A stretch of DNA of 64,000 nucleotides, from assembly GCA_964106645.2 (NCBI GenBank), contig OZ067039.1, one strand, 5' to 3'. Below are positions 1 to 64,000 of this stretch, piece by piece. The notes beneath the pieces are model-generated. The model had not been told where the DNA came from, did not search any database, and was given only the letters and a program-made list of their open reading frames with translations. Positions within the stretch are counted from its first letter, which is position 1, and each line of letters begins with the position of its first letter. The position numbers were made by a program, and so were the translations under genes. Source of the stretch: Podarcis pityusensis. Lineage: Eukaryota.

Positions 1-489
1 ACAAATGTATGGGGTAGTTGGTCTAAGTTGCTGGACAGTGTTGATGTTTGATGATAGCAAAATGCGTGACCATTTATGAAGGTTTTATATTTCTGGCTCC
101 TCAATATGTATATAGGAGATAATGCAGCGTGGTAAGAGTCTGTGAAACCAAGTGAGAAGTTTAATACAGAGTTGACCTTCAAAATAAATATGAAAAGGTT
201 ACTCCACCTGAGTCTGACATAAATTTTTGATTTTTAAAAATGATACTAAGCAAATGGCAAAGATAGCCAAGAAGCTGATAAATTGTGTTAAACACAGTCA
301 AGGATAAGTTAGAACTGAAAGTCAGGTTTCTGAAAGGTTATCACTTGCCTGAATACGTGTAGAAGTATTTTGGTGATAATACATCATTTCTGTTGCCTAG
401 GTCCTGGAAACTCATAGTTTCTGAAGAGAAGCTAGGAGATGTTCCTGGAAACTTAAAAGCGTTTTTATTTTTTATTTTTTTAAATGTAG

Positions 490-659
490 TCTATCTACTT
501 TGATGAACCAAATTCAGCAAGAGTGTGGAGCAGCAGCCCAGAAGGTTTACCTGATTGGGTCATGGGAGAGCTGGGGCAAAGTGATTCTAAAATGGATGAA
601 TCCTGGAAGGTATCTTTTAGAGAGGAGTCTGCTCTAGTAACCTCACCCCTTGGACACAG
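490..659 (+). CDS. CEP112: CEP112 internal coding exon (SIYFDEPNSARVWSSSPEGLPDWVMGELG...LGH)
   Basis: tgtag acceptor and gtatga donor. The translation matches my recall of vertebrate CEP112 (SIYFDEPN...SSPEGLPxWVxGEL). Ends in phase 2. Confidence 0.9.
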
Positions 660-2158
660 GTATGAAGTGCTTTGCTAATCTACATAAATATATCCAAAAC
701 GAGTAACACTGAAAAGAGACGCCTTTGAAGCATGTTAAAATATCACCTTGGCACTCATGCTAAGAAATTGTGCTTATAGTGTAAATAGCAGAGAAGGGCC
801 ATAAAAAGCCTGGCTTGCACATCACATTAAATTATAGTTGAAATGAACTGGTTTAATGTGAATGTGCATGCTGCTGATACCACTCCTTCCTCACACCTGC
901 TGATAAACTAAGCCATGGTCTGTCTTTGTGTTATATCTGAACCTGGACTCGTGGTTTATTCCTTGGCTTACTGCGGTAACCCAAGATTTGTTTTTGGATT
1001 GCTGCTTGTGGTTCATTTGGAGAGAAAGAAATCATGAGGCAGGGTCTGCACGTAACATTAAGCCAGACCATGGCTTTGTTCCCCAGTGGCGTGGCAGTGG
1101 TGGTGAGGGACGAGCAAAGTGCTTATGATTTCAGCAGCATGCATGATAAGAATGAGGTTCCTGTCTGCCTCATTGGGGCTTTTAATGATCTAGTGGGCAT
1201 GCAAAAACACGGTATTCTTTTTCTGCCCTCATTTGCTTATTCTAATTATGTAAAGCTCTTTATGATTCTCAATGGCTACCCCAATATTTGTAAACCTATT
1301 CCTAGAGAGGTCTGCCTTAGCACTCCCTTTCTCCCAATTCTTAAAATACTTTTTTATATACATTTAGAAAGCCTTTGGCCTGTCATATCACCCTGATTTT
1401 ATTATTTATTTTTCTTCTTTAATGCGACCAATGTCTTTGGTTGACAATATGGCACTTGAGTGTACACATGTTTCTGTGAAGGTCTTCCCTGGTGCCCACA
1501 GTGTCCCCTCCTCCCACTGAAATTAGGCTTCAAAGAAATAATAATTTGCTGTATGCACAGTGGCAGTGTGTGTCATACCCATGGCAGTTTTCTGGTTTGC
1601 AAATGTGCCAATGGGCCCCAGAAACAAAGACGACCCACCATGCAATAATGAGTGGAATGGTTTCACCAGTTATGGTACTTATTTTGTAGATTAGTTTTGA
1701 GTCTTAATTTAAGCCTTAGACATGTTTGCATGTTTAGCTTTTGGATTTATAGCTGGAGCAGAGTTTAGTGATCCAACTCCTATTGCTTGCTGCATTGTTT
1801 TCTATTGTTGCTGTGTTGTTGTTTTTTAAGGCTGAGTGTATTTTTCTATTTTTTGTTAGCTTCTATGGGCTCTACAGGAGGAAGTGTGGGGTATACAGTA
1901 ATTACAGATAATTGCTTCTTGTTGTAAATGAATTTGAGATCCTTCAAAAGGATAGCCGTTAAGGATCTTTTGATGTTGGAATTCGCTGTGCAACAGAATG
2001 ATAGTTTTTGCTTTTAACTTAGCTGGTGCCTGTAAACTCGGCTGCACAACTTGCTTTAGAGATTAACTTCTGTTATGCTTTCTGTCTATGCACCTTATTT
2101 GAATTGGAGACCATAGTTCAGGTATAATGCTAAATAATGCTTTAGTACTACGGTAAAC

Positions 2159-2536
2159 GGGACATGGGTGGCGCTGTGGTCTAAACCACTGAGCCTTTTG
2201 GGCTTGCTGATCAGAAGGTTGGTGGTTCGAATCCCCACAACGGGGTGAGCTCCCATTGCTCTTTCCCAGCTCCTGCCAACCTAGCAGTTCAAAAGCATAT
2301 CAATGCAAGTAGATAAATAGGTACCGCTGCAGCAGGAAGGTAAACGGCGTTTCCGTGTGCTCTGACACTCATCACGGTCCTCTGTGCATCAGTAGCAGTT
2401 TAGTTATGCTGGCCACATGACCCGGAAAGTTGTCTGTGGAAAACGCTGGCTCCCTCAGCCTGAAGAAAGATGAGCGCTGCAGCCCATAGTCACCTTTGAC
2501 TGGACTTAACCATCCAGGGGTCCTTTACCTTTACCG
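2159..2536 (+). mobile_element. Sauria SINE, full length
   Basis: tRNA-like head (gggacatgggtggcgctgtggtctaaacc...ggttcgaatccc), (ACCTTT)-type tail and flanking agtactac direct repeat. Three more copies occur in the window. Confidence 0.85.
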
Positions 2537-2682
2537 AGTACTACTGTGTGACAAAAGATTTCCCTTTGATTAAGCATAGTTTGACATTGTATCTGAACTG
2601 ACAAACTGATGTACAGTATGCTTAAAATCAGAAGCTGAAGCTGGTTTGTAACCCTGTTTTGAAAGGCAAGTGCAAATAATTA

Positions 2683-2923
2683 CAGTGGTACCTCGGGTTA
2701 CATATGCTTCAGGTTACATACGCTTCAGATTACACACTCCACTAACCCAGAAATAGTGCTTCAGGTTAAGAACTTTGCTTCAGGATAAGAACAGAAATTG
2801 GGTCCGGCGGAGCGGCAGCAGTGGGAGGCCCCATTAGCTAAAGTGGTGCTTCAGGTTAAGAACAGTTTCAGGCGAAAAACGGACCTCCGGAACGAATTAA
2901 GTACTTAACCCGAGGTACCACTG
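2683..2923 (+). mobile_element. Tc1/mariner (Tigger/pogo-like) MITE, family A
   Basis: TIRs cagtggtacctcgggtta / taacccgaggtaccactg flanked by TA. Internal gcttcaggtta repeats. Six copies in the window. Confidence 0.85.
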
Positions 2924-2997
2924 TATTTGCCAATTTGGATATAATAGCAAATTCTGACTTCTGCAAAGGAGGAAGTAGCTAGTTGGGAATATGATGT

Positions 2998-3759
2998 TGT
3001 CAGAGTTGCTTCCAGATCCTAGCTCACAGAGGATCACGCTAGCCAGCGATCATTAAATAAAAGTCTTTATTGAGTTACAGTTTCCATTCTCAAGCTGCTG
3101 CGTGCAACCCTACGTCTAATGGTTAGATCGGCGAAGCTCCATCTGAGTCTCCGCCCCTTGTACACCAACTTAATATCCTAGCCTTGCTCCACCTTTTCCG
3201 CCTGACTGTTCTTCTCTGGGTCCCTCTGCCCCCCGGGGTCTCTTCCTTCCGGGATTCCTCTGACGCTGACGCTGACCCCCCTGACTCTTCTCCCTCCTTT
3301 CGGCGGGCTTTAGGACCTGGCTCCCTTTCCGGGCTGCCTACTGCGCCACCTTCCTGTGCATTTGAACTTGGCGCGCGCGCCCAACCTTCCACTTTCCGTC
3401 TGACCGTTTCTTCGCTCCCCGATGGAGGTGTGGCCACTCCTGACTCGTGCCCTCCCCCCTGTTGTGAGCTGCCAGCGCTTGATCCCTGGCGCCCTTCCTC
3501 TTCCCTGCTCTCTGGCGGTGACGCTGGTCCCGATTTCCAACTGCTCCCCTCTGAGTCCCCTCTGGCTCTATCTTCCTGGGGTGTCCCCCTAGGCTCCCCC
3601 CTTGCCCTGGCCACTGGTGCTCCTTTCTGTGAATCTTCTGATTCACTGGAAAGACTCGGAGATCTCGGGTCGTCGTCATCACTCATCTTTTCTTCTGCCT
3701 CCTCCCCCTCGCTCTCTGTTTCCTCCCTTGCCCTTGCCTCTGCTCCTGAACCCCTGACA
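2998..3759 (-). repeat. 3' LTR (762 bp)
   Basis: Direct repeat of 8810-9565. Preceded on the - strand by the polypurine tract. AATAAA on the - strand at 3066-3071. Confidence 0.95.
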
Positions 3760-6700
3760 TCCATCCCCCCCTCGAAGCCCCCTCTTCCCCCCTCCCCTCC
3801 TTCCGGTGCGGGATCTGGGTGCTGCCGTGTCAGGGGGACGAATGTCGGATACAGTTCGCTTCCCGTGGCGGGCCGCCATCTGAAGTCTTCCGGTTCTTCC
3901 TCCCTGCTCTCGTTGACGACGGTCACCTCCGCTTCCATCTCTGTGCCGCCGTGCTCGAAACCCGGGTCGTCCCCGAAAACGTCCATGTCCGTCTCTCCCT
4001 CGTTGCCTTCTGGAGACGTTGCTCGTCCTGGACCCTCCAGCCACCTTCTGCGGAACTGCTCCTCTGGTCGATCATCCCACCAATACGAGGGTTCTGAAGC
4101 AGATCCCGAGGGTGACCCCTCCGGGGAACGGACGTCTCGTGTCGGTTCCTCGTCCGAGTCGAACCCCCGGAACGTGCTGGCTGAAAGCGTGGGCGTGAAA
4201 AGCCAGTCGTCGAAAAAGTCTGCTGGCATTGGCCTATGTGGGAAGAGGGCATGAAACTCTTCTTTGAGCAGAGGTTCGTCTAAAGCGTAGCCCGGCACCC
4301 AGCTGTTGGCACTGGCCGGGGTGCCCTCCTTGGCGAGAAGGTATTCTACCCCCTCTTCCCCCCATCTGGAGTCCAAAATCTCCGTGACTTCGTTGATGCG
4401 CTCCTCCTGTGCCACTCCCCCTTGCCCGGTTCTCTCTCGGAGCGGACCCGGTGCCGTTCCTGGTTCCTGAAACCTGTGAGGTGCCTTGTAGGGAGTGAGC
4501 ACCGATCTGTGGAACACCGGATGCATTCTGGAACCCTCCGGAAGAGCCAGCCTGAAAGCCACCGGGTTGACCTGTTCTTCGACTTGGTAGGGCCCCAGTT
4601 GTTTATGCCCTAGTTTCTTCTTCGCCAACGACCTGGCCGGCACTGCGTGGGCTGCTAACCAGACCCAGTCTCCCACATGGATCTCTTCGCCAACCCTTCT
4701 GTGTTTGTCCGCTTGTACCTTGTATGCGTGTTTAGCCAGCTCCAGGTGCCGCCGCAGCTGATCGTGGACTTCCTGCAACTCCGACGCGAATGCATCTGCT
4801 GTCTGCGGCTCCCCCTCCCCCATTCTTTCCAGTCCCGGGAAGGTTCTGGGGTGCCTCCCGTTGTTGGCGAAGAACGGCGTGACCCCCGTGGACACGTGCT
4901 TCGTGTTGTTGTAGGCGAACTCGGCGAGAGGCAGGTAATCCACCCACGTCGCAGGCTGTTGATTCGCATAACATCTCAGGTACTGCTGCATGATGGCATT
5001 GACCCGCTCCGCTTGCCCGTTGGTCTGCGGGTGTCTAGCCGACGCCAGGTTGATCTTGACGTTCAGGAAGCCCATCAGCCTCTGCCAGAAGTTCGAGATG
5101 AACTGTCGCCTTCGGTCGGACAGAATAGACCGCGGCAGACCGTGAACCTTGAACACGTGGTCTATGAACAGTTTGGCGGTTTGTTCCGCCGTGGCCACCT
5201 TCGCACACGGAATGAAATGTGCCATCTTGGAGAACAAGTCCACCACCACCAGCACAGCCGTCTTGCCCCTCGAGCTGGGCAGATCCGTGACAAAGTCCAG
5301 GGCCACTCTCTCCCATGGTTCGAACGGAGTTTGCAGCGGTTCCAGCAGTCCGGCCGGCGGTCTGTGCACTGGTTTGGCCCTCTGGCAGGTGTCACACCTC
5401 GCCACGTAGTCCGCGACTTCCCCTCTCATTCCAGGCCACCAGAAGTCTCTGGCTACTAATTCCACCGTCTTCTTCTTTCCAAAGTGCCCGGCAGTGGGCG
5501 CGTCGTGCAGCTGCTGCAGTACCTTGGCGCGAAGTTCGTCTCCCGGCACGTAGATGGCCCCTTTACGGATGAGCAAACCATCTCGCAGCTGGAACTCGTC
5601 GGTCGCTGCCGTGCCCCTGTGCACCTCTGCCATCTTTGCTTGCGCGAAGGAGTCATCCTGCAACGCTCGTCGCACCGCATCCAGGTCAACTGTTGCCGCC
5701 GCGCACGCCCACACTGTCGGTGCGAAGATGTGCATGGCGGCCGCTGGCGTTGCCTCCTCCAGATACTGTGGCTTACGGGAGAGAGCATCCGCCATGATGT
5801 TGGTGTCCCCCGGGACATACTCTATTCGGAAGTCGAAATTCGCAAAGAACTCAGCCCAACGTATCTGCCTCTGGTTCAGGAACTGTGCCGTGCGCCAGTG
5901 CTCTAGATTCTTGTGGTCCGTGCAGACCTGCACCGTGTGCTTGGCGCCGATCAGGAAGTGCCTCCACGCTTTGAACGCTGCATGAATGGCCAGCAACTCC
6001 CTGTCCCAGATGGTGTAGTTCTGTTCGGACTTGCTGAGCTTCCTTGAGTAAAACGCTCCCGGCCTCCAAACCCCCTGCGGGTCTTTCTGCAGCAGGACTG
6101 CTCCCACGGCTCTGTCCGAAGCGTCTGTCTCCACCCTCATCGGCCTGCTGGGGTTGACATGAAGCAGCTGCTCTTCCGACGCGAAGAGACGCTTGAGTGC
6201 CTGAAAGGACTGCTCCGCCTGCTCTGTCCAGATGAACTTCTTTTTCTTGGAGCTGAGCGTGTCCGTGATGGCCGCTGTCTGCATCGCAAAGCCTTTGATA
6301 AACTTGCGATAGAAGTTCGCGAAGCCGACAAACCGTTGGACCTCCTTCCGGTTGCGTGGGCTTTTCCAATCCAACACTGCTCGGACCTTGGCGCTGTCCA
6401 TGGCGAGCCCTTTATCAGACAACTTGTAGCCCAGGAAATCCACCTCCGTCACGTCGAATTGGCACTTCTCCAGCTTGGCGTAAAGCCTATGTTGCTGTAG
6501 CCTGCTCAGCACTTCCTTGACGTGTCTGTCATGCTCCTGCTGCGATTCCGAAAAGATCAGGATGTCATCCAAGAAACAGACGCACGTCTTGTAGAGGAGC
6601 CCCGCCAACACGTGATGCATGAAAGCTTGAAAAACGTGGGAGCCATTTTGCAATCCAAAAGGCATAACTCTATATTCGTAGGTGCCCAGGGGCGTGAACA

Positions 6701-7700
6701 TGGCTGTCTTCCACTCATCTCCTTCCCGCATGCGAATGAGGTTGTATGCCCCTCGCAGGTCCAACTTGGTGAACACTCTGCCCTTCCGTACCTTTGCGAG
6801 GAGGTCGTCGATTCGGGGCATGGGGAAGTCCGATGGCTTGGTCACACTGTTCAAGATGCGATAGTCCACTACAAGTCTTTTTTGGGGCGTGTCCCGCTTC
6901 TTAACAAAGAATACCGGACTGCCCCCCACTGCCTTGGACTCTCGGATGAAACCGCGCTCCAAATTATGATCTATGAACTCTTTGAGTTCCTGCAGTTCGT
7001 CCTCAGACATGGAATACAGCTTCCCTTTGGGCAGCGCCGCCCCCGGCAGCAGGTCAATTTTGCAGTCATATGGTCTGTGGGGGGGTAGCCTGTCTGCCTC
7101 CTTCTCGCAGAAAACCTCCAAAAATTCTGCGTACTTGTGGGGAACCGCTTGCAGCGTGCCTAGCTGCCGCTGTGACTCCTCTTCCTCTCCTTCCTGCCTG
7201 GGCACGATGCAGTGTTCAGCGCAAAAGGAAGAGCCGAAGGTCAGCTGCCTCTGGTACCAAGCCAGCGTCGGGCTGTGCTTGTCCAGCCAACTCATGCCCA
7301 ATACAATGGGCGTGTCCGATAGTTGAGTGACATTGAAGCTGATGATTTCCCTGTGATTCCCAAGTCGCATCACCATTGGTGGCGTCTGCTTCACCACTTG
7401 CCCCCCTAGCAGCTCCCTGCCATCCACCGTGACAACCTGCAGGGGCAGCGTGGCAGGCAGCAACTGTATAGCGTGCCGGTCGACAAAGTCCTGCCCTATA
7501 AAGTCCGCATTGCTTCCGGAGTCAATGGTGATTGGCACGTCCATGGTGATTCCATTGGGCAGCTGGAGCGACGCGGTGAGCCTCACTACTGGTTTGGGCG
7601 GGAGGGGGTCCATGGGCTGTAAAATCTCTGGGGACTGCTTCACTGACACGTCTGGCTGGGCCCCAGTGCCTCTTTCTCCAGCCAGACTCCGTCGTTTCCC
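3123..7700 (-). CDS. pol: Pol polyprotein (protease, RT, RNase H, integrase, GPY/F, degenerate chromodomain, long acidic C-terminal tail), expressed as a Gag-Pol -1 frameshift fusion
   Basis: Motifs: IDSGS (protease); LDLRGAY, MPFGL and FLDD (RT); TDAS (RNase H); H-H-C-C (LHDAPTAGH...CDTC) and D,D,E core (integrase); GPY...HPVFH; EILDSR...VEYL...NSW. The frame is open from the slip site at 7694-7700 to TAA at 3123-3125. Confidence 0.95.
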   Translation of the reverse strand, partial: GKRRSLAGERGTGAQPDVSVKQSPEILQPMDPLPPKPVVRLTASLQLPNGITMDVPITIDSGSNADFIGQDFVDRHAIQLLPATLPLQVVTVDGRELLGGQVVKQTPPMVMRLGNHREIISFNVTQLSDTPIVLGMSWLDKHSPTLAWYQRQLTFGSSFCAEHCIVPRQEGEEEESQRQLGTLQAVPHKYAEFLEVFCEKEADRLPPHRPYDCKIDLLPGAALPKGKLYSMSEDELQELKEFIDHNLERGFIRESKAVGGSPVFFVKKRDTPQKRLVVDYRILNSVTKPSDFPMPRIDDLLAKVRKGRVFTKLDLRGAYNLIRMREGDEWKTAMFTPLGTYEYRVMPFGLQNGSHVFQAFMHHVLAGLLYKTCVCFLDDILIFSESQQEHDRHVKEVLSRLQQHRLYAKLEKCQFDVTEVDFLGYKLSDKGLAMDSAKVRAVLDWKSPRNRKEVQRFVGFANFYRKFIKGFAMQTAAITDTLSSKKKKFIWTEQAEQSFQALKRLFASEEQLLHVNPSRPMRVETDASDRAVGAVLLQKDPQGVWRPGAFYSRKLSKSEQNYTIWDRELLAIHAAFKAWRHFLIGAKHTVQVCTDHKNLEHWRTAQFLNQRQIRWAEFFANFDFRIEYVPGDTNIMADALSRKPQYLEEATPAAAMHIFAPTVWACAAATVDLDAVRRALQDDSFAQAKMAEVHRGTAATDEFQLRDGLLIRKGAIYVPGDELRAKVLQQLHDAPTAGHFGKKKTVELVARDFWWPGMRGEVADYVARCDTCQRAKPVHRPPAGLLEPLQTPFEPWERVALDFVTDLPSSRGKTAVLVVVDLFSKMAHFIPCAKVATAEQTAKLFIDHVFKVHGLPRSILSDRRRQFISNFWQRLMGFLNVKINLASARHPQTNGQAERVNAIMQQYLRCYANQQPATWVDYLPLAEFAYNNTKHVSTGVTPFFANNGRHPRTFPGLERMGEGEPQTADAFASELQEVHDQLRRHLELAKHAYKVQADKHRRVGEEIHVGDWVWLAAHAVPARSLAKKKLGHKQLGPYQVEEQVNPVAFRLALPEGSRMHPVFHRSVLTPYKAPHRFQEPGTAPGPLRERTGQGGVAQEERINEVTEILDSRWGEEGVEYLLAKEGTPASANSWVPGYALDEPLLKEEFHALFPHRPMPADFFDDWLFTPTLSASTFRGFDSDEEPTRDVRSPEGSPSGSASEPSYWWDDRPEEQFRRRWLEGPGRATSPEGNEGETDMDVFGDDPGFEHGGTEMEAEVTVVNESREEEPEDFRWRPATGSELYPTFVPLTRQHPDPAPEGGEGGRGGFEGGMDVRGSGAEARAREETESEGEEAEEKMSDDDDPRSPSLSSESEDSQKGAPVARARGEPRGTPQEDRARGDSEGSSWKSGPASPPESREEEGRQGSSAGSSQQGGGHESGVATPPSGSEETVRRKVEGWARAPSSNAQEGGAVGSPEREPGPKARRKEGEESGGSASASEESRKEETPGGRGTQRRTVRRKRWSKARILSWCTRGGDSDGASPI
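3760..3773 (-). promoter_or_regulatory. Polypurine tract (GAGGGGGGGATGGA) abutting the 3' LTR
   Basis: Purine-rich run immediately 5' of the TGTCAG LTR start on the - strand. Confidence 0.8.
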
Positions 7701-8716
7701 TGCTGTGGTTGTCCTTGCTGCGTTGCTGCAGTTACCATTGCTGAGGCTGCAGTGTGCTTGTGGAGCCTCTGGGGACACTCTTTCGCCATATGCTGTGGAT
7801 CATCGCAGATGTAACACTTCCTGTTCCCTCTAGGAGGCTTCGCTTTCACTGCTGCCGGTGCTAGGGCTCTGGCTGCTGACTGAGCCCTTGCACCTCCAAC
7901 CTCCATAGGTTCCGCTCCTCCTCCTGGCGGAGGCGTGGATTGCGCACGCGCTGCTTCTCTGGGAAGGAAGGAGGAGCCCCTGGCTGGTTCGCGCCCTCCA
8001 CGCCCTTCGCCACTGCTCCACGGACGTTCTTCCAGCCGCACCCCCACCGCCAGCGCCCTCTGAACGATCTCCTGCGTGGTCCGGGGTCTCTCCCCCCTCG
8101 CAATTTCATCTTTAACCGAGCCGTGCAATCCCTCCCAAAACAGGTCTCTTACAGGAGCCGAATCTCTGTCCCATTCCAGAGCACTGACCAAAGCGAAAAA
8201 GCGGGCATGGTACTGCCTTACGCTGGCCCTCCCTTGCTTCAGTCCATGTATCTGCTGCCGAGCAAGATCCACGTCAATGCTTGATAAAAAGCACCCATCC
8301 ATCGCTTTAATAAAGGCATCCGCATTTTGGAGCGCCGGATCCTTATCTCTCCACAAATTGCGCAGCCATGCTTTAGCATCTCCATGCAAATGGGACATGA
8401 TGAATCCCACCTTCTCTTGCTCATCTCTAAAGTCTTTGTTCAGCAGTTGCAGTGCACACATTACATCTGCTCTAAAGTTGGGGTACTGTTGCAAATTCCC
8501 ATCGAAGTGAGAGACCAGACCGCCTGTTCGTCTCCCCAACCCAATCCCCTCCGGTTTGGGTGTCAGTTGCCCTTGCTTCGTAAGCACTTCCAACCTGACC
8601 TGGAGATCCCTGTAGGCGGCAGCTGCGTCCTCCTCTCTCTTCCTGGATGCAAGAGCCTCGGCATTCAGTCGCGACACTGCTTCTCTGAGTTCCGCTATCT
8701 GCTGTTCGGCCGTCAT
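7640..8716 (-). CDS. gag: Gag (358 aa from the first ATG) with CCHC zinc knuckle
   Basis: N-terminal coiled-coil-like stretch, capsid-like LKQG...VRQY...F...GL region, EPMEV motif, and CYICDDPQHMAKEC (CX2CX4HX4C). Confidence 0.93.
   Translation of the reverse strand: MTAEQQIAELREAVSRLNAEALASRKREEDAAAAYRDLQVRLEVLTKQGQLTPKPEGIGLGRRTGGLVSHFDGNLQQYPNFRADVMCALQLLNKDFRDEQEKVGFIMSHLHGDAKAWLRNLWRDKDPALQNADAFIKAMDGCFLSSIDVDLARQQIHGLKQGRASVRQYHARFFALVSALEWDRDSAPVRDLFWEGLHGSVKDEIARGERPRTTQEIVQRALAVGVRLEERPWSSGEGRGGREPARGSSFLPREAARAQSTPPPGGGAEPMEVGGARAQSAARALAPAAVKAKPPRGNRKCYICDDPQHMAKECPQRLHKHTAASAMVTAATQQGQPQQGNDGVWLEKEALGPSQTCQ
7641..7700 (-). promoter_or_regulatory. -1 ribosomal frameshift signal: G GGA AAC, 6-nt spacer, 10-bp stem / possible pseudoknot
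   Basis: The heptamer is in the correct gag phase (CAG GGA AAC). GTCTGGCTGG pairs perfectly with CCAGCCAGAC. The -1 frame is the pol ORF. Confidence 0.85.
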
Positions 8717-8797
8717 GTTGTCTGCCGTTCGTGAGCTCGCTAGTAGGCACCCGCTTTCTCTCCTCTCCGCGAGGCTGTAGATGCCCACAATTTATGG

Positions 8798-8807
8798 GAT
8801 GGAGCTT
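8798..8807 (-). promoter_or_regulatory. Putative self-priming primer-binding site (AAGCTCCATC)
   Basis: Lies 2 nt downstream of the 5' LTR and lacks the TGG of a tRNA PBS. Exactly complementary to GATGGAGCTT at 8955-8946, which lies about 32 nt downstream of a TATTAA box. Confidence 0.75.
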
Positions 8808-8809
8808 AC

Positions 8810-9565
8810 TGTCAGAGTTGCTTCCAGATCCTAGCTCACAGAGGATCACGCTAGCCAGCGATCATTAAATAAAAGTCTTTATTGAGTTACAGTTTCCATT
8901 CTCAAGCTGCTGCGTGCAACCCTACGTCTAATGGTTAGATCGGCGAAGCTCCATCTGAGTCTCCGCCCCTTGTACACCAACTTAATATCCTAGCCTTGCT
9001 CCACCTTTTCCGCCTGACTGTTCTTCTCTGGGTCCCTCTGCCCCCCGGGGTCTCTTCCTTCCGGGATTCCTCTGACGCTGACCCCCCTGACTCTTCTCCC
9101 TCCTTTCGGCGGGCTTTAGGACCTGGCTCCCTTTCCGGGCTGCCTACTGCGCCACCTTCCTGTGCATTTGAACTTGGCGCGCGCGCCCAACCTTCCACTT
9201 TCCGTCTGACCGTTTCTTCGCTCCCCGATGGAGGTGTGGCCACTCCTGACTCGTGCCCTCCCCCCTGTTGTGAGCTGCCAGCGCTTGATCCCTGGCGCCC
9301 TTCCTCTTCCCTGCTCTCTGGCGGTCACGCTGGTCCCGATTTCCAACTGCTCCCCTCTGAGTCCCCTCTGGCTCTATCTTCCTGGGGTGTCCCCCTAGGC
9401 TCCCCCCTTGCCCTGGCCACTGGTGCTCCTTTCTGTGAATCTTCTGATTCACTGGAAAGACTCGGAGATCTCGGGTCGTCGTCATCACTCATCTTTTCTT
9501 CTGCCTCCTCCCCCTCGCTTTCTGTTTCCTCCCTTGCCCTTGCCTCTGCTCCTGAACCCCTGACA
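8810..9565 (-). repeat. 5' LTR (756 bp)
   Basis: Direct repeat of 2998-3759. Differences seen: a 6-bp indel, G3520/C9326 and C3714/T9520. Confidence 0.95.
8982..8987 (-). promoter_or_regulatory. TATA-like box (TATTAA) of the 5' LTR promoter
   Basis: AT-rich hexamer in an otherwise GC-rich U3, about 32 nt upstream of the predicted self-priming 5' end. Confidence 0.6.
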
Positions 9566-10973
9566 GATGTGAACATAAACTCATTGCTGTAGCTCTGAAC
9601 CATGGTTTGCTGTTAGATATAACCCAGCCCAGAGTTTTCTTTGCAGCTGAATTTTTCAGAGAACTGAAAGAAATCTGTGTTGGACTGCATTTTAAAATGA
9701 GGGATGTAGCACCTTCCCTTAGTAAGACCCTACAGTCCTGGAAACATATATTGGTTACTCTTAACATTAAGAGCAAGGTAACTAAGAAGCATTGTGTGAA
9801 CAAACTATTTGGCTGACTGCTACAGGAAATGTAAATATAAATTAGACAGTAGAGCCAAATAATTTTTAACCGCATTTCTCTATTTCTAGATCCATATCTA
9901 TAACCTAGACGCAGTCCTTGGATAACAGTTTGACTTTCTTTGCAAAAAGAACTGTAGATTTGTGCAGTGAACTTTCTAGCGTGGCAAATGTAGTACTTGT
10001 TTGAATGTAATTCCAGTTTGTTTTGTTGGAACAAAATGTTTTGATTACTTTGTTTAGAAGGGCATTTTATTCCTGTGATCTAATTTAGCCTCCTGTGGAG
10101 ATTATGGGTAAACAATTTTTTTTTTTAAAAAAGTGTAACTTTGACTTAGGGCAAGCAGTTTGGGTAGGTAGCTAAAGTCAGTGTTTACTGGTCATGACCT
10201 GATTCATCATGAGTAAATATACCCCCCTCAATAAAAGACGAGTGTTTTTTATTTGCAATATTTCACACATGTGCTTTTTATGGTGAGTAATTTATTGAAA
10301 CTTGGAGCTGAAGTCTAATGCTGCCTCAAATTTTATAGCTCCTTGTACTTTGAAAAATCACTTTAATCTTAAAAGCTGTCCCCCCCTTCAATATGTGTTT
10401 GATCATTGTTACTAAAAAATCTTTGATTAAAACCTTATTTGTGAAGCATTTCTAACAACATTTTACATTATGCTGTTTGTGTTCAAGGCTGCTTTTTATT
10501 ATTAACGATGTAGAATCCGTAGCACCCTTTTCTTGAGGATGTATTAGAGAAATCATGAATGCTTCATAAATACATCAAACTTTTCCAACAGAACAGCCCA
10601 TCTAGTCTCTTGAACTTTTAAAAATGTCCAACTTAACCTTTTTAGGAAGGCGAGCAGAGGGAGGAATGAGAGGTAGTAGAGGACTTCTCTAGGGTCCTTA
10701 ACAGCTATCCTCTGTCTTGATTTTAATTTTATTGATTTTTTAGTCAGAGCTTTCCCTGGAAATGCTGTTTCCTTTATTCACTAGGAGAGATTCCCATTTC
10801 AGAGTCAGAATGCCTTCCTTTGGTATGAATTGGGCTGCCCAAAGGCACTGCTATTGATAATGAATAATATTTATAGTTTCATGCTTTCAACTACCCTGAT
10901 CAGTAGCAAGTTTCAGTGGCAATCTTTATAGGAACAGCAGCCTTGAACAAAGTGAATATTGAGGACTTACGTA

Positions 10974-11292
10974 CCATATTTTTCGTCCTATAGGGCGCAC
11001 CGGCCCATAGGACGCACCTCGTTTTTTGGGGGGGAAATGAATAAAAAAAAATTCAGGCTGCAGGCTGCAGGCTGCTGCCCGCAAGCCTTGTGAGCCCGCG
11101 GGAACTCCCGCTGGGCTCACAAGGCTTGCAGATAGCTTCCTGAAGCCTGGAGAGTGAGAGGGGTCGGTGCACACCGATGCCTCTCGCTCTCCAGGCTTCA
11201 GCAAAAGCCTGCATTCGCCCCATAGGTCGCACACACATTTCCCCTTCATTTTTGGAGGGGGAAAAGTGCGTCCTATGGGGCGAAAAATACGG
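10974..11292. mobile_element. Tc1/mariner-superfamily (Tc2/pogo-like) MITE
   Basis: TIRs ccatatttttcgtcctatagggcgcac / gtgcgtcctatggggcgaaaaatacgg, flanked by TA on both sides. Confidence 0.75.
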
Positions 11293-12616
11293 TATATGTT
11301 TCTAAAGAAAGATATTTGGAGGGGGTGGGGTCAGCATGGGAATGGACAGGCACTCAGAAAAATAATCCCTTTCTTTAAGTGGAATTGATTCTCCCAATAG
11401 CCACGCAAAACTCTTTTTCTAGCTAGCAGTTTGGCATCACTGCATTCTAGCTGCTAATCATCTACCCCCACCCAGTCAGGTGGGTTGGGAAGCCGTAAAA
11501 TCCACCAATACATACATTATACCAGTGTCCTAGTTGGCATATTTGGCAGGATGAAACATATTTAGCTATTACAAAAAATCATCTCACATTGCAAGACTGT
11601 CAAACTGTTTACAAGATTGGGTGAACCATTATTTTGGTTACTAATCTATACAATTCAGCAAGATGATACAGGACTTCTGAAATATGCAAGAAGGAAGGAA
11701 TAGCTACATACACAGGCAGCATTTTTTTAAAAAAAAAATTAGCACAACGACTTGAATGGTTTTCTCATTATGCTCTAGAAATTGACCCACAACTGAAGCA
11801 GTAAAAAGTACAAATTATTTTTGGGATGGCTATTGCTGGTTTCTTGGTGTAAATTTCTGAAATTGTCAGCAGGTGGCGATCTTGGTCTGTAGAATAGACT
11901 AAAAGAGGTTCCTTATTTTTTTGCTAGCCAATTTTGGTAGGGTGGTCTCTGCAAGTATGTTATCTCCGTAGCTACTCTGTTTCCAACTGAATTAGTTTAT
12001 TTCCTGAAAAGCTTTTCTTACAAGTTAAGGACTCGGAAGCACCAAACATTATTGATCAGAGGAGAAACAATCGTTTTGCTTCAGAAATGGTTGGATGGGT
12101 AGAGTTTAGTAGAAAAACTTCTCCTTCTTTTTAAAGGTCTTTATTGCATTTATTTACATAGGTCTGTACCAGGAATGGGAAATGGATTGCCTTCTGGATT
12201 AATAGGACTTCAGCTCCCATCAGCCCTGACTATTGACCATGCTGGCAGAGGCTGATGGGAGTTAGAGACACACTGGAGTGTCATAGGTTCCCCATCCCTG
12301 GGGAATGTGAACATAGAAATACAGAAAGCCTACCTTGTAAACAAGTCAGATCATTGGCCCATCTAGCTTTTTATTGCCTACACATACTGACAGTGACATT
12401 CTAGGACAGGATTTCCCAAGCTTTGGTCTCCAGCTGTTTTTGGACTATGAGCCTCATTGTTCCTGACTACTGGTCTTGCTAGCTAGGGATGATGGGATTT
12501 TTAAAAAGAAATGGGGAGGTAGGGTGATTTAAGCAGTAAAGGCAGGTATGTCCTTTTTTGTTTTGTTTTTACAACTTTTCTTTCTTTAAGATTTTTATTC
12601 CACTTTAAGTGATGTA

Positions 12617-12856
12617 CTGTCATACCTCGGGTTGAAGTAGCTTCGGGTTGAGCGTTTTCGGGTTGCACTCCGCGGCGACCCGGAAGTAATGGAACACGTT
12701 ACTTCCGGGTTTCGCCTCATGTGCAGATGCTCAAAATGACATCATGCGCATGCGCAGAAGCGGCAAATCGTGGCACGCACAGATGTGGGTTGCCTTCGCT
12801 TCAGGATGCGAATGGGGCTCCGGAACGGATCCCGTTCACATCCAGAGGTACCACTG
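12617..12856. mobile_element. Tigger/pogo-like MITE, family B
   Basis: Ends ctgtcatacctcggg / ccagaggtaccactg with TA flanks. Internal palindrome cccggaagtaa...ttacttccggg. A second copy lies at about 47338. Confidence 0.75.
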
Positions 12857-14402
12857 TAGCTAGCCAGCCAACCATAGTCCCCCACAGTGCCTTGGATTGA
12901 ATGACACGATGTCACAGGTAATGGAACATTGCTTAATGGCCTATGTTATAAACCAGCCACTCCCACTTTCTGGCTAGCAGGAGTGAGCCACCAGGGATTA
13001 GGTAGGGTTCTTCACCAAAAAATATCCCCATGACCACTTTAGGATCGCTTGACCAAGCAATAAACTTCCAACATGAAATGGAGCAAAATCTTAGCTAATA
13101 TGCACCCATCTCGGCGGAATAAAATCTGAATGGGAAGTCTAATTGATTAGCATTAAGAAGTGGTTCTTATAGCTAGCACTTTTTTTTGGTAGCAGTACTG
13201 TTTATGGATGAAATATAACAAGATGTTATGTACATTTCTAGCATGTTTTAATAATTTGTTTAACAATTAGGAGAAAATAGAATGTTTAAAAATTTAAACA
13301 TTAATGAAATATTAAACAGGATTTTTGTTTTTGTATTCATCCATTATTCAACCAAATAGGAAGTTTGCTTCCTAGGCTTTCTTCTGAAATGAAAAGCCTG
13401 CTATATAGTTTATCAGATATGGCAGTTCTAAACTCTGTTCATCATTTATGATCACAGCAAGCTTGGGAAGGGAAGAGAACCCCTCTTTCTGTTTAGCTCC
13501 AAGATTGAGCGTGCCTGAGAACTCCCTGCATGGTTCATAAGGTGGTCAGGCATTTTGGTAGCTGCACAAAAAAACATTGGCCAAATCCTGTCCTTACCTG
13601 TCTGACATGAAGTGCAGAGTGGGTGACAGCCTCATGGGTCAAATAGAGAAGTCTGCTGTGCCAAGAGCGGTTCTCTACCCTGATCTAGAGATACAAAAAA
13701 AACCACCTGAGGAGCTGAAGGTATCTTGCCTTGCCTCAGGGAACAGTATAACCCTGTAAGATGTTCAAAGCAGTCTTGAACACAAAGTTCAAACCCCCAT
13801 CACAGGCAAGAATGTCACTGTGAGAAATAGCCTGGCAGAAAGTGCAAAAGTAGTAACAGCTACTAAAGCACTGGTGTCAATTGGCAATGTGGTTATTCTT
13901 GAATTGGCAGCTGGGATATTGAAAGGAAAATTCAGGAGCCAGCTGATGAAATTTGATGTTCATTATTATGAAATCCTATTTTTAAACAGGGGAACTTCTG
14001 CGACATTTCTCTTCCATGCAAATGATAAATGTTGATTCAAAAAGAAGCAAAGCATTGGGGTGTTGTCGCAGCTAAGTATAATTTTCCATGGGCATTACAA
14101 CTTGCCACGTGGACATGATGCTGGCCTGCAACTTGTGAATGCATAGTAAAATGTCACAGGCACAAGGTCTTGCTTTGGAGGCATTTATTTATGAAATCAT
14201 TCATCAATGAATTTTCACACGTCACAAATTGGTAACAGGTCATTTGCCAGAAAACCTTTTTTCCCCACTGTTTCCAATAAGTATTACCATAAGTTGGACA
14301 ACTGCCCATGAAACATTAGCTGTTTATGTATATTGGTTTATGTATATTGCCACAGATGGGGAGAAAAGTGATACACACATTTAAAGAAAACACTTATCTA
14401 AG

Positions 14403-14780
14403 GTAAAGGTAAAGGGACCCCTGACAGTTAAGCCCAGTCGCGACTCTGGGGTTGCAGCGCTCATCTCGCTTTACAGGCTGAGGGAGCCGACATTTGTCCG
14501 CAGACAGTTTTTCCGGGTCATGTGGCCAGCATGACTAAGCCGCTTCTGGTACAATGGAACACTGAAATCAGAGCATCGCACGGAAACGCCGTTTACCTTC
14601 CCGCTGGAGCGGTACCTATTAATCTACTTGCACTTTTGGTGTGCTTTCAAACTGCTAGGTTGGCAGGAGCTGGGACTGAGCAACGGGAGCTCTCCCCATC
14701 ACGGGGATTCGAACCGCCAACCTTTTGATCAGCAAGCTCAAGGCTCAGTGGTTTAGACCACAGCGCCACCCGCATCCCTA
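14403..14780 (-). mobile_element. Sauria SINE, full length
   Basis: Reverse complement of the 2159 copy. 11-bp TSD acttatctaag at 14392-14402 and 14781-14791. Confidence 0.88.
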
Positions 14781-15436
14781 ACTTATCTAAGTTACACATA
14801 AATTATTGAGGTTGCTAAACGGTTTCATCATCATCATCATCATCATTATTATCATCCTATACCTGGAGGTCTCAGGACGGTTCACAGAATAAAATATAAA
14901 ACCACAAAGTACATCATCAAAATAAAAACAACAACCCAATAACCCCCACTCCCCCCAAAAACCCACATTTTAAAAGGGCACAGGATCCTCCTCACAACAT
15001 TTAAAGTAAGACAATTAACAAACCTGGACAAGAGCCACCCATTGGAAAGACCATGATCTCAGAAATGTCTGCAGCAATATTTATTGGCAACCAAATTGGC
15101 TGGGTGCCTTTCTGATACAAAGACAAAAATAGCTTTGAAAAAGGGGAGGGGGGTAGCTTTGGTTGTTGAGTAGATGTAACATATTCCTCTTCCGCAAGGG
15201 GAAGGCCTGTATCTAATGTTGCAAATGAGTCCTCTTTGCTGTGTTTCATCTTCTTTCTTCTTGGCGCTGTTTCCACCGCTGATGAGCTTCCACCAGGTGG
15301 TTGTTTGTCCATGCCAGAAAGCCACCATGACTTTCTGGATCAGCCTCTTGGTCAGAGCCTGTGTATCTGCCAAGGTCTGGAAGGATGCTTGGGTCACAGC
15401 TTTCAGAAACGAAATAACAAGAAAGCACTTAAACTA

Positions 15437-16204
15437 ATATTCACATGTGGTGGGAATGCACAGCCATTAAGGAATTTTTCAATCTATAATGAATTAGAAA
15501 AGTTATTTAAGTTCTCATTTAAGAAAAAACCTGAAACCTTCCTCCTAGGCATAATGTCATCAGAAATAAAAAAAGATGTTAGACCACTTTTTATGTATAT
15601 GACAGTAGCAGCCAGGATCTTAATTGCAAGTAACTGGAAAAGTGATAAAACACCTACTATAAACGAGTGGCAGGTCCAAATGATAGAATATCTGCAGTTG
15701 GCTATGATGACAGGGAGAGTCATAGGATATCTAAAACAGAAAGTACAGAAAGAATGGAAAATCTTTAAAGAATACCTGGAAAACTATTTTAATAATAAAC
15801 ATCTCCTGGAAGAACTAGAATGATTCTTGTAAAATAAGAAACATAATGCTTTTGGTATCTGATAAAAATAAAGAAAGTAATACAGTAATTTGGAACTGTG
15901 TGTGAAAGAACAATAGAAATAATAATACAATGAGTCTAATCGGAAGTTAAATGTGTTTATTCTTTTTTTCAATTCTTTTCTTTATTAATTTCCTTTTTTT
16001 TTTCTTCTCCCCCTTTCTTTTGGTCTCCTTCTTTCTGATCTGCTAAGAAAGAGATAAAGTTAAACATGAAAAGTTGACTAACACAAAGTGATGTTTTGTA
16101 GTTTGTTAACTATTGTTAAAGATGGTCAACTGTAATGAATTGATGTTTTAGTTATTGTTGATTTATTGTTATTGTTGAATCTTAAATAAAAGTTATATTT
16201 AAAA
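15437..16204 (+). mobile_element. 5'-truncated L1-clade LINE (ORF2 C-terminus plus 3' UTR)
   Basis: HMWWEC remnant, then PETFLLGI...AARILIA.NWK...EW (L1 ORF2 tail), stop at 15823, AATAAA and A tail. 15-bp TSD aaagcacttaaacta at 15422-15436 and 16205-16219. Confidence 0.85.
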
Positions 16205-16676
16205 AAAGCACTTAAACTACCAGTGGCATGCTTCTTGATTATTTTTGTAGGGAGGATCAAGGCAGTTAACAAATAGTTTAAGGTTAATTGGAATGAAATA
16301 GTATTAGCTAAGACATGAAATATTATGTAAAGAAGCTTGCAAATGTTTCATTGGTCACTATGAATTATCTAGTATAACGTAATGTAGGAATATAATATCC
16401 CTGGATGTTCAAATGGCTGCAGCTGCTCCACCCCCCTTTGTTTAATGGCTTTATCTTCTATAATGCAACATATTTTATGTTTTGTTTTAATTTCATATGG
16501 CCTTTTAGTACCCTTGTGATGGAAAGGCATGATAGAAATATAAATAAACAAATGGTTTTTTGTAAATTGCTTTGAGATGCCTCATGGGAAGTGATATACA
16601 AATGAAATAAATAAATAAACAATAGTTTTCAGTAAGCTCTAATTTGTTTTGTATTCCCCCGTCCCGCCTACAATAG

Positions 16677-16773
16677 GGAACAATATACATATAATGGGAA
16701 GCGAGCACTAAAGTCCCGTTCTATGAGTCCACTTCATCTGCCAGAAGAGAACAACTTTACCTCAAAGACACCA
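16677..16773 (+). CDS. CEP112: CEP112 coding exon ((R)EQYTYNGKRALKSRSMSPLHLPEENNFTSKTP)
   Basis: caatag acceptor and gtaaga donor. Phase 2 in, phase 0 out. Resembles recalled mammalian REQYTGKLRVRSHSLSPTH. Confidence 0.82.
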
Positions 16774-17918
16774 GTAAGATTATTTTCTATTTTATTTTCT
16801 ATTTGCAGTAAAATTTCTTGAATGGTCAGTTTGTATGCTGAAACTCATGAACCGTACAGGCAAGAAATTTGTGATAAATAGGACAAAAACCTGCTCTGGC
16901 ACAAGGTTTCTGGCTTGCATTAAGCCAAAATTCCTCATTATGTCCTAACCAGTGGACTGTTTTAATGTCAGTTAACAAATCAGGATCTTCATGTTGAAAT
17001 ACATGGCAAGGTTCAATGGAGATTGGCTTGTATTTCAACATGAAGATCCTGGCTTATTTTACTGGTTTGTTAAATGACATTTAAACAGTGGTGGACTTGT
17101 AATGGGGAAAGGAAAAGGGGTGCTTATTCCTGGGTCCATAAACCATGGTTTATGAAGCCAGAAATGGTGGTCTTACCTGGACCATTGCATTTTGACAGCG
17201 TGGGTTTTAAGGGAGTGTTTTCATCAGATATGGTAAGTCATACAAACTTTGTTTCCGAAATGGCCCACTTGTGTGAGAAGGCCATCCTAATAATTTTCAA
17301 GGCTAGACTTGTGTATATTTGTAGTAGTTGCCTTCTACAGATTGCTGAGGAGTTGGGAGGAATCCTTTTGAGATTTTGTAAGCAAGTCACCAAAGACATG
17401 AATAACTGATTGGTTATGGGGCTTTAGATGATTGACCACGTTATTGATTAACATATTGGGTACTCACTGTAGCTGCATGATATAGAAATACCAGCAGTCA
17501 AATACAGTTTCATGGGGAGTAGTGGCATTAAACAGACACCGCTTGCTTTAAATTTATGGGACCTAGAGTAGACTGTTCAGAATAAAATGCAGTTCTCATT
17601 CCCCCCCCCCCAATATATTTATTTAGCCTGTAATCCAAAGCACATACTAGGGACTAAGTTTCAGTGAACAGTGGGGGACTTTCTTGTATGTACATATACC
17701 TAGGATTGCACTGTTAGTGGCTAATGTGTTGGGACTTCTGCTTGGATTAGTAAATTGCCTGAGCAACTTCAATATGTGATCCACCTTGAACTGGAGCTAG
17801 AAAATGAATTTCCAACACTTGCCAACATTTCCTTATTAGAAATGATAAACTTTTTGCTTTGCTGTTTCTCCATGTTTGCTCCAGCTATAACATTTCATCT
17901 GAACATTTAATATTCCAG

Positions 17919-17993
17919 GAGGATCGTCACACACAAAAAATGTCTTTGGATGACAGTGACCTTGAAGCTCGTCTCAACAGTTGGAATCTTGGG
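17919..17993 (+). CDS. CEP112: CEP112 coding exon (EDRHTQKMSLDDSDLEARLNSWNLG)
   Basis: Conserved SLDDSDxEARLNSWNLG. ttccag acceptor chosen for phase 0; gtaaaa donor. An alternative acceptor exists at 17885. Confidence 0.85.
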
Positions 17994-18689
17994 GTAAAAT
18001 AAACATGCATTTCTTTGATTTGCTGGCTTTAGAAGAAAATGCATTTGTAATTTAGTCTCAACAGTATGGTCACTAAGTGTCTTTTTAGGCCTGGTTCACA
18101 TGTCAAATTAAACTATGGTTTAAAATAGTGGGACTGTGAAGTCCCTATTGTTCTCTTTGCCCATTCTTTTCTTTGGTTTGTTTGCTCCCCAGCCTGCCAA
18201 AGACTGGCTTTGCATTATATGTTTCCCTTAAACAAACCATGAATTGCCAGCCCAGAGTGAATCTTGGTTCCTGCTTGTGGTGTATTTTGGGGGTAATGCA
18301 CCATGAGCCATGGTTTGTACATAATGCAAAGCAAGCCTCTGGTTAGTTTCCTCTCTGGTGTGCCAAAGAAAGGAGTAGGAGAGGAACACAATGGGGGCTT
18401 TCAAGCAGTGTGCACGAGGCATTAAGCCACAGCTTATCTTAAACATTTGGTTTAATGTTATGCATCATCCATAATGTTAGCATGGAAAGAAATTGGAATA
18501 AATCTTAAGAGGCTATGAAGATTCAGGTAGGTAGGCTATGAAGGTTATTGTTTTTGACACATCAAGGTAGGCTGAAATGATGAAATGTTCATCATTTGCT
18601 GAACAAATGATGCCATGGATTCATAACACTACAAGGGACGTTAAGCTGAGTGAGAAAAAAGAAAATTCCTCTACCTTTAGAATATTTGC

Positions 18690-19250
18690 ATAAGCAAATA
18701 AAGGGAGCCCAGCTGGATCAGGCAAAAGTCCATCTCGTTCAATATCCGGCTTCCCAAGGCGTCTTAACAGATACCTCCTGGAAAATCCAGAAGCAAGGCA
18801 TAAAGCCAAAGCGCTCTCACCTGCTATTGCTCCTCAAATTTGTTATTTGATCAGAATTTTAATGTCATTGGTCCTGGAGAATCAATGTAGCCATTGGTGC
18901 CATCTATCCTTCATAAATTTCTCCAGCCTGCTTTTAAAACAATGTGAGCTAGCTGCCATTTTCAAATCTTAGAGCAGCAAATTTCATACATTAATGTTGT
19001 GATGCATGAAAAAGACAAACACGGCCTGAATTTACTGGCTATCAGTTTCCTAGCAGGGAGGCTGTCTCTAGCCATTCCCCCACACCATACACTATTTTAC
19101 AAACTTTGGTTTCCTCCCCCTACCCTACGTTTTTCCAATCCGATAAGTTCCGAACATCATAGCTTTTTACTATAGGGAGGGGGTTTCAGCCTGATGATAT
19201 TTTCAGGAGGAGTGGATGTGCTGGATCTGGTCAGGGTAGAAGGTATCCTG
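18690..19250 (-). mobile_element. Degraded CR1-like LINE 3' remnant
   Basis: Recognisable CR1-type 3' end motifs (tagccattggt...ctatccttcataaatttctccagcctgctttt). Boundaries are approximate. Confidence 0.4.
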
Positions 19251-21018
19251 TTCCTGTTTTGCATTATAAAATGTTTTCCACTCTTCTGACATCGGTGGAA
19301 GGGGAGAAGTGCTGGTGTAGTTTTGGCCTTTGTGGGGGCATGCCAGAGAAACAAAGGGACTGTGGATCCTGCAGATCCAAGGCCTCTCCCAATCTGCCTC
19401 TGACACACCCTTTTTTATCCACTACTGCTATGGAAATACAGTTCGTCTCTGCTGGCAGGTCTTTCTGCTGCAAAAATGGGTGCTTCTCTGGGGGCACAAG
19501 TGCTTTTCTGGTGGTGAGCCTTCCTCTCTGCTGGAGGAGCAGTACGTACTTTACTTCAGTCACCCTTCAGCTGACTAAAGCCTGTTTTAGGAGTGCTCCC
19601 TAAGATCTATATTTCAGTATTTTGATTTAAAGTGTATGCCCCCCCCTTTAACAGCTTCTCATCTTATGATCAAAGAGTGTAATCAACCACTGTTTACAAA
19701 GGGGGGATTTGCCATTGACTTCATTAGGAAATGGACTGTTTCCCAGTATTCTTCAATAATTTTTTTTTTTATGTGTGTGTATGTTTACAATAACAGTAGA
19801 GTGTTTTTGTTAGGATCTAATGATGCATATGTGCATGCTTAAGCTTGTTTGTTGTAGTTTCTGAGATGTCTTGTTCTGAACATCATGCAGAGAGTCAAAA
19901 TTTCTAGAATGTTTGATGCTGTGGGCAATTCTGTCCTGCCACCCTAAAAACCTGGTTCTTTTGGTGGTGGTGGTGGGGAGAAATATATGCAATGGTTACT
20001 CAAAGCTGAAATGCTTTAACAACATAATGTATCGTTTTATAACCTGGTTAGGACATAAAATTGTACCATTTGGCATTTAGGAAAATTAAATGAAAATGCC
20101 TTATGTTTGGTATAAGCAAAATTGCTAATACCCAGTTGTAGTTTACATTCTTTGTGAGTCTTGCTAAGAGCTTTGTTCTCACCCAACTTTTCATATTTTT
20201 CCTCCTTGGCTTTGGCACACACAACAGGTCTCTTGCAGTTTCTGCTCCACCTTCTTCTGAATCTTTTTCTCCAGGAAGGCAGGACAATCAGCTGCTTGTT
20301 TTACCATCAGTAGTAGGGTGTCCCCATCATAGACATATGAGAGAGGTGTAAAAGTTGACTGCAAAGCCCAGTGCAAGTATAAAAAGACAATAGAAACAGG
20401 ATGCTTGTGTCCCATATCTCCAAACTAGAATAAAGGATAGTCCTCTTCATGAAGATGGTAGCAACTCCTAAGTGCAGAAATATTGGATTTTAGCATTATA
20501 TATGTCAGTATTATCATGCTCTAATGGTGTAAGATTGCCCTACATAAAACTTCAAAAGCATCATTTTCATTCTAAAAAAAATACTTCATAGGAATTTTTC
20601 TACTGTTTTCTAAACCTTCTTAAAAAAAATAAATCCAAATAGTTTTTCCCAGGTTGTCATTTGCAAAGATCAGACTTAAAAAGACAGCAAGATTTCTAAA
20701 CTTTGATGAAAATTTCTTAGGGGGTATAAAAAGGGGGAGAACCCCCAATATTTCCATTTCCCTTTGGCCTTCACATCTTCACTCATTTGGCCACAGGTTT
20801 TTGAGGAAGGAAGAAAACTCAGTTGACAAGTGCATAAGCACTCCATACTGGGTCTCTCAGTGACTCTTTCCTGATTTTAGGTCACCAGATGTTGTTGAAC
20901 TGCAACTCTTGTCATTCTCAGCTGGAATGTCCAGTAGTCAAATACGGTTGTGGTTCAACATTATTTGGAGACCCAAGATTGAGGAGGGCTGCTTTTGGCC
21001 TTGGCCTTGCATACGTTA

Positions 21019-21175
21019 CAGTGGAACCTCGGTTCCCAAATGAAATCCATTCTGGAAGCCCGTTTGGCTTCAGAAACGTTTGAAAATGGAAGCGTTTACC
21101 GGTACTTCCAGGTTTTCGGTGTTCGGGAACCGAAGTGTACGAGAATGGAGGCGTTCAGGAACCGAGGTTCCACTG
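21019..21175. mobile_element. Tigger/pogo-like MITE, family C
   Basis: TIRs cagtggaacctcggttcc / ggaaccgaggttccactg with TA flanks. Confidence 0.8.
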
Positions 21176-22546
21176 TAATGACATTTTGGGAAAATCCCAT
21201 GCTGAAAGCATTAGCACTGGCTTGTTTGTTTGTTTTGAAGCACAGACAGCCTAAAAAATGTATGGCTCATATGTTTGCTTTTGTGTGTTACTGAGATGCA
21301 GATCAAGGAGACAATCAATGTATTTATTACAGTAAGATGAAAGGGATTGGCTGATAAAATGCACTAAATACTATATTAAACAGTGTGGGATATTCTCACA
21401 CATTTGTATTTGCATACAAATTTAGTGTTTTTCTATTGATCTTTTTAACAATTGATTCAAGTTCTCAAGACTAAAGCAAGTAGATGTGCCTCTTTGATTA
21501 GATAGGTAACCTAATTGGATTTTCTGCCTCTCCTTCTGGCTGGCTCTGCCTTTGACCTCATGGTTTCTGGCTCTTGGTCTGTTAATTGGCTGTGTTTTTC
21601 CATAGAACAGTGTTTTACGTGGTTTTGTATAATTGCTGCTGTCCCTGGATAGCAATATGTTTCTTGTAGCACCAAAATAAGAACAATGCTCTTGAAAGAG
21701 TATGACAATATTTTTCGAGATGCGAGAACTTGGGAATCCAGTCCTGTTCTCATGTATTAGTTGTACAGGTTGTAGCAGGATTAAGTGCTAGAAAGAAGAG
21801 GTTTAATTCAGGACCCAAACACTTTTTACACTTGCATAAGTAATAGTGATGACATTGCAAAAGATTAAGGCTTGGACGCAGCTGAACAGTCCTAGCACTT
21901 CTTGTGAAGCCTAGATTTATGAGAAATTAATCTGATTACTTCGGATTAGTTACAGTTCAGGCTTAGGGGGCACCAGCATGTACTCTGGTTCTACTAGTGG
22001 AGATTGATGTAGTGTCTATGTTAGGACAAGTCACAGATCAGTTGTCACAGAGGCACTTTTTGGGCAGCTTCCTCTTCAATATAACCTGCTGCCTGCACAC
22101 ACCCAATAAAAGCAAATGTGTTTATGACATATCTGTCTCTTGAGATAGAGGATAGTGATATGTTTTTAAGAGGCAAGTGCTTCCTGGAATTTTTTAGAAA
22201 CAAAAAAAATGTGTTTTTTAAATGGATAGTATAATGTCCGAGTTTGGACCCATTATACTGAAAATCAGGTGTAGTCATGCCAAAGTCACATTTGGTCTAC
22301 CATCTTGATTCAGAATGGCATCTGGCATCCAATTGTCAGTGGAAACCCCCCAGCTTGGGAACCCTCATGCTGAATTTGGTGATGTTATTGAGACAGCCAA
22401 AACTATGTCATAAAACATGCAAAGTTAAACCAAAGTGATATTTAGGTTTGCCATCTTGATTGAAAATGGGATCCAGTTTCCAAATGTGGATGAAGACCAC
22501 TTTTCCCACCTTGGGAATCCTTTTCCTGAGTTTGGTGATATCTCAA

Positions 22547-22775
22547 GAGACCCAGTGTGGTGTAGTGGTTAAGAGTCGTAATCTGGTGAACTGGGTTCGC
22601 GTCTCCGTTCCTCCACGTGCAGCTGCTGGGTGACCTTGGGCCAGTCACACTTCTCTGAAGTCTCTCAGCCCCACTCACCTCACAGAGTGTTTGTTGTGGG
22701 GGAGGAAGGGAAAGGAGAATGTTAGCTGCTTTGAGACTCCTTCGGGTAGTGATAAAGCGGGATATCAAATCCAAA
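22547..22775 (+). mobile_element. tRNA-derived squamate SINE (Squam3-like, tentative)
   Basis: A-box-like tggtgtagtggtt, B-box-like gggttcgcgtc, core gggtgaccttgggccagtcac and a simple-repeat tail. Confidence 0.65.
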
Positions 22776-22843
22776 CTCCTCCTCCTCCTCCTCCTCCTCC
22801 TCCTCCTCCTCCTCCTCTTCTTCTTCTTCTTCTTCTTCTTCTT
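22776..22843 (+). repeat. Compound (CCT)n(CTT)n microsatellite, SINE tail
   Basis: Directly visible. Confidence 0.95.
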
Positions 22844-25365
22844 AACTCAGAGAACAAAGGGAAAAATGGACAGACAAACTATTCTATACAATGTATAGTA
22901 GTTCCACTAAATATTGGCATCTATTTGCAAAATGTTTCACCATTGATTAATCTAGTGAAAACATGTGTATTTTAGTGTTTCCAAACCTTTAATAAGTATA
23001 TTACCATTATATTGTCGTCATGATTATGCTTGGTTCCCTTAGATTCAAGTTTCTTTAAACTACGCTCTTTTGAGACTTCTCAAATATGAATGCACTGAAT
23101 GGGGTATGCCCATGGAGAATGAGGTCCACTTGCACAACAAGACTCCCTCCCCAGAGCAGATTTAGGGGGTAAATCTCAGGGTTCCTCAGGGTAGGAAAGG
23201 GGGGAAAGTCCCATTTAATTCAATAAGTTATAATTAACCATAAAATCAGAAAACTGACTTGTTGAAATAAAAATGTCTGTGTTGCTTTATAGGTTTTTTA
23301 AAAAAATTTTTATTTAATTTCTGTGCTGCTTAATATATTAAACACATCTCTAAGAGGTATGCAGAAAATTGAAGCAACAACAGACAACTTAAATAAAATA
23401 TTACAAAAAAGGTTACGATAATACAATGTTACTAATATATAAAAATCAGTATCAGTTCATTTTCCTTCTAACAGACCCTCCCTCTCAGCCTCTGGGTTCT
23501 CACACAGGGTCCATCAAACTCCCAGGTCACCCACAAAAGTCTCACAACAAGAAGAGGTCATGGAAACAGCTGGCATCACCCTAGTCTCTCATACTAGACT
23601 TAATTTTTATGAGCAGGCCCAAGGTGGATGATACTTCCTTAAGCTGCCCACAACTGCGTTCCATTCAACTGCACTCTCCACACCCACCCAGTTCCAGGTA
23701 CAGCAGGTTTGTTGAGTTTCTCACTGGCTCCAAAGGATGGGGAAAAGGCCCCCTTCCACTCACAGCTCTTTCTTTACCCTTTGCCCTCTCCTCCTCCTCC
23801 ATCTTATTAGATGCTGATTGCTGCTATGAGACATACATGCATCACAGCCAAGAGGTTTTCTTTACTCAGCCTGATTAGGAATGAAAAACATGTTCCAGCT
23901 TAGCTGTTAAGGGACCTTGCTAGCATGCCCTGCCTTACACATTTTGATATTCAGTGTTATACCGATGGACTTCACCTGTTGGTTCTTTTCTTCAGAGTGT
24001 AAATATGTTTCTCTCCTGTTCTCAAGTGTGTTGGTATTGTCCTATGATTTTATTCACAAATTATGGTTATATATTCTAATCATGTTTTGATACATTTTGA
24101 AAAGCAGTGGACATACGATCTTGACTAATTTTGCCTTTCGTAATTGAAACTCTAATAGAAGATTATTAGTGCCTCTTCCTAAGCTTTTATTAACATATCT
24201 CATTGATACAGGACCACTGCAGATTAGACTTCATGGTCTAGAATTTAAATTTGTAATGTGTAATAGAAAGGACTGACTGTCTACTGTTCTTTGGAGTTAA
24301 AATAGTGCTCTGTTGGCAACCCTATACATACTTGGCCTGCAACTAGTTTTGTTATTTTGTGCGTTTATTTTAGTATCCCAGATCTTACTATTCTGGCTTG
24401 CAAATAATATTATGCTAAGTAGTGTTGAAATCTCTCTGATAATCCTTTCTAGTGGGAGTGAAACTATGGATAGTTCCCAGCATCTGTTCTACCTTATGCT
24501 TAATAGCTACTTTTGCATGATGCTTTCACTAACGCAAGGCAAAGGGCAACACACCAAGATTCTGAATTTTGAACTTGGGCTGACTTGCCAGTTCAATTTG
24601 TATGTAAAAGAATTTGTCTGTGCTGTATGTGTACAACAAGTACAACATCTTCTTGACCAGTCAACAGGGAAAGAATTAATCTCCACTCAAATACTGAACC
24701 AGTATGTAGATCCAGACTTATTGGAACAGACTTGTAGAAATCCATGTGGCTTAACGTAGTTGTGATGAATTTCCTGTTCATTTCAATGGGTTTTCTCTAA
24801 GCATGCCTAAGTCTGGATTCAACTCAAAATTACTCATTATAAGGAATGGCAGAGGTTTAAATAAAGCAGGGATGGAGAGACACACAGGAAAAAGTATCAA
24901 TTTTAAACAATGACAGGGATTTGAATTGAGCAAATAGGAAGTGACACAGGTCCTAGGTGGCAGTTTAAAACAAGGTTTGAGTACATCAAGAAGAGTTTGA
25001 AAAGGCCCTGTTGTGTTAGATTTTTTTGTGTTATCACATCTATTTCTTCCTTTTTAAAATTGTTTGCTTATTTTCTTGATAAACAACCTCTCAGTGTTTT
25101 TCTATCCCTATTTTACTAGAACTTCTGTTGTTGTTTGTAACAGCCACTTTTTTCCTTTCAGTGTACAGTGTCTCACTGTACTCAAACGTCTCCCTCTTCT
25201 ATTCCTCAGCTGCTGCATGTTAGAGGGATAAAGGATACAAAGCCCTCAAATATACCATAGTGCCTTCACACAATGTGTTTCACTCCTGGTGCTGTGTATT
25301 GTCTTCAACGTGAAGTTCCAGATTCAGTGTAGTAATTTAGAACATAATTTGTTAACAAGCATCTA

Positions 25366-25591
25366 CAGTGGTACCTCGGGTTACATACGCTTCAGGTTAC
25401 AGACTCTGCTAAACCAGAAATAGTACCTCAGATTAAGATCTTTGCTTCAGGATGAGAACAGAAATCGTGCTCCAGCAGCGCAGCGGCAGCAGGAGGCCCC
25501 TTTAGCTAAAGTGGGGCTTCAGGTTAAGAACAGTTTCAGGTTAAGTACAGACCTCCAGAACGAATTAAGTACTTAACTTGAGGTACCACTG
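25366..25591 (+). mobile_element. MITE family A
   Basis: Same TIRs and body as 2683-2923, with TA flanks. Confidence 0.85.
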
Positions 25592-26176
25592 TATGTACAA
25601 CATCCACCAGCTGAGCCTACCTTTCTCTAACTGAACCAACAAACTGGCTGACTTGCCCTTAGAAGTCTATTCATCTTAAAGATACAGCAATAAACAACAT
25701 CATGGGCTGTGTGCTCAGGGGGCTGCAGAATAGGAGAAGACAGAGGCATATAAACGAGGGTGGTCTGTGTGCAGAAGAGTGTTGGAAAAATGTGGGAGGA
25801 GAAGGTGAAAATCAGGGTGCAAAAAAGGAGTAGGAGGGGATGGTGGCTTCATATTTGAGAGGAAAGTGAATTGGGTGCTTAGTAGTTGCAATGTGTGAGG
25901 GGAGGAAGATGCAAGAGGTTACCATGGGGATGAATTGTTAGCAAGAAGAGCTGCATAAAAGGAATGAAAGTGGGAGGCAGGCGTGGTCATGGGGTGAAGA
26001 TAAAAATGGGTACGAAGCAGGGTTGCACAGCAGAAGTGGCTTCAGAAATGGGGTTGGAAAGGTGAATAATGAGCTTAGTAGTTGCATGGGAAGGGGAAGT
26101 GCTAGGGGGTTAATGGCAGAATGACAGCGGGGTTGGCAGGCAGAGTGAGCTGGGGTGCAGCCCCCCAAGCAAAATA

Positions 26177-26418
26177 CAGTGGTACTTCGGGTTAAGTACT
26201 TAATTCGTTCCGGAGGTCTGTTCTTAACCTGAAACTGTACTTAACCTGAAGCACCACTTTAGCTAATGGGGCCTCCTGCTGCCGCCGCGCCACCGGAGCA
26301 CAATTTCTGTTCTCATCCTGAAGCAAAGTTCTTAACCTGAGGTACTATTTTTGGGTTAGCGGAGTCTGTAAACTGAAGCGTATGTAACCTGAAGCGTATG
26401 TAACCCGAGGTACCACTG
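26177..26418 (-). mobile_element. MITE family A (inverted)
   Basis: Reverse complement of 2683-2923, with TA flanks. Confidence 0.85.
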
Positions 26419-27639
26419 TACATAAAAAAACATTTTTATGTGCATATGTGTGCATGAGTATATATTACATGTATAACATTATTGCGAATATTCAGTTGTA
26501 AGATGTTGCTTGTCTAGCCCTGTAGAATAAGTAATGGGAAGATTAATGAATCCTAAACCTTTTACATTAAATCTTTCCAAGCAAGTCTTTGCATCTCAGG
26601 ATACTTCAGTAGGGTGCAAAAACAGCCATTTTCCCCAATTTGGAAAATATGCTTCTGTTTGTATTTTTTTGGAATTTAACATATTTTATGTTTGCTTGTG
26701 TGCCACTTTCTTTTTTTTAATTGGGTGGATACTTATTGTGACAGCCTTTTTGCTACGGTATTACTGGGGAAATGAGAAATTGTGAGGATGAGTAGCTGGA
26801 AAGGAATGAGCATTCAGACACAGCGTGGTTTGCAGATCAGTTTGAGCGAATGTAATCCATAAGCTTATGGACTGGAGGAGCATTTAATTTCAAAGTGCTG
26901 CTCCCTCTCTCTCTAAACTGGAAAATGCAAGACTTTGTGTAAAGGAACCACTCAGCCACATTCTGTTCATTTGTAAACAAGTGATGTTTACCTTTCCCAC
27001 TTATAGCCTTACTTTATTTTAGAACTAGTTTATTGCATTTCATGCCAAATAAAATATGCAAAGCAGCTGTCAGTTTTCATTGCCATTAATAGCTGCATGT
27101 TTATTTGCATACTTCATTTTAAAAAATGAAAACTTTTTAAGAAATTAAGTGCCTTTTATATGAGGTATGGGGATATGAAAAAATATATGTCCTGAATACT
27201 TAATCCTGTGTTAATCAATTTCTATAGAATTCTCATTGGAGTTGGTTGTGTCTTCATAAAGGGAAAGCAGGCAGGAAGATGTTTAAGACTATATAATATA
27301 TTCAAAGTTTTATAAAGTATTTTCAAGCCGAAGTGCTATACAATATAATAAAACCAAAGATGGGTCCTAGCTGCAACCTGTTTTCATGCTAAGCTTTAAA
27401 ATGGCCTTCAGGTGATCCTTGTTTCATGGAACTAAATTTTACTGTACTATTCATCTACACTGGCTAAATGGGAGGTGCTGTAATTTTTTTGACAGGAGAG
27501 CTGAGTGGTGGTAGGAACAAGTCCTTATAGTTTTATCTAAGCAGTTGAAGTTTTATCTAAAAACAGAGCTATATTGTTGCCTTGAGTAAACTATCCTCCC
27601 GCCCAAAATGCAAGATACAGAATTTGAAAATAAATAAGC

Positions 27640-28040
27640 ACATATGAAAGGAGCACCAAGAAGAATGGAAGAAATTCAAAGATTATTTAGTTAAATATGC
27701 TAAGATAATATAAGTAGAACTATTTGTAAGTACCAAATTGGCCTAGGAGTTAAATATGTTAAATTGTATAACATTATGGATAGAGAATAATATGAAAAGA
27801 AAGAAAGATGTTAATTGATTAAGTTCATTTGAAAGAAGTATTGGAAAACTGCTACAATGATTTATATGGAAACTCAGCTAGGGGGATTTGAGGAAGTCAC
27901 CCAACAATGATAACAAAATTGGGATTTTAACAGCTAGGATAAATGTTTGTTTGTTTGTTTGTTTTATACTGTAATTTTTTTTTTTTATGTCTGTTATAAA
28001 TTTGGAAAACTAATAAAAAAAAATTGAAGGAAAAAAGAAA
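27640..28040 (+). mobile_element. Short degraded L1 3' end
   Basis: gaagaatggaagaaattcaaagattattta resembles the L1 ORF2 end at ~15750. T-rich UTR, AATAAA and A-rich tail follow. Confidence 0.45.
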
Positions 28041-28642
28041 ATATGTTTCTCCCACACAACATCCCTTAAAAAATGTGCGTATTCCATTGCCTCCATTGCT
28101 GGCCTGAATCGAAAGGAAGGCTATCTTCAGTCCAAAATCACTAGTATTTCAAAACCAAATGGTTATAGTAGTAAGGAGGAAAGAAGCAGGACTTTATTTG
28201 GATATCAGAGGATCTTGGTTATTGTGGGGATAAAAAGGGGGCCATCAATGTAACCTTGAGGTCCTTGGAAGAAAGAAGGAATATAAATGAATGTCAGGGA
28301 GACATTGTGAGGATTACTTTTCCTCACATCAAACCTTTTAAAACTTTTTTTGCTTTTGGATCTCACCCCTCAAGGGCCTCAGGCAGGGAGTTAATGTTAC
28401 AACTATCCCGTGAGGTAGTTTATCTGAGGGATTGTGACTTGTCTAAACCCAACCAGTAAGTTTAATGACTACGAGGGTTTGAATCCATTTTGTGATCTTT
28501 AGGATATGACTTTCTTATGAAATGAGGACATTTCTATTAAACTAGGCATCTTGGAACCGTTTTTCTGAATGCCATCTTTGAATATTAACAACACAATAAG
28601 AAAGATCTATGCATTTAACCTCTTGCAATTCCTCTCTTTCAG

Positions 28643-28690
28643 CTTGAAAACCCCAGATATTTACGTGAGAAACCTATACCATTTTCACTG
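28643..28690 (+). CDS. CEP112: CEP112 coding exon (LENPRYLREKPIPFSL)
   Basis: tttcag / gtaggt splice sites. Conserved ENPRYLRxKPIP motif. Confidence 0.92.
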
Positions 28691-28784
28691 GTAGGTTGCG
28701 TTTTTCTATTTTGCTTTGTAAGAATTTCTAGTCTACAATTGCCCCAAAGGCAATGCGAAGTTGACTTTTTTATTTTTTCAATAG

Positions 28785-28862
28785 ATGTCACCCAGGATAG
28801 GTATGAGGAAGCACAATACTTCTCAAGAGGAACAGGCATTTTCCCGCATGTTTGAAAAGGAG
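28785..28862 (+). CDS. CEP112: CEP112 coding exon (MSPRIGMRKHNTSQEEQAFSRMFEKE)
   Basis: caatag / gtaata splice sites, phase 0-0. Follows a 94-nt intron. Confidence 0.85.
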
Positions 28863-31800
28863 GTAATATATATGCATATATATTACTTGTGGGGCTAACA
28901 GTCTCATTTATTTGTTTTAGTGAATGTGTGAATGCCTGTCTTTTAAAGCAATAAAAATATGAAAAACAAAGGGTTGGATCCAGGGTTCCTATGACTAAAG
29001 TTCAAGAAGCTTCTTTGGATGACAGGCCCAGTACTAGAAGTGAAATAGAACAAGCCTTTTAATGTGATAAATGATGCTTCAGAACAGCCACCTTGAATCT
29101 CAGGCTCCTGTTTGCTATGGGTTGGTGATGCTCATGGAAAGGGAGGGGAGGCCATTTTTACAGATTCCCTCTATAGCCTTCTGCCCCACTTCCCATGAGC
29201 TACTAGAGTGTCCTTACAGCATTCAAGAAAATACTTTTTGAGAGGATGCTAGATCTTCTTCCAGTAATTACTGCAACCATTTAAACCAAATGACCCCAGT
29301 CCATCCTGGTGAGGTGCTTTAGTAGGATTTCATCTCCCAGGCCAGAATATCCACTAAGGCACCAAGGCAATTACATCACCAAAGTGAGGCTGTGGAACCT
29401 GATAGAAATGGATTCAGGTAATCGCTTTCCTCCAGGAAAACCAATTTGTGGTTTAGTAATCTGGTTTTCAAAGAAAAGGCACAAAAAAGTCTTTGGATCC
29501 TGGCCACTATTTGAACAGAGCCTGATTGCATTAAAGAAATAGTGCCCTTGGTTATCTGTAGAACTAATGAACAGAAAGTCGTACTTGAATATTAAAAAAC
29601 AGAAACTTGGCAAATAACTCATTTTATACCGAAGTTAACATAACCTGCTCTTGGACTTCTGTGGTTTTCTTTAAAACTGCAACATGACACATGGTTATAT
29701 ATTCATACGTTCCACAGAAGTGGATAGGACTTAATTATGTGTAACTGCAGGATTTCAGCCAGTGTTTTCACAGATTAATTCAGGGAATGCAACCTATTTT
29801 TTTTAAGTATAATAGCAAGTTGTTCCGTTTGGGGTTTTTTTTATATAGTTTTGAGTCTATGTTGTTCTTGCTGGTGGCTGCTATTCTGGTACTTGCTCCC
29901 TTTTGGAATATATTATATAGAATAATTAAAAGTGACTGCTCCCTTTTGATGTCTTTGCCATACATGTAATGGAATCTTTATTTTCTGAGATGACATCTTG
30001 GTATTGAAATAAACATCCAGATTCTACCACATGTGTACATTTAAAGGAAGGAACCTCTCCTGAACCTGTTCATATACTGTATCTTAAGATTATTCTTAAA
30101 TTTGTTGTGGTTTTGTGTCTCTTCCACACCCTGAGTTATTTTTTGTTGTCTGACGATAGCTCACATGTATTTTAGTGTGTGGTTTCTATAAGAAGCTTGC
30201 AAATACAACATGCTTTGGTATGTAGTTTAAGATGTGACTAAATGGCAACCTAGCTAAAAATGAACAGACATACGTAGTAAGCAGTCCCATGGTGAATGTA
30301 TTGTGGTTTACCTTCTGCCTGTCCCACCCCAAAGTGTCAATACTTACTATGCAGAGTTGAGCTCAATTTTTCTGCTGAAAAGATGGCAGTGTTTTTCTGT
30401 ACGTACATTTGGAATTGTGAATGGATTCATAATGAACATAAAGTAATGGCTTGGGAAGGAACATTCGTGACTAAAATAGGTTCATCTTGTATACAAGAAG
30501 TTCACCTATAAATGTGCTGCTCTCTTCAGTTTGATAACTTTGTGATGTCCTGCATTCCTTGAAGCTAGGATCAATAATTTCTTGTAACAACTGCATCTCA
30601 TTTGTCACGGTGCAGAATCTCAGAATAAATATTTTCTGCTTGAAGCACATTAATATTTATTTTGGTGCTGTAACCATGGCATGGCTCAGAACAAATTCTC
30701 TATTGTCCAGACCAGGGCCTCTCTATTGCTGTATATTGAACTATTGTTGCACATTGAAATCACATGCAACATGATGAGTATGAGGCAGGTAGAGATGTGA
30801 TTACAGAACACAAGATTGATAAGTTGTTATTGCTATGAGCTGGAAGGATTTTTTAAATTTTGTTTTGACTACGACAGACCAACACGGCTACCTACCTGTA
30901 ACTAGAACTATTTCACAGTGTTGTTAAGAATACACAGGAAATATAATGGAAAAGTGGAAGTTTCCATTCTTTTAATTATATTATCTAGCTCCCTACATTT
31001 CTTTTTGTTCTTGTTAACTTTTCTTTGTACCTGCAAACAGTTAGCAAGTTTTAAGGAAATACAGTTGTGTAAACTCAGTAATAACATAGACCTTTTGCTT
31101 TATGGTACAAAAGTGTACTCAAAGATGAAACTTTATTCAAATGGAATGGTTCTAAATATAAGCCTTTTTCAGAATAGAGACTGATTGGCATCAAAATGGA
31201 CTGGGTTAAATAGGATAACTGGCTCTTTGCTTTTAACCTTTCCCCTTCGTTCATAAACCATTCCTGCACCTGTTTTTACTCCCTAACAGCAAACACATGG
31301 CCTTCTTCAGTGATAGATCTCTGAAAATATGAAAGTTACCAACCAGCAGATTCTAGTAGCTCTTTTCTGTGTACTTTTGACATCAATTCAACTGTTGGAT
31401 GACTGTCATCAATTAAAAACCATGGGTTCAAATAAGGAAAGAAGAAACCAGCAAGAGCATACTGGTTTTCAACAGCTCTAGAGCAACTGAGAACAGATGG
31501 CAGAAGTGGTTCATTTTGAGAAATAGGAAAGTTCGCTTTGAACTCCACCCATCCTGAATGCCATCCACCCATAAAAAGAAGGGAGTAAAGTTCTTATTTA
31601 CATTCTGAACAACATGAAACCAAAAAAGTTTCTGGAAATTAGTTTTTTAACTTGTGTAGAATAGAAAACAAGTCTAGCTGTATAATGCCAGTATGATTTT
31701 AGTAGTTATAAACAGCTTTCAAACAATTGATTTAGTTGGTTTAAACTGTGGAGTTTTAGAGCCTTTTAGTGTTCCTGTTTAATTTTAAGGCTTCCATTCC

Positions 31801-34329
31801 ATTCCGTGTTGTCATATTTTGGATTGCATCTTTAAAATTCTCTAATTTCCCCCCTTGGAAGTAAGGAATAAAGAAATGTATAATTTTTAATGAAACTTTT
31901 GCTAAGCAAAGATAAAGGTTTTCTGTTTTTTCTTAGTCTCACTTAAGGAAAAAATTAAATATTTTTGAAAGACAAGTTCCTGGCTGTTCTAGCACTGTGG
32001 TACAAATATAAGAATGAACCAATTTCATGTTCTGGATACTTCATAGTTATTTTTACACAGTGTAATGCCATCTTGTGGTTGAATAATTGCATGTTAGGTG
32101 AAAGTACTGACTAAGTATTACTTTCATTACATCAAGGGTGCTTTATGACCATAGGGCAAATCAGGCTTTGACTGTGCTTTGATCCTCTGAATATTTCTTG
32201 CTGAGTGATGGACTTTGCTGTTACCTTTGTGGAAACTTAAGCAGTGTATGCTTCTGGGGAAAAAACTTTAGCTATCTTTCCGATTTAGAACTAGAATCCT
32301 AGTGCACCAAAGTAGCATTTGCAGCTGAAATATCTCACCTCTTTCTACCTTCAAATTTGAATCTTGGTAGCTCACATGACCGGACAGATATTGCAAGTCT
32401 CTTACCGTGAATTTTCCCCCAGACTCCAGAAGAAAGTCACAAGACACCTGTTAACAGTTGATGTAAGACCACAACTTTTATTAAACACTATAATTGTAGG
32501 GTTACCCTTCCCATATCAAGACCTCCCCTCTCCCTATTTGGAGCAGAGACCAAGTCAAGGGTATTCCCTAAACCATGCATTGGGCTGATGACTACCTGAG
32601 CTATCCAAAGGGGAAGGGAAGGAGGAGTCCTCTACATGCATGTTGAAATTGTCTAGGACCATAGTCTTTGCTTTCTACAACACAAGCCCACAGAATACCT
32701 CAGCAAGGCCATTGGGCAGCAGGGTGTGTGGTACATGCAGCTGTGATCTGTGGGAGAGTTTCTCCTGCAAGTTCCAAAGGCCTCAGAAGCCTGCTTTCAC
32801 AGTAACTTGGTAGAGGGATTATAATTTGGCTGTCCCTGTTCTGTGGAGATGCAACAGGTGCCCACTATCTGGAAGAAACTGAAGATATTTTTGTTCCGAC
32901 AGGCTTCCCTAGCTGTGTCTTCACCGTAAGTGTCTGCTTTGTATGGTTTTAGTTACGTTTTAAAAGTATTTGCTGGTTTTGTTCTTTTCAACTGTTCTAA
33001 ATTATCTTCAATGTACAGTGCATTGAGTTTGAGAAAGCTGTTTAGAAGCCACTTAATAAATAAGTGGTGGTGATAATAAAAATACACCCAACAGTATTCC
33101 CAGCCTGTCTCCATGTCAGACACAAACCCTCCCGTCCAGGTTGTAAGAGGAGAGGAATGAGATCCACTCTCACATTGGGACTTTTCTGCCTATCCTCTCC
33201 TATGTGCCCCCTAAATCTGCTCTGGAAGATTGAGGGAGCCCCCAGAACAAGTTTAAGGGGAAGGGGGGGATCCTGTTGCATAAGTGGACCTCAGTCTACA
33301 CAAACACAACCCACTTTACTCTGTTGAATTCCACCCAGTGTTTTCAACATTGGTGGAAAGTATTGTGCTGCTGTTTCCAAGGGACAGTTTGGTCATCATT
33401 GTTGCCATCCTTTAATGTGATAGTTAAAAGGTAAAAGGTTTGGCTATCAGAAGGCAAGTCTGTATGGGGAGACAGAAACAGCAGAGGAGTGGTAGCCATG
33501 TGGTGCACTTCACATAGCGTTGGACTTCAACTCAGATCATTGTGGGCAATTGGCTATTCAGGCCAAGGTTGATGGATTGGGAACTGCACTCCCAAAATCT
33601 ATGGAAGTCACCATGTTGGCTTCCTAGAGGGTTAGACATTATTTGGACCGATGGGAACAGGTATGGATTCTTCATGTTTATTAATTTCTAGGGCATGGAA
33701 TTGAAACCTATTAAAATGACAGTGAATTATAGTTTATATCTGATGATGGCGAGACATTCAGACAAATCAAAAAACAAAAACTGCAGAGCTGGACCATTCC
33801 TGGGTAAAGTGCATTACATGGGATTTAGCATCTTCATCTCTGGTAATCTGTTTGAAAAGTGTTTTTGGCAAAGTGACTTTATGGAAGTAAGGATTGTGGA
33901 TGGGGGAGTGAAGACTTCTTGGGAATATAAACCTTTAGTTTAAAATATTTTTTCCCCAGGGTTGACATACATAAAACATTAGAAGCATAAAATCTTAGGT
34001 GGCATTTTCTTTTTGAAAACTCTCCAAACAGACATTTATATTAATAATGAATAGGTAATAGTTCTAAATTTTTAATCTTGAAGTACAAAAAGATGTAAAT
34101 TTTTAAGTTTTCAAAACCAACACTCATAGGAATTTTAAGTGTTGCTTCTCTGTGGAAATTAAACGGCAAATGTAAAGGAAGGCTGTTTTTTCCCATTCAA
34201 GCTGCTTCCTCTTAAACTGCAGTAAATTTTGAATAAAAGGAATTGCGTTGTTTACTTCTTCAGCAAAACATCAATAAATTACCACCCAATCCTTAATAAA
34301 TAAGCTTCCTAAAGGTGCCTTTGTTGGGT

Positions 34330-34980
34330 AATTCAATTGTGACCAATCTAACATTTGTAAGCTGCTTTACATAATGTTTTGTGTTTTAGCTACTTTTATT
34401 TCATTCCGATTAACATTAACTTGTTGTGTTAATTGCCTTGATCCTCCCTACAAAAATAATCAAGAAGCATGCCACTGGTAGTTTAAATGCTTTCTTGTTT
34501 TTGAAAGCTGTGACCCATGTCAGACCCATGTCATTGAGGTCTTGCAACCTCAAGAATTTATCTGTAACTTACGGTAAGTGTTTTCTCTAAAAGTGGCAAA
34601 TGACCCCTGGCTAATGTTATATGTGAGAATTTGTTGATAGAAACCCCCAAATAAGTTCCTCTAAAGCAAGATCTTGTGCATGTGACTCTTGGCTATGAAT
34701 TCAAAAGTTGCAGACCAGCATCAAGCCCGTGTGAAAAGTTGTAACACTTTCAGGAATTTATACTTCGCTATGGCAACACCCTAATAATATGGTTCCGTTC
34801 AACTCAATATTTATCATTTCATTCATCATGTCACAGGAGTCCTCCCTTTTAAAAAGATTTCATACTAATGAATATCATATTGCATCGCCTGGCTAACAAA
34901 TGTTCTTTTCATTGTGCCAGTCTCCAACTCAACAATAACAAAGTTGACCACTGACATCAGCACTTCAGTGACTGTTTCTG
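34330..34980 (-). repeat. Second, inverted copy of the unidentified repeat at 13850-16368
   Basis: Includes a 53-nt exact match and the empty site of the L1 insertion. Confidence 0.6.
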
Positions 34981-37384
34981 CTTCTGTGCTTTATTTCAGA
35001 ATAATTCCATATACTATAGGGACATCATTCTCTGTGTTTGTGGTGTCTATTTTAAATTGTGTTTAAAAATCATTTACTCTTTGTGTTCAAGACTGCCTTA
35101 AACCTTTCACAGGGTGATAGGGCTTTTTTTCAGCAGGAACTCACTGTAACTCAGTCCTGGCACCTGTCAGGTGGACGCTATTGCCATTATAAGAGAACAA
35201 GGGAGGCGCTCACTGTGAGTTCTGGCACCTATTTTTCCTAGAAAAATAGCACTGAGGCATGAGAGCTTGGCCTGCCAAACTTCCCCACTTAGGGCAAGCC
35301 ATGACCGCCCACCTATACCTGATGCCATATTGATAAGGGCAGGGCTTGACTGAAAGGCTGGAGTCTGGAGGACTGTAGGCCCAAAATTGCTTTATTCAGC
35401 TCCCAAAGCACCCACCAACCAGAGCCTTTGAAGCGCTGCACAAAGCAGGAACCCAGTGCTAAGCAGGCTATCTCCCCCTTCACATCAGATGATACAAAGG
35501 GAGAGAAATCTTGCTGAGTTCAGGTGCACTAAGCAAGCTCTCCATGCTCCCATTAGGAGAGGGGGGATCCTTCTTGGTACTGGGCTCAGGAAATCAACTG
35601 GGCACTCCAGCAAGCTCATTCCATCCGAAACTCAGTGCAAAAAGGGAAGAGGGGGGGTAGTCCCTTCCCTTTTAAGTCAGATCTTCTTGTGATCTCAAAG
35701 AGCTCCAAAGGCTTATGCCCACTTTTCTGTTAATAGGCCTGATCTTGCTGCAGTCTTAAAGGGGAGGGGGACGTGCAAATTCTTGCAAAAGCTTTGGTGG
35801 TCCCACCCCTTTAAGATTGCAGTGAGATTTGGCTTAAAAGAGACTCCCAAAGGCTTCTTCCCACTTTCCCTTTTAAGACCAATCTTGTTCCAATGGGAGT
35901 GAAAGGGATTTTGACATCAACTTTGGCCCATGAGACAGATCTTGATAAGAATCTGACCCACAGAGCCAGAAACGTAGCCCTCGTGATAAGGTATGGTCTT
36001 TGTGTGGTAAGAGTCGTCAGGTCCAGATATTTGGGCAACAGCTGGCCTGGAAAGGAATTGGTAAAACTTGGTCCAGTGTGGAAGTCCATTCCCACCATGT
36101 CTTGAATGGAGGATTGAACTAAATAACTTTAGTTTCACTTCTGCTCATGGTCTCAGGACTAGTTTGGTAGTCCCATGAGCATAAAAAGTCTGGTAACCCC
36201 ACAAATCAAATGGAACTATTTTGAAATAAAGTGGTTTAATGTTCAGTCCAAAGCTTAAGCAAGCAGAATATTATGAAATACATAAAACAAGTTGTTGATT
36301 TTTTTAAAAAAAATATTGTTTTATTTAAAAAGAAGCAAAGTGTGTGAGAGAGAGCACATAAAATCCATTTCATTGGTATCACTCTCAATAGCTTTAATTG
36401 TAGGGAAAGAACAGATGTTTGACATCAGTAGTGTTTACATGCCCGTAAGGCTTAATTTCTTCATAGTTCTTTGTAAAGAGCATAAACAATGACAGAAACA
36501 CAAAGGAATGAGCTGTGGCAATGATAAAAATTTTGCACTTGCAAACATTTCAGTATGGGAAGAAGACACATAATAATCTAAAACATTATTACCGTTTTCT
36601 ATTTTTATCGACAGTTTTGCCAGGAACAGTTGCTGCTTTTATTATGATTAATCTGCTTCATTGTTTTTCGTTCTGAAAAAAGACATAGGAGTATCATAAT
36701 ATTCTTTTGAACCTATTTTGGAGATGTATTTGCCTGTGTTTGGCACTAGGCCATTAAGCAAGAGGAGCTGACAAAACTTACTATGTGTCAGCTGTATACC
36801 TTAGTAAGAAACAAAAATGAGTGGTTGATTATAAACTGGATTTATTTGTTAGCCTAATAATCACAGTATAGTTAACCAGCCTAACTTCATTGCATTCTTA
36901 ACTTCAAAGGGAGTCTCACTTTTAGGGACACATTCCTTAAATTGGATTATCGATCACTTGCACCTGCAAATGCAACCACCTTACGTTTTGTGATATCAGT
37001 TCTACATTCTTCTGTGTTTCTACAAGTGATTTATGGTGGAAAAGTTAAGACCAGTCTGTACTGAATTTTGAACCTGAAATCAAGACTTCACTTTATTTGG
37101 AGAAAGCTTAAATGAGCTGCAGGCTTTTTTTGTTTGTTTTGTTTTTGGTCTGTGCTTTTAATCCCCGCCCCCCCCGAACAATAGTAGTTAGTTAATTACT
37201 TTATTTCTCCTGTACCTTCACACAGGGTACATGAAATGTTTGAGACCTTTCTTATGGTTACTTGAGCCAAAGCGTTATTCTGAGTCATGCTGCCTTATAA
37301 TATATGGAGAAGGTGACCGTTGTCATCTCAGAAAATATAAACTGAAGTTGTTAGGTGCTGCATATTCCCTTCTTGTTTGACATA

Positions 37385-37530
37385 CAGTGAGGAGGAAAAG
37401 TATTTCCTGTTGTTATTCTGTCTCTCACAGCTACAATAAACCTGCCATTAAAATTATGGGCTGGTCATTTCTTCATCAGAGGGCAAACGGGCAAATTTAG
37501 CAGGGGATCGGATACTTTTTCCCCTCACTG
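37385..37530. mobile_element. Short Tc1-like MITE / internally deleted Tc1
   Basis: TIRs cagtgaggaggaaaagtat / atactttttcccctcactg with TA flanks. Confidence 0.7.
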
Positions 37531-39786
37531 TATATGCCGCTTGTAGCTCAAGGGACATTTATGGACGTTGACTTAATTCCATTAGGACTTCAGCCTAATT
37601 TCATGTGAGTGGCAAAGAGGAGAAAAAACAAGGAGGAGGGACAGAGAAAGGGAGGAGGATAGAGAGAGAGAGAGAGAGAAAAGAAGCTGACCTATTCACT
37701 ATTTGTTCTGGCTCTGCCCACTGCTGGCATGTGGCCTGCAGCAGGGAATGCAGTCATTGATTAAGAAATGTTTCCCATCCCTGGGCTAAAGCAATTGTTA
37801 CAAACCTACATTAAAAATTGCTGTGCAAAAATTCACTTCAGGAGCAGCTTTAAAGATGTATAGGTCCATGATAGACGAAGTTGTTTGTTCGGAAGACCTG
37901 GGGTTAAAATTGGGAGAGTCTCTTGAAACCACACAGTATGTCCCTGGAATTTCACAACATCATTCAGAGTAGGTTTTTGGGGAGGGGCAATGGAGTGACA
38001 GCTGCCAGTGGGGTCTCTATTCCCTGAATGCTAGTAGAATGCCACTACAACAGGAGATGATGATGATGATGATGATATATAAATTATTATTTATACCCCA
38101 CCCATCTGGCTGAGTTTCCCAACCCACTCTTGGCGGCTGCCAACAGAATATTAAAAACACAATAAAACATCAACCTTTCAGGGCTTCTGTACCTGCTCCC
38201 ACAAACAGAGAGCACCAGCTCATTAAAGGCAAGCAGATCTGCACTGGCAGCCCCATTGTGCTCCCAGTACTTACAAACTGGGTGGAAGATTGATTTCTTG
38301 AATTTCTACTGGCAGTGGAGCTGGGTTGAGTATAGCTTCTTTGGAGCCTCAGAACTTGGGGCCATGGAGATCCCCAACAGTGGTGGTAGATGCAAGCTGT
38401 CACGCTCCACCCAGATGTGGGTTCCTACAGCCTCTGGGACCTCAGCAGGTAACGGTTTCCCCTTCCTTCCATTGACAGGCATTGTATGGGGTTATCTGGA
38501 GTGTAGCACCTGAGATGGTGCACTGGGTCATGCATCATCAGATCACACTGCTGGCATGTGGTGGCTGTTCTCCATTTGGGGGCATCTCCCTGGGTATTGC
38601 TGAGCAGCAGCTGTCTATGGAATGCCATTTTTGCTACACCCAGACCTACCATGATGAAAACACCTTGTGACATAATGGGCCTGTCTCCAGGATGCCTCGC
38701 CTTTCTAGCAGCCCTGGCCGGACCACCTCCCATTGCTGCCCATACCTGTAGGCACTTATGCCTTATTAGCATGCTGCAAGCTCCCCAGGCTGCTTGTTCA
38801 CCTTGGTCCAGCAACCTGATGTCTAAGATTATTCCTTCTGCTTTCTGGGTGTTTCATGGTATCCATCTGTTTCCCTGTTGAATTTCAAAACACACTTCAA
38901 GAAGATATGTGGCATTTCTCACTTATGGCTGTGGTAAACTGATTGCAACTGAGAAAATGTAGAAGACCGGTTTGAGAATCCCTTTAATATAAACTATTAA
39001 ATTCTTGGGCAATATAAAATAAAAGCGATCCAATCTTGCCAAAGCACATACATTATTGTTGGCTTACACTGGCTGAACACCCCCCCTTTTAAGGAGTTCT
39101 CTGTGTATTATAGTACTCTTTTTGCCTTCATTTGATTGCTTGGTGCATTTTGTTTTCAGCAATTATTTTTCAGTGTTAACTTCGGTGCCCAACATACTTT
39201 TATAATTATATACTGTTATTTGCATTTACAAGCATCTTGCATTTATTTAGATTATGTTTGTAGACAATATGGACAGAATTAGTGAAAGACAAGGCAGGAT
39301 TATTTGAAGGCACTGGATATTTTTCATATCCAGAATCTTTTTACTAATTATTCAAACAGAATATATTTGTCTTTGTGGGTTTCAGTTTAAATTATCCATT
39401 GATCAGTTTTCCTATCATTGTTTTGCGCCCTTTTTTGTTTGTTTGCATTATTATTTTTATTTTGCAAGAACTGTAGGAAGGCAGGGAACAGTTGGGATGC
39501 TATTGCAGGTGCAATAAGAGAAAATGGGAATTGACCTCATGCAAATTGAGACCAATATATGGGTACTTGCAAGTAGAAAACAGTTTGTTGTTGAAAAAGG
39601 CTTTTTCTACTTGTCTAACTTCAGCTGAAACCATTTTCAACAGATTGATATTTATTTATATAAATAAATAAAATGAGTGACTTTAACTTTTAAAATATTG
39701 AGCTTATTTTGGAGGTTGGTAAAAAACAATAATATTATTTTGTTTCTCTTGAAGCTGATCAATATATTTAAATTTTCCATTTGCAG

Positions 39787-39873
39787 CTGGAGATGAAATC
39801 CAAACTAATGGAAGCTAGAATTCAAGAAGAAAAGCTTAAATTACAGCAGAAGCACGATGGAGATGTTCAGAAG
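39787..39873 (+). CDS. CEP112: CEP112 coding exon (LEMKSKLMEARIQEEKLKLQQKHDGDVQK)
   Basis: ttgcag / gtatag splice sites. Conserved EEKLKLQQKHD. Confidence 0.93.
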
Positions 39874-41084
39874 GTATAGTATATTGTGAAAAAGGTTTGA
39901 ATGATGATTGTATATGACATTGTAGTGTGCAAGGAAATAATAAAAGTAAAGCTTTTCCTTAGGCAGTTTAGCCAGTATTTGGCTTTAAAATAGGATTCCA
40001 TTGGCTATGTGAAACGCTCGAAAACTGATATGAATGGGATTTTGTATATTGGAATAATAAGAATTTTTGGATGCAGCATTGTGCTGTCTTTTGTAGCTTG
40101 CACTGATCATGTTAGTAGGATTACAAACTACTTGGCCTTGGTAGGCAGTTCCACTTATATGGGAAAATGCACATATGTGCTTGCTTGCGCACAAACACGA
40201 AAATTTGAACACTCCTAAAACCCTGTATTTTGCTACTGTAACTTGGTGGTGATGCATGTGAGAGAGGTTCTGCAAATGGCTTGAAGCCTGCTGTCTAAAG
40301 AGCTGTGGTAAAAGCTTTGGCAACCACTGAGGTGGATTTCAGTCGATAGGGCTTGTGGCTATTTCTTTGTATTTGCCAGAACAGAAGTTGGTCCCACTGG
40401 TGGTACAAGAGAGCACGTTATCTCCCAACTAGTTAATCCCATGCTACATTGGTAATAGCATTTGTAGATCCTACATTGGTAATAGCATTTGATTGTTGGA
40501 AACATTTCTCATTTTGTTAATAGGCATTCCATTGGCTCTGTAAAACCTTCCAATTACCAAGAAGTCTTGTGTTTACTACTAGATTTACATCAGAAGGTCT
40601 GAGGGAGTTAATTTTTATTTATTTATTTAGAAGAGTTTGCAAAGAGCACATAATGCCAAACACAGTTTAGTTTAATGTGGCTTAACATCCAATTAACTTC
40701 TGACTAGTATAAGCTACAATTCAGAGTATTTCCACTTACAACGCTCCATGAGCAGAAGGCCGCTGCCACATAAAGAAGGGTTTTTAGCGAACTGAAATCC
40801 AGAAGTGTACTTCCGTTTGTGCAAGGCACTGCACAGTCCCTTGCGTGAGGTTTTGCTCAACATCTCAAGACGCATGCTGGCACAACGGCTTGCATGGTAC
40901 TGCAGGCTGTCTTCCACTAGTCCCTGCATAACAGTTAATGGGGCAGTACCACTGCCAGAATTACTAATGCCCATGTACCTCTGGATCTAACTTCATGTTT
41001 TCTATGGGTTATGGAGTGATTCTCTTATGGGACCCTCTGAAGCAGAAGGGACATACTTTGGGGTACCATATATGTCACCTGAGG

Positions 41085-41740
41085 TATAGGAGTCCTTGGT
41101 GGTTAGCAGTGTCTTGTATCAGCTTTGGCTGGTATGCCTGCTACAGCAGCTCCTGGATAGGAACAGCTTGGCCACTGTAGTCCATGCACTGGTAGTCTCA
41201 AGACTAGATTATGTGCTTTATCTGCGACTGCCCTTGGGCAGTCCAAAGCTTGAGCTAGTGTGGAATACTGCACCTAGACTGGTGGTGGGAACAGACAACC
41301 GCCAGCTCATTCCAAAAGTGTTAAAAGATCTGTACTGACTTCCCATCTGCTAGCGGACCAGGTTTAAGGTTCTCATACTAGTAGTGTGCAAAGCTCTGAA
41401 CAATTTAGACCCAGGACACCTTAAGAATTGTCTTACACTGTATGTCCCAGATTGATTGCTGAGATCACATAGGGCAGTAATGTTATTGGGCCAGAAGCAT
41501 AACTCACGTCATCGAGGAGTTATTCCTTCCTTCAGCGTAGTGCATCCAACTCTGTCCCTTACTCACTTTCACATGCAAGAGGGGGGTCTTTGCGGTGTGA
41601 ATGCTGTTTTGATGTTTTCTTCTCCAGTGTTTTAATTTATCTTTACATTTTGTGCATTGTAAATTTTAATTTTGTAAGCTGTTTTGAGACCCAGATGTGG
41701 TGAAAAGTGGGGTATAAACTTTCTGAATAAATGAAATACA
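41085..41740 (+). mobile_element. Degraded L2 LINE 3' portion
   Basis: Translation ATVVHALVVSRLDY...LPL...KLELVWNTAPRLV is typical of the L2 ORF2 C-terminus, followed by a (TAAA)-like tail. Confidence 0.7.
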
Positions 41741-43842
41741 TAAAATGCATGCTGTAGCACTGAGTATCTTGCAGGGTACTAGCAGGGTAATAATAGAAGT
41801 TAATTTGTTGTAATGACGCAGAGGGGATAGCAGTACTGAAAATCTGTCGAAAGACTTGGTGAATGTTGGTTTTTCATGCTTGTTTGCTTTGTTTTAAGGC
41901 TATGCTGTTTGGGGATTTTTCTTATACTGTGTTGATTTTGTGTAAAATGTGTTGTGAACCTTTGTAGAAAGGCAGGGTATAAATTCATACGTAATAATGA
42001 TAACATTGTTTGACCCCAAAGTATAAAACATTGAAGATTCCTCAAAAGGATTGTAATATTTGGCAATGTACATATTTTGTTAATTGGCTCTTGCCACTGT
42101 GTCTAGGTGCTGAATATGAGAGGATGTAAGAGTTTTGAAAGAATAACATGGAATGGGAGGTTGGTCAACCCAAGGCACCAACAGCTCCCAAAGGTGTCCA
42201 GTGTGAAACCACATCCTCTTAAACAGTAATGTTAGGATTGGTGTCAGAGGCAATATGATTTCTCAGTTAAAGTTCACTTGTACCAGAACTCTGAGCTGAG
42301 CCTGGGGTGAGTAAATGTCCTGGGTGGTTGAAGATGAAGTGAATCTGTTGATGGAGACCTCAACAAGGAGTACAGTCATGAATCCTGGCCAGGTCTCTCG
42401 TATGTCAGCCAAACTGAGAAAGAATATACTGTAACAGCATAAGAAAACTGAAAGATATGTTGGCAAGATCGGTGGCAAAAGGTGATGGGATATGGAGATG
42501 GTTGGGAAGCAGTTTCCCCTCAGCTCCCCTCAAAAAAGTGGTCCTAATTGCTTTGAGCATAGTAAGAGATTAAAAGAAGACCCAGTGGACATTTTGCCTC
42601 CAGTCTGTAACTTTACTATATATTTGTATTCCAGATTCACAGTGTGGGTGAAAGTAATGCCTTGCTTCCTTTAAGTTTATGCATTGCTGAGAGTGAATAG
42701 GAAATGTCCGTGTGTCATGAACTGAAAGACAGTGAGGCAGAACATTATTTTATAAATTTGTGGGATATCCTGTGGTATTTCATGACCACATGTGGTACAG
42801 TGGAGAGCTGGCAGTTTTGCAAATAACCAAGTTTTATTGTTACAATCAATGGAAGTAGACCATTGTCTAGGCCTGTAGGAGCCATAGCAGTTTGGGTTTG
42901 TATATTCAGCCCAGTACAAAAGGCATAGGGCAAGAAAACGTACATTTCTATACTATTCAGAATTGCGAGTACCACTAAATATTGGGTGAGTGTAAAGGGA
43001 ATAGAATATATTTTTCACAAAGGTGAGATTGTGGCCAGAGAATATGGCGGTGGGAATTATCCCAGGATTTGGGGAATCCACTGAAAAGTTTAAGCTGGTT
43101 AATAATCATAAATATGTACAGCCCTGTATTCTGGGGAGGTTTAGAACAAAAATATTGCCCTTGCTTTTCCTTTGAAACTAGTAGTTTTGTTTTGACTGAC
43201 ACAGCAGGGTCTCCAGATGAGATGTCCTATGGTATTCTAAAGTAAAGAATAATCCTTTTATTATTATTTTTTGTTTGCAGACTGAATACCGAGTTCTTTT
43301 GTAAAGAAAACATTTCATCTTGAATGTTTTCTTCACTGTGTTCATGAACATTCTTTTCTTTTCTTGCTGGGATCCCAAAGGATTAAACAGAGCATTTAGC
43401 AATAATACTTACACTTGCATTTTAGAGTTCTCTTTCAGAACTTGTTAGACTTCAAAATTCTTTATATGATTGCAAAGGGATGTTGATGCCTTGGGGAAAA
43501 TAAATCTTCTCAAAATCAGTCTTTTGTGTAACGTTTTCCCCTCTTTTCAGTTCCTTTCACAAAGGACATTTACACTAAAACTGTACGAGTCTTTTAAAAA
43601 GTTTTGTGCTGTTTTGACCAGCTGAATTCATCCTTTGTTTATGTTACATTTAGTTGCTCTAAATACTTTCTAAATTCACAAATCCTTATTAAGAGTGTGA
43701 GAAATACACACTTCATGGAGTTTCTTTTAATATACCAAATTTATCTTGGTTCCTGCTGATACTGTACTGTATTCTGATTGTAGTCTTTCCTGTATATACT
43801 TAGCCTCATAGATTTACTAAGCACTGGTGATTTTTCCTATAG

Positions 43843-43942
43843 ATTTTGGACAGAAAGAATAATGAAACTGAGGTACTGAAGACCTTGTACAAAACTAAGC
43901 AGAGTGAAGCTGAAGAGACCATTCGAAAGCTTGAAAAAAAAG
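43843..43942 (+). CDS. CEP112: CEP112 coding exon (ILDRKNNETEVLKTLYKTKQSEAEETIRKLEKK)
   Basis: ctatag / gtgatg splice sites. Ends in phase 1. Confidence 0.93.
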
Positions 43943-44985
43943 GTGATGAAGCATAAACAAAGTACTCTGGACTCAAAAGTATTAATTTTCACCTTATCTA
44001 ACTAGAGGCAAATATTTAGGACTTTGTCAGAAATTGCTTCTCAAACTAGCTTTGCCATGGATTGCTACAGAACAAAAAAGAGCATCCCTGTTCTCTTTGG
44101 TTAGATCTTCTCAGCAGCCTTTGTAAAAGGAAGCAGGATGAGTCTGCTGGCATGCTGGTCAACAGCTACTGTTGGGAGTTATTGTCTCATTTGGAGGGTA
44201 TACCTTTGAACCTGCATAGAATTAATCTGAATACATTTGAAGAGTCTTAATTGTTTTGTTGTTAGAAGCATTTGAGCACCATGAGCTTTGCTTGGTTTTC
44301 TAAAGTGAAATTATTTGGCCCAGGACTGTTCTGCCAAACCAATGGGCACCCCCTCTCCACCACCCCAATACCAGCCCCCATGTCCTATGACAAACTACTT
44401 TTGCAACTTGGGATTAAAAAAACAACAATATGGCAGCGTAGTCCATTAATCAGATGAGAAACAAACAAAATCTTGGTAGACCTATCTACTGAATTCTGTA
44501 CAATTAGAGTACAGAAGGTGACCATTTTGTGCGGGGGTTTCGTTCCACAGAGCATGCATAAATGCCCCCACCCCATTATGCCTTGCCCCCATTAAGCCCT
44601 GCCCTTATCCGGTCCCCATTCTGCCCTCTTCTGGGTCCAAAAGGATCCACACATCGGCAATCATGCGTCAATTGGATGTGTCTAAAATGGTCACTACCTG
44701 TAGTTCTTTGGAACCTGACCACGCTTTCTATTCAAAACATTGATACGTTTTATGATCACACTTATACAGAAATAAATTGGAAGCAAACTAATTTTGACGT
44801 TCAAGGTTTTTTTTAGAAATGTAATCAAAGGCAGGTTTCACACATTAAAATGAAATGCCGCTTTTAAACAAAGTGAGGTCAGCTGGAACACTCATCTGAT
44901 TATATCCGTTGCCAGATGTAATATCAGAAAGGCCCATTTTCTCATGTATTGCATTTTCTTCTTTTATATTTCTCTTTTCTGACAG

Positions 44986-45104
44986 TTCAGACGCTTATCC
45001 GTGAGTCACAAGTTGTTAGAGAAGCAAAGGAAAAGCAAATTGCAGAACTAAAGAAGTTGTGTGAGCAAAGTACAGATTCCTTGAACAATGAATGGGAGAA
45101 AAGG
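44986..45104 (+). CDS. CEP112: CEP112 coding exon ((V)QTLIRESQVVREAKEKQIAELKKLCEQSTDSLNNEWEKR)
   Basis: gacag / gtaatc splice sites. Phase 1 in, phase 0 out. Confidence 0.93.
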
Positions 45105-45272
45105 GTAATCTGTATTTTTTTTCTGGATTCACTATAAATGTAGGAAGATAACCATATGGAAATAATATTTCTATTTTTTAAAAATAATACCTTGCCTTTT
45201 TATAATACCACAGCCATTTTAGGATAGGGGCTACTGAATGCTATCCTAATTTTTGTGTGTGTTTGCGTATAG

Positions 45273-45416
45273 CTCCATAATGCCGTGGCTGAAATGGAAA
45301 AGGAGAAGTTTGACCTTCAGAAAAAACACACGGAAAACATCCAGGAACTGCTGGAGGATACAAATGCACGACTAAGTAAAATGGAAGCAGAATACTTGGC
45401 ACAAAACAAATCAACT
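45273..45416 (+). CDS. CEP112: CEP112 coding exon (LHNAVAEMEKEKFDLQKKHTENIQELLEDTNARLSKMEAEYLAQNKST)
   Basis: gtatag / gtaagt splice sites. Highly conserved coiled-coil peptide. Confidence 0.95.
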
Positions 45417-45975
45417 GTAAGTATTCCAGAGTGTGGAAATTTGTATAGTTCAAGTGACATAAACAAGTGTATTGCAGTGCTGATATAAAAATTTAGATAA
45501 AAAAATTATTTGTGTCACAGAAATATGCGAAAATATTGTCAGGCTGAGAATTATTGTAACTCTTGTGCAGTACAAGACTGTAAACAGTGACATTGCTTTA
45601 CTAAACGGATAGTTGAAGTGGGAACACTGTGTCTCTTCCTCTCCCCCATCCTACTTCACACAAGGTTTCACTTCGCCTCCATGTTTGTTTTGAATATAAT
45701 AGCTGATACATTTTACAGTTTATTGTAAGATTTTTATTATGAAATGGCAGTAGTGATTCAGAGCTCCAGCTAAAGCTTTTCTCCTACTTTTTAGTTCTAT
45801 AGAGAATCAAACCTGTAGAGGTGCAAAACCTGCATTGGAGTGTGGGCCTTGCCTTTTATGGTATTATGGCTAATCAACAACTGGTTCCGCTTTAGGTCAC
45901 ATTTTTTTTCTGTATCATTGTAATAGTGGGTTTCCTTGAGCTAAAGTGTGGATTACTTTCCTGCAATGAGGAGTC

Positions 45976-46062
45976 GTTGTTGTTGTTGTTGTTGTTGTTG
46001 TTGCTGCTGCTCTTCTTCTTCTTCTTCTTCTTCTTCTTCTTCTTCTTCTTCTTCTTCTTCTT
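45976..46062 (+). repeat. Compound (GTT)n(GCT)n(CTT)n microsatellite at an L2 tail
   Basis: Directly visible. Confidence 0.95.
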
Positions 46063-46570
46063 CCATGCTATACATGCAGGTCTCAGGGTGGTTCACAGAA
46101 TAAAATTAGAATATGAAACCACAAAGTACATAATAAAATAAAAATAACAACAACAACCCAATAATCCCTCACCCAACACATTTTCAAAGGGCATAGGATG
46201 TCAGTCAAATCCTGATTAAAAGGGAACGTTTTTGCCTGGTGCCTAAAGGTGTATAATGAAGGCGCCAGGCGAACTTCCCTGGGGAGAGCATTCCACAGAC
46301 TGGGAGCCACTGCAGAGAAGGCCCATTCTCGTGTTGCCACGTTCCGAATGTCTCAGAGGGCCTCAGAAGGTGATATCAGGGTCTGGATAGGTTCATCGGG
46401 AAAGTGGTGGTCCTTGAGGTATTGCGGTCCTGACGCGTTTAAGGCTCTATAGTTCAAAATCAGCACTTTGAATTGGACCCAGAACTGGTAGCCAGTGTAG
46501 TCAGACCAGGATTGGTGTAATGTGCTCAAACTGTCTTGCTCTGGTGAGCAACCTGGCCGCTGAATTCTGC
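46063..46570 (-). mobile_element. L2 LINE 3' fragment
   Basis: AFSAVAPSLWNALP...F..QAKT motif on the - strand. The 3' UTR is shared with 14860-14985. Confidence 0.75.
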
Positions 46571-47337
46571 ATATAATGTAGGTCCATGCCTTTTCCTTAT
46601 GTTTGCACTTTATTTTCCAGTTTTAATGTTCTTAGCATGGGATATTTAAACCTATAAGTTTTATGCTATGATAAATCTGCTCTGCTGGTGTCTCCTGATT
46701 GTTCCATTGCTCCATCTTAATGTTTCTTCGTGGATATTTGCCACATAGGGTGCCAAGAGACCTTATCAAAAGAATTGCTCAGTTAGTTAGAAAATCTCCA
46801 CTTTTTTATCTCCTTCCCCCTGAAGTGACCTACTTTCAGATCTGCAAGTTCAATCAGTTTAGTGTAGAGTGTGAAGAACACAGAGAATTGGAAGGTAGGG
46901 TTGGCCAGATCACTCTGTCTCTGGTTTGTATCTATGTCAAGTGTGTTTATTCAGAAGTCTGTTCCATCCCATTTCTGCAGTTAACTTGCAGATTTTTTAA
47001 AAAAGCTAAATCTCTATGAAAATTCATAGATGCTTAAATATGTGGTTAATCACTGAATACATCTTCAAATACCTATTTTATCTCAATGCACACATTTCTA
47101 AATGTGTTTTTTCATAAAATAAGTACTTCAGAATGCATTTTGGTTCTTTTTTTAAAAGCTAAGAACTGTATCAGAAAATTCCAAGTGCCAAATCTGCAGG
47201 ATATTTATGTTCTGGCCCTTATGGTAGTCCAGGAGGTTCAAATGAGGTCATTTTGCTTAAAAAATTCCTCCCCATCTCTGTTCTGGAAGGCAGAGATGTT
47301 GCAGGAAAACTGACACCTTTCTTGGGTACTGGCAAGT

Positions 47338-47582
47338 CTGGTCATACATCAGGTTTAAGTAGCTTTGGGTTAAGCATTTTCGGGTTGCGCTCTGCAGCGA
47401 CCCGGAAGTAACGGAGTGTATTACTTCCGGGTATCGCTGCTCGCGCATGCGCAGACGCTCAAAATGATGTCACACGCATGTGCGGAAGCGGCAAATCGCA
47501 ACCCACGGATGCAGGTTGCATTCGCTTCAGGATGTGAACGGGGCTCTGGAACGGACCCCATTCGCATCCAGAGGTACCACTG
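47338..47582. mobile_element. MITE family B, second copy
   Basis: Collinear with 12617-12856. The left end is degraded. Confidence 0.75.
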
Positions 47583-50331
47583 TAGTCAGTCTTTGATTCT
47601 GGAAAATGATTCCTCTTCCGTGTTCTGAAAGGCTGAGCCAAACTAAGTACACAGCCAAGGAGGATGACTCCCAGATTGGTTGTGAGAAACAGGGCGGTCA
47701 GTAAGACTTCACAGGGCACCAGATTCTGTTTTAAAACGGTTTTATTTTTTCTTCTTTCTCTTCCTTCATTATGATTGGACACATTAATCTTTCTCTTACC
47801 TCTTTTTGCTCTTTTCCAGTCTTAAGTAGTGGAAGGGCAGAGGGGAGCTGAAGTACAGCAAGAAGAAAGAAGTTGCTAGTGTTGTTTCTTCCCATCTCTC
47901 CCTGGCCATTAACTCATTAGGTGGCCTTAGACGAACCATTATCTCTTGGTGATAATTTTGGCCCTTTCTTCCGGGGCAGTTATATCAATGTATACACAGC
48001 ACTTGGAAGATTTGAAATGCTCTCTCTGACCATGTTTGCATATTACAGCAAGCCATGAGCTGATGCTCAGCGTGAATGAGCAGTGTTCTATTGCAGACTG
48101 TCGTATTCCTCCCATTTCACTCTGTCCTTACTCAAGCAAGGGGAAGCAAACCACAAGCTGTGATGTGCAAAGCAGCACTTGTTGTTCCTTTCCCCCTGCC
48201 CAAGGAAGGGTGAAATGAATCAGGAACAAGTCAGCAGTTCATGCTAAGTCATGGATTGTGGCTTTCCATGACAAGTGAACAGGACCTATAAATGCAAAGT
48301 ATTTGAATTTATGGAAAGGGAGAACGTTCATCATCTTAAATTCTTTTCAAGTTATTGTTAGTGCTGGTAGTAGCTTCCATGTGTTGCGACTGAACTCTTT
48401 CCACTCTTCATGATATGGCATGGTTGTCTGTCCCCGCTCCCAGCATTGACAAGGCCTGTTGAAAGACAACAAAGACCATGAATGTTTTCTTTGAGTTGTC
48501 ATAGCATCAGCATAGTTATGGTATCAGAGGTTGTATTGCAACAGTGGGCACAAGTAATAACTTATTCTTATAGATTTGCAGGATGGAATGGTGTCACACT
48601 TGAGCAACGTAAGAAGATTTGTTAGCAGATAGGGAACTGGACACAGATTGGGAAGCTGTAACCCCTAGGGGGGAATCTCATTAAAAGGGGTCATCCATCA
48701 TCCCAGATTGGTTCCTCATGTAGATGGGAAGCCACTTTTCATCTTGCAATTCCCGCATGGTCCTTCATCATTTCTTTATTCTAGTTTGACAGTAGAGACA
48801 GAATACAAACTCATTGCAAAAGTGTCTCTCTGTTCTATGCTCAGGTGTTGATGTTTCACAAGGTTTTGTGTCTTGGTGTCCTTCCCTTCTGAGTCGCTTG
48901 TGAGATGAATTTTGTACTTGGAGTTTGCAAGGCAGGTATTTGTGCCTTAAAACTCAACAAGTCCCTTTTGACATTTTTCATCAGTGTGGCACATTTAAAG
49001 TAGTGATCATTTGTTTGATGTTGCCTTTAAAGCTCACTCAAATTTTAGATTCTGTTGTTAATGAAAGTTGAATTGAAAAAAAATTAGCATTCAAACCTTG
49101 GCATAGGTAATGATAAATATGGCAAGAAATGGACACAGTCTGTCAGCAGGATTGAATTTTAGAACCATCAAAAGCAGACAGATCTTGCACAGCAGCTCCT
49201 GATTTAATAATTAAACATAGTAGGGTTCAAGGTATGGCTTAAGATGAAAGACTAGACTGTCACTGAAAATTAGTTTCTCTTTTCTTATTATTTCAGACTC
49301 CCCCATCCCCCTTTTTCATAGTTTTCTACTGTCAAGAGTGCCATTTGTTGTGCACAAGTGAATTTTGCTGAGTGATGAGACTTGCAAATTATATTCTTGA
49401 CACATTCATTATTCTATTATACATAGTTCTATTTCTGAGGAGAAATATTGCTATCTTAAACATACAGCAATAGTTATTGCTAGATTTTGGACCAGAAAAA
49501 TTATTAGAATTTGACAAGTAAGTTGGAACAATGGTTTCACTCAAAAGTCAACATTAGATTTGGCATTTGACTCCTAATCCTTTTTAAGCTTATAATAAAC
49601 ATATAAATGGAATTTTAAAAAATATATTGGCACGAATTTGGGGAGGGGGATACACATGGTGGTGAATGATTCATTTTGGAATATTTGAAAATTGGCAGCC
49701 TTTTAAAACAGAAATGGGATTTAGAGCCAGATGGATTTCTGGTCATGTTAGATATTACTCTCTGAACATAGCATGCATCGGAGTGACTCTCTGACTCGCA
49801 TGATTCCTGTGTTTTGCTTGGTGGCTGTCCCTGAGCTGTAGGTGTAGCATCTTACCCAGCAAATCATCATATTCTCCTGTGAAAGACATCAAATTCAGGG
49901 ATATCCCAGTAAGAATGAATGAAGTATTTGGCCAGGTTGGATATTGCTTTCTACTGGGCGAGAGTGTGGGCTTTTTATAACTGTAAGTGGGCAAATAAAT
50001 ATATATCTGGAGGTCCTTTAAAAGCCTTCAAACAAGTAGCTTATTAGCATTCTCAAATAGCACGCAATAGTTTTGTATAAGAAGTTTACAGCAATAAGAA
50101 TTATGTTTTACATACCAGCTTAATTTATCTTCTGCGATTTATCACTTGATAAATAAACATTTATTTTGTTTCTTAAAACCACCAGTTCATATTTTATCTT
50201 CTTGTGCCTTTAGCCAGAGAGAAGGGTTATGTGAACAATGAAGTTTAGTTATCAGCAGGGCTGATAACTTGTTAAAAAAATTCTGTTAAAGAAAATTCTG
50301 CTTCAATAGGAGCTTGAATCTGATCTGTATA

Positions 50332-50574
50332 CACTGGTACCTTGGGTTAAATACTTAATTCGTTCTGGAGGTCCGTTCTTAACCTGAAACTGTTCTTAAC
50401 CTGAAGCACAACTTTAGCTAATGGAGCCTCCCGCTGCTGCCGTGCCGCCGGAGCACAATTTCTGCTCTCATCCTGAAGCAAAGTTCTTAACCTGAGGTAA
50501 TATTTCTGGGTTAATAAGAGTCTGTAACCTGAAGCGTATGTATTCTGAAGCGTCTGTAACCCGAGGTACCACTG
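50332..50574 (-). mobile_element. MITE family A (inverted)
   Basis: Same body and TIRs, with TA flanks. Confidence 0.85.
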
Positions 50575-53500
50575 TACTGGGGTCTCCAAATTATGGCTGG
50601 GCTTGGTAGCCAACTTTTAGTTTCTGCTTGCTAGCTATGCAGTCTAATCATAATAATAATGCATAATAATACAACAGTACATCAATTTATCAACACAGCT
50701 GTTGCCTATGTTGTCTGTCATGTACCACATGGGGTGTTGTTATTTTTTAATTCACCTGAAATCCACAGTGCTTGTTTTTGACACTGCCTTCCCCCCCTTT
50801 CAAAATGTTGAAGACTATCCCTCTGCACCGCACTGCATCCCACCCAAAATATACATATGTTTTATATAAATTCAAATATTAAACATTTACATTGTTGTTT
50901 TCAGATACAACCACAACGTGTGGGGAAGGCGTGGTTCAGTATGATGTTTAATTTTCTGGCTGATTAATGAAGGGGAAATAAAGGCTTAGAAGCTACGTAA
51001 CTAGGCTTCTACTGGTGGGAGCATTCCCAGTTCCACAAAGAAGATGGAAGTGGGAAAGTGGGGAGGAAGTGGGGGAGACAACTTTCATTGACTCCTCCTT
51101 CCTCCTGCAGCCGTCTTGTATCTCATGTATCTTCTCCTGAGCAGTTACCCTGGTAACATTATGAACCACATATTTTCACACATTCAGGCACCCAGACCTT
51201 TCAGTAGTCATATGGAGTTTTTATTGATGATTTGCTTTGTGTATATTGCTTTGTACACTAAATTTCATTCTGTTTCAATCATGCTTATGTATAAAAGTTG
51301 AAAGATTTCAGCATTAGCATGTGTCTAAACAACCAGGTTGTTAGGCAATCATCTTTACTTCCTCTCGCATTGTTTTTCTTTGCTTTGATGCAAAGAGTCT
51401 CAAGAAATCTGAAAGTGATTCACTGCCTAATAGCCACATTGTTTTCTCTTCCAATTACATGTGTTTACATTTCATCATAACAGGAATCAAATATCTTCCT
51501 ATCCCCTGTATACAATAGGAGTTAAATATCTTCTTATTTCCTGTAACTTGCTAGATAGCAGATAAGATCTAAAACACTTGATATGATTCTGCTTGATCAG
51601 ATTCAGCTTTAAATAAGTATTAGATATTTCGTTCAATCGCAAATTCCTCTTGTGTAACCTGGTATATTATGGAATTATGAACTTTCTTTTTTATGGTTTA
51701 TGATTTTATTCACCCATCACCACTGAATACCTCTTCACTTTTTTTGTACAGTATTTTAAAAATGCTTAATTCTAATATTGCTTCCACATAATCTCTACTG
51801 CTTTGTCTAGTTTTTATTTTGTATTGCCCCTTGCTGTCTCTTACTTCCCCTTATTTCAGGTAACAGTCTGCCTGTATGCATAAACATCAGTAAAGAATTA
51901 CTAGGAATTATAGCAGCGTACATTTGGATGGCTGGTTCTTCATTGTGAGGAGGCTTTCCAGTCTATTATTTTAGATGTCAAATTTACAGGGACAATATTT
52001 TCTCCTGGAGTAGGACACCTAGCATAGGGAAATTATGTTTTTTGGGGGGCAGGAAGGGCCATCTCCTAAACTTACTTTTGGAAGAGGATCATGCTCTTCC
52101 CACCTTTGTCATGGGCAGATAGACTCTGGCATTGTTCCTTACTTGTGGCCGTTTAGTATTTTGAAAGAAGGAGCTAAGTTAAGAACTCTAGCCTAAAGAA
52201 CAGAGTAGAGAGACTCCCCCTTTGGTCACACTATCCTGGCATACACTTCACTTGGGAAAGAGAGAGAGAGAGTTTCCCTTAGGTCTGTTTTTCCGCGTAT
52301 AGTCATGTTCTGGCAGTCATTCTTCATGGCATAGGCTTCCACTTCACAAGCACTGGTGGACACATGAACTTGTGGAGTGACAAGTCTTGCATGTCCAACT
52401 TGGTGCTCTCCAGATGTTTTCAACTACAACACCCATGAGCCCCAGGCTGCATAAATTGGCCATGCTAGCTGGAGCTGATGGGAGAGGATCTAGGAAGCAC
52501 CAGTAGGGAGAAAATTGGACCATAGACTTCTTCAATAGGCTTTCCAAATGGCAGATTCCACAGATTTTGTCATTGGAATCATGGTTGCCTAAACAACCAT
52601 GTGGTTCGATTCACCACAGAGGACACAGCAAGTACCAAATGTATGACACAGGAAGATAGGGCACACAGTCATTTTCTCTCTGGGGATTGTCAGAGTACAT
52701 GGGGAGTTTCAGTGCTCCTCAATGTCCCACTCCCATAATGGTCAGAAGAGTCTTCACAACCTTTTCTCTTCCATGGTTGGTGTATTGCTCTACACAGTTG
52801 CATTAACTTTCAAGTCCCTGAGGGTTTTGTGGCATGCTTGGTTGGGGGGCTGCTACCTCAGCAGCTTTGTGAGAAAGGACTTATTTATGTTCAGGCAGCC
52901 ACGGTGTTCAGGACATACCTTTACCAAAACATTATAAGATGAACATTTTAACCACTTCCGAGAGTGTCTTCAAAAGGCCTGCCTTACAAGGGTAGATCTG
53001 ATGTGGACACTTTATTAAGTTGGCCACACCATTGCTAATGACCTATATGCAGAGTTTATGTAATGAAGTTTCACCTTTTCCCATTAAGATTACAATTCAT
53101 TTTATCTCTGTCATCTAGGTTAAAATATATTTCCATTTGAATTTCTAACAGGCACACATTTCCTTCCATATGAATGTCTCCATTCTTTGTGATTGGTTGT
53201 AGAGCTCTTAGTCCAGGTTTTCCCTCTACGTCTTTGTGAAATCTTTGTGGAGCCTGGGGCAGGGTGTTCTCTGTAGTAGCACCAGAACTTTGGAATCTGC
53301 TTTCTTGGAAAGCATCACACCCTGCCTCAGTATTAGAGTTCAGACAGGGAGTAAATATTTTAATTTTCTTGTCCTATTAAAATAGCTTACACTCTGTTGC
53401 CTTTGGTTTTTATTGTTTTTATATATGAGCTATTTTTTCATTTACAGTACATTGCCTTGAGTCCTTTTCTGGTATAACTTTTTTTTTAAAAGTAATTTTA

Positions 53501-54299
53501 CTTGAAATCAGCTAGGAGATGTGTTTTAATTTCTAGCCAGTGGGTTTATTGTTTTCATTATCAATGCTTTTAAAATGATTATTTGGGCCCTTTCAGTTTT
53601 CTCTCGTGTGCCATTATGAACTGCTAACGGTTTCTTAAACAAGAAAAGTTTATTCTTTTTCGAGTGTTTCAAGTTATTTCCCCCCCTTGCCAAATACTGT
53701 CCAATTGGCAAAGTGGGATATCCTCTTGATCTTATCATATGGCCAAATCTACTGGATACAGGATGTCTGAAAGCTGCTGTTTATCAAAAGCAGGATAGTA
53801 ATCTCCACTGGCTGCACAGCAAATCCTATAATTGAAAAGAAAAATGTGTTTGACTTTTTGTCCAAACAAATACAGTCCTTAAAGATGTGTTAAGAACAAT
53901 TTGAAAGAATATATTTTAAGAATGCACTGCGTATGTGATGTTCGTGTTTCAGAAGATATAATGCAAGTGCTTTAACCAAGTATGAGCCATAAAAATCTCC
54001 AGTTTACATAATTGTTTCAACAATAATTTCAGCTACATACTATAAAAAAGCACTGAGTTGATGGATGCTAAGTTTCACTTTAACAGTGGCTGGAAATATT
54101 CATTCTTTCCACGTTCTTCTGCCGCACAAGCCTTTGTTAACATAATGTGATTTGTGTGTCCTGTTTAGATTCCTGAATCCTGACCCAGCTTTGATTTTAA
54201 CCAATTGCCTGGTTGTCATGGGAGGCATCTGACCTTTACCAGTTGAGACTGGTATGCCAGTTACAAATTTATCTAGAGAGATCAAACCCTGCCCCAGCA

Positions 54300-54700
54300 A
54301 TCCATTGGCTGGTCGCATTCAGGAAAGACTACTGTAATGTACTCTACATTGGGCTGCCTTTGAAGACTGTCCAGAAACTTTCAGCTGGTGCAGAATGCTA
54401 GTTGATAGTGAGTGTGTGGTGCATAGGACACCAAATCTATACCAGTGGCATTGGTTGCCTGTACATTTCTGAGCAAGCTCAGAGGTTTTGCTTGTATATC
54501 TGCCTATCAGGTCAGTTCGGCTGCTGGGCATGAGAGATGGGACCTTCTCTGTAGTGCCCTCCAGATTGAGGAACTCCACAAGGATGTGTATGGCCTCTCT
54601 ACTGCTGGTGTTTATGTGTGTCTTAAAAACCTACCTCTATCAAACCTCTTAAAGGCTATACTCTTAGAACTGGTTATTTTACTACAGATGGTTCTGCTTC
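54300..54700 (+). mobile_element. Degraded L2 fragment
   Basis: DYCNVLYIGLPLKTVQKL motif. Confidence 0.6.
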
Positions 54701-55982
54701 TTAGGTGCTAATTTGTACTGATGCTTGTAAACTGCTCAGACTTTTAAAGGATTGTGAACACCAGTGCTGTCGTTACGTTCTATTTTATTTATGTATTGTT
54801 TTATGATGTTGTGAATAGTTCTGGGTGCACAGTGCCCTGAAGAGCAACATCCAGATGATAAATAAATAAATAAATTGCAGTGGGATGGCAGCAGTGCATC
54901 TTTTGGACAGGAGGCAAGTTCAGCACATTTTGCAATGGCCACTTGCTGTTCTAAGTTGCTCAAATTGTAATGCCTGGACCCATAGATCTATGAAACAGAT
55001 GGTGTAGAGATTGCTTTTGGAATAAGAAGTGGTAGAAATGAGAAGCGAGCCTGTGTCATGTAGTAGTTCAAGCGTCAGAGTAGGACCGGGGCGGGGGGCG
55101 GGGGGACGACCAGGTTTCAAATCCCCACTCGGCCGTGAAGCTCACTGGATGACCCTGGGCCAGTCACTGCCTCTTAGCCTAACCTACCATTAATTAATTA
55201 ATGGCTTGTGTACATTCACTATGTAAATGAATCATGTGTATTTGCATTTTGGATAAATTCAGATAGCGAACAGCCTTTTCACCTAGGGGGCCAAGATTAA
55301 AAAATGGTACTACCATACACCTGCTGCTAAAATGCTGCCCGGAGGTCCAGGAGGGAGGACCATGAGTGATGTTGCTGCCAGAAGTTTTTTAAAAAAATAA
55401 TAATAATGCAACAGCGTTGAAGGGTTCAGGTTGTCTGTGTTGGGGACCCATCAGCAGCACTATGCAAAAGGCCCCCTGACATCTAGTCCCCGTACAGTAG
55501 TGCTATCTAAAAGGAAGAAATAGCATGTATTTGCCTCATGGCATGATATATAGAATACTGCAGTGGCAAAACAAAAGTGCAGGGGCATAACAAGCCTACT
55601 TTCAGATAAGGGACAAAGGAAAACTCTGATCTGAAACTTCTGCTGCCTTGTGGGATATCCTCAGGAGAAAAAAAGGTTAAGGAATAAATCCTGCACAAAT
55701 CTGGAGTGGAGTTCCTTGGATGGTGCTTTGTATGCCTCCTTCCAGCAGCTACTGCAGCCAAGCTAGTGCCAAACGTACTGCTCTGCTTTCCTTTGGAGCA
55801 CATCAGTGAAGCCGAGAGTGGGGTCTTGTCATCTGTCCACACTGTCCAGGCTTGTGCTCCAGGGAGGTCACTTCAGTGTTGCTAATGCAGCGGTTTGGCT
55901 TCACCTCCAGAGGTGCACTCCATTGTCTCTCGAGAGAAACAAATGCCAACCATATGATGCCAGTATTATGCAGTTCTCTGTA

Positions 55983-56193
55983 CAGTGGTACCTCGGGTTA
56001 AGTACTTAATTCGTGCTGGAGGTCCGTTCTTAACCTGAAACTGTTCTTAACCTGAAGCACCACTTTAGCTAATGGGGCTCCCGCCGGCGCACGATTTCTA
56101 TTCTTATCCTGAAGCAAAGTTCTTAACCCGAGGTAATATTTCTGGGTTAGCGGAGTCTGTAACCTGAAGTGTATGTAACCCGAGGTACCACTG
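55983..56193 (-). mobile_element. MITE family A (inverted)
   Basis: Same body and TIRs. Confidence 0.85.
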
Positions 56194-56566
56194 CATTAGT
56201 AAATCTACCAATTCTTTACAGTCTCAATTTTTATAGCTTTATGATAAGATTAGGTATAAAGGTAAAGGGAAAGGAACCTTGGACGGTTAAGTCCAGTCCA
56301 AGATTAAGTATAGAGTGGTATATTATTCTGGAGCAACTCTCTATAATGACTCTCCCATCTGGAAATGAAAATTTGAAATTGTTTTTGAAATTTCAAATTT
56401 TGAATGAAAGGCTGTTCATTCTGTTTGAAATTGTTTGAAATTGATACCCATTTAATTTGTTTTGTTGTATGTGATTTGATGGGCTTGCTTTTCCAACCTT
56501 TGTATTTTCCATAGAGAATCTGCACATCAACTCAATTCCTAACTGAGTTTTAACCACTTTATTTAG

Positions 56567-56721
56567 AACCAGATGGTCAAAGAGCTGGAGGCCCGTGTCC
56601 ACCAGTTGACTGTGGAAGCAGAATCCAGTAATTTGCAGCATCAGAAGTTATCTCAAGAAAAGACCAGTCTTGAGCAAGCCTACCAGGCTGTGTGCACAGA
56701 ACTCGAAGAAGTCAAGGCAAG
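56567..56721 (+). CDS. CEP112: CEP112 coding exon (NQMVKELEARVHQLTVEAESSNLQHQKLSQEK...EEVKA)
   Basis: atttag / gtactt splice sites. Ends in phase 2. Confidence 0.93.
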
Positions 56722-57531
56722 GTACTTAATGAACATTTCCACTTTGGATAATAGGTGTTACAAGTGCCACCTGTAATAAAACATTAGTATTTAGTAATAA
56801 CTGACTGGTAAATGAAAATGAAAAGTTGCATTTTGAGTTTCTTAAATATTTGGGTATGTTTTACTTGCCTATTTACTTGGATCACATACTGTGGAATAAT
56901 TTCCTCACCTTCAGATGTGTTTCCACGGCAGTTAATGGGATAAATCAACGGTGATACTAATCAATAGCAGAGGTACAACTTCTAAGGGGGTAGTGATGTT
57001 GATATGTTGTAGCAAAGACAACAAACAATCTTGTGGCACCAAGGCACATCAGTGGTTGAGGAATTCACAGTTCTATGGAGAAATACAATGAACCTATAAA
57101 GAACCCAGGAAAGTCAGCAAAATAGTGTAGCGTAAGCATTCCTGAACTTCTTGTTCTCCTTGATCCGGATAGTAACTTTATGAGAAAAGTGAATGTATAA
57201 GCAAACCTTCATCTGCCATTACCTCAGATAATGTACTTGATCTTTATCTGTTATTGGTTGCTTCTCACAGGATTTCCCAATGGTGGGTGTGGAGTCCCTG
57301 GTTGAAAATGGAGCTCTATATAAAGCTATAGGGATTGGTATATGAAACCGCTTGTTTTCTCGTTGGTTGTATTTTTGTAAAAGCAGTTCATTGTTTGAAG
57401 TGATTGCATTTTCATGCTTCATAAGAAAATGAAGATTAATATTGTTCTATTCATGCTGTAAGATGTGTAAGAGAAGAGAATGTTGTGTTATTTCAGATAC
57501 CTCTGCTTAGATTTCCTTGCAATATTTCTAG

Positions 57532-57661
57532 ATGCAACTCACTTCAGAAAGAAAAGGGGCGTATTGTACAAGACTTTGAGCAGAACATTCAGACTCTACA
57601 AAGCAAATATGATGATGACATAGATTTGTTGAAACAGGAACATGCTCTTTCTGCAGTGAAA
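57532..57661 (+). CDS. CEP112: CEP112 coding exon ((R)CNSLQKEKGRIVQDFEQNIQTLQSKYDDDIDLLKQEHALSAVK)
   Basis: ttctag / gtaagt splice sites. Conserved LLKQEHALSA. Confidence 0.93.
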
Positions 57662-58150
57662 GTAAGTTCACACTCAAGAATAGGATAGGCTTATATACAG
57701 ATAGGCTTATATATAAACAATATATTAAAGCAAGTTTTCAGTGTTAATTTTTGAGGTTTTATGCTTGCATACACAAGTATAGGTATGACTGGGTTTAATT
57801 TAATCAACCGATTCTTCTCAGCTCCCTTAATATACTTATATGCATGTATGTTGACAGGGTTGAAATCTAATGTTTCAACGTTAGTTTGTTTCTCTGAAGT
57901 GTGTGCACAATTTTAAATCAGGTGCCAATGCCTATTCTAACAACACTGTTTAATCTATCAGTAACTATAGTAGTATTTGCATTTTAAGGACAAATGAAAT
58001 ATGGAGAGACTGAGTTTAAAAGTTTTCTGTATCTTTTCCAAGTAGATCATCTTCTCCTCCCCCTGTCTTTTAAGTTGAACTTTGAAAAAAGTTTACTTCT
58101 GCCGGAGCTAATACAAGACCAACATTCCCTTGTCTATTAAATCCCTACAG

Positions 58151-58243
58151 GCATCTGATGTGATTGAAGAATTAGAACAGTGTGTGTCGCAATTAAAACA
58201 ACAGTTACTGGAATCAGAACATCAAAGGCAGCAACAGCTGAGG
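58151..58243 (+). CDS. CEP112: CEP112 coding exon (ASDVIEELEQCVSQLKQQLLESEHQRQQQLR)
   Basis: ctacag / gtgagc splice sites, phase 0-0. Confidence 0.93.
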
Positions 58244-58911
58244 GTGAGCCCTGCATTTTTCACTCAGGAAAAATGATGAGCCTTTTTTTTCTTTTTTCTT
58301 TTTACTACTTTCTGTGATTTGTATGAATAGAATGCTCAAGTGAGAGAGTTTCTGGAGTTCTTGGAAATGTGAGCCAATCACTCAACATCCGTAATAATGG
58401 AATATGTTCTTATTTCTGGCTAAACCCTTTAAAGAAACTTGGGGGCTATTTGTCTTATTTCCTTGCTTATTGAACTGATATGAAAAGCGTATATATCAGT
58501 GGATTAAAGAAATGCATACAGTGAAGTTGAAAGTAATCCCTGTGTCTGTCTTACATAGTGATAGCTACATTTGTATAAATTAGTACATTAGCATAAACAT
58601 GTCGCATGGCTCCTACATTTCAAATATTTGCTGCCTTTTCCTTGCTGTCCAAATTATGCCTGGCTCTTATTCTTTCTCATTCCTAACCAGTAAATTCACT
58701 GCATCTCCTTTTCAGCTTTCCACTGCCCAACATCCTTTCCTTCTTTATCCATTAGCTGCCTTTACTACGGGTTGTGTAACCCTTTAGGGAGAGGAGGCCA
58801 CATTATGCAGCTGACTGTTTGTGGTATTTTGCTCATGTATTCAAACCTTTCTCCCCACTTTGGGGTGGGGGGCATATGGAAACTGGTTCTGCATGTTTGC
58901 ACACCTCTAAT

Positions 58912-59258
58912 GGGACGCGGGTGGCACTGTGGGCTGAGCCTAGGACTCGCCGATCAGAAGGTCGGCGGTTCGAATCCCCGCGACGGGGTGAGCTCCTGTT
59001 GCTCGGTCCCTGCTCCTGCCAACCTAGCAGTTCGAAAGCACATCAAAAAGTGCAAGTAGATAAATAGGTACCGCTCTGGCGGGAAGTTAAACGGCGTTTC
59101 CGTGTGCTGCTCTGGTTCGCCAGAAGCGGCTTAGTCATCCTGGCCACATGACCTGGAAGCTGTACGCCGGCTCCCTCGGCCAATAAAGCGAGATGAGCGC
59201 CGCAACCCCAGAGTCAGTCACGACTGGACCTAATGGTCAGGGGTCCGCTTACCTTTAG
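58912..59258 (+). mobile_element. Sauria SINE, full length, CpG-rich (young)
   Basis: gggacgcgggtggcactgtggg head and acctt tail, with flanking taatggga repeat. Confidence 0.88.
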
Positions 59259-59473
59259 CTTAATGGGAGACTGGAACTGGTGGCATCTTGAGCTCAGATT
59301 CCCACACCTTTTCTATAGACCAGTTTTTCACCTATTTTAAAATTGATTAGCTAAGTCAACTCCCCGCCGTCTGATCAAACTTGCTGTTACATGTGCATTG
59401 AATATGGTTATCAGATAGTTCCAAAAGTTTTATTTATCATGTAATCGTCAGTTCCTTGACCTCTGTTTTTCAG

Positions 59474-59533
59474 GATCAAGAACAGACATATATGCAGGAG
59501 AAACTTCATTTAGAGAGAGATCTTGAAAAGAAG
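59474..59533 (+). CDS. CEP112: CEP112 coding exon (DQEQTYMQEKLHLERDLEKK)
   Basis: tttcag / gtaatg splice sites, phase 0-0. Confidence 0.88.
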
Positions 59534-60723
59534 GTAATGAATTGAAGTATCAGTTTTATTGTATGGAATATCCGCTGTAGCCATTAAAAGATTTATTTAT
59601 AAACCATAAAATGCAAATGTTGGCCAGAAAAGGAACACAGAACTGGTGAAATGTAAAAGCTTATCTGCCAAGGAGCTTTTTTCAACGATAAACCTGTTGA
59701 TGTTTGTCAGAGAGCTATACTGTCTTGGCTAAGTTATATTCACTAGTGTATTTTAGTCCATAAAGTGTTGGGAACCCTCTTAGGTTAAAGATTTGAATAG
59801 TGCCCTGTCTGAAAATGCTTAAGATCTTTCAGTAATTATTTTTAGTTATAATGACATCCAGATTTAAAAGGTTGAATTGGAAGATCTACTAACTAAAAAA
59901 CAAATCACAGATTATATTTGCCTGTTCTCCAGATTAATCAGTGAGGCAGAGACTGGAGGACGCAGGCTCATTCCACCCCAGTACAGTAGCTCCTTGTGCC
60001 AGATTGAGAAAAGTAATATTAAACTGTTTTCTTCCACTTTCAATCTCCACAACCCCCTATTTGCTGACAAGCCTGTCCTTGAAATTTTCATGGCAGTCCA
60101 TCAACCCCAATCACCCAGAATTCTTAGCAAAATACAGAAATATTTCACTTGAGCTCTGTTTTTTTCTATCGGAGTATGCACTTTTGTAGGGAACAATGGA
60201 GAACATAATCATGTATAAAGAATCCTGCAAATATCTCTCTTGATTTTCACACACTTGTTGGAACTCTTAACAGGTTCCTGAGAGTACAAATGAGTTAGGT
60301 TTGATCTTTGCTGTGTGTACTTTCCCTTGCAGCGGTGTAGGCAAACGTAAATCAAGGCTGGCCAACTTTGCTTTTCCAGAATGCGCATGATAGTGTGATT
60401 GTTTCAGATATATGTTGTTGGGTGCCTGTTGGCCATCACTCAGTTGATGTCTTGATTTAGAAGAGATGCCCATTAATGCAGCTGCCCACTGCATATACTA
60501 TAGTGTAGAGACCTGGTGTTTGAGCTGTGGATAGTTCTACATGGTTTGTCTGTGCTAGGCTAAAAGCATATGTGTGTCAGTAGCCCACATACCACCTCTT
60601 ACCACATACCACATATATTATTGAAGCCAGGGCAAGGAGCAGCTACCATAGAACCGATGATCATCAGATCTGGCAGTTAATAATGTATTGGAAAAGGGAA
60701 AATGTGGTTGCATTGATATATAC

Positions 60724-60727
60724 AATA

Positions 60728-60769
<42 letters not shown>

Positions 60770-60900
60770 TAATGTCTATCCCGCCCATCAGGCTGGGCTT
60801 TCCCAGCTACCCTGGGCGGCTTACAACATATATAAAAACATAACAAAACATCAAACATTAAAAAACAAAATATCCTATTCAAGCAACAAACAAACCAATA
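60724..60900 (-). mobile_element. L2-type 3' tail with (TAA)n microsatellite
   Basis: cccgcccatcaggctgggctttcccagctaccctgggcggct is shared with ~38095-38140. Confidence 0.6.
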
Positions 60901-61064
60901 AAGCAATAGAAATCAATAATAACAGCAGCAACAATAACAATAATAACGGTTTACAGTTATACCCAGGTTAAAATAACCGCCAACCCCAGCTAAACATTTA
61001 ACCAACACCCGCCCGACAAAAACAAAACAGAGGAACCAAAATTAGAACCATTTAAAACATTTTA

Positions 61065-61370
61065 CGCGGGTGGCGCTGTGGGTTAAACCACAGAGCCTAG
61101 GACTTAATGATCAGAAGGTCGGTGGTTTGAATCCCCGCAATGGGGTGAGCTCCCGTTGCTCGGTCCCTGCTCCTGCCAACCTAGCAGTTTGAAAGCACAT
61201 AAACGGCGTTTCCGTGCGCTGCTCTGGTTCGCCAGAAGCGGCTTAGTCATGCTGGCCACATGACCCGGAAGCTGTACGCCAGCTCCCTCGGCCAATAAAG
61301 CAAGATGAGCGCCGCAACCCCAGAGTCGGCCACGACTGGACCTAATGGTCAGGCGTCCCTTTACCTTTAC
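61065..61370 (+). mobile_element. Sauria SINE with internal deletion
   Basis: 13-bp TSD ttaaaacatttta at 61052-61064 and 61371-61383. The segment between aaagcacat and aaacggcg is missing. Confidence 0.88.
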
Positions 61371-62615
61371 TTAAAACATTTTAAAATGTTGTAGCCAGTT
61401 GCCCCAAACCAAGAGGTTACTTGCTTTACATCAGGGGTAGCTATCTCATGGCCCCATGTGGCATCCTCAAGTGATTTTTGTGGCCCCTGAAAACCCCTGA
61501 GAATCCAATCACATTGAGGCTGTGTTGTCACATGGTAGAGCATAGGTGTCTGCTCCTGGGGGGGGGGGGGAGAGTTGTGTTCAGTGATTAAAAAATTGCA
61601 CTGGGGTTGCTTTCTGAGCCCATAGCTTTGACATCACCATCTTCAGCATTTTGTGTGCATTTTCTGGTGTATGTATACATGCATGAGAGTGTGGGGTGGC
61701 TTCTGTTTTTGCCACGTGCACTTTTTTTGTCCACTGGCAGACATTCTTTGAAGGGTTCTTCGGAGGTTAATATATGACCCCAGGGCTGAAATTATTAGCC
61801 ATCTGTGGTTTACCTACAAGGCATAAAAACAGCCATTAAATGCAACTACATTAGTAGGGGCTAATTCAACAGACATATTCTAGTGTTATTATTTTATTTA
61901 TTGCAGCATATTAAGCTTGAAAACTCCACTAGACAAATGAGGAGAACTATCTCTGCAACAGACATGAGGTTGACAGTTCCACATAGGTATCAGAACCATA
62001 TCAAAGGAAGAAACAACCTTAACACCTATTCTGCCTTGGGCAAAAGCACTGGGAACATATGTCTAGCAAGTTTAAAGTTTTGACTCTGTTGGACCGATAA
62101 AGAAAAGCAGACCTCAAAGTAAAAGACCCACTACAGAGCAGAATTGCTAGCAACCAAACATTACAGTCATAGGTATATTAGCTGATCTTCATGGCTTTTG
62201 ACTTATTTAATTGAGGACGACGTAGTGAGAAATATCTAGAGTATGTAAAATCTGTGATCACATTGGTCAAGAATGGCGAGATGGCAGCGTTCAATCTTCT
62301 TTGCAGTACAAGGTGGCAAAAGGGACAAAGCTCTCCCTGGCAAGTTCCACTAACAAGAAGTAAATTTTTAAAGAAACATTTAAAACTCTCAATTATGCTG
62401 TTTTATTTCTTAACACTGCTGTATTTTACATGACTATCTGGCTCATGCTTACTTAGCTTTGTCCCAAGTTCACTTGCATCACTGGTTGGGGTTACTTGCA
62501 ACTCTAGTGGACAAAGGCAGGAGTAGGCTTTTGCAGGAAATAGACTGGCCCTTTCCAGCCCTGGGAGGAGTGCAGGGAGCGTTCACACGACACACACATT
62601 GCAGCTGACATGCTA

Positions 62616-63047
62616 ATAATAATAATAATAAAAAAAATTATTTATACCCTGGCCAGAGCCGGGCTCAGGGCGGCTAACACCAGTAAAATTACAATAAAAT
62701 CATAATGGGAGGGGGGGAAACAATTTAAAATACAGGTTAAAATACAATTTAAAATGCAGCCTCATTTTAGAAGTAGCCCATAGATCAAAACTGTAAGGGG
62801 AGGGAAACATAAGGGTCAGACTGAGTCCAAACCAAAGGCCAGGTGGAACAGCTCTGTCTTGCAGGCCCTGCAGAAAGATGTCAAGTCCCGCAGGGCCCTA
62901 GTCTCTTGTGACAGAGCATTCCACCAAGTCGGGGCCAGTATTGAAAAGGCTCTGGCCCTAGTTGAGACCAATCTAACCACCTTGCGACTTGGGACCTCCA
63001 AAGTGTTGTCATTTGTAGACCTTAAGGTCATCCGCGGGGCATACCAG
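62616..63047 (-). mobile_element. L2 LINE 3' fragment
   Basis: RARAFSILAPTWWNALSQE...F.RACKTELF motif and a (TAT)n tail. Confidence 0.75.
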
Positions 63048-63134
63048 ATATGTCGTAACACACAGTTTGGAAAGCTCTGCCTTAAATAAGCCCTTAATAT
63101 TGGACGGGAAAACAAACTGGGACAATTGCAGATA

Positions 63135-63384
63135 CAGTGGTACATCGGAAGTCGAACGGAATCCATTCCAGAAGTCCGTTTGACTTCCAAAATGTTCGGA
63201 AACCAAGGTGCGGCTTCCAATTGGCTGCAGTAAGCTTCTGCAGCCAATTGGAAGCCACGGAAGCTGTGTCAGATGTTCAGGTTCCAAAGAATGTTTGCAA
63301 ACTGGAATACTCACTTCTGGGTTTGTGGCGTTTGGGAGCCAAAACGTTTGACTCGCAAGGCGTTTGAGAACTTAGGTACGACTG
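63135..63384. mobile_element. Tigger/pogo-like MITE, family D
   Basis: Ends cagtggtacatcgg / ttaggtacgactg with TA flanks. Internal palindrome ggcttccaattggctgcag...ctgcagccaattggaagcc. Confidence 0.7.
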
Positions 63385-63403
63385 TATTTCAAAACAGGTG
63401 ATA

Positions 63404-63634
63404 CAGTGGTACCTCGGGTTACAGATGCTTCAGGTTGCAGACGCTTCAGGTTACAGACTCCACTAACCCAGAAATAGTACCTTGGGTTAAGAACTTTGCT
63501 TCAGGATGAGAACAGAAGTCGTGCAGCGGCAGTGGGAGGCCACATTAGCTAAAGTGGTGCTTCAGGTTAAGAACAGTTTCAGGTTAAGAACGGACCTCCG
63601 GAACAAAGTAAGTTCTTAACCTGAGGCACCACTG
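63404..63634 (+). mobile_element. MITE family A
   Basis: Same body and TIRs, with TA flanks. Confidence 0.85.
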
Positions 63635-63837
63635 TATGTGAGAATAGTGGTCTGTGCTGGTTAATGGGCAAGCTGCTGTATTCTGCATTAGCTGAAGTTT
63701 CAGAACCATCTTCAAATGCAGCCTCACATAGAGTCTGTTGTGGAAGACCTCAGAGAATGAATGGCAGTGACCATATGTCACGGTTATCAGGGTGTGTGAT
63801 GACTGGAACGTAACTCTTTTTCTTTTTTAAATGTTAG

Positions 63838-63917
63838 ATGCATGGGTTGCAGAATGACTTTGAGAAGGAGAGAAAGGATTCTCATAGGAGAATACGAAAA
63901 ATGGAAGACATGCTGAG
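63838..63917 (+). CDS. CEP112: CEP112 coding exon (MHGLQNDFEKERKDSHRRIRKMEDML)
   Basis: Polypyrimidine tract with gttag acceptor and gtgagt donor. Ends in phase 2. Confidence 0.85.
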
Positions 63918-64000
63918 GTGAGTAAAATGGCTCCAGAATGTTCCTGAGGAAGATTATGTTTTGTTTTTTAAATATTAATATTTTTATTGAAAGAATCTCG

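Follow-up and report, generated by a model that had tools for sequence, protein, structure and literature searches.

A lizard Ty3/Gypsy retrotransposon with a pol frame that continues through the polypurine tract into the 3' LTR

The window analysed here, 64,000 nucleotides from Podarcis pityusensis (GenBank assembly GCA_964106645.2, contig OZ067039.1), contains on its minus strand a complete, young Ty3/Gypsy LTR retrotransposon. Its pol frame runs through the polypurine tract (PPT) and on into the 3' LTR, and this tail is, with high confidence, coding sequence. Promoter and conserved protein code are combined in 637 of the 762 bp of the LTR of an active vertebrate retrotransposon. The explanation that we consider probable is that the 212 LTR codons are under selection and that the integrase tail they complete serves nuclear entry and insertion-site choice, replacing a damaged chromodomain.

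Architecture of the element and composition of its tail

The assignment to Ty3/Gypsy was based on the domain order (gag, then protease, RT, RNase H and integrase, without env) and on the TG...CA LTR pair, the PPT and the short target-site duplication (Table 1). Only two substitutions and one 6-nt indel distinguished the two LTRs, which marks the insertion as recent. A stop codon was present in the 5' LTR at the position equivalent to 3520 and absent from the 3' LTR. The family of the window element (family A) comprised 1462 DNA and 4447 protein candidates in a first-pass genome search, and the target-site duplication matched in 77 of the 80 copies fetched. Pol is a single open frame of 1558 aa (7799 to 3123, minus strand) that overlaps gag and lies in the -1 frame relative to it. 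The heptamer GGGAAAC, which we take to be a PEG10-type slippery site, sits in the overlap and was also found in elements L195, L178, L187 and L214. Together with the adjacent stem it is a likely -1 frameshift signal, which would yield a Gag-Pol of about 1864 aa. Elsewhere in the window, a 217-aa open frame at 15170-15823 (plus strand) was by eye a probable LINE fragment, and no open frame of at least 170 aa occurred between 16000 and 64000.

Table 1. Features of the element, in window coordinates.
Feature	Position	Strand	Description
Target-site duplication	2993..2997; second copy 9566-9570	not applicable	ACATC
3' LTR	2998..3759	-	762 bp, TG...CA; AATAAA at 3071-3066
LTR-coded tail	3123..3761	-	212 codons + stop; purifying selection
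Basic cluster, then [IVL]LxW	3162..3215	-	overlaps TATA-like site
PPT	3760..3775	-	crossed in frame; includes ATG at 3764
Pre-LTR acidic tail part	3760..4229	-	156 codons; dN/dS about 0.3 versus families A2 and B
Aromatic segment, 8-residue linker, FxGF	4161..4229	-	resembles TND-interacting (LEDGF-binding) motifs
Degenerate chromodomain	4230..4400	-	0/3 cage positions aromatic (by-eye comparison with family D)
pol frame	3123..7799	-	protease, RT, RNase H, integrase, SH3/GPY, chromodomain-like segment, tail
Candidate -1 frameshift signal	7650..7700	-	GGGAAAC heptamer, then 10-bp stem; fold -23.8 kcal/mol
gag	7640..8716	-	358 aa; Retrotrans_gag, Ty3_capsid, zinc knuckle
5' LTR	8810..9565	-	756 bp

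Beyond the chromodomain-like segment, pol continued for 368 sense codons (4229-3126), 212 of them within the 3' LTR, close to the roughly 370 and 212 counted in the initial annotation. Its description of a frame running through the PPT into the LTR was confirmed, as were the residues EGGMD encoded by the PPT, the ATG at 3764 in the pol frame and the TATA-like box (ATATTAA, from 3176) within the codons for R-I-L-S. The U3/R boundary is a predicted position, and predictions likewise are the reading of the whole U3 and a stop about 20 nt beyond that boundary. The tail was rich in E, G, S, R and P, net negative over its first 200 residues and charged +8 in residues 321-360, which agrees with the acidic, S/G/E-rich tail with a basic end described at first. 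This composition suggests a disordered tail. No Pfam family was detected in the tail, and in its LTR-coded part the basic cluster was the one motif recognised. On the plus strand, the frame antisense to the tail was open for 375 aa (3127-4254), which is probably a mirror of the purine-rich sense strand.

The Pfam Chromo model matched the window element with 20.8 bits (E=3.6e-4), under the cut-off of 25.1, and family C with 43.5 bits. With the aromatic cage as defined in the accessible text of PMC3605345, three cage residues were lost in families A and B, two in family C and none in family D. A 34-row tree built on the integrase C-terminal region, without named reference elements, united A, A2, B, C, P0005 and P0023 in a clade with a support of 99/100 and placed D outside it. 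The A/B/C clade shared both FxGF and the basic cluster with LxW, short motifs kept across families at 50% integrase identity. Directly after the chromodomain, its members carried an aromatic segment, a linker of 8-9 residues and FxGF, with two such units in family C. F-x-G-F was invariant in all nine aligned A/B/C copies and was also found in P0001, P0003, P0005 and P0006. The linker of the window element consisted of 8 residues, S/T-rich without D or E, and that of family C was acidic. As the segment is located upstream of the LTR, it does not belong to the LTR-coded part. The Leu codon of [IVL]LxW was always TTA, suggesting an additional constraint at the DNA level; the TATA-like heptamer varied among the sister families, with the TTA codon alone kept.

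LEDGF-family domains are encoded in the same genome. When the FxGF segment was modelled in complex with a Podarcis LEDGF domain, the score was 0.00 (two runs without alignments, by a tool unvalidated for peptides), which counts neither for nor against binding. The structure model of the chromodomain with the motif had a low confidence (mean pLDDT 48) and no helix at the motif, and the motif regions, searched by sequence against PDB chains, gave chance matches only (E at least 0.59). The tail of family D was unrelated to the A/B/C tail and ended in RRSARL. Within the last 25 pol codons of this family (L213-L228), RRSARL matched the HMGN nucleosome-binding consensus, as given in the accessible text of PMC12480509, at six residues, and the D stop was located directly ahead of a TATA-like site.

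Conservation of the tail within and between families

From 150 listed copies of family A, 80 were fetched, chosen by the chromodomain region and not by the LTR. Truncated L091 was dropped, and the first 30 loci, chosen on the tail itself, were excluded from the frame counts. The open frame reached the same stop in 71 of the 79 full-length copies. The tail was broken in the other eight, in four within the 3' LTR only, in three before the LTR and in one by a frame-breaking deletion present in both LTRs. Substitutions shared by both LTRs of a copy, and thus inherited, comprised 19 replacement and 21 silent changes, versus 26 replacement (2 of them stops) and 12 silent changes among the single-LTR, post-insertion substitutions; in this young family the contrast was not significant (Fisher p=0.07). 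A 6-nt tandem unit at 3276-3271 of the window, an in-frame slippage hot spot, was repeatedly gained or lost (10 copies in the 5' LTR only, 10 in the 3' LTR only, 3 in both).

A search of 50%-cluster representatives returned tail homologues at 55-75% identity, through which families A2, B, C and D were found in the same genome. Among the 150 listed protein matches, most of the long 'tails' were judged on visual inspection to be gene models fused to host exons or to other repeats, and these were left out. In the unbroken frames of 40 fetched elements, 210 codons were read into the LTR in A2, 218-219 in B, 104-110 in C and 115-118 in D. The LTR was entered in the same codon phase by all 19 elements examined, and the stop codon alternated between TAA, TAG and TGA with its position held. 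The frame conservation that the initial annotation proposed to test was found among the copies of family A, with the LTR also read by the four sister families.

The dN/dS of the LTR-coded part was 0.20 for the window element versus L195, 0.27 and 0.30 versus family B, 0.14 within B, 0.33-0.34 within C and 0.49-0.83 within D, compared with 0.07-0.15 for the pol core and 0.55-3.4 for the other two sense frames of the LTR part. The dS of the LTR-coded part was near that of the pol core, and the families compared reached a saturating dS of about 1. In permutations preserving the substitution spectrum and CpG context (3000 each), the A/B pairs had fewer amino-acid changes than expected: 21 versus 34.3 (reached in 1/3000), 86 versus 117 (0/3000) and 8 versus 17 (0/3000). 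The result was weaker for C (69/3000 and 355/3000) and not significant for D (545/3000 and 419/3000). The dN/dS below 1 for which the initial annotation asked a test was found in the LTR-coded part for A/B (0.14-0.30, at most 1/3000), whereas for D selection was not significant. Indels in the LTR-coded part of close pairs were multiples of three (-6, -3, -21), and those after the stop mostly were not; the gaps of the window-versus-B alignment were ambiguous, with a sum of +21. In four other organisms, the common variants shown included a change from TAA to TAG at the stop codon and did not include indels.

Family D was young, with an LTR identity of 99-100%, and 6 of its 16 fetched copies lost the frame at the G-run of the PPT. 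In the more distant P0007 (Vipera latastei), P0022 and P0028, known from protein alone, the tails resembled read-through past a G-rich PPT, some being acidic and then basic. When proteins of similar or shorter length were searched for homologues of the family-C tail, three were obtained, all of similar length: the query itself and two entries from Podarcis muralis. By family, tail coding is real in A and B, probable in C and less certain in D.

It is extremely improbable that the frame is open by chance, as a product of purine-rich LTR sequence in a family that is still young. The copies are about 99% identical, so that openness among them counts as one event, and the LTR part stayed open in 55 of 5000 composition-matched dinucleotide shuffles (the whole tail in 3 of 5000), but frame, phase and stop were held across families at a dS of about 1 with a frame-specific dN/dS of 0.14-0.34. 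For families A and B, a chance open frame was rejected on the basis of this cross-family conservation and the low frame-specific dN/dS. Another possibility is that the LTR frame is open chiefly so that pol ends close to the poly(A) site, for a short 3' UTR and RNA stability, in which case the amino acids would matter little. The stop precedes AATAAA (which starts at 3071) by 52 nt, its distance from the end of the LTR is 101-127 nt in A, B and C, and amino-acid conservation in D was weak. Amino acids in A and B were, however, conserved far beyond stop avoidance, and the frameshift layout suggests that most ribosomes would halt at the gag stop and leave a long untranslated tract, which makes such a function very unlikely, above all in A and B. 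The initial annotation had also considered a stand-alone 213-aa product from ATG 3764, that is, a separate nef- or sag-like accessory protein starting in the PPT and made from a subgenomic RNA. This ATG was in frame and kept in A, A2 and B, but C lacked it, and in D it fell out of frame although the PPT DNA motif was kept. Internal Met positions varied between families, the 156 pre-LTR codons were in frame and as conserved as the LTR-coded part, and no GT-AG splice joint was found in four RNA runs at low depth. A nef/sag-type gene has its own conserved start and a spliced RNA, whereas here the frame was continuous with pol and the start was not conserved; we did not retain the separate product and hold it to be highly unlikely. 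Raw RNA reads gave thin coverage, mostly at 90-99% identity, and often entered varied flanks, so that element-driven transcription and its ends are not established.

Distribution of copies and proposed role of the tail

Within 1.5 Mb of a chromosome end, where 3.5% was expected, 11 of 32 listed copies of family A, 30 of 66 of B, 10 of 45 of C and 3 of 75 of D were located, once rows assigned to C19 or to contigs of unknown length had been dropped (A 8/40, B 35/101, C 45/90, D 30/105). Families A, B and C were thus 6-13-fold enriched near ends, whereas D, with an intact cage and another tail, was not; over half of the listed A/B/C copies were on chromosome arms. The copies at ends were placed in a satellite of approximately 500 bp or nested in related elements. 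Among 20 end-cluster loci, 12 had a clean, distinct target-site duplication by a simple rule, and the others were nested or ambiguous. C2:1-1,800,000 contained 52 of the 89 listed C2 copies and C1:138.7-139.7 Mb 13 of the 44 listed C1 copies, and the satellite at these ends had a two-monomer higher-order unit. The contrast sets one clade against one family, and the enrichment is a correlation, since the copy lists are best-scoring subsets and not random samples, and since tail type, chromodomain state and lineage covary. Additionally, listed copies were in strong excess on C19 (38 Mb), with 24/101 for B, 32/90 for C and 12/105 for D against 2.5% expected; C19 is possibly a non-recombining sex chromosome.

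We favour a nuclear or targeting role of the tail as probable. With the 3' U3 and R as parts of the genomic RNA, the whole frame would be translatable. A -1 frameshift would make Gag-Pol, and the tail would remain attached to integrase as a disordered arm. Its basic end may serve as a signal for nuclear import or chromatin binding, and the FxGF segment could dock onto a host chromatin factor. The same DNA retains its duties as PPT, attachment site and promoter, and is therefore a dual-use sequence. Of the disordered nuclear-targeting or regulatory module first proposed, selection on the LTR coding stands, composition and copy distribution fit, and the function is what we infer. LEDGF-type binding by the FxGF segment, judged from its sequence, is doubtful. 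Rather improbable is the fuller reading that the clade swapped histone-mark recognition by the chromodomain for a partly LTR-coded disordered tail, in which FxGF, mimicking cellular motifs of this type, would dock LEDGF/HRP2-type factors and the basic LxW end would drive insertion into the chromosome-end satellite. LEDGF tethering predicts insertion in gene bodies, and the satellite clusters are therefore not explained by LEDGF alone.

The tail might instead be translated and selected for another job, as an acidic nucleic-acid chaperone, a solubility or particle-assembly arm or a protease-released domain, with the end clusters resulting from the altered chromodomain or from weak purging. The strongly net negative charge of the first 200 residues would suit such a function, chromodomain state covaried with tail type, which makes their effects inseparable here, and the enrichment of B, C and D alike on C19 suggests that retention also shapes the distribution. 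Retention alone does not, however, predict that the equally young family D lacks enrichment at ends, and FxGF and LxW were kept across families despite an integrase identity of 50%. We regard another job of the tail as possible but unlikely, and targeting as the better explanation. Within one genome, young families that differ both in tail and in insertion pattern offer a natural comparison.

Comparison with known systems

HIV nef and MMTV sag are separate genes that overlap U3 and are expressed from spliced RNAs. The window element likewise has protein code inside its 3' LTR, but as a continuation of pol. In the initial annotation, chromovirus pol was held to end at or near the chromodomain before the PPT, and no described case of an LTR-coded extension was known to it. 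Such an end is not a rule, and cases have been described: according to the accessible text of PMC3059260 and PMC3605345, pol extends into the 3' LTR in plant CRM group A and in several beet Bingo elements, and the targeting CR motif of CRM group A chromoviruses is encoded in the 3' LTR. Pol of the window element extends into the 3' LTR as in CRM group A. CRM group A is a plant clade, however, in which the CR motif replaces the chromodomain and lies downstream of the PPT, whereas in the window a degenerate chromodomain remains 470 nt upstream of the LTR, followed by 156 codons before the LTR and 212 inside. CRM group A is centromeric; the A/B/C clade is enriched at chromosome ends in the satellite, which may be centromeric or subtelomeric. 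The window element thus resembles CRM group A by layout (CR motif sequence not compared) and is not a member of it.

For Tal1 and EVD (ALE4 Copia), the accessible text of PMC11735389 reports, from experiments, that the choice between integration in centromeres and in arms is made by the variable integrase C-terminus. The present element resembles them in its variable integrase C-terminal region, which here probably bears on the insertion site; Tal1 and EVD belong to the Copia superfamily of plants, and LTR overlap is not among the features described in that text. The same text describes the site choice of centromere- or end-seeking transposons as incompletely understood in any organism.

TND-interacting motifs (TIMs) are laid out, in the accessible text of PMC9987994, as an obligate amphipathic helix, an acidic linker of 8-16 residues that is often S/T-rich or phosphorylated, and an optional FxGF, which matters for LEDGF/HRP2 binding. 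As in the TIMs of MLL1, JPO2, IWS1 and JIL-1 (accessible parts of PMC9987994 and 10.1101/624023), a hydrophobic segment, an 8-residue linker and FxGF stand in a putatively disordered acidic context here. The linker of the window element differs in being S/T-rich and non-acidic, and family C has two units with acidic linkers. Lentiviral integrases bind LEDGF via the catalytic core and not via an FxGF-type motif (accessible text of PMC5053271), and LEDGF steers integration to active genes. Binding of FxGF to LEDGF-type domains, if it occurs, would mean that a retrotransposon arrived by peptide mimicry at the host factor used by lentiviruses. Were the fuller reading true, with FxGF docking and satellite insertion by the basic LxW end, a vertebrate element would have converged with plant CRM elements in layout and with lentiviruses in host factor.

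In the full-text literature searched, as far as its accessible text extends, neither a vertebrate case of LTR overlap nor an FxGF motif in a retrotransposon integrase was found; subscription journals, Repbase Reports and supplements fall outside that coverage and may describe such an overlap. The extension of pol into the LTR is already known from plants, and what is new is the damaged cage, FxGF, the basic end with LxW and the enrichment at chromosome ends in the families with the A/B/C type of tail.

Follow-up and report, generated by a model that had tools for sequence, protein, structure and literature searches.

Variation among genomic copies of a lizard Tf1/sushi-type retrotransposon points to reverse transcription primed by the capped end of its own RNA

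The retrotransposon and its relatives

The DNA analysed here is a stretch of 64,000 nucleotides from Podarcis pityusensis (assembly GCA_964106645.2, contig OZ067039.1), referred to below as the window. At 9565-2998 it carries a young Ty3/gypsy LTR retrotransposon, identified by its LTR pair and by a 5-nt target-site duplication whose identical 5-mers lie outside both LTRs (9566..9570 upstream, 2993-2997 downstream); this element and its features are on the minus strand. The 5' LTR (8810..9565, 756 nt) has the form TG...CA and ends in ...TGACA at 8810. Comparison by blastn with the 3' LTR (2998..3759, 762 nt) gives 754 identical positions out of 762, the pair differing by two substitutions and one 6-nt indel; the common indel of U3 also measures 6 nt. 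The 5' LTR contains the TATA-like box TATTAA (8982..8987), a putative promoter element that is found at a similar distance in related families, and an AATAAA polyadenylation signal (8878..8883) that is conserved in the alignment of copies.

Further downstream, gag (7640..8716) encodes a Ty3 capsid and a zinc knuckle (Pfam PF03732, PF19259, PF16297 and PF00098), while pol (3123..7799), which lies in the -1 frame relative to gag, encodes protease, RT, RNase H, integrase, SH3, a putative chromodomain and an acidic tail, as judged by Pfam. The gag-pol overlap includes a GGGAAAC slippery site (7694..7700) at which frameshifting would occur, and a purine run abutting the 3' LTR constitutes the polypurine tract (3760..3775). 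The PR-RT-RH-IN domain order between the LTRs is that of Ty3/gypsy elements, SH3_Tf2-1 is matched too, and the top match among solved structures is Ty3 Gag-Pol (E 1e-135). The Chromo domain match behind the integrase is weak (E 0.0011; 19.3 bits, below the cut-off of 25.1), and PF00385 is present in named homologs of the sister family. The first-pass annotation of this DNA had described the element as intact. This holds for the open frames, the LTRs, the target duplication and the catalytic residues looked for, including the RNase H catalytic motifs seen on inspection of the sequence, but not for the integrase core, where a non-conservative substitution adjoins the catalytic Asp; hence, activity of the window copy is only putative. 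Around the element, two inverted copies of a short interspersed repeat, 82-94% alike, flank the region (2159-2535 and 14402-14778), and an open frame of 217 codons lies on the plus strand at 15170-15823, its second half resembling what we take to be a tail fragment of a LINE protein.

The nearest named homolog is a Podarcis muralis protein with 95% identity over RT-RNase H. A quick maximum-likelihood tree was built from 40 RT-RNase H rows, named Tf1 or sushi-ichi rows not being among them; the squamate clade containing the element sits inside a vertebrate-plus-fungal group of 29 rows (98% SH-aLRT), with plant, algal and arachnid rows falling apart from that group. The 95% identity supports the earlier description of a squamate element.

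Searches with homologous proteins led from the window element's own family, here called family A, to family D (about 76% pol identity), a set of intermediates, family B (about 55%) and family C (about 45%). Four of the 20 intermediate stretches held no recognisable junction and were left out, and one further retrieved stretch (L210) had no LTR pair. A fifth family was not found with two Anolis protein queries, both of which returned family C again. Copies of family C differ in layout: gag and pol occupy one 1623-codon frame in some and a separate 1270-codon pol frame exists in others, and their LTRs vary behind the primer by steps of about 42 nt (599, 641 and 683). In the acidic tail behind the integrase, the window element has an FxGF motif flanked by Ser/Asp/Glu (4172-4161), which families A, D and B share with two Anolis proteins (nine named homologs) and family C lacks. 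The motif resembles those that bind the LEDGF/HRP2 domain (PMC9987994), and judged by its sequence it could be a candidate chromatin tether where the chromodomain is weak; our literature search found no earlier report of FxGF in such retrotransposons.

The primer-binding site and the leader

The 5' LTR is followed by a 2-nt spacer, GT (8808..8809), and then by the 10-nt primer-binding site (PBS) AAGCTCCATC (8798..8807, read from 8807 to 8798), which in most copies is 11 nt long and reaches 8797. The PBS is the exact complement of 8955-8946 in the LTR, and a search of the whole window for the 10-mer returned it elsewhere only in both LTRs. No TGG, with which a tRNA-type PBS starts, is present behind the 5' LTR. 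The first-pass annotation was correct on the spacer, the 10-nt complement and the missing TGG. The spacer, which has the same length in all four families, is likely the dinucleotide removed by integrase, as a dinucleotide is removed in retroviral 3' processing. By the criterion of PMC6317226, a complement of at least 10 nt starting 0-5 nt after the LTR, the window copy shows 10 nt at offset 2. Such a complement, at any of six offsets and anywhere in the LTR (no demand being set on its position), arose in 179 of 20000 LTRs simulated from a first-order Markov model. Comparison of the PBS with tRNAs, also proposed at the outset, gave no match longer than 6 nt among 51 distinct sequences of 22 anticodon types, an incomplete set.

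The LTR stretch 8946..8956 is predicted to be the first 11 nt of the RNA and, by its complementarity to the PBS, the self-primer. TATTAA was correctly placed by the first-pass annotation, which expected transcription to start at about 8955-8956; among the copies described below, 39 of 70 pair over 11 nt from A8956, a base 31 nt downstream of the T that opens TATTAA. The context of A8956 is presumably initiator-like, and the predicted RNA 5' end fits both the spacing from the TATA-like box and the C found behind the duplex. RNAs starting at 8955-8957, when folded computationally, pair with the PBS in this helix with probabilities of about 0.9-1.0. In the window copy, the PBS end also complements 8 nt of the polypurine tract, a match that was set aside since it needs the minority allele at 8797.

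It should also be noted that the pol frame enters the 3' LTR for 637 nt (3759-3123), crossing the TATA-like box and the primer sequence, with its stop codon about 20 nt behind the latter. The pol frames of families D and B likewise read into the LTR and stop at a similar place, and the primer position that varies, 8953/3141, falls on the third base of a pol codon. Promoter, primer and protein tail thus appear to share one LTR sequence; a frame reaching into the LTR occurs in plant CRM chromoviruses as well.

From family A, family D and the intermediates, 22 copies chosen to span variants were aligned. The primer helix is 99.2% paired in this alignment, against 34-47% for slid controls; two-sided changes are seen in three of its 11 pairs, and one position of the helix shows five pair types. 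Against a shuffle control that ignores relatedness, both the percentage paired and the covariation score stood out (reached in 0 of 500 shuffles), while the number of two-sided pairs did not (133 of 500). Two other helices covary in the same alignment. The first joins 8916..8925, the 5' arm of a 10-bp helix, to the U5 end at 8821-8811; 98.6% of its cells are paired, two pairs carry two-sided changes and one pair occurs in four types. The second is a U5 hairpin (8827..8847) of six pairs, with 100% of cells paired and two pairs changed on both sides. RNAalifold returned nearly the same leader structure unaided. The first of these helices corresponds to the Tf1-type duplex that links the bases 5' of the PBS to an LTR stretch behind the primer. 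Tf1 also needs a third duplex, which completes its "pretzel" 3' of the PBS; a search for it gave a negative result, as 130 of 500 shuffles were as stable in the window copy, and when the 22 nt behind the primer were tested in each copy, 95% of shuffles were beaten by only one copy of 16. For this reason, we do not class the leader as a full pretzel, and the "full" Tf1 geometry ascribed to the element in the first-pass annotation goes beyond what is shown. Because the two other helices covary without being copied from a primer, covariation alone shows RNA structure and not priming.

Variation of the junction among copies and families

In each of the related families (D, the intermediates, B and C), the end of the LTR is followed by 2 nt and then by a 10-12-nt complement of the family's own LTR behind a TATA-like word. 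The PBS letters differ between families; those of B and C are unrelated, each fitting its own LTR at the same offset. Recent recombination sharing the motif is excluded by these differences in letters. Broken duplexes occur in three of 20 copies of family B (on a CpG), three of 10 of family D and one of nine further copies of family C.

The U5-PBS junction of family A is present in at least 381 genomic copies. We examined 70 copies out of 100 listed among these 381, found with a search pattern that stops before the variable sites. At LTR position 8953 versus PBS position 8800, 54 copies are T:A, nine are C:G and two are A:T, with three discordant and two unreadable, so that 65 of 68 readable copies are Watson-Crick paired. 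Because C:G belongs to one subfamily background and A:T to a second, two independent changes have taken place, although copy counts overstate independent events because copies are related. Only four of 1136 positions have three alleles each in two or more copies, namely 8953, 8800, 8797 and 8795. At 8797, the counts are 45 T, 22 C and 3 A; T extends the duplex to 11 nt, starting at A8956, and the window copy, with its 10-nt duplex, holds a minority allele. The duplex is 11 nt in 39 copies, 10 nt in 24, 13 nt in two and shorter in four, and one copy lacks the anchor; discordant or short duplexes number five of 70 (one without anchor). The U3/R border itself, 8958-8954, is invariant. Paired changes of the PBS and the predicted RNA 5' end, for which the first-pass annotation had suggested looking, were thus seen within the family, across related families and in families with unrelated letters.

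Family A junctions also cluster strongly near contig ends (138.85-139.02 Mb of contig C1 and 0.05-1.72 Mb of contig C2), 31 of the 100 listed junctions falling in the first 1.72 Mb of C2. One reading of this subterminal clustering is targeting to, or retention in, these regions.

The junction ends in a hypervariable stretch (8793..8797) made up of the duplex end, a near-invariant C at 8796 and 0-3 variable bases. Behind an intact duplex, the next base is a C in 62 of 65 copies of family A, 17 of 17 of B, 30 of 30 of C, seven of seven of D and 16 of 16 intermediates, in total 132 of 135; the three exceptions, all in family A, have A. For duplexes of 10-13 nt, this C is not encoded by the upstream LTR base. 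In lengthened duplexes (13 nt in two copies of A, 12 nt in one of D, 11 nt in one of C), bases upstream of the usual start are paired, and then there is again a C that the LTR does not encode. The tails of 0-3 bases behind the C take 19 different forms among the 70 copies of family A. Nine A copies that are identical over the rest of 9500-8450 have four different tails, 25 of their 36 pairs differing, and 20 A copies with one shared-site haplotype have nine. In families B and C, the tails vary little. Family D and the intermediates have A-rich stretches of varying length between the C and the next conserved leader motif, that of D holding a partly repeated unit and an A/T hairpin; these stretches look as if untemplated additions had piled up over many cycles.

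Our control was a young family of retrovirus-like elements whose primer site fits tRNA-His, represented by 20 copies. The sequence behind its PBS is invariant (20 of 20), and variation falls inside the PBS instead: 17 copies have one extra base there and the other three match tRNA-His perfectly. At the U3/R border of this control, a mirror-image hotspot was not seen, the sole three-allele site lying 62 nt behind TATATA.

Four RNA runs of a related organism were searched for the predicted start. These are libraries without cap selection, with a leader depth below 10 and with reads from diverged copies, most of them 85-95% alike; no pile of read starts was seen at 8955-8956 in them. Read ends near 8979 and 9565, carrying what we take to be the tag, were considered as starts and rejected: both sit at runs of G, which suggests artefacts of template switching. 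In the reads, the alternative allele at 8953 is frequent (63 of 80, 54 of 81, 48 of 187 and 71 of 204), and the matching PBS allele is found in 15 of 16 reads over 8800 (unphased).

Self-priming and the record of the RNA end

Taken together, our results make it very probable that this Tf1/sushi-type lizard retrotransposon starts reverse transcription from a primer made of the first 10-13 bases, cap included, of its own RNA, cut off by RNase H as in Tf1. Covariation, tRNA comparison and cross-family geometry all support the Tf1-type self-priming proposed in the first-pass annotation. Most transcripts would begin at A8956 and some either one base downstream or as many as two upstream; the RNA 5' end would fold onto the PBS, and predicted RNase H cleavage after 8946 would free a 3'-OH. 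Later, plus-strand synthesis would run to the end of the primer, place a C opposite the cap and go on for a few bases without template; primer copy, C and tail would then enter the daughter element at the second strand transfer. Such a mechanism would account for the reappearance in the PBS of any change at the RNA start, for the varying duplex length and for the repeated mutation of the bases behind the duplex.

The C probably stems from copying of the cap, and the variable tail from untemplated addition. RTs are known to do both, and extra bases without template have reportedly been seen at the ends of Tf1 cDNA, so the biochemistry of the footprint is probably already known for Tf1. Tailing with dATP by Tf1 RT in manganese is mentioned in 10.1101/2021.04.30.442027. 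We lean, with less assurance than for self-priming itself, towards the further reading that each integrated copy records the 5' end of its parent RNA: the PBS would be rewritten from the capped primer in every cycle, making start choice, cap (as C) and untemplated additions readable from the genome.

The strongest competitor, which we hold to be a good deal less probable than this record, accepts self-priming and has the C kept by selection, for example for pairing with the cap guanine, the tail being ordinary strand-transfer error and not a fresh cap copy per cycle. The near fixation of C in all families and the small variation of tails in B and C fit such selection, and template-end errors are known in tRNA-primed elements such as Ty1. 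Nevertheless, the rare duplexes of three families that gained one or two bases complementary to the upstream LTR, together with a C, in one step are harder to reconcile with selection on the C, as is the invariance behind the PBS of the tRNA-primed control.

Much less probable is that the pairing is a structural leader helix, serving packaging, dimerisation or translation control, and that a host RNA such as a tRNA fragment acts as the primer. In favour of this, covariation is as good in the other leader helices, the tRNA comparison covered an incomplete set, and half-tRNA priming exists in copia lineages (PMC6317226). A fixed host primer, however, would keep returning the PBS to a single sequence, as the control illustrates with its perfect tRNA-His matches, whereas the PBS letters of the four families differ, three to five alleles occur at one PBS site, each fitting its own LTR, and no tRNA matches beyond 6 nt. 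Finally, that the PBS-LTR match is due to chance or to linkage within subfamilies is barely credible, for although the C:G pair is linked to other subfamily sites, few simulated LTRs reached 10 nt even with the complement allowed anywhere, offset and position are the same in four families with different letters, and the slid controls collapse.

The lizard family belongs to the Tf1/sushi group, and with self-priming by its own RNA as the preferred reading, the mechanism is already known in kind; what is added is the copy-level genomic evidence. Butler et al. 2001 reportedly proposed self-priming in vertebrate Tf1/sushi elements. This 2001 proposal is cited in PMC10085805, PMC6317226 and PMC4600332. 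Self-priming has been demonstrated in Tf1 and is implicated in hosts ranging from fungi to vertebrates (PMC4600332), its steps in Tf2 have been outlined (PMC5341516), and for the Tf1/sushi group it is described as a common feature, along with a three-duplex leader and, in members outside fission yeasts, -1 frameshifting (PMC10085805). According to PMC4600332 and PMC10085805, vertebrate self-priming has so far been inferred from complementarity only, with experiment only in fission yeast. The mechanism as such would therefore not surprise a specialist; it is the hundreds of near-identical copies that reveal paired changes and a likely imprint of the capped end, neither of which a single element could supply. 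If the imprint is real, any genome harbouring a young family would allow self-priming to be checked, the positions at which the RNA starts and is cut could be predicted exactly, and true self-priming could be separated from a mere leader helix. If each copy is indeed a record, it would amount to sequence-only proof of self-priming in an amniote, with a built-in lineage barcode and a test applicable to any candidate self-priming lineage, and the lizard leader would dispense with the third Tf1 duplex. Within the open-access literature, we found no prior report of a cap or covariation footprint or of self-priming in a lizard.

With Tf1/Tf2 of Schizosaccharomyces pombe the element shares a PBS of about 11 nt complementary to the start of R in place of a tRNA site, a U5 stem-loop and a second duplex involving the bases immediately 5' of the PBS (PMC10085805), and a Ty3/gypsy pol with an SH3_Tf2-1 domain. 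It differs from them in the third pretzel duplex, which was not found, and in a pol whose frame continues across U3 and the primer sequence; the lizard gag has a CCHC knuckle and its pol lies in the -1 frame, whereas Tf1 lacks CCHC and uses a single frame. The vertebrate Tf1/sushi elements (sushi-ichi; the GyDB V-clade), with sushi-ichi and Amn compared by description, resemble it in the vertebrate-plus-fungal RT-RNase H cluster, the -1 frameshift, the CCHC gag and the self-complementary PBS; unlike them, the lizard family has a weak chromodomain match. PEG10, a domesticated mammalian sushi-type gene, has the same GGGAAAC heptamer at the gag-pol overlap (PMC10570562), but it has lost LTRs, RT, RNase H and integrase, all of which the lizard element keeps, along with hundreds of young copies.
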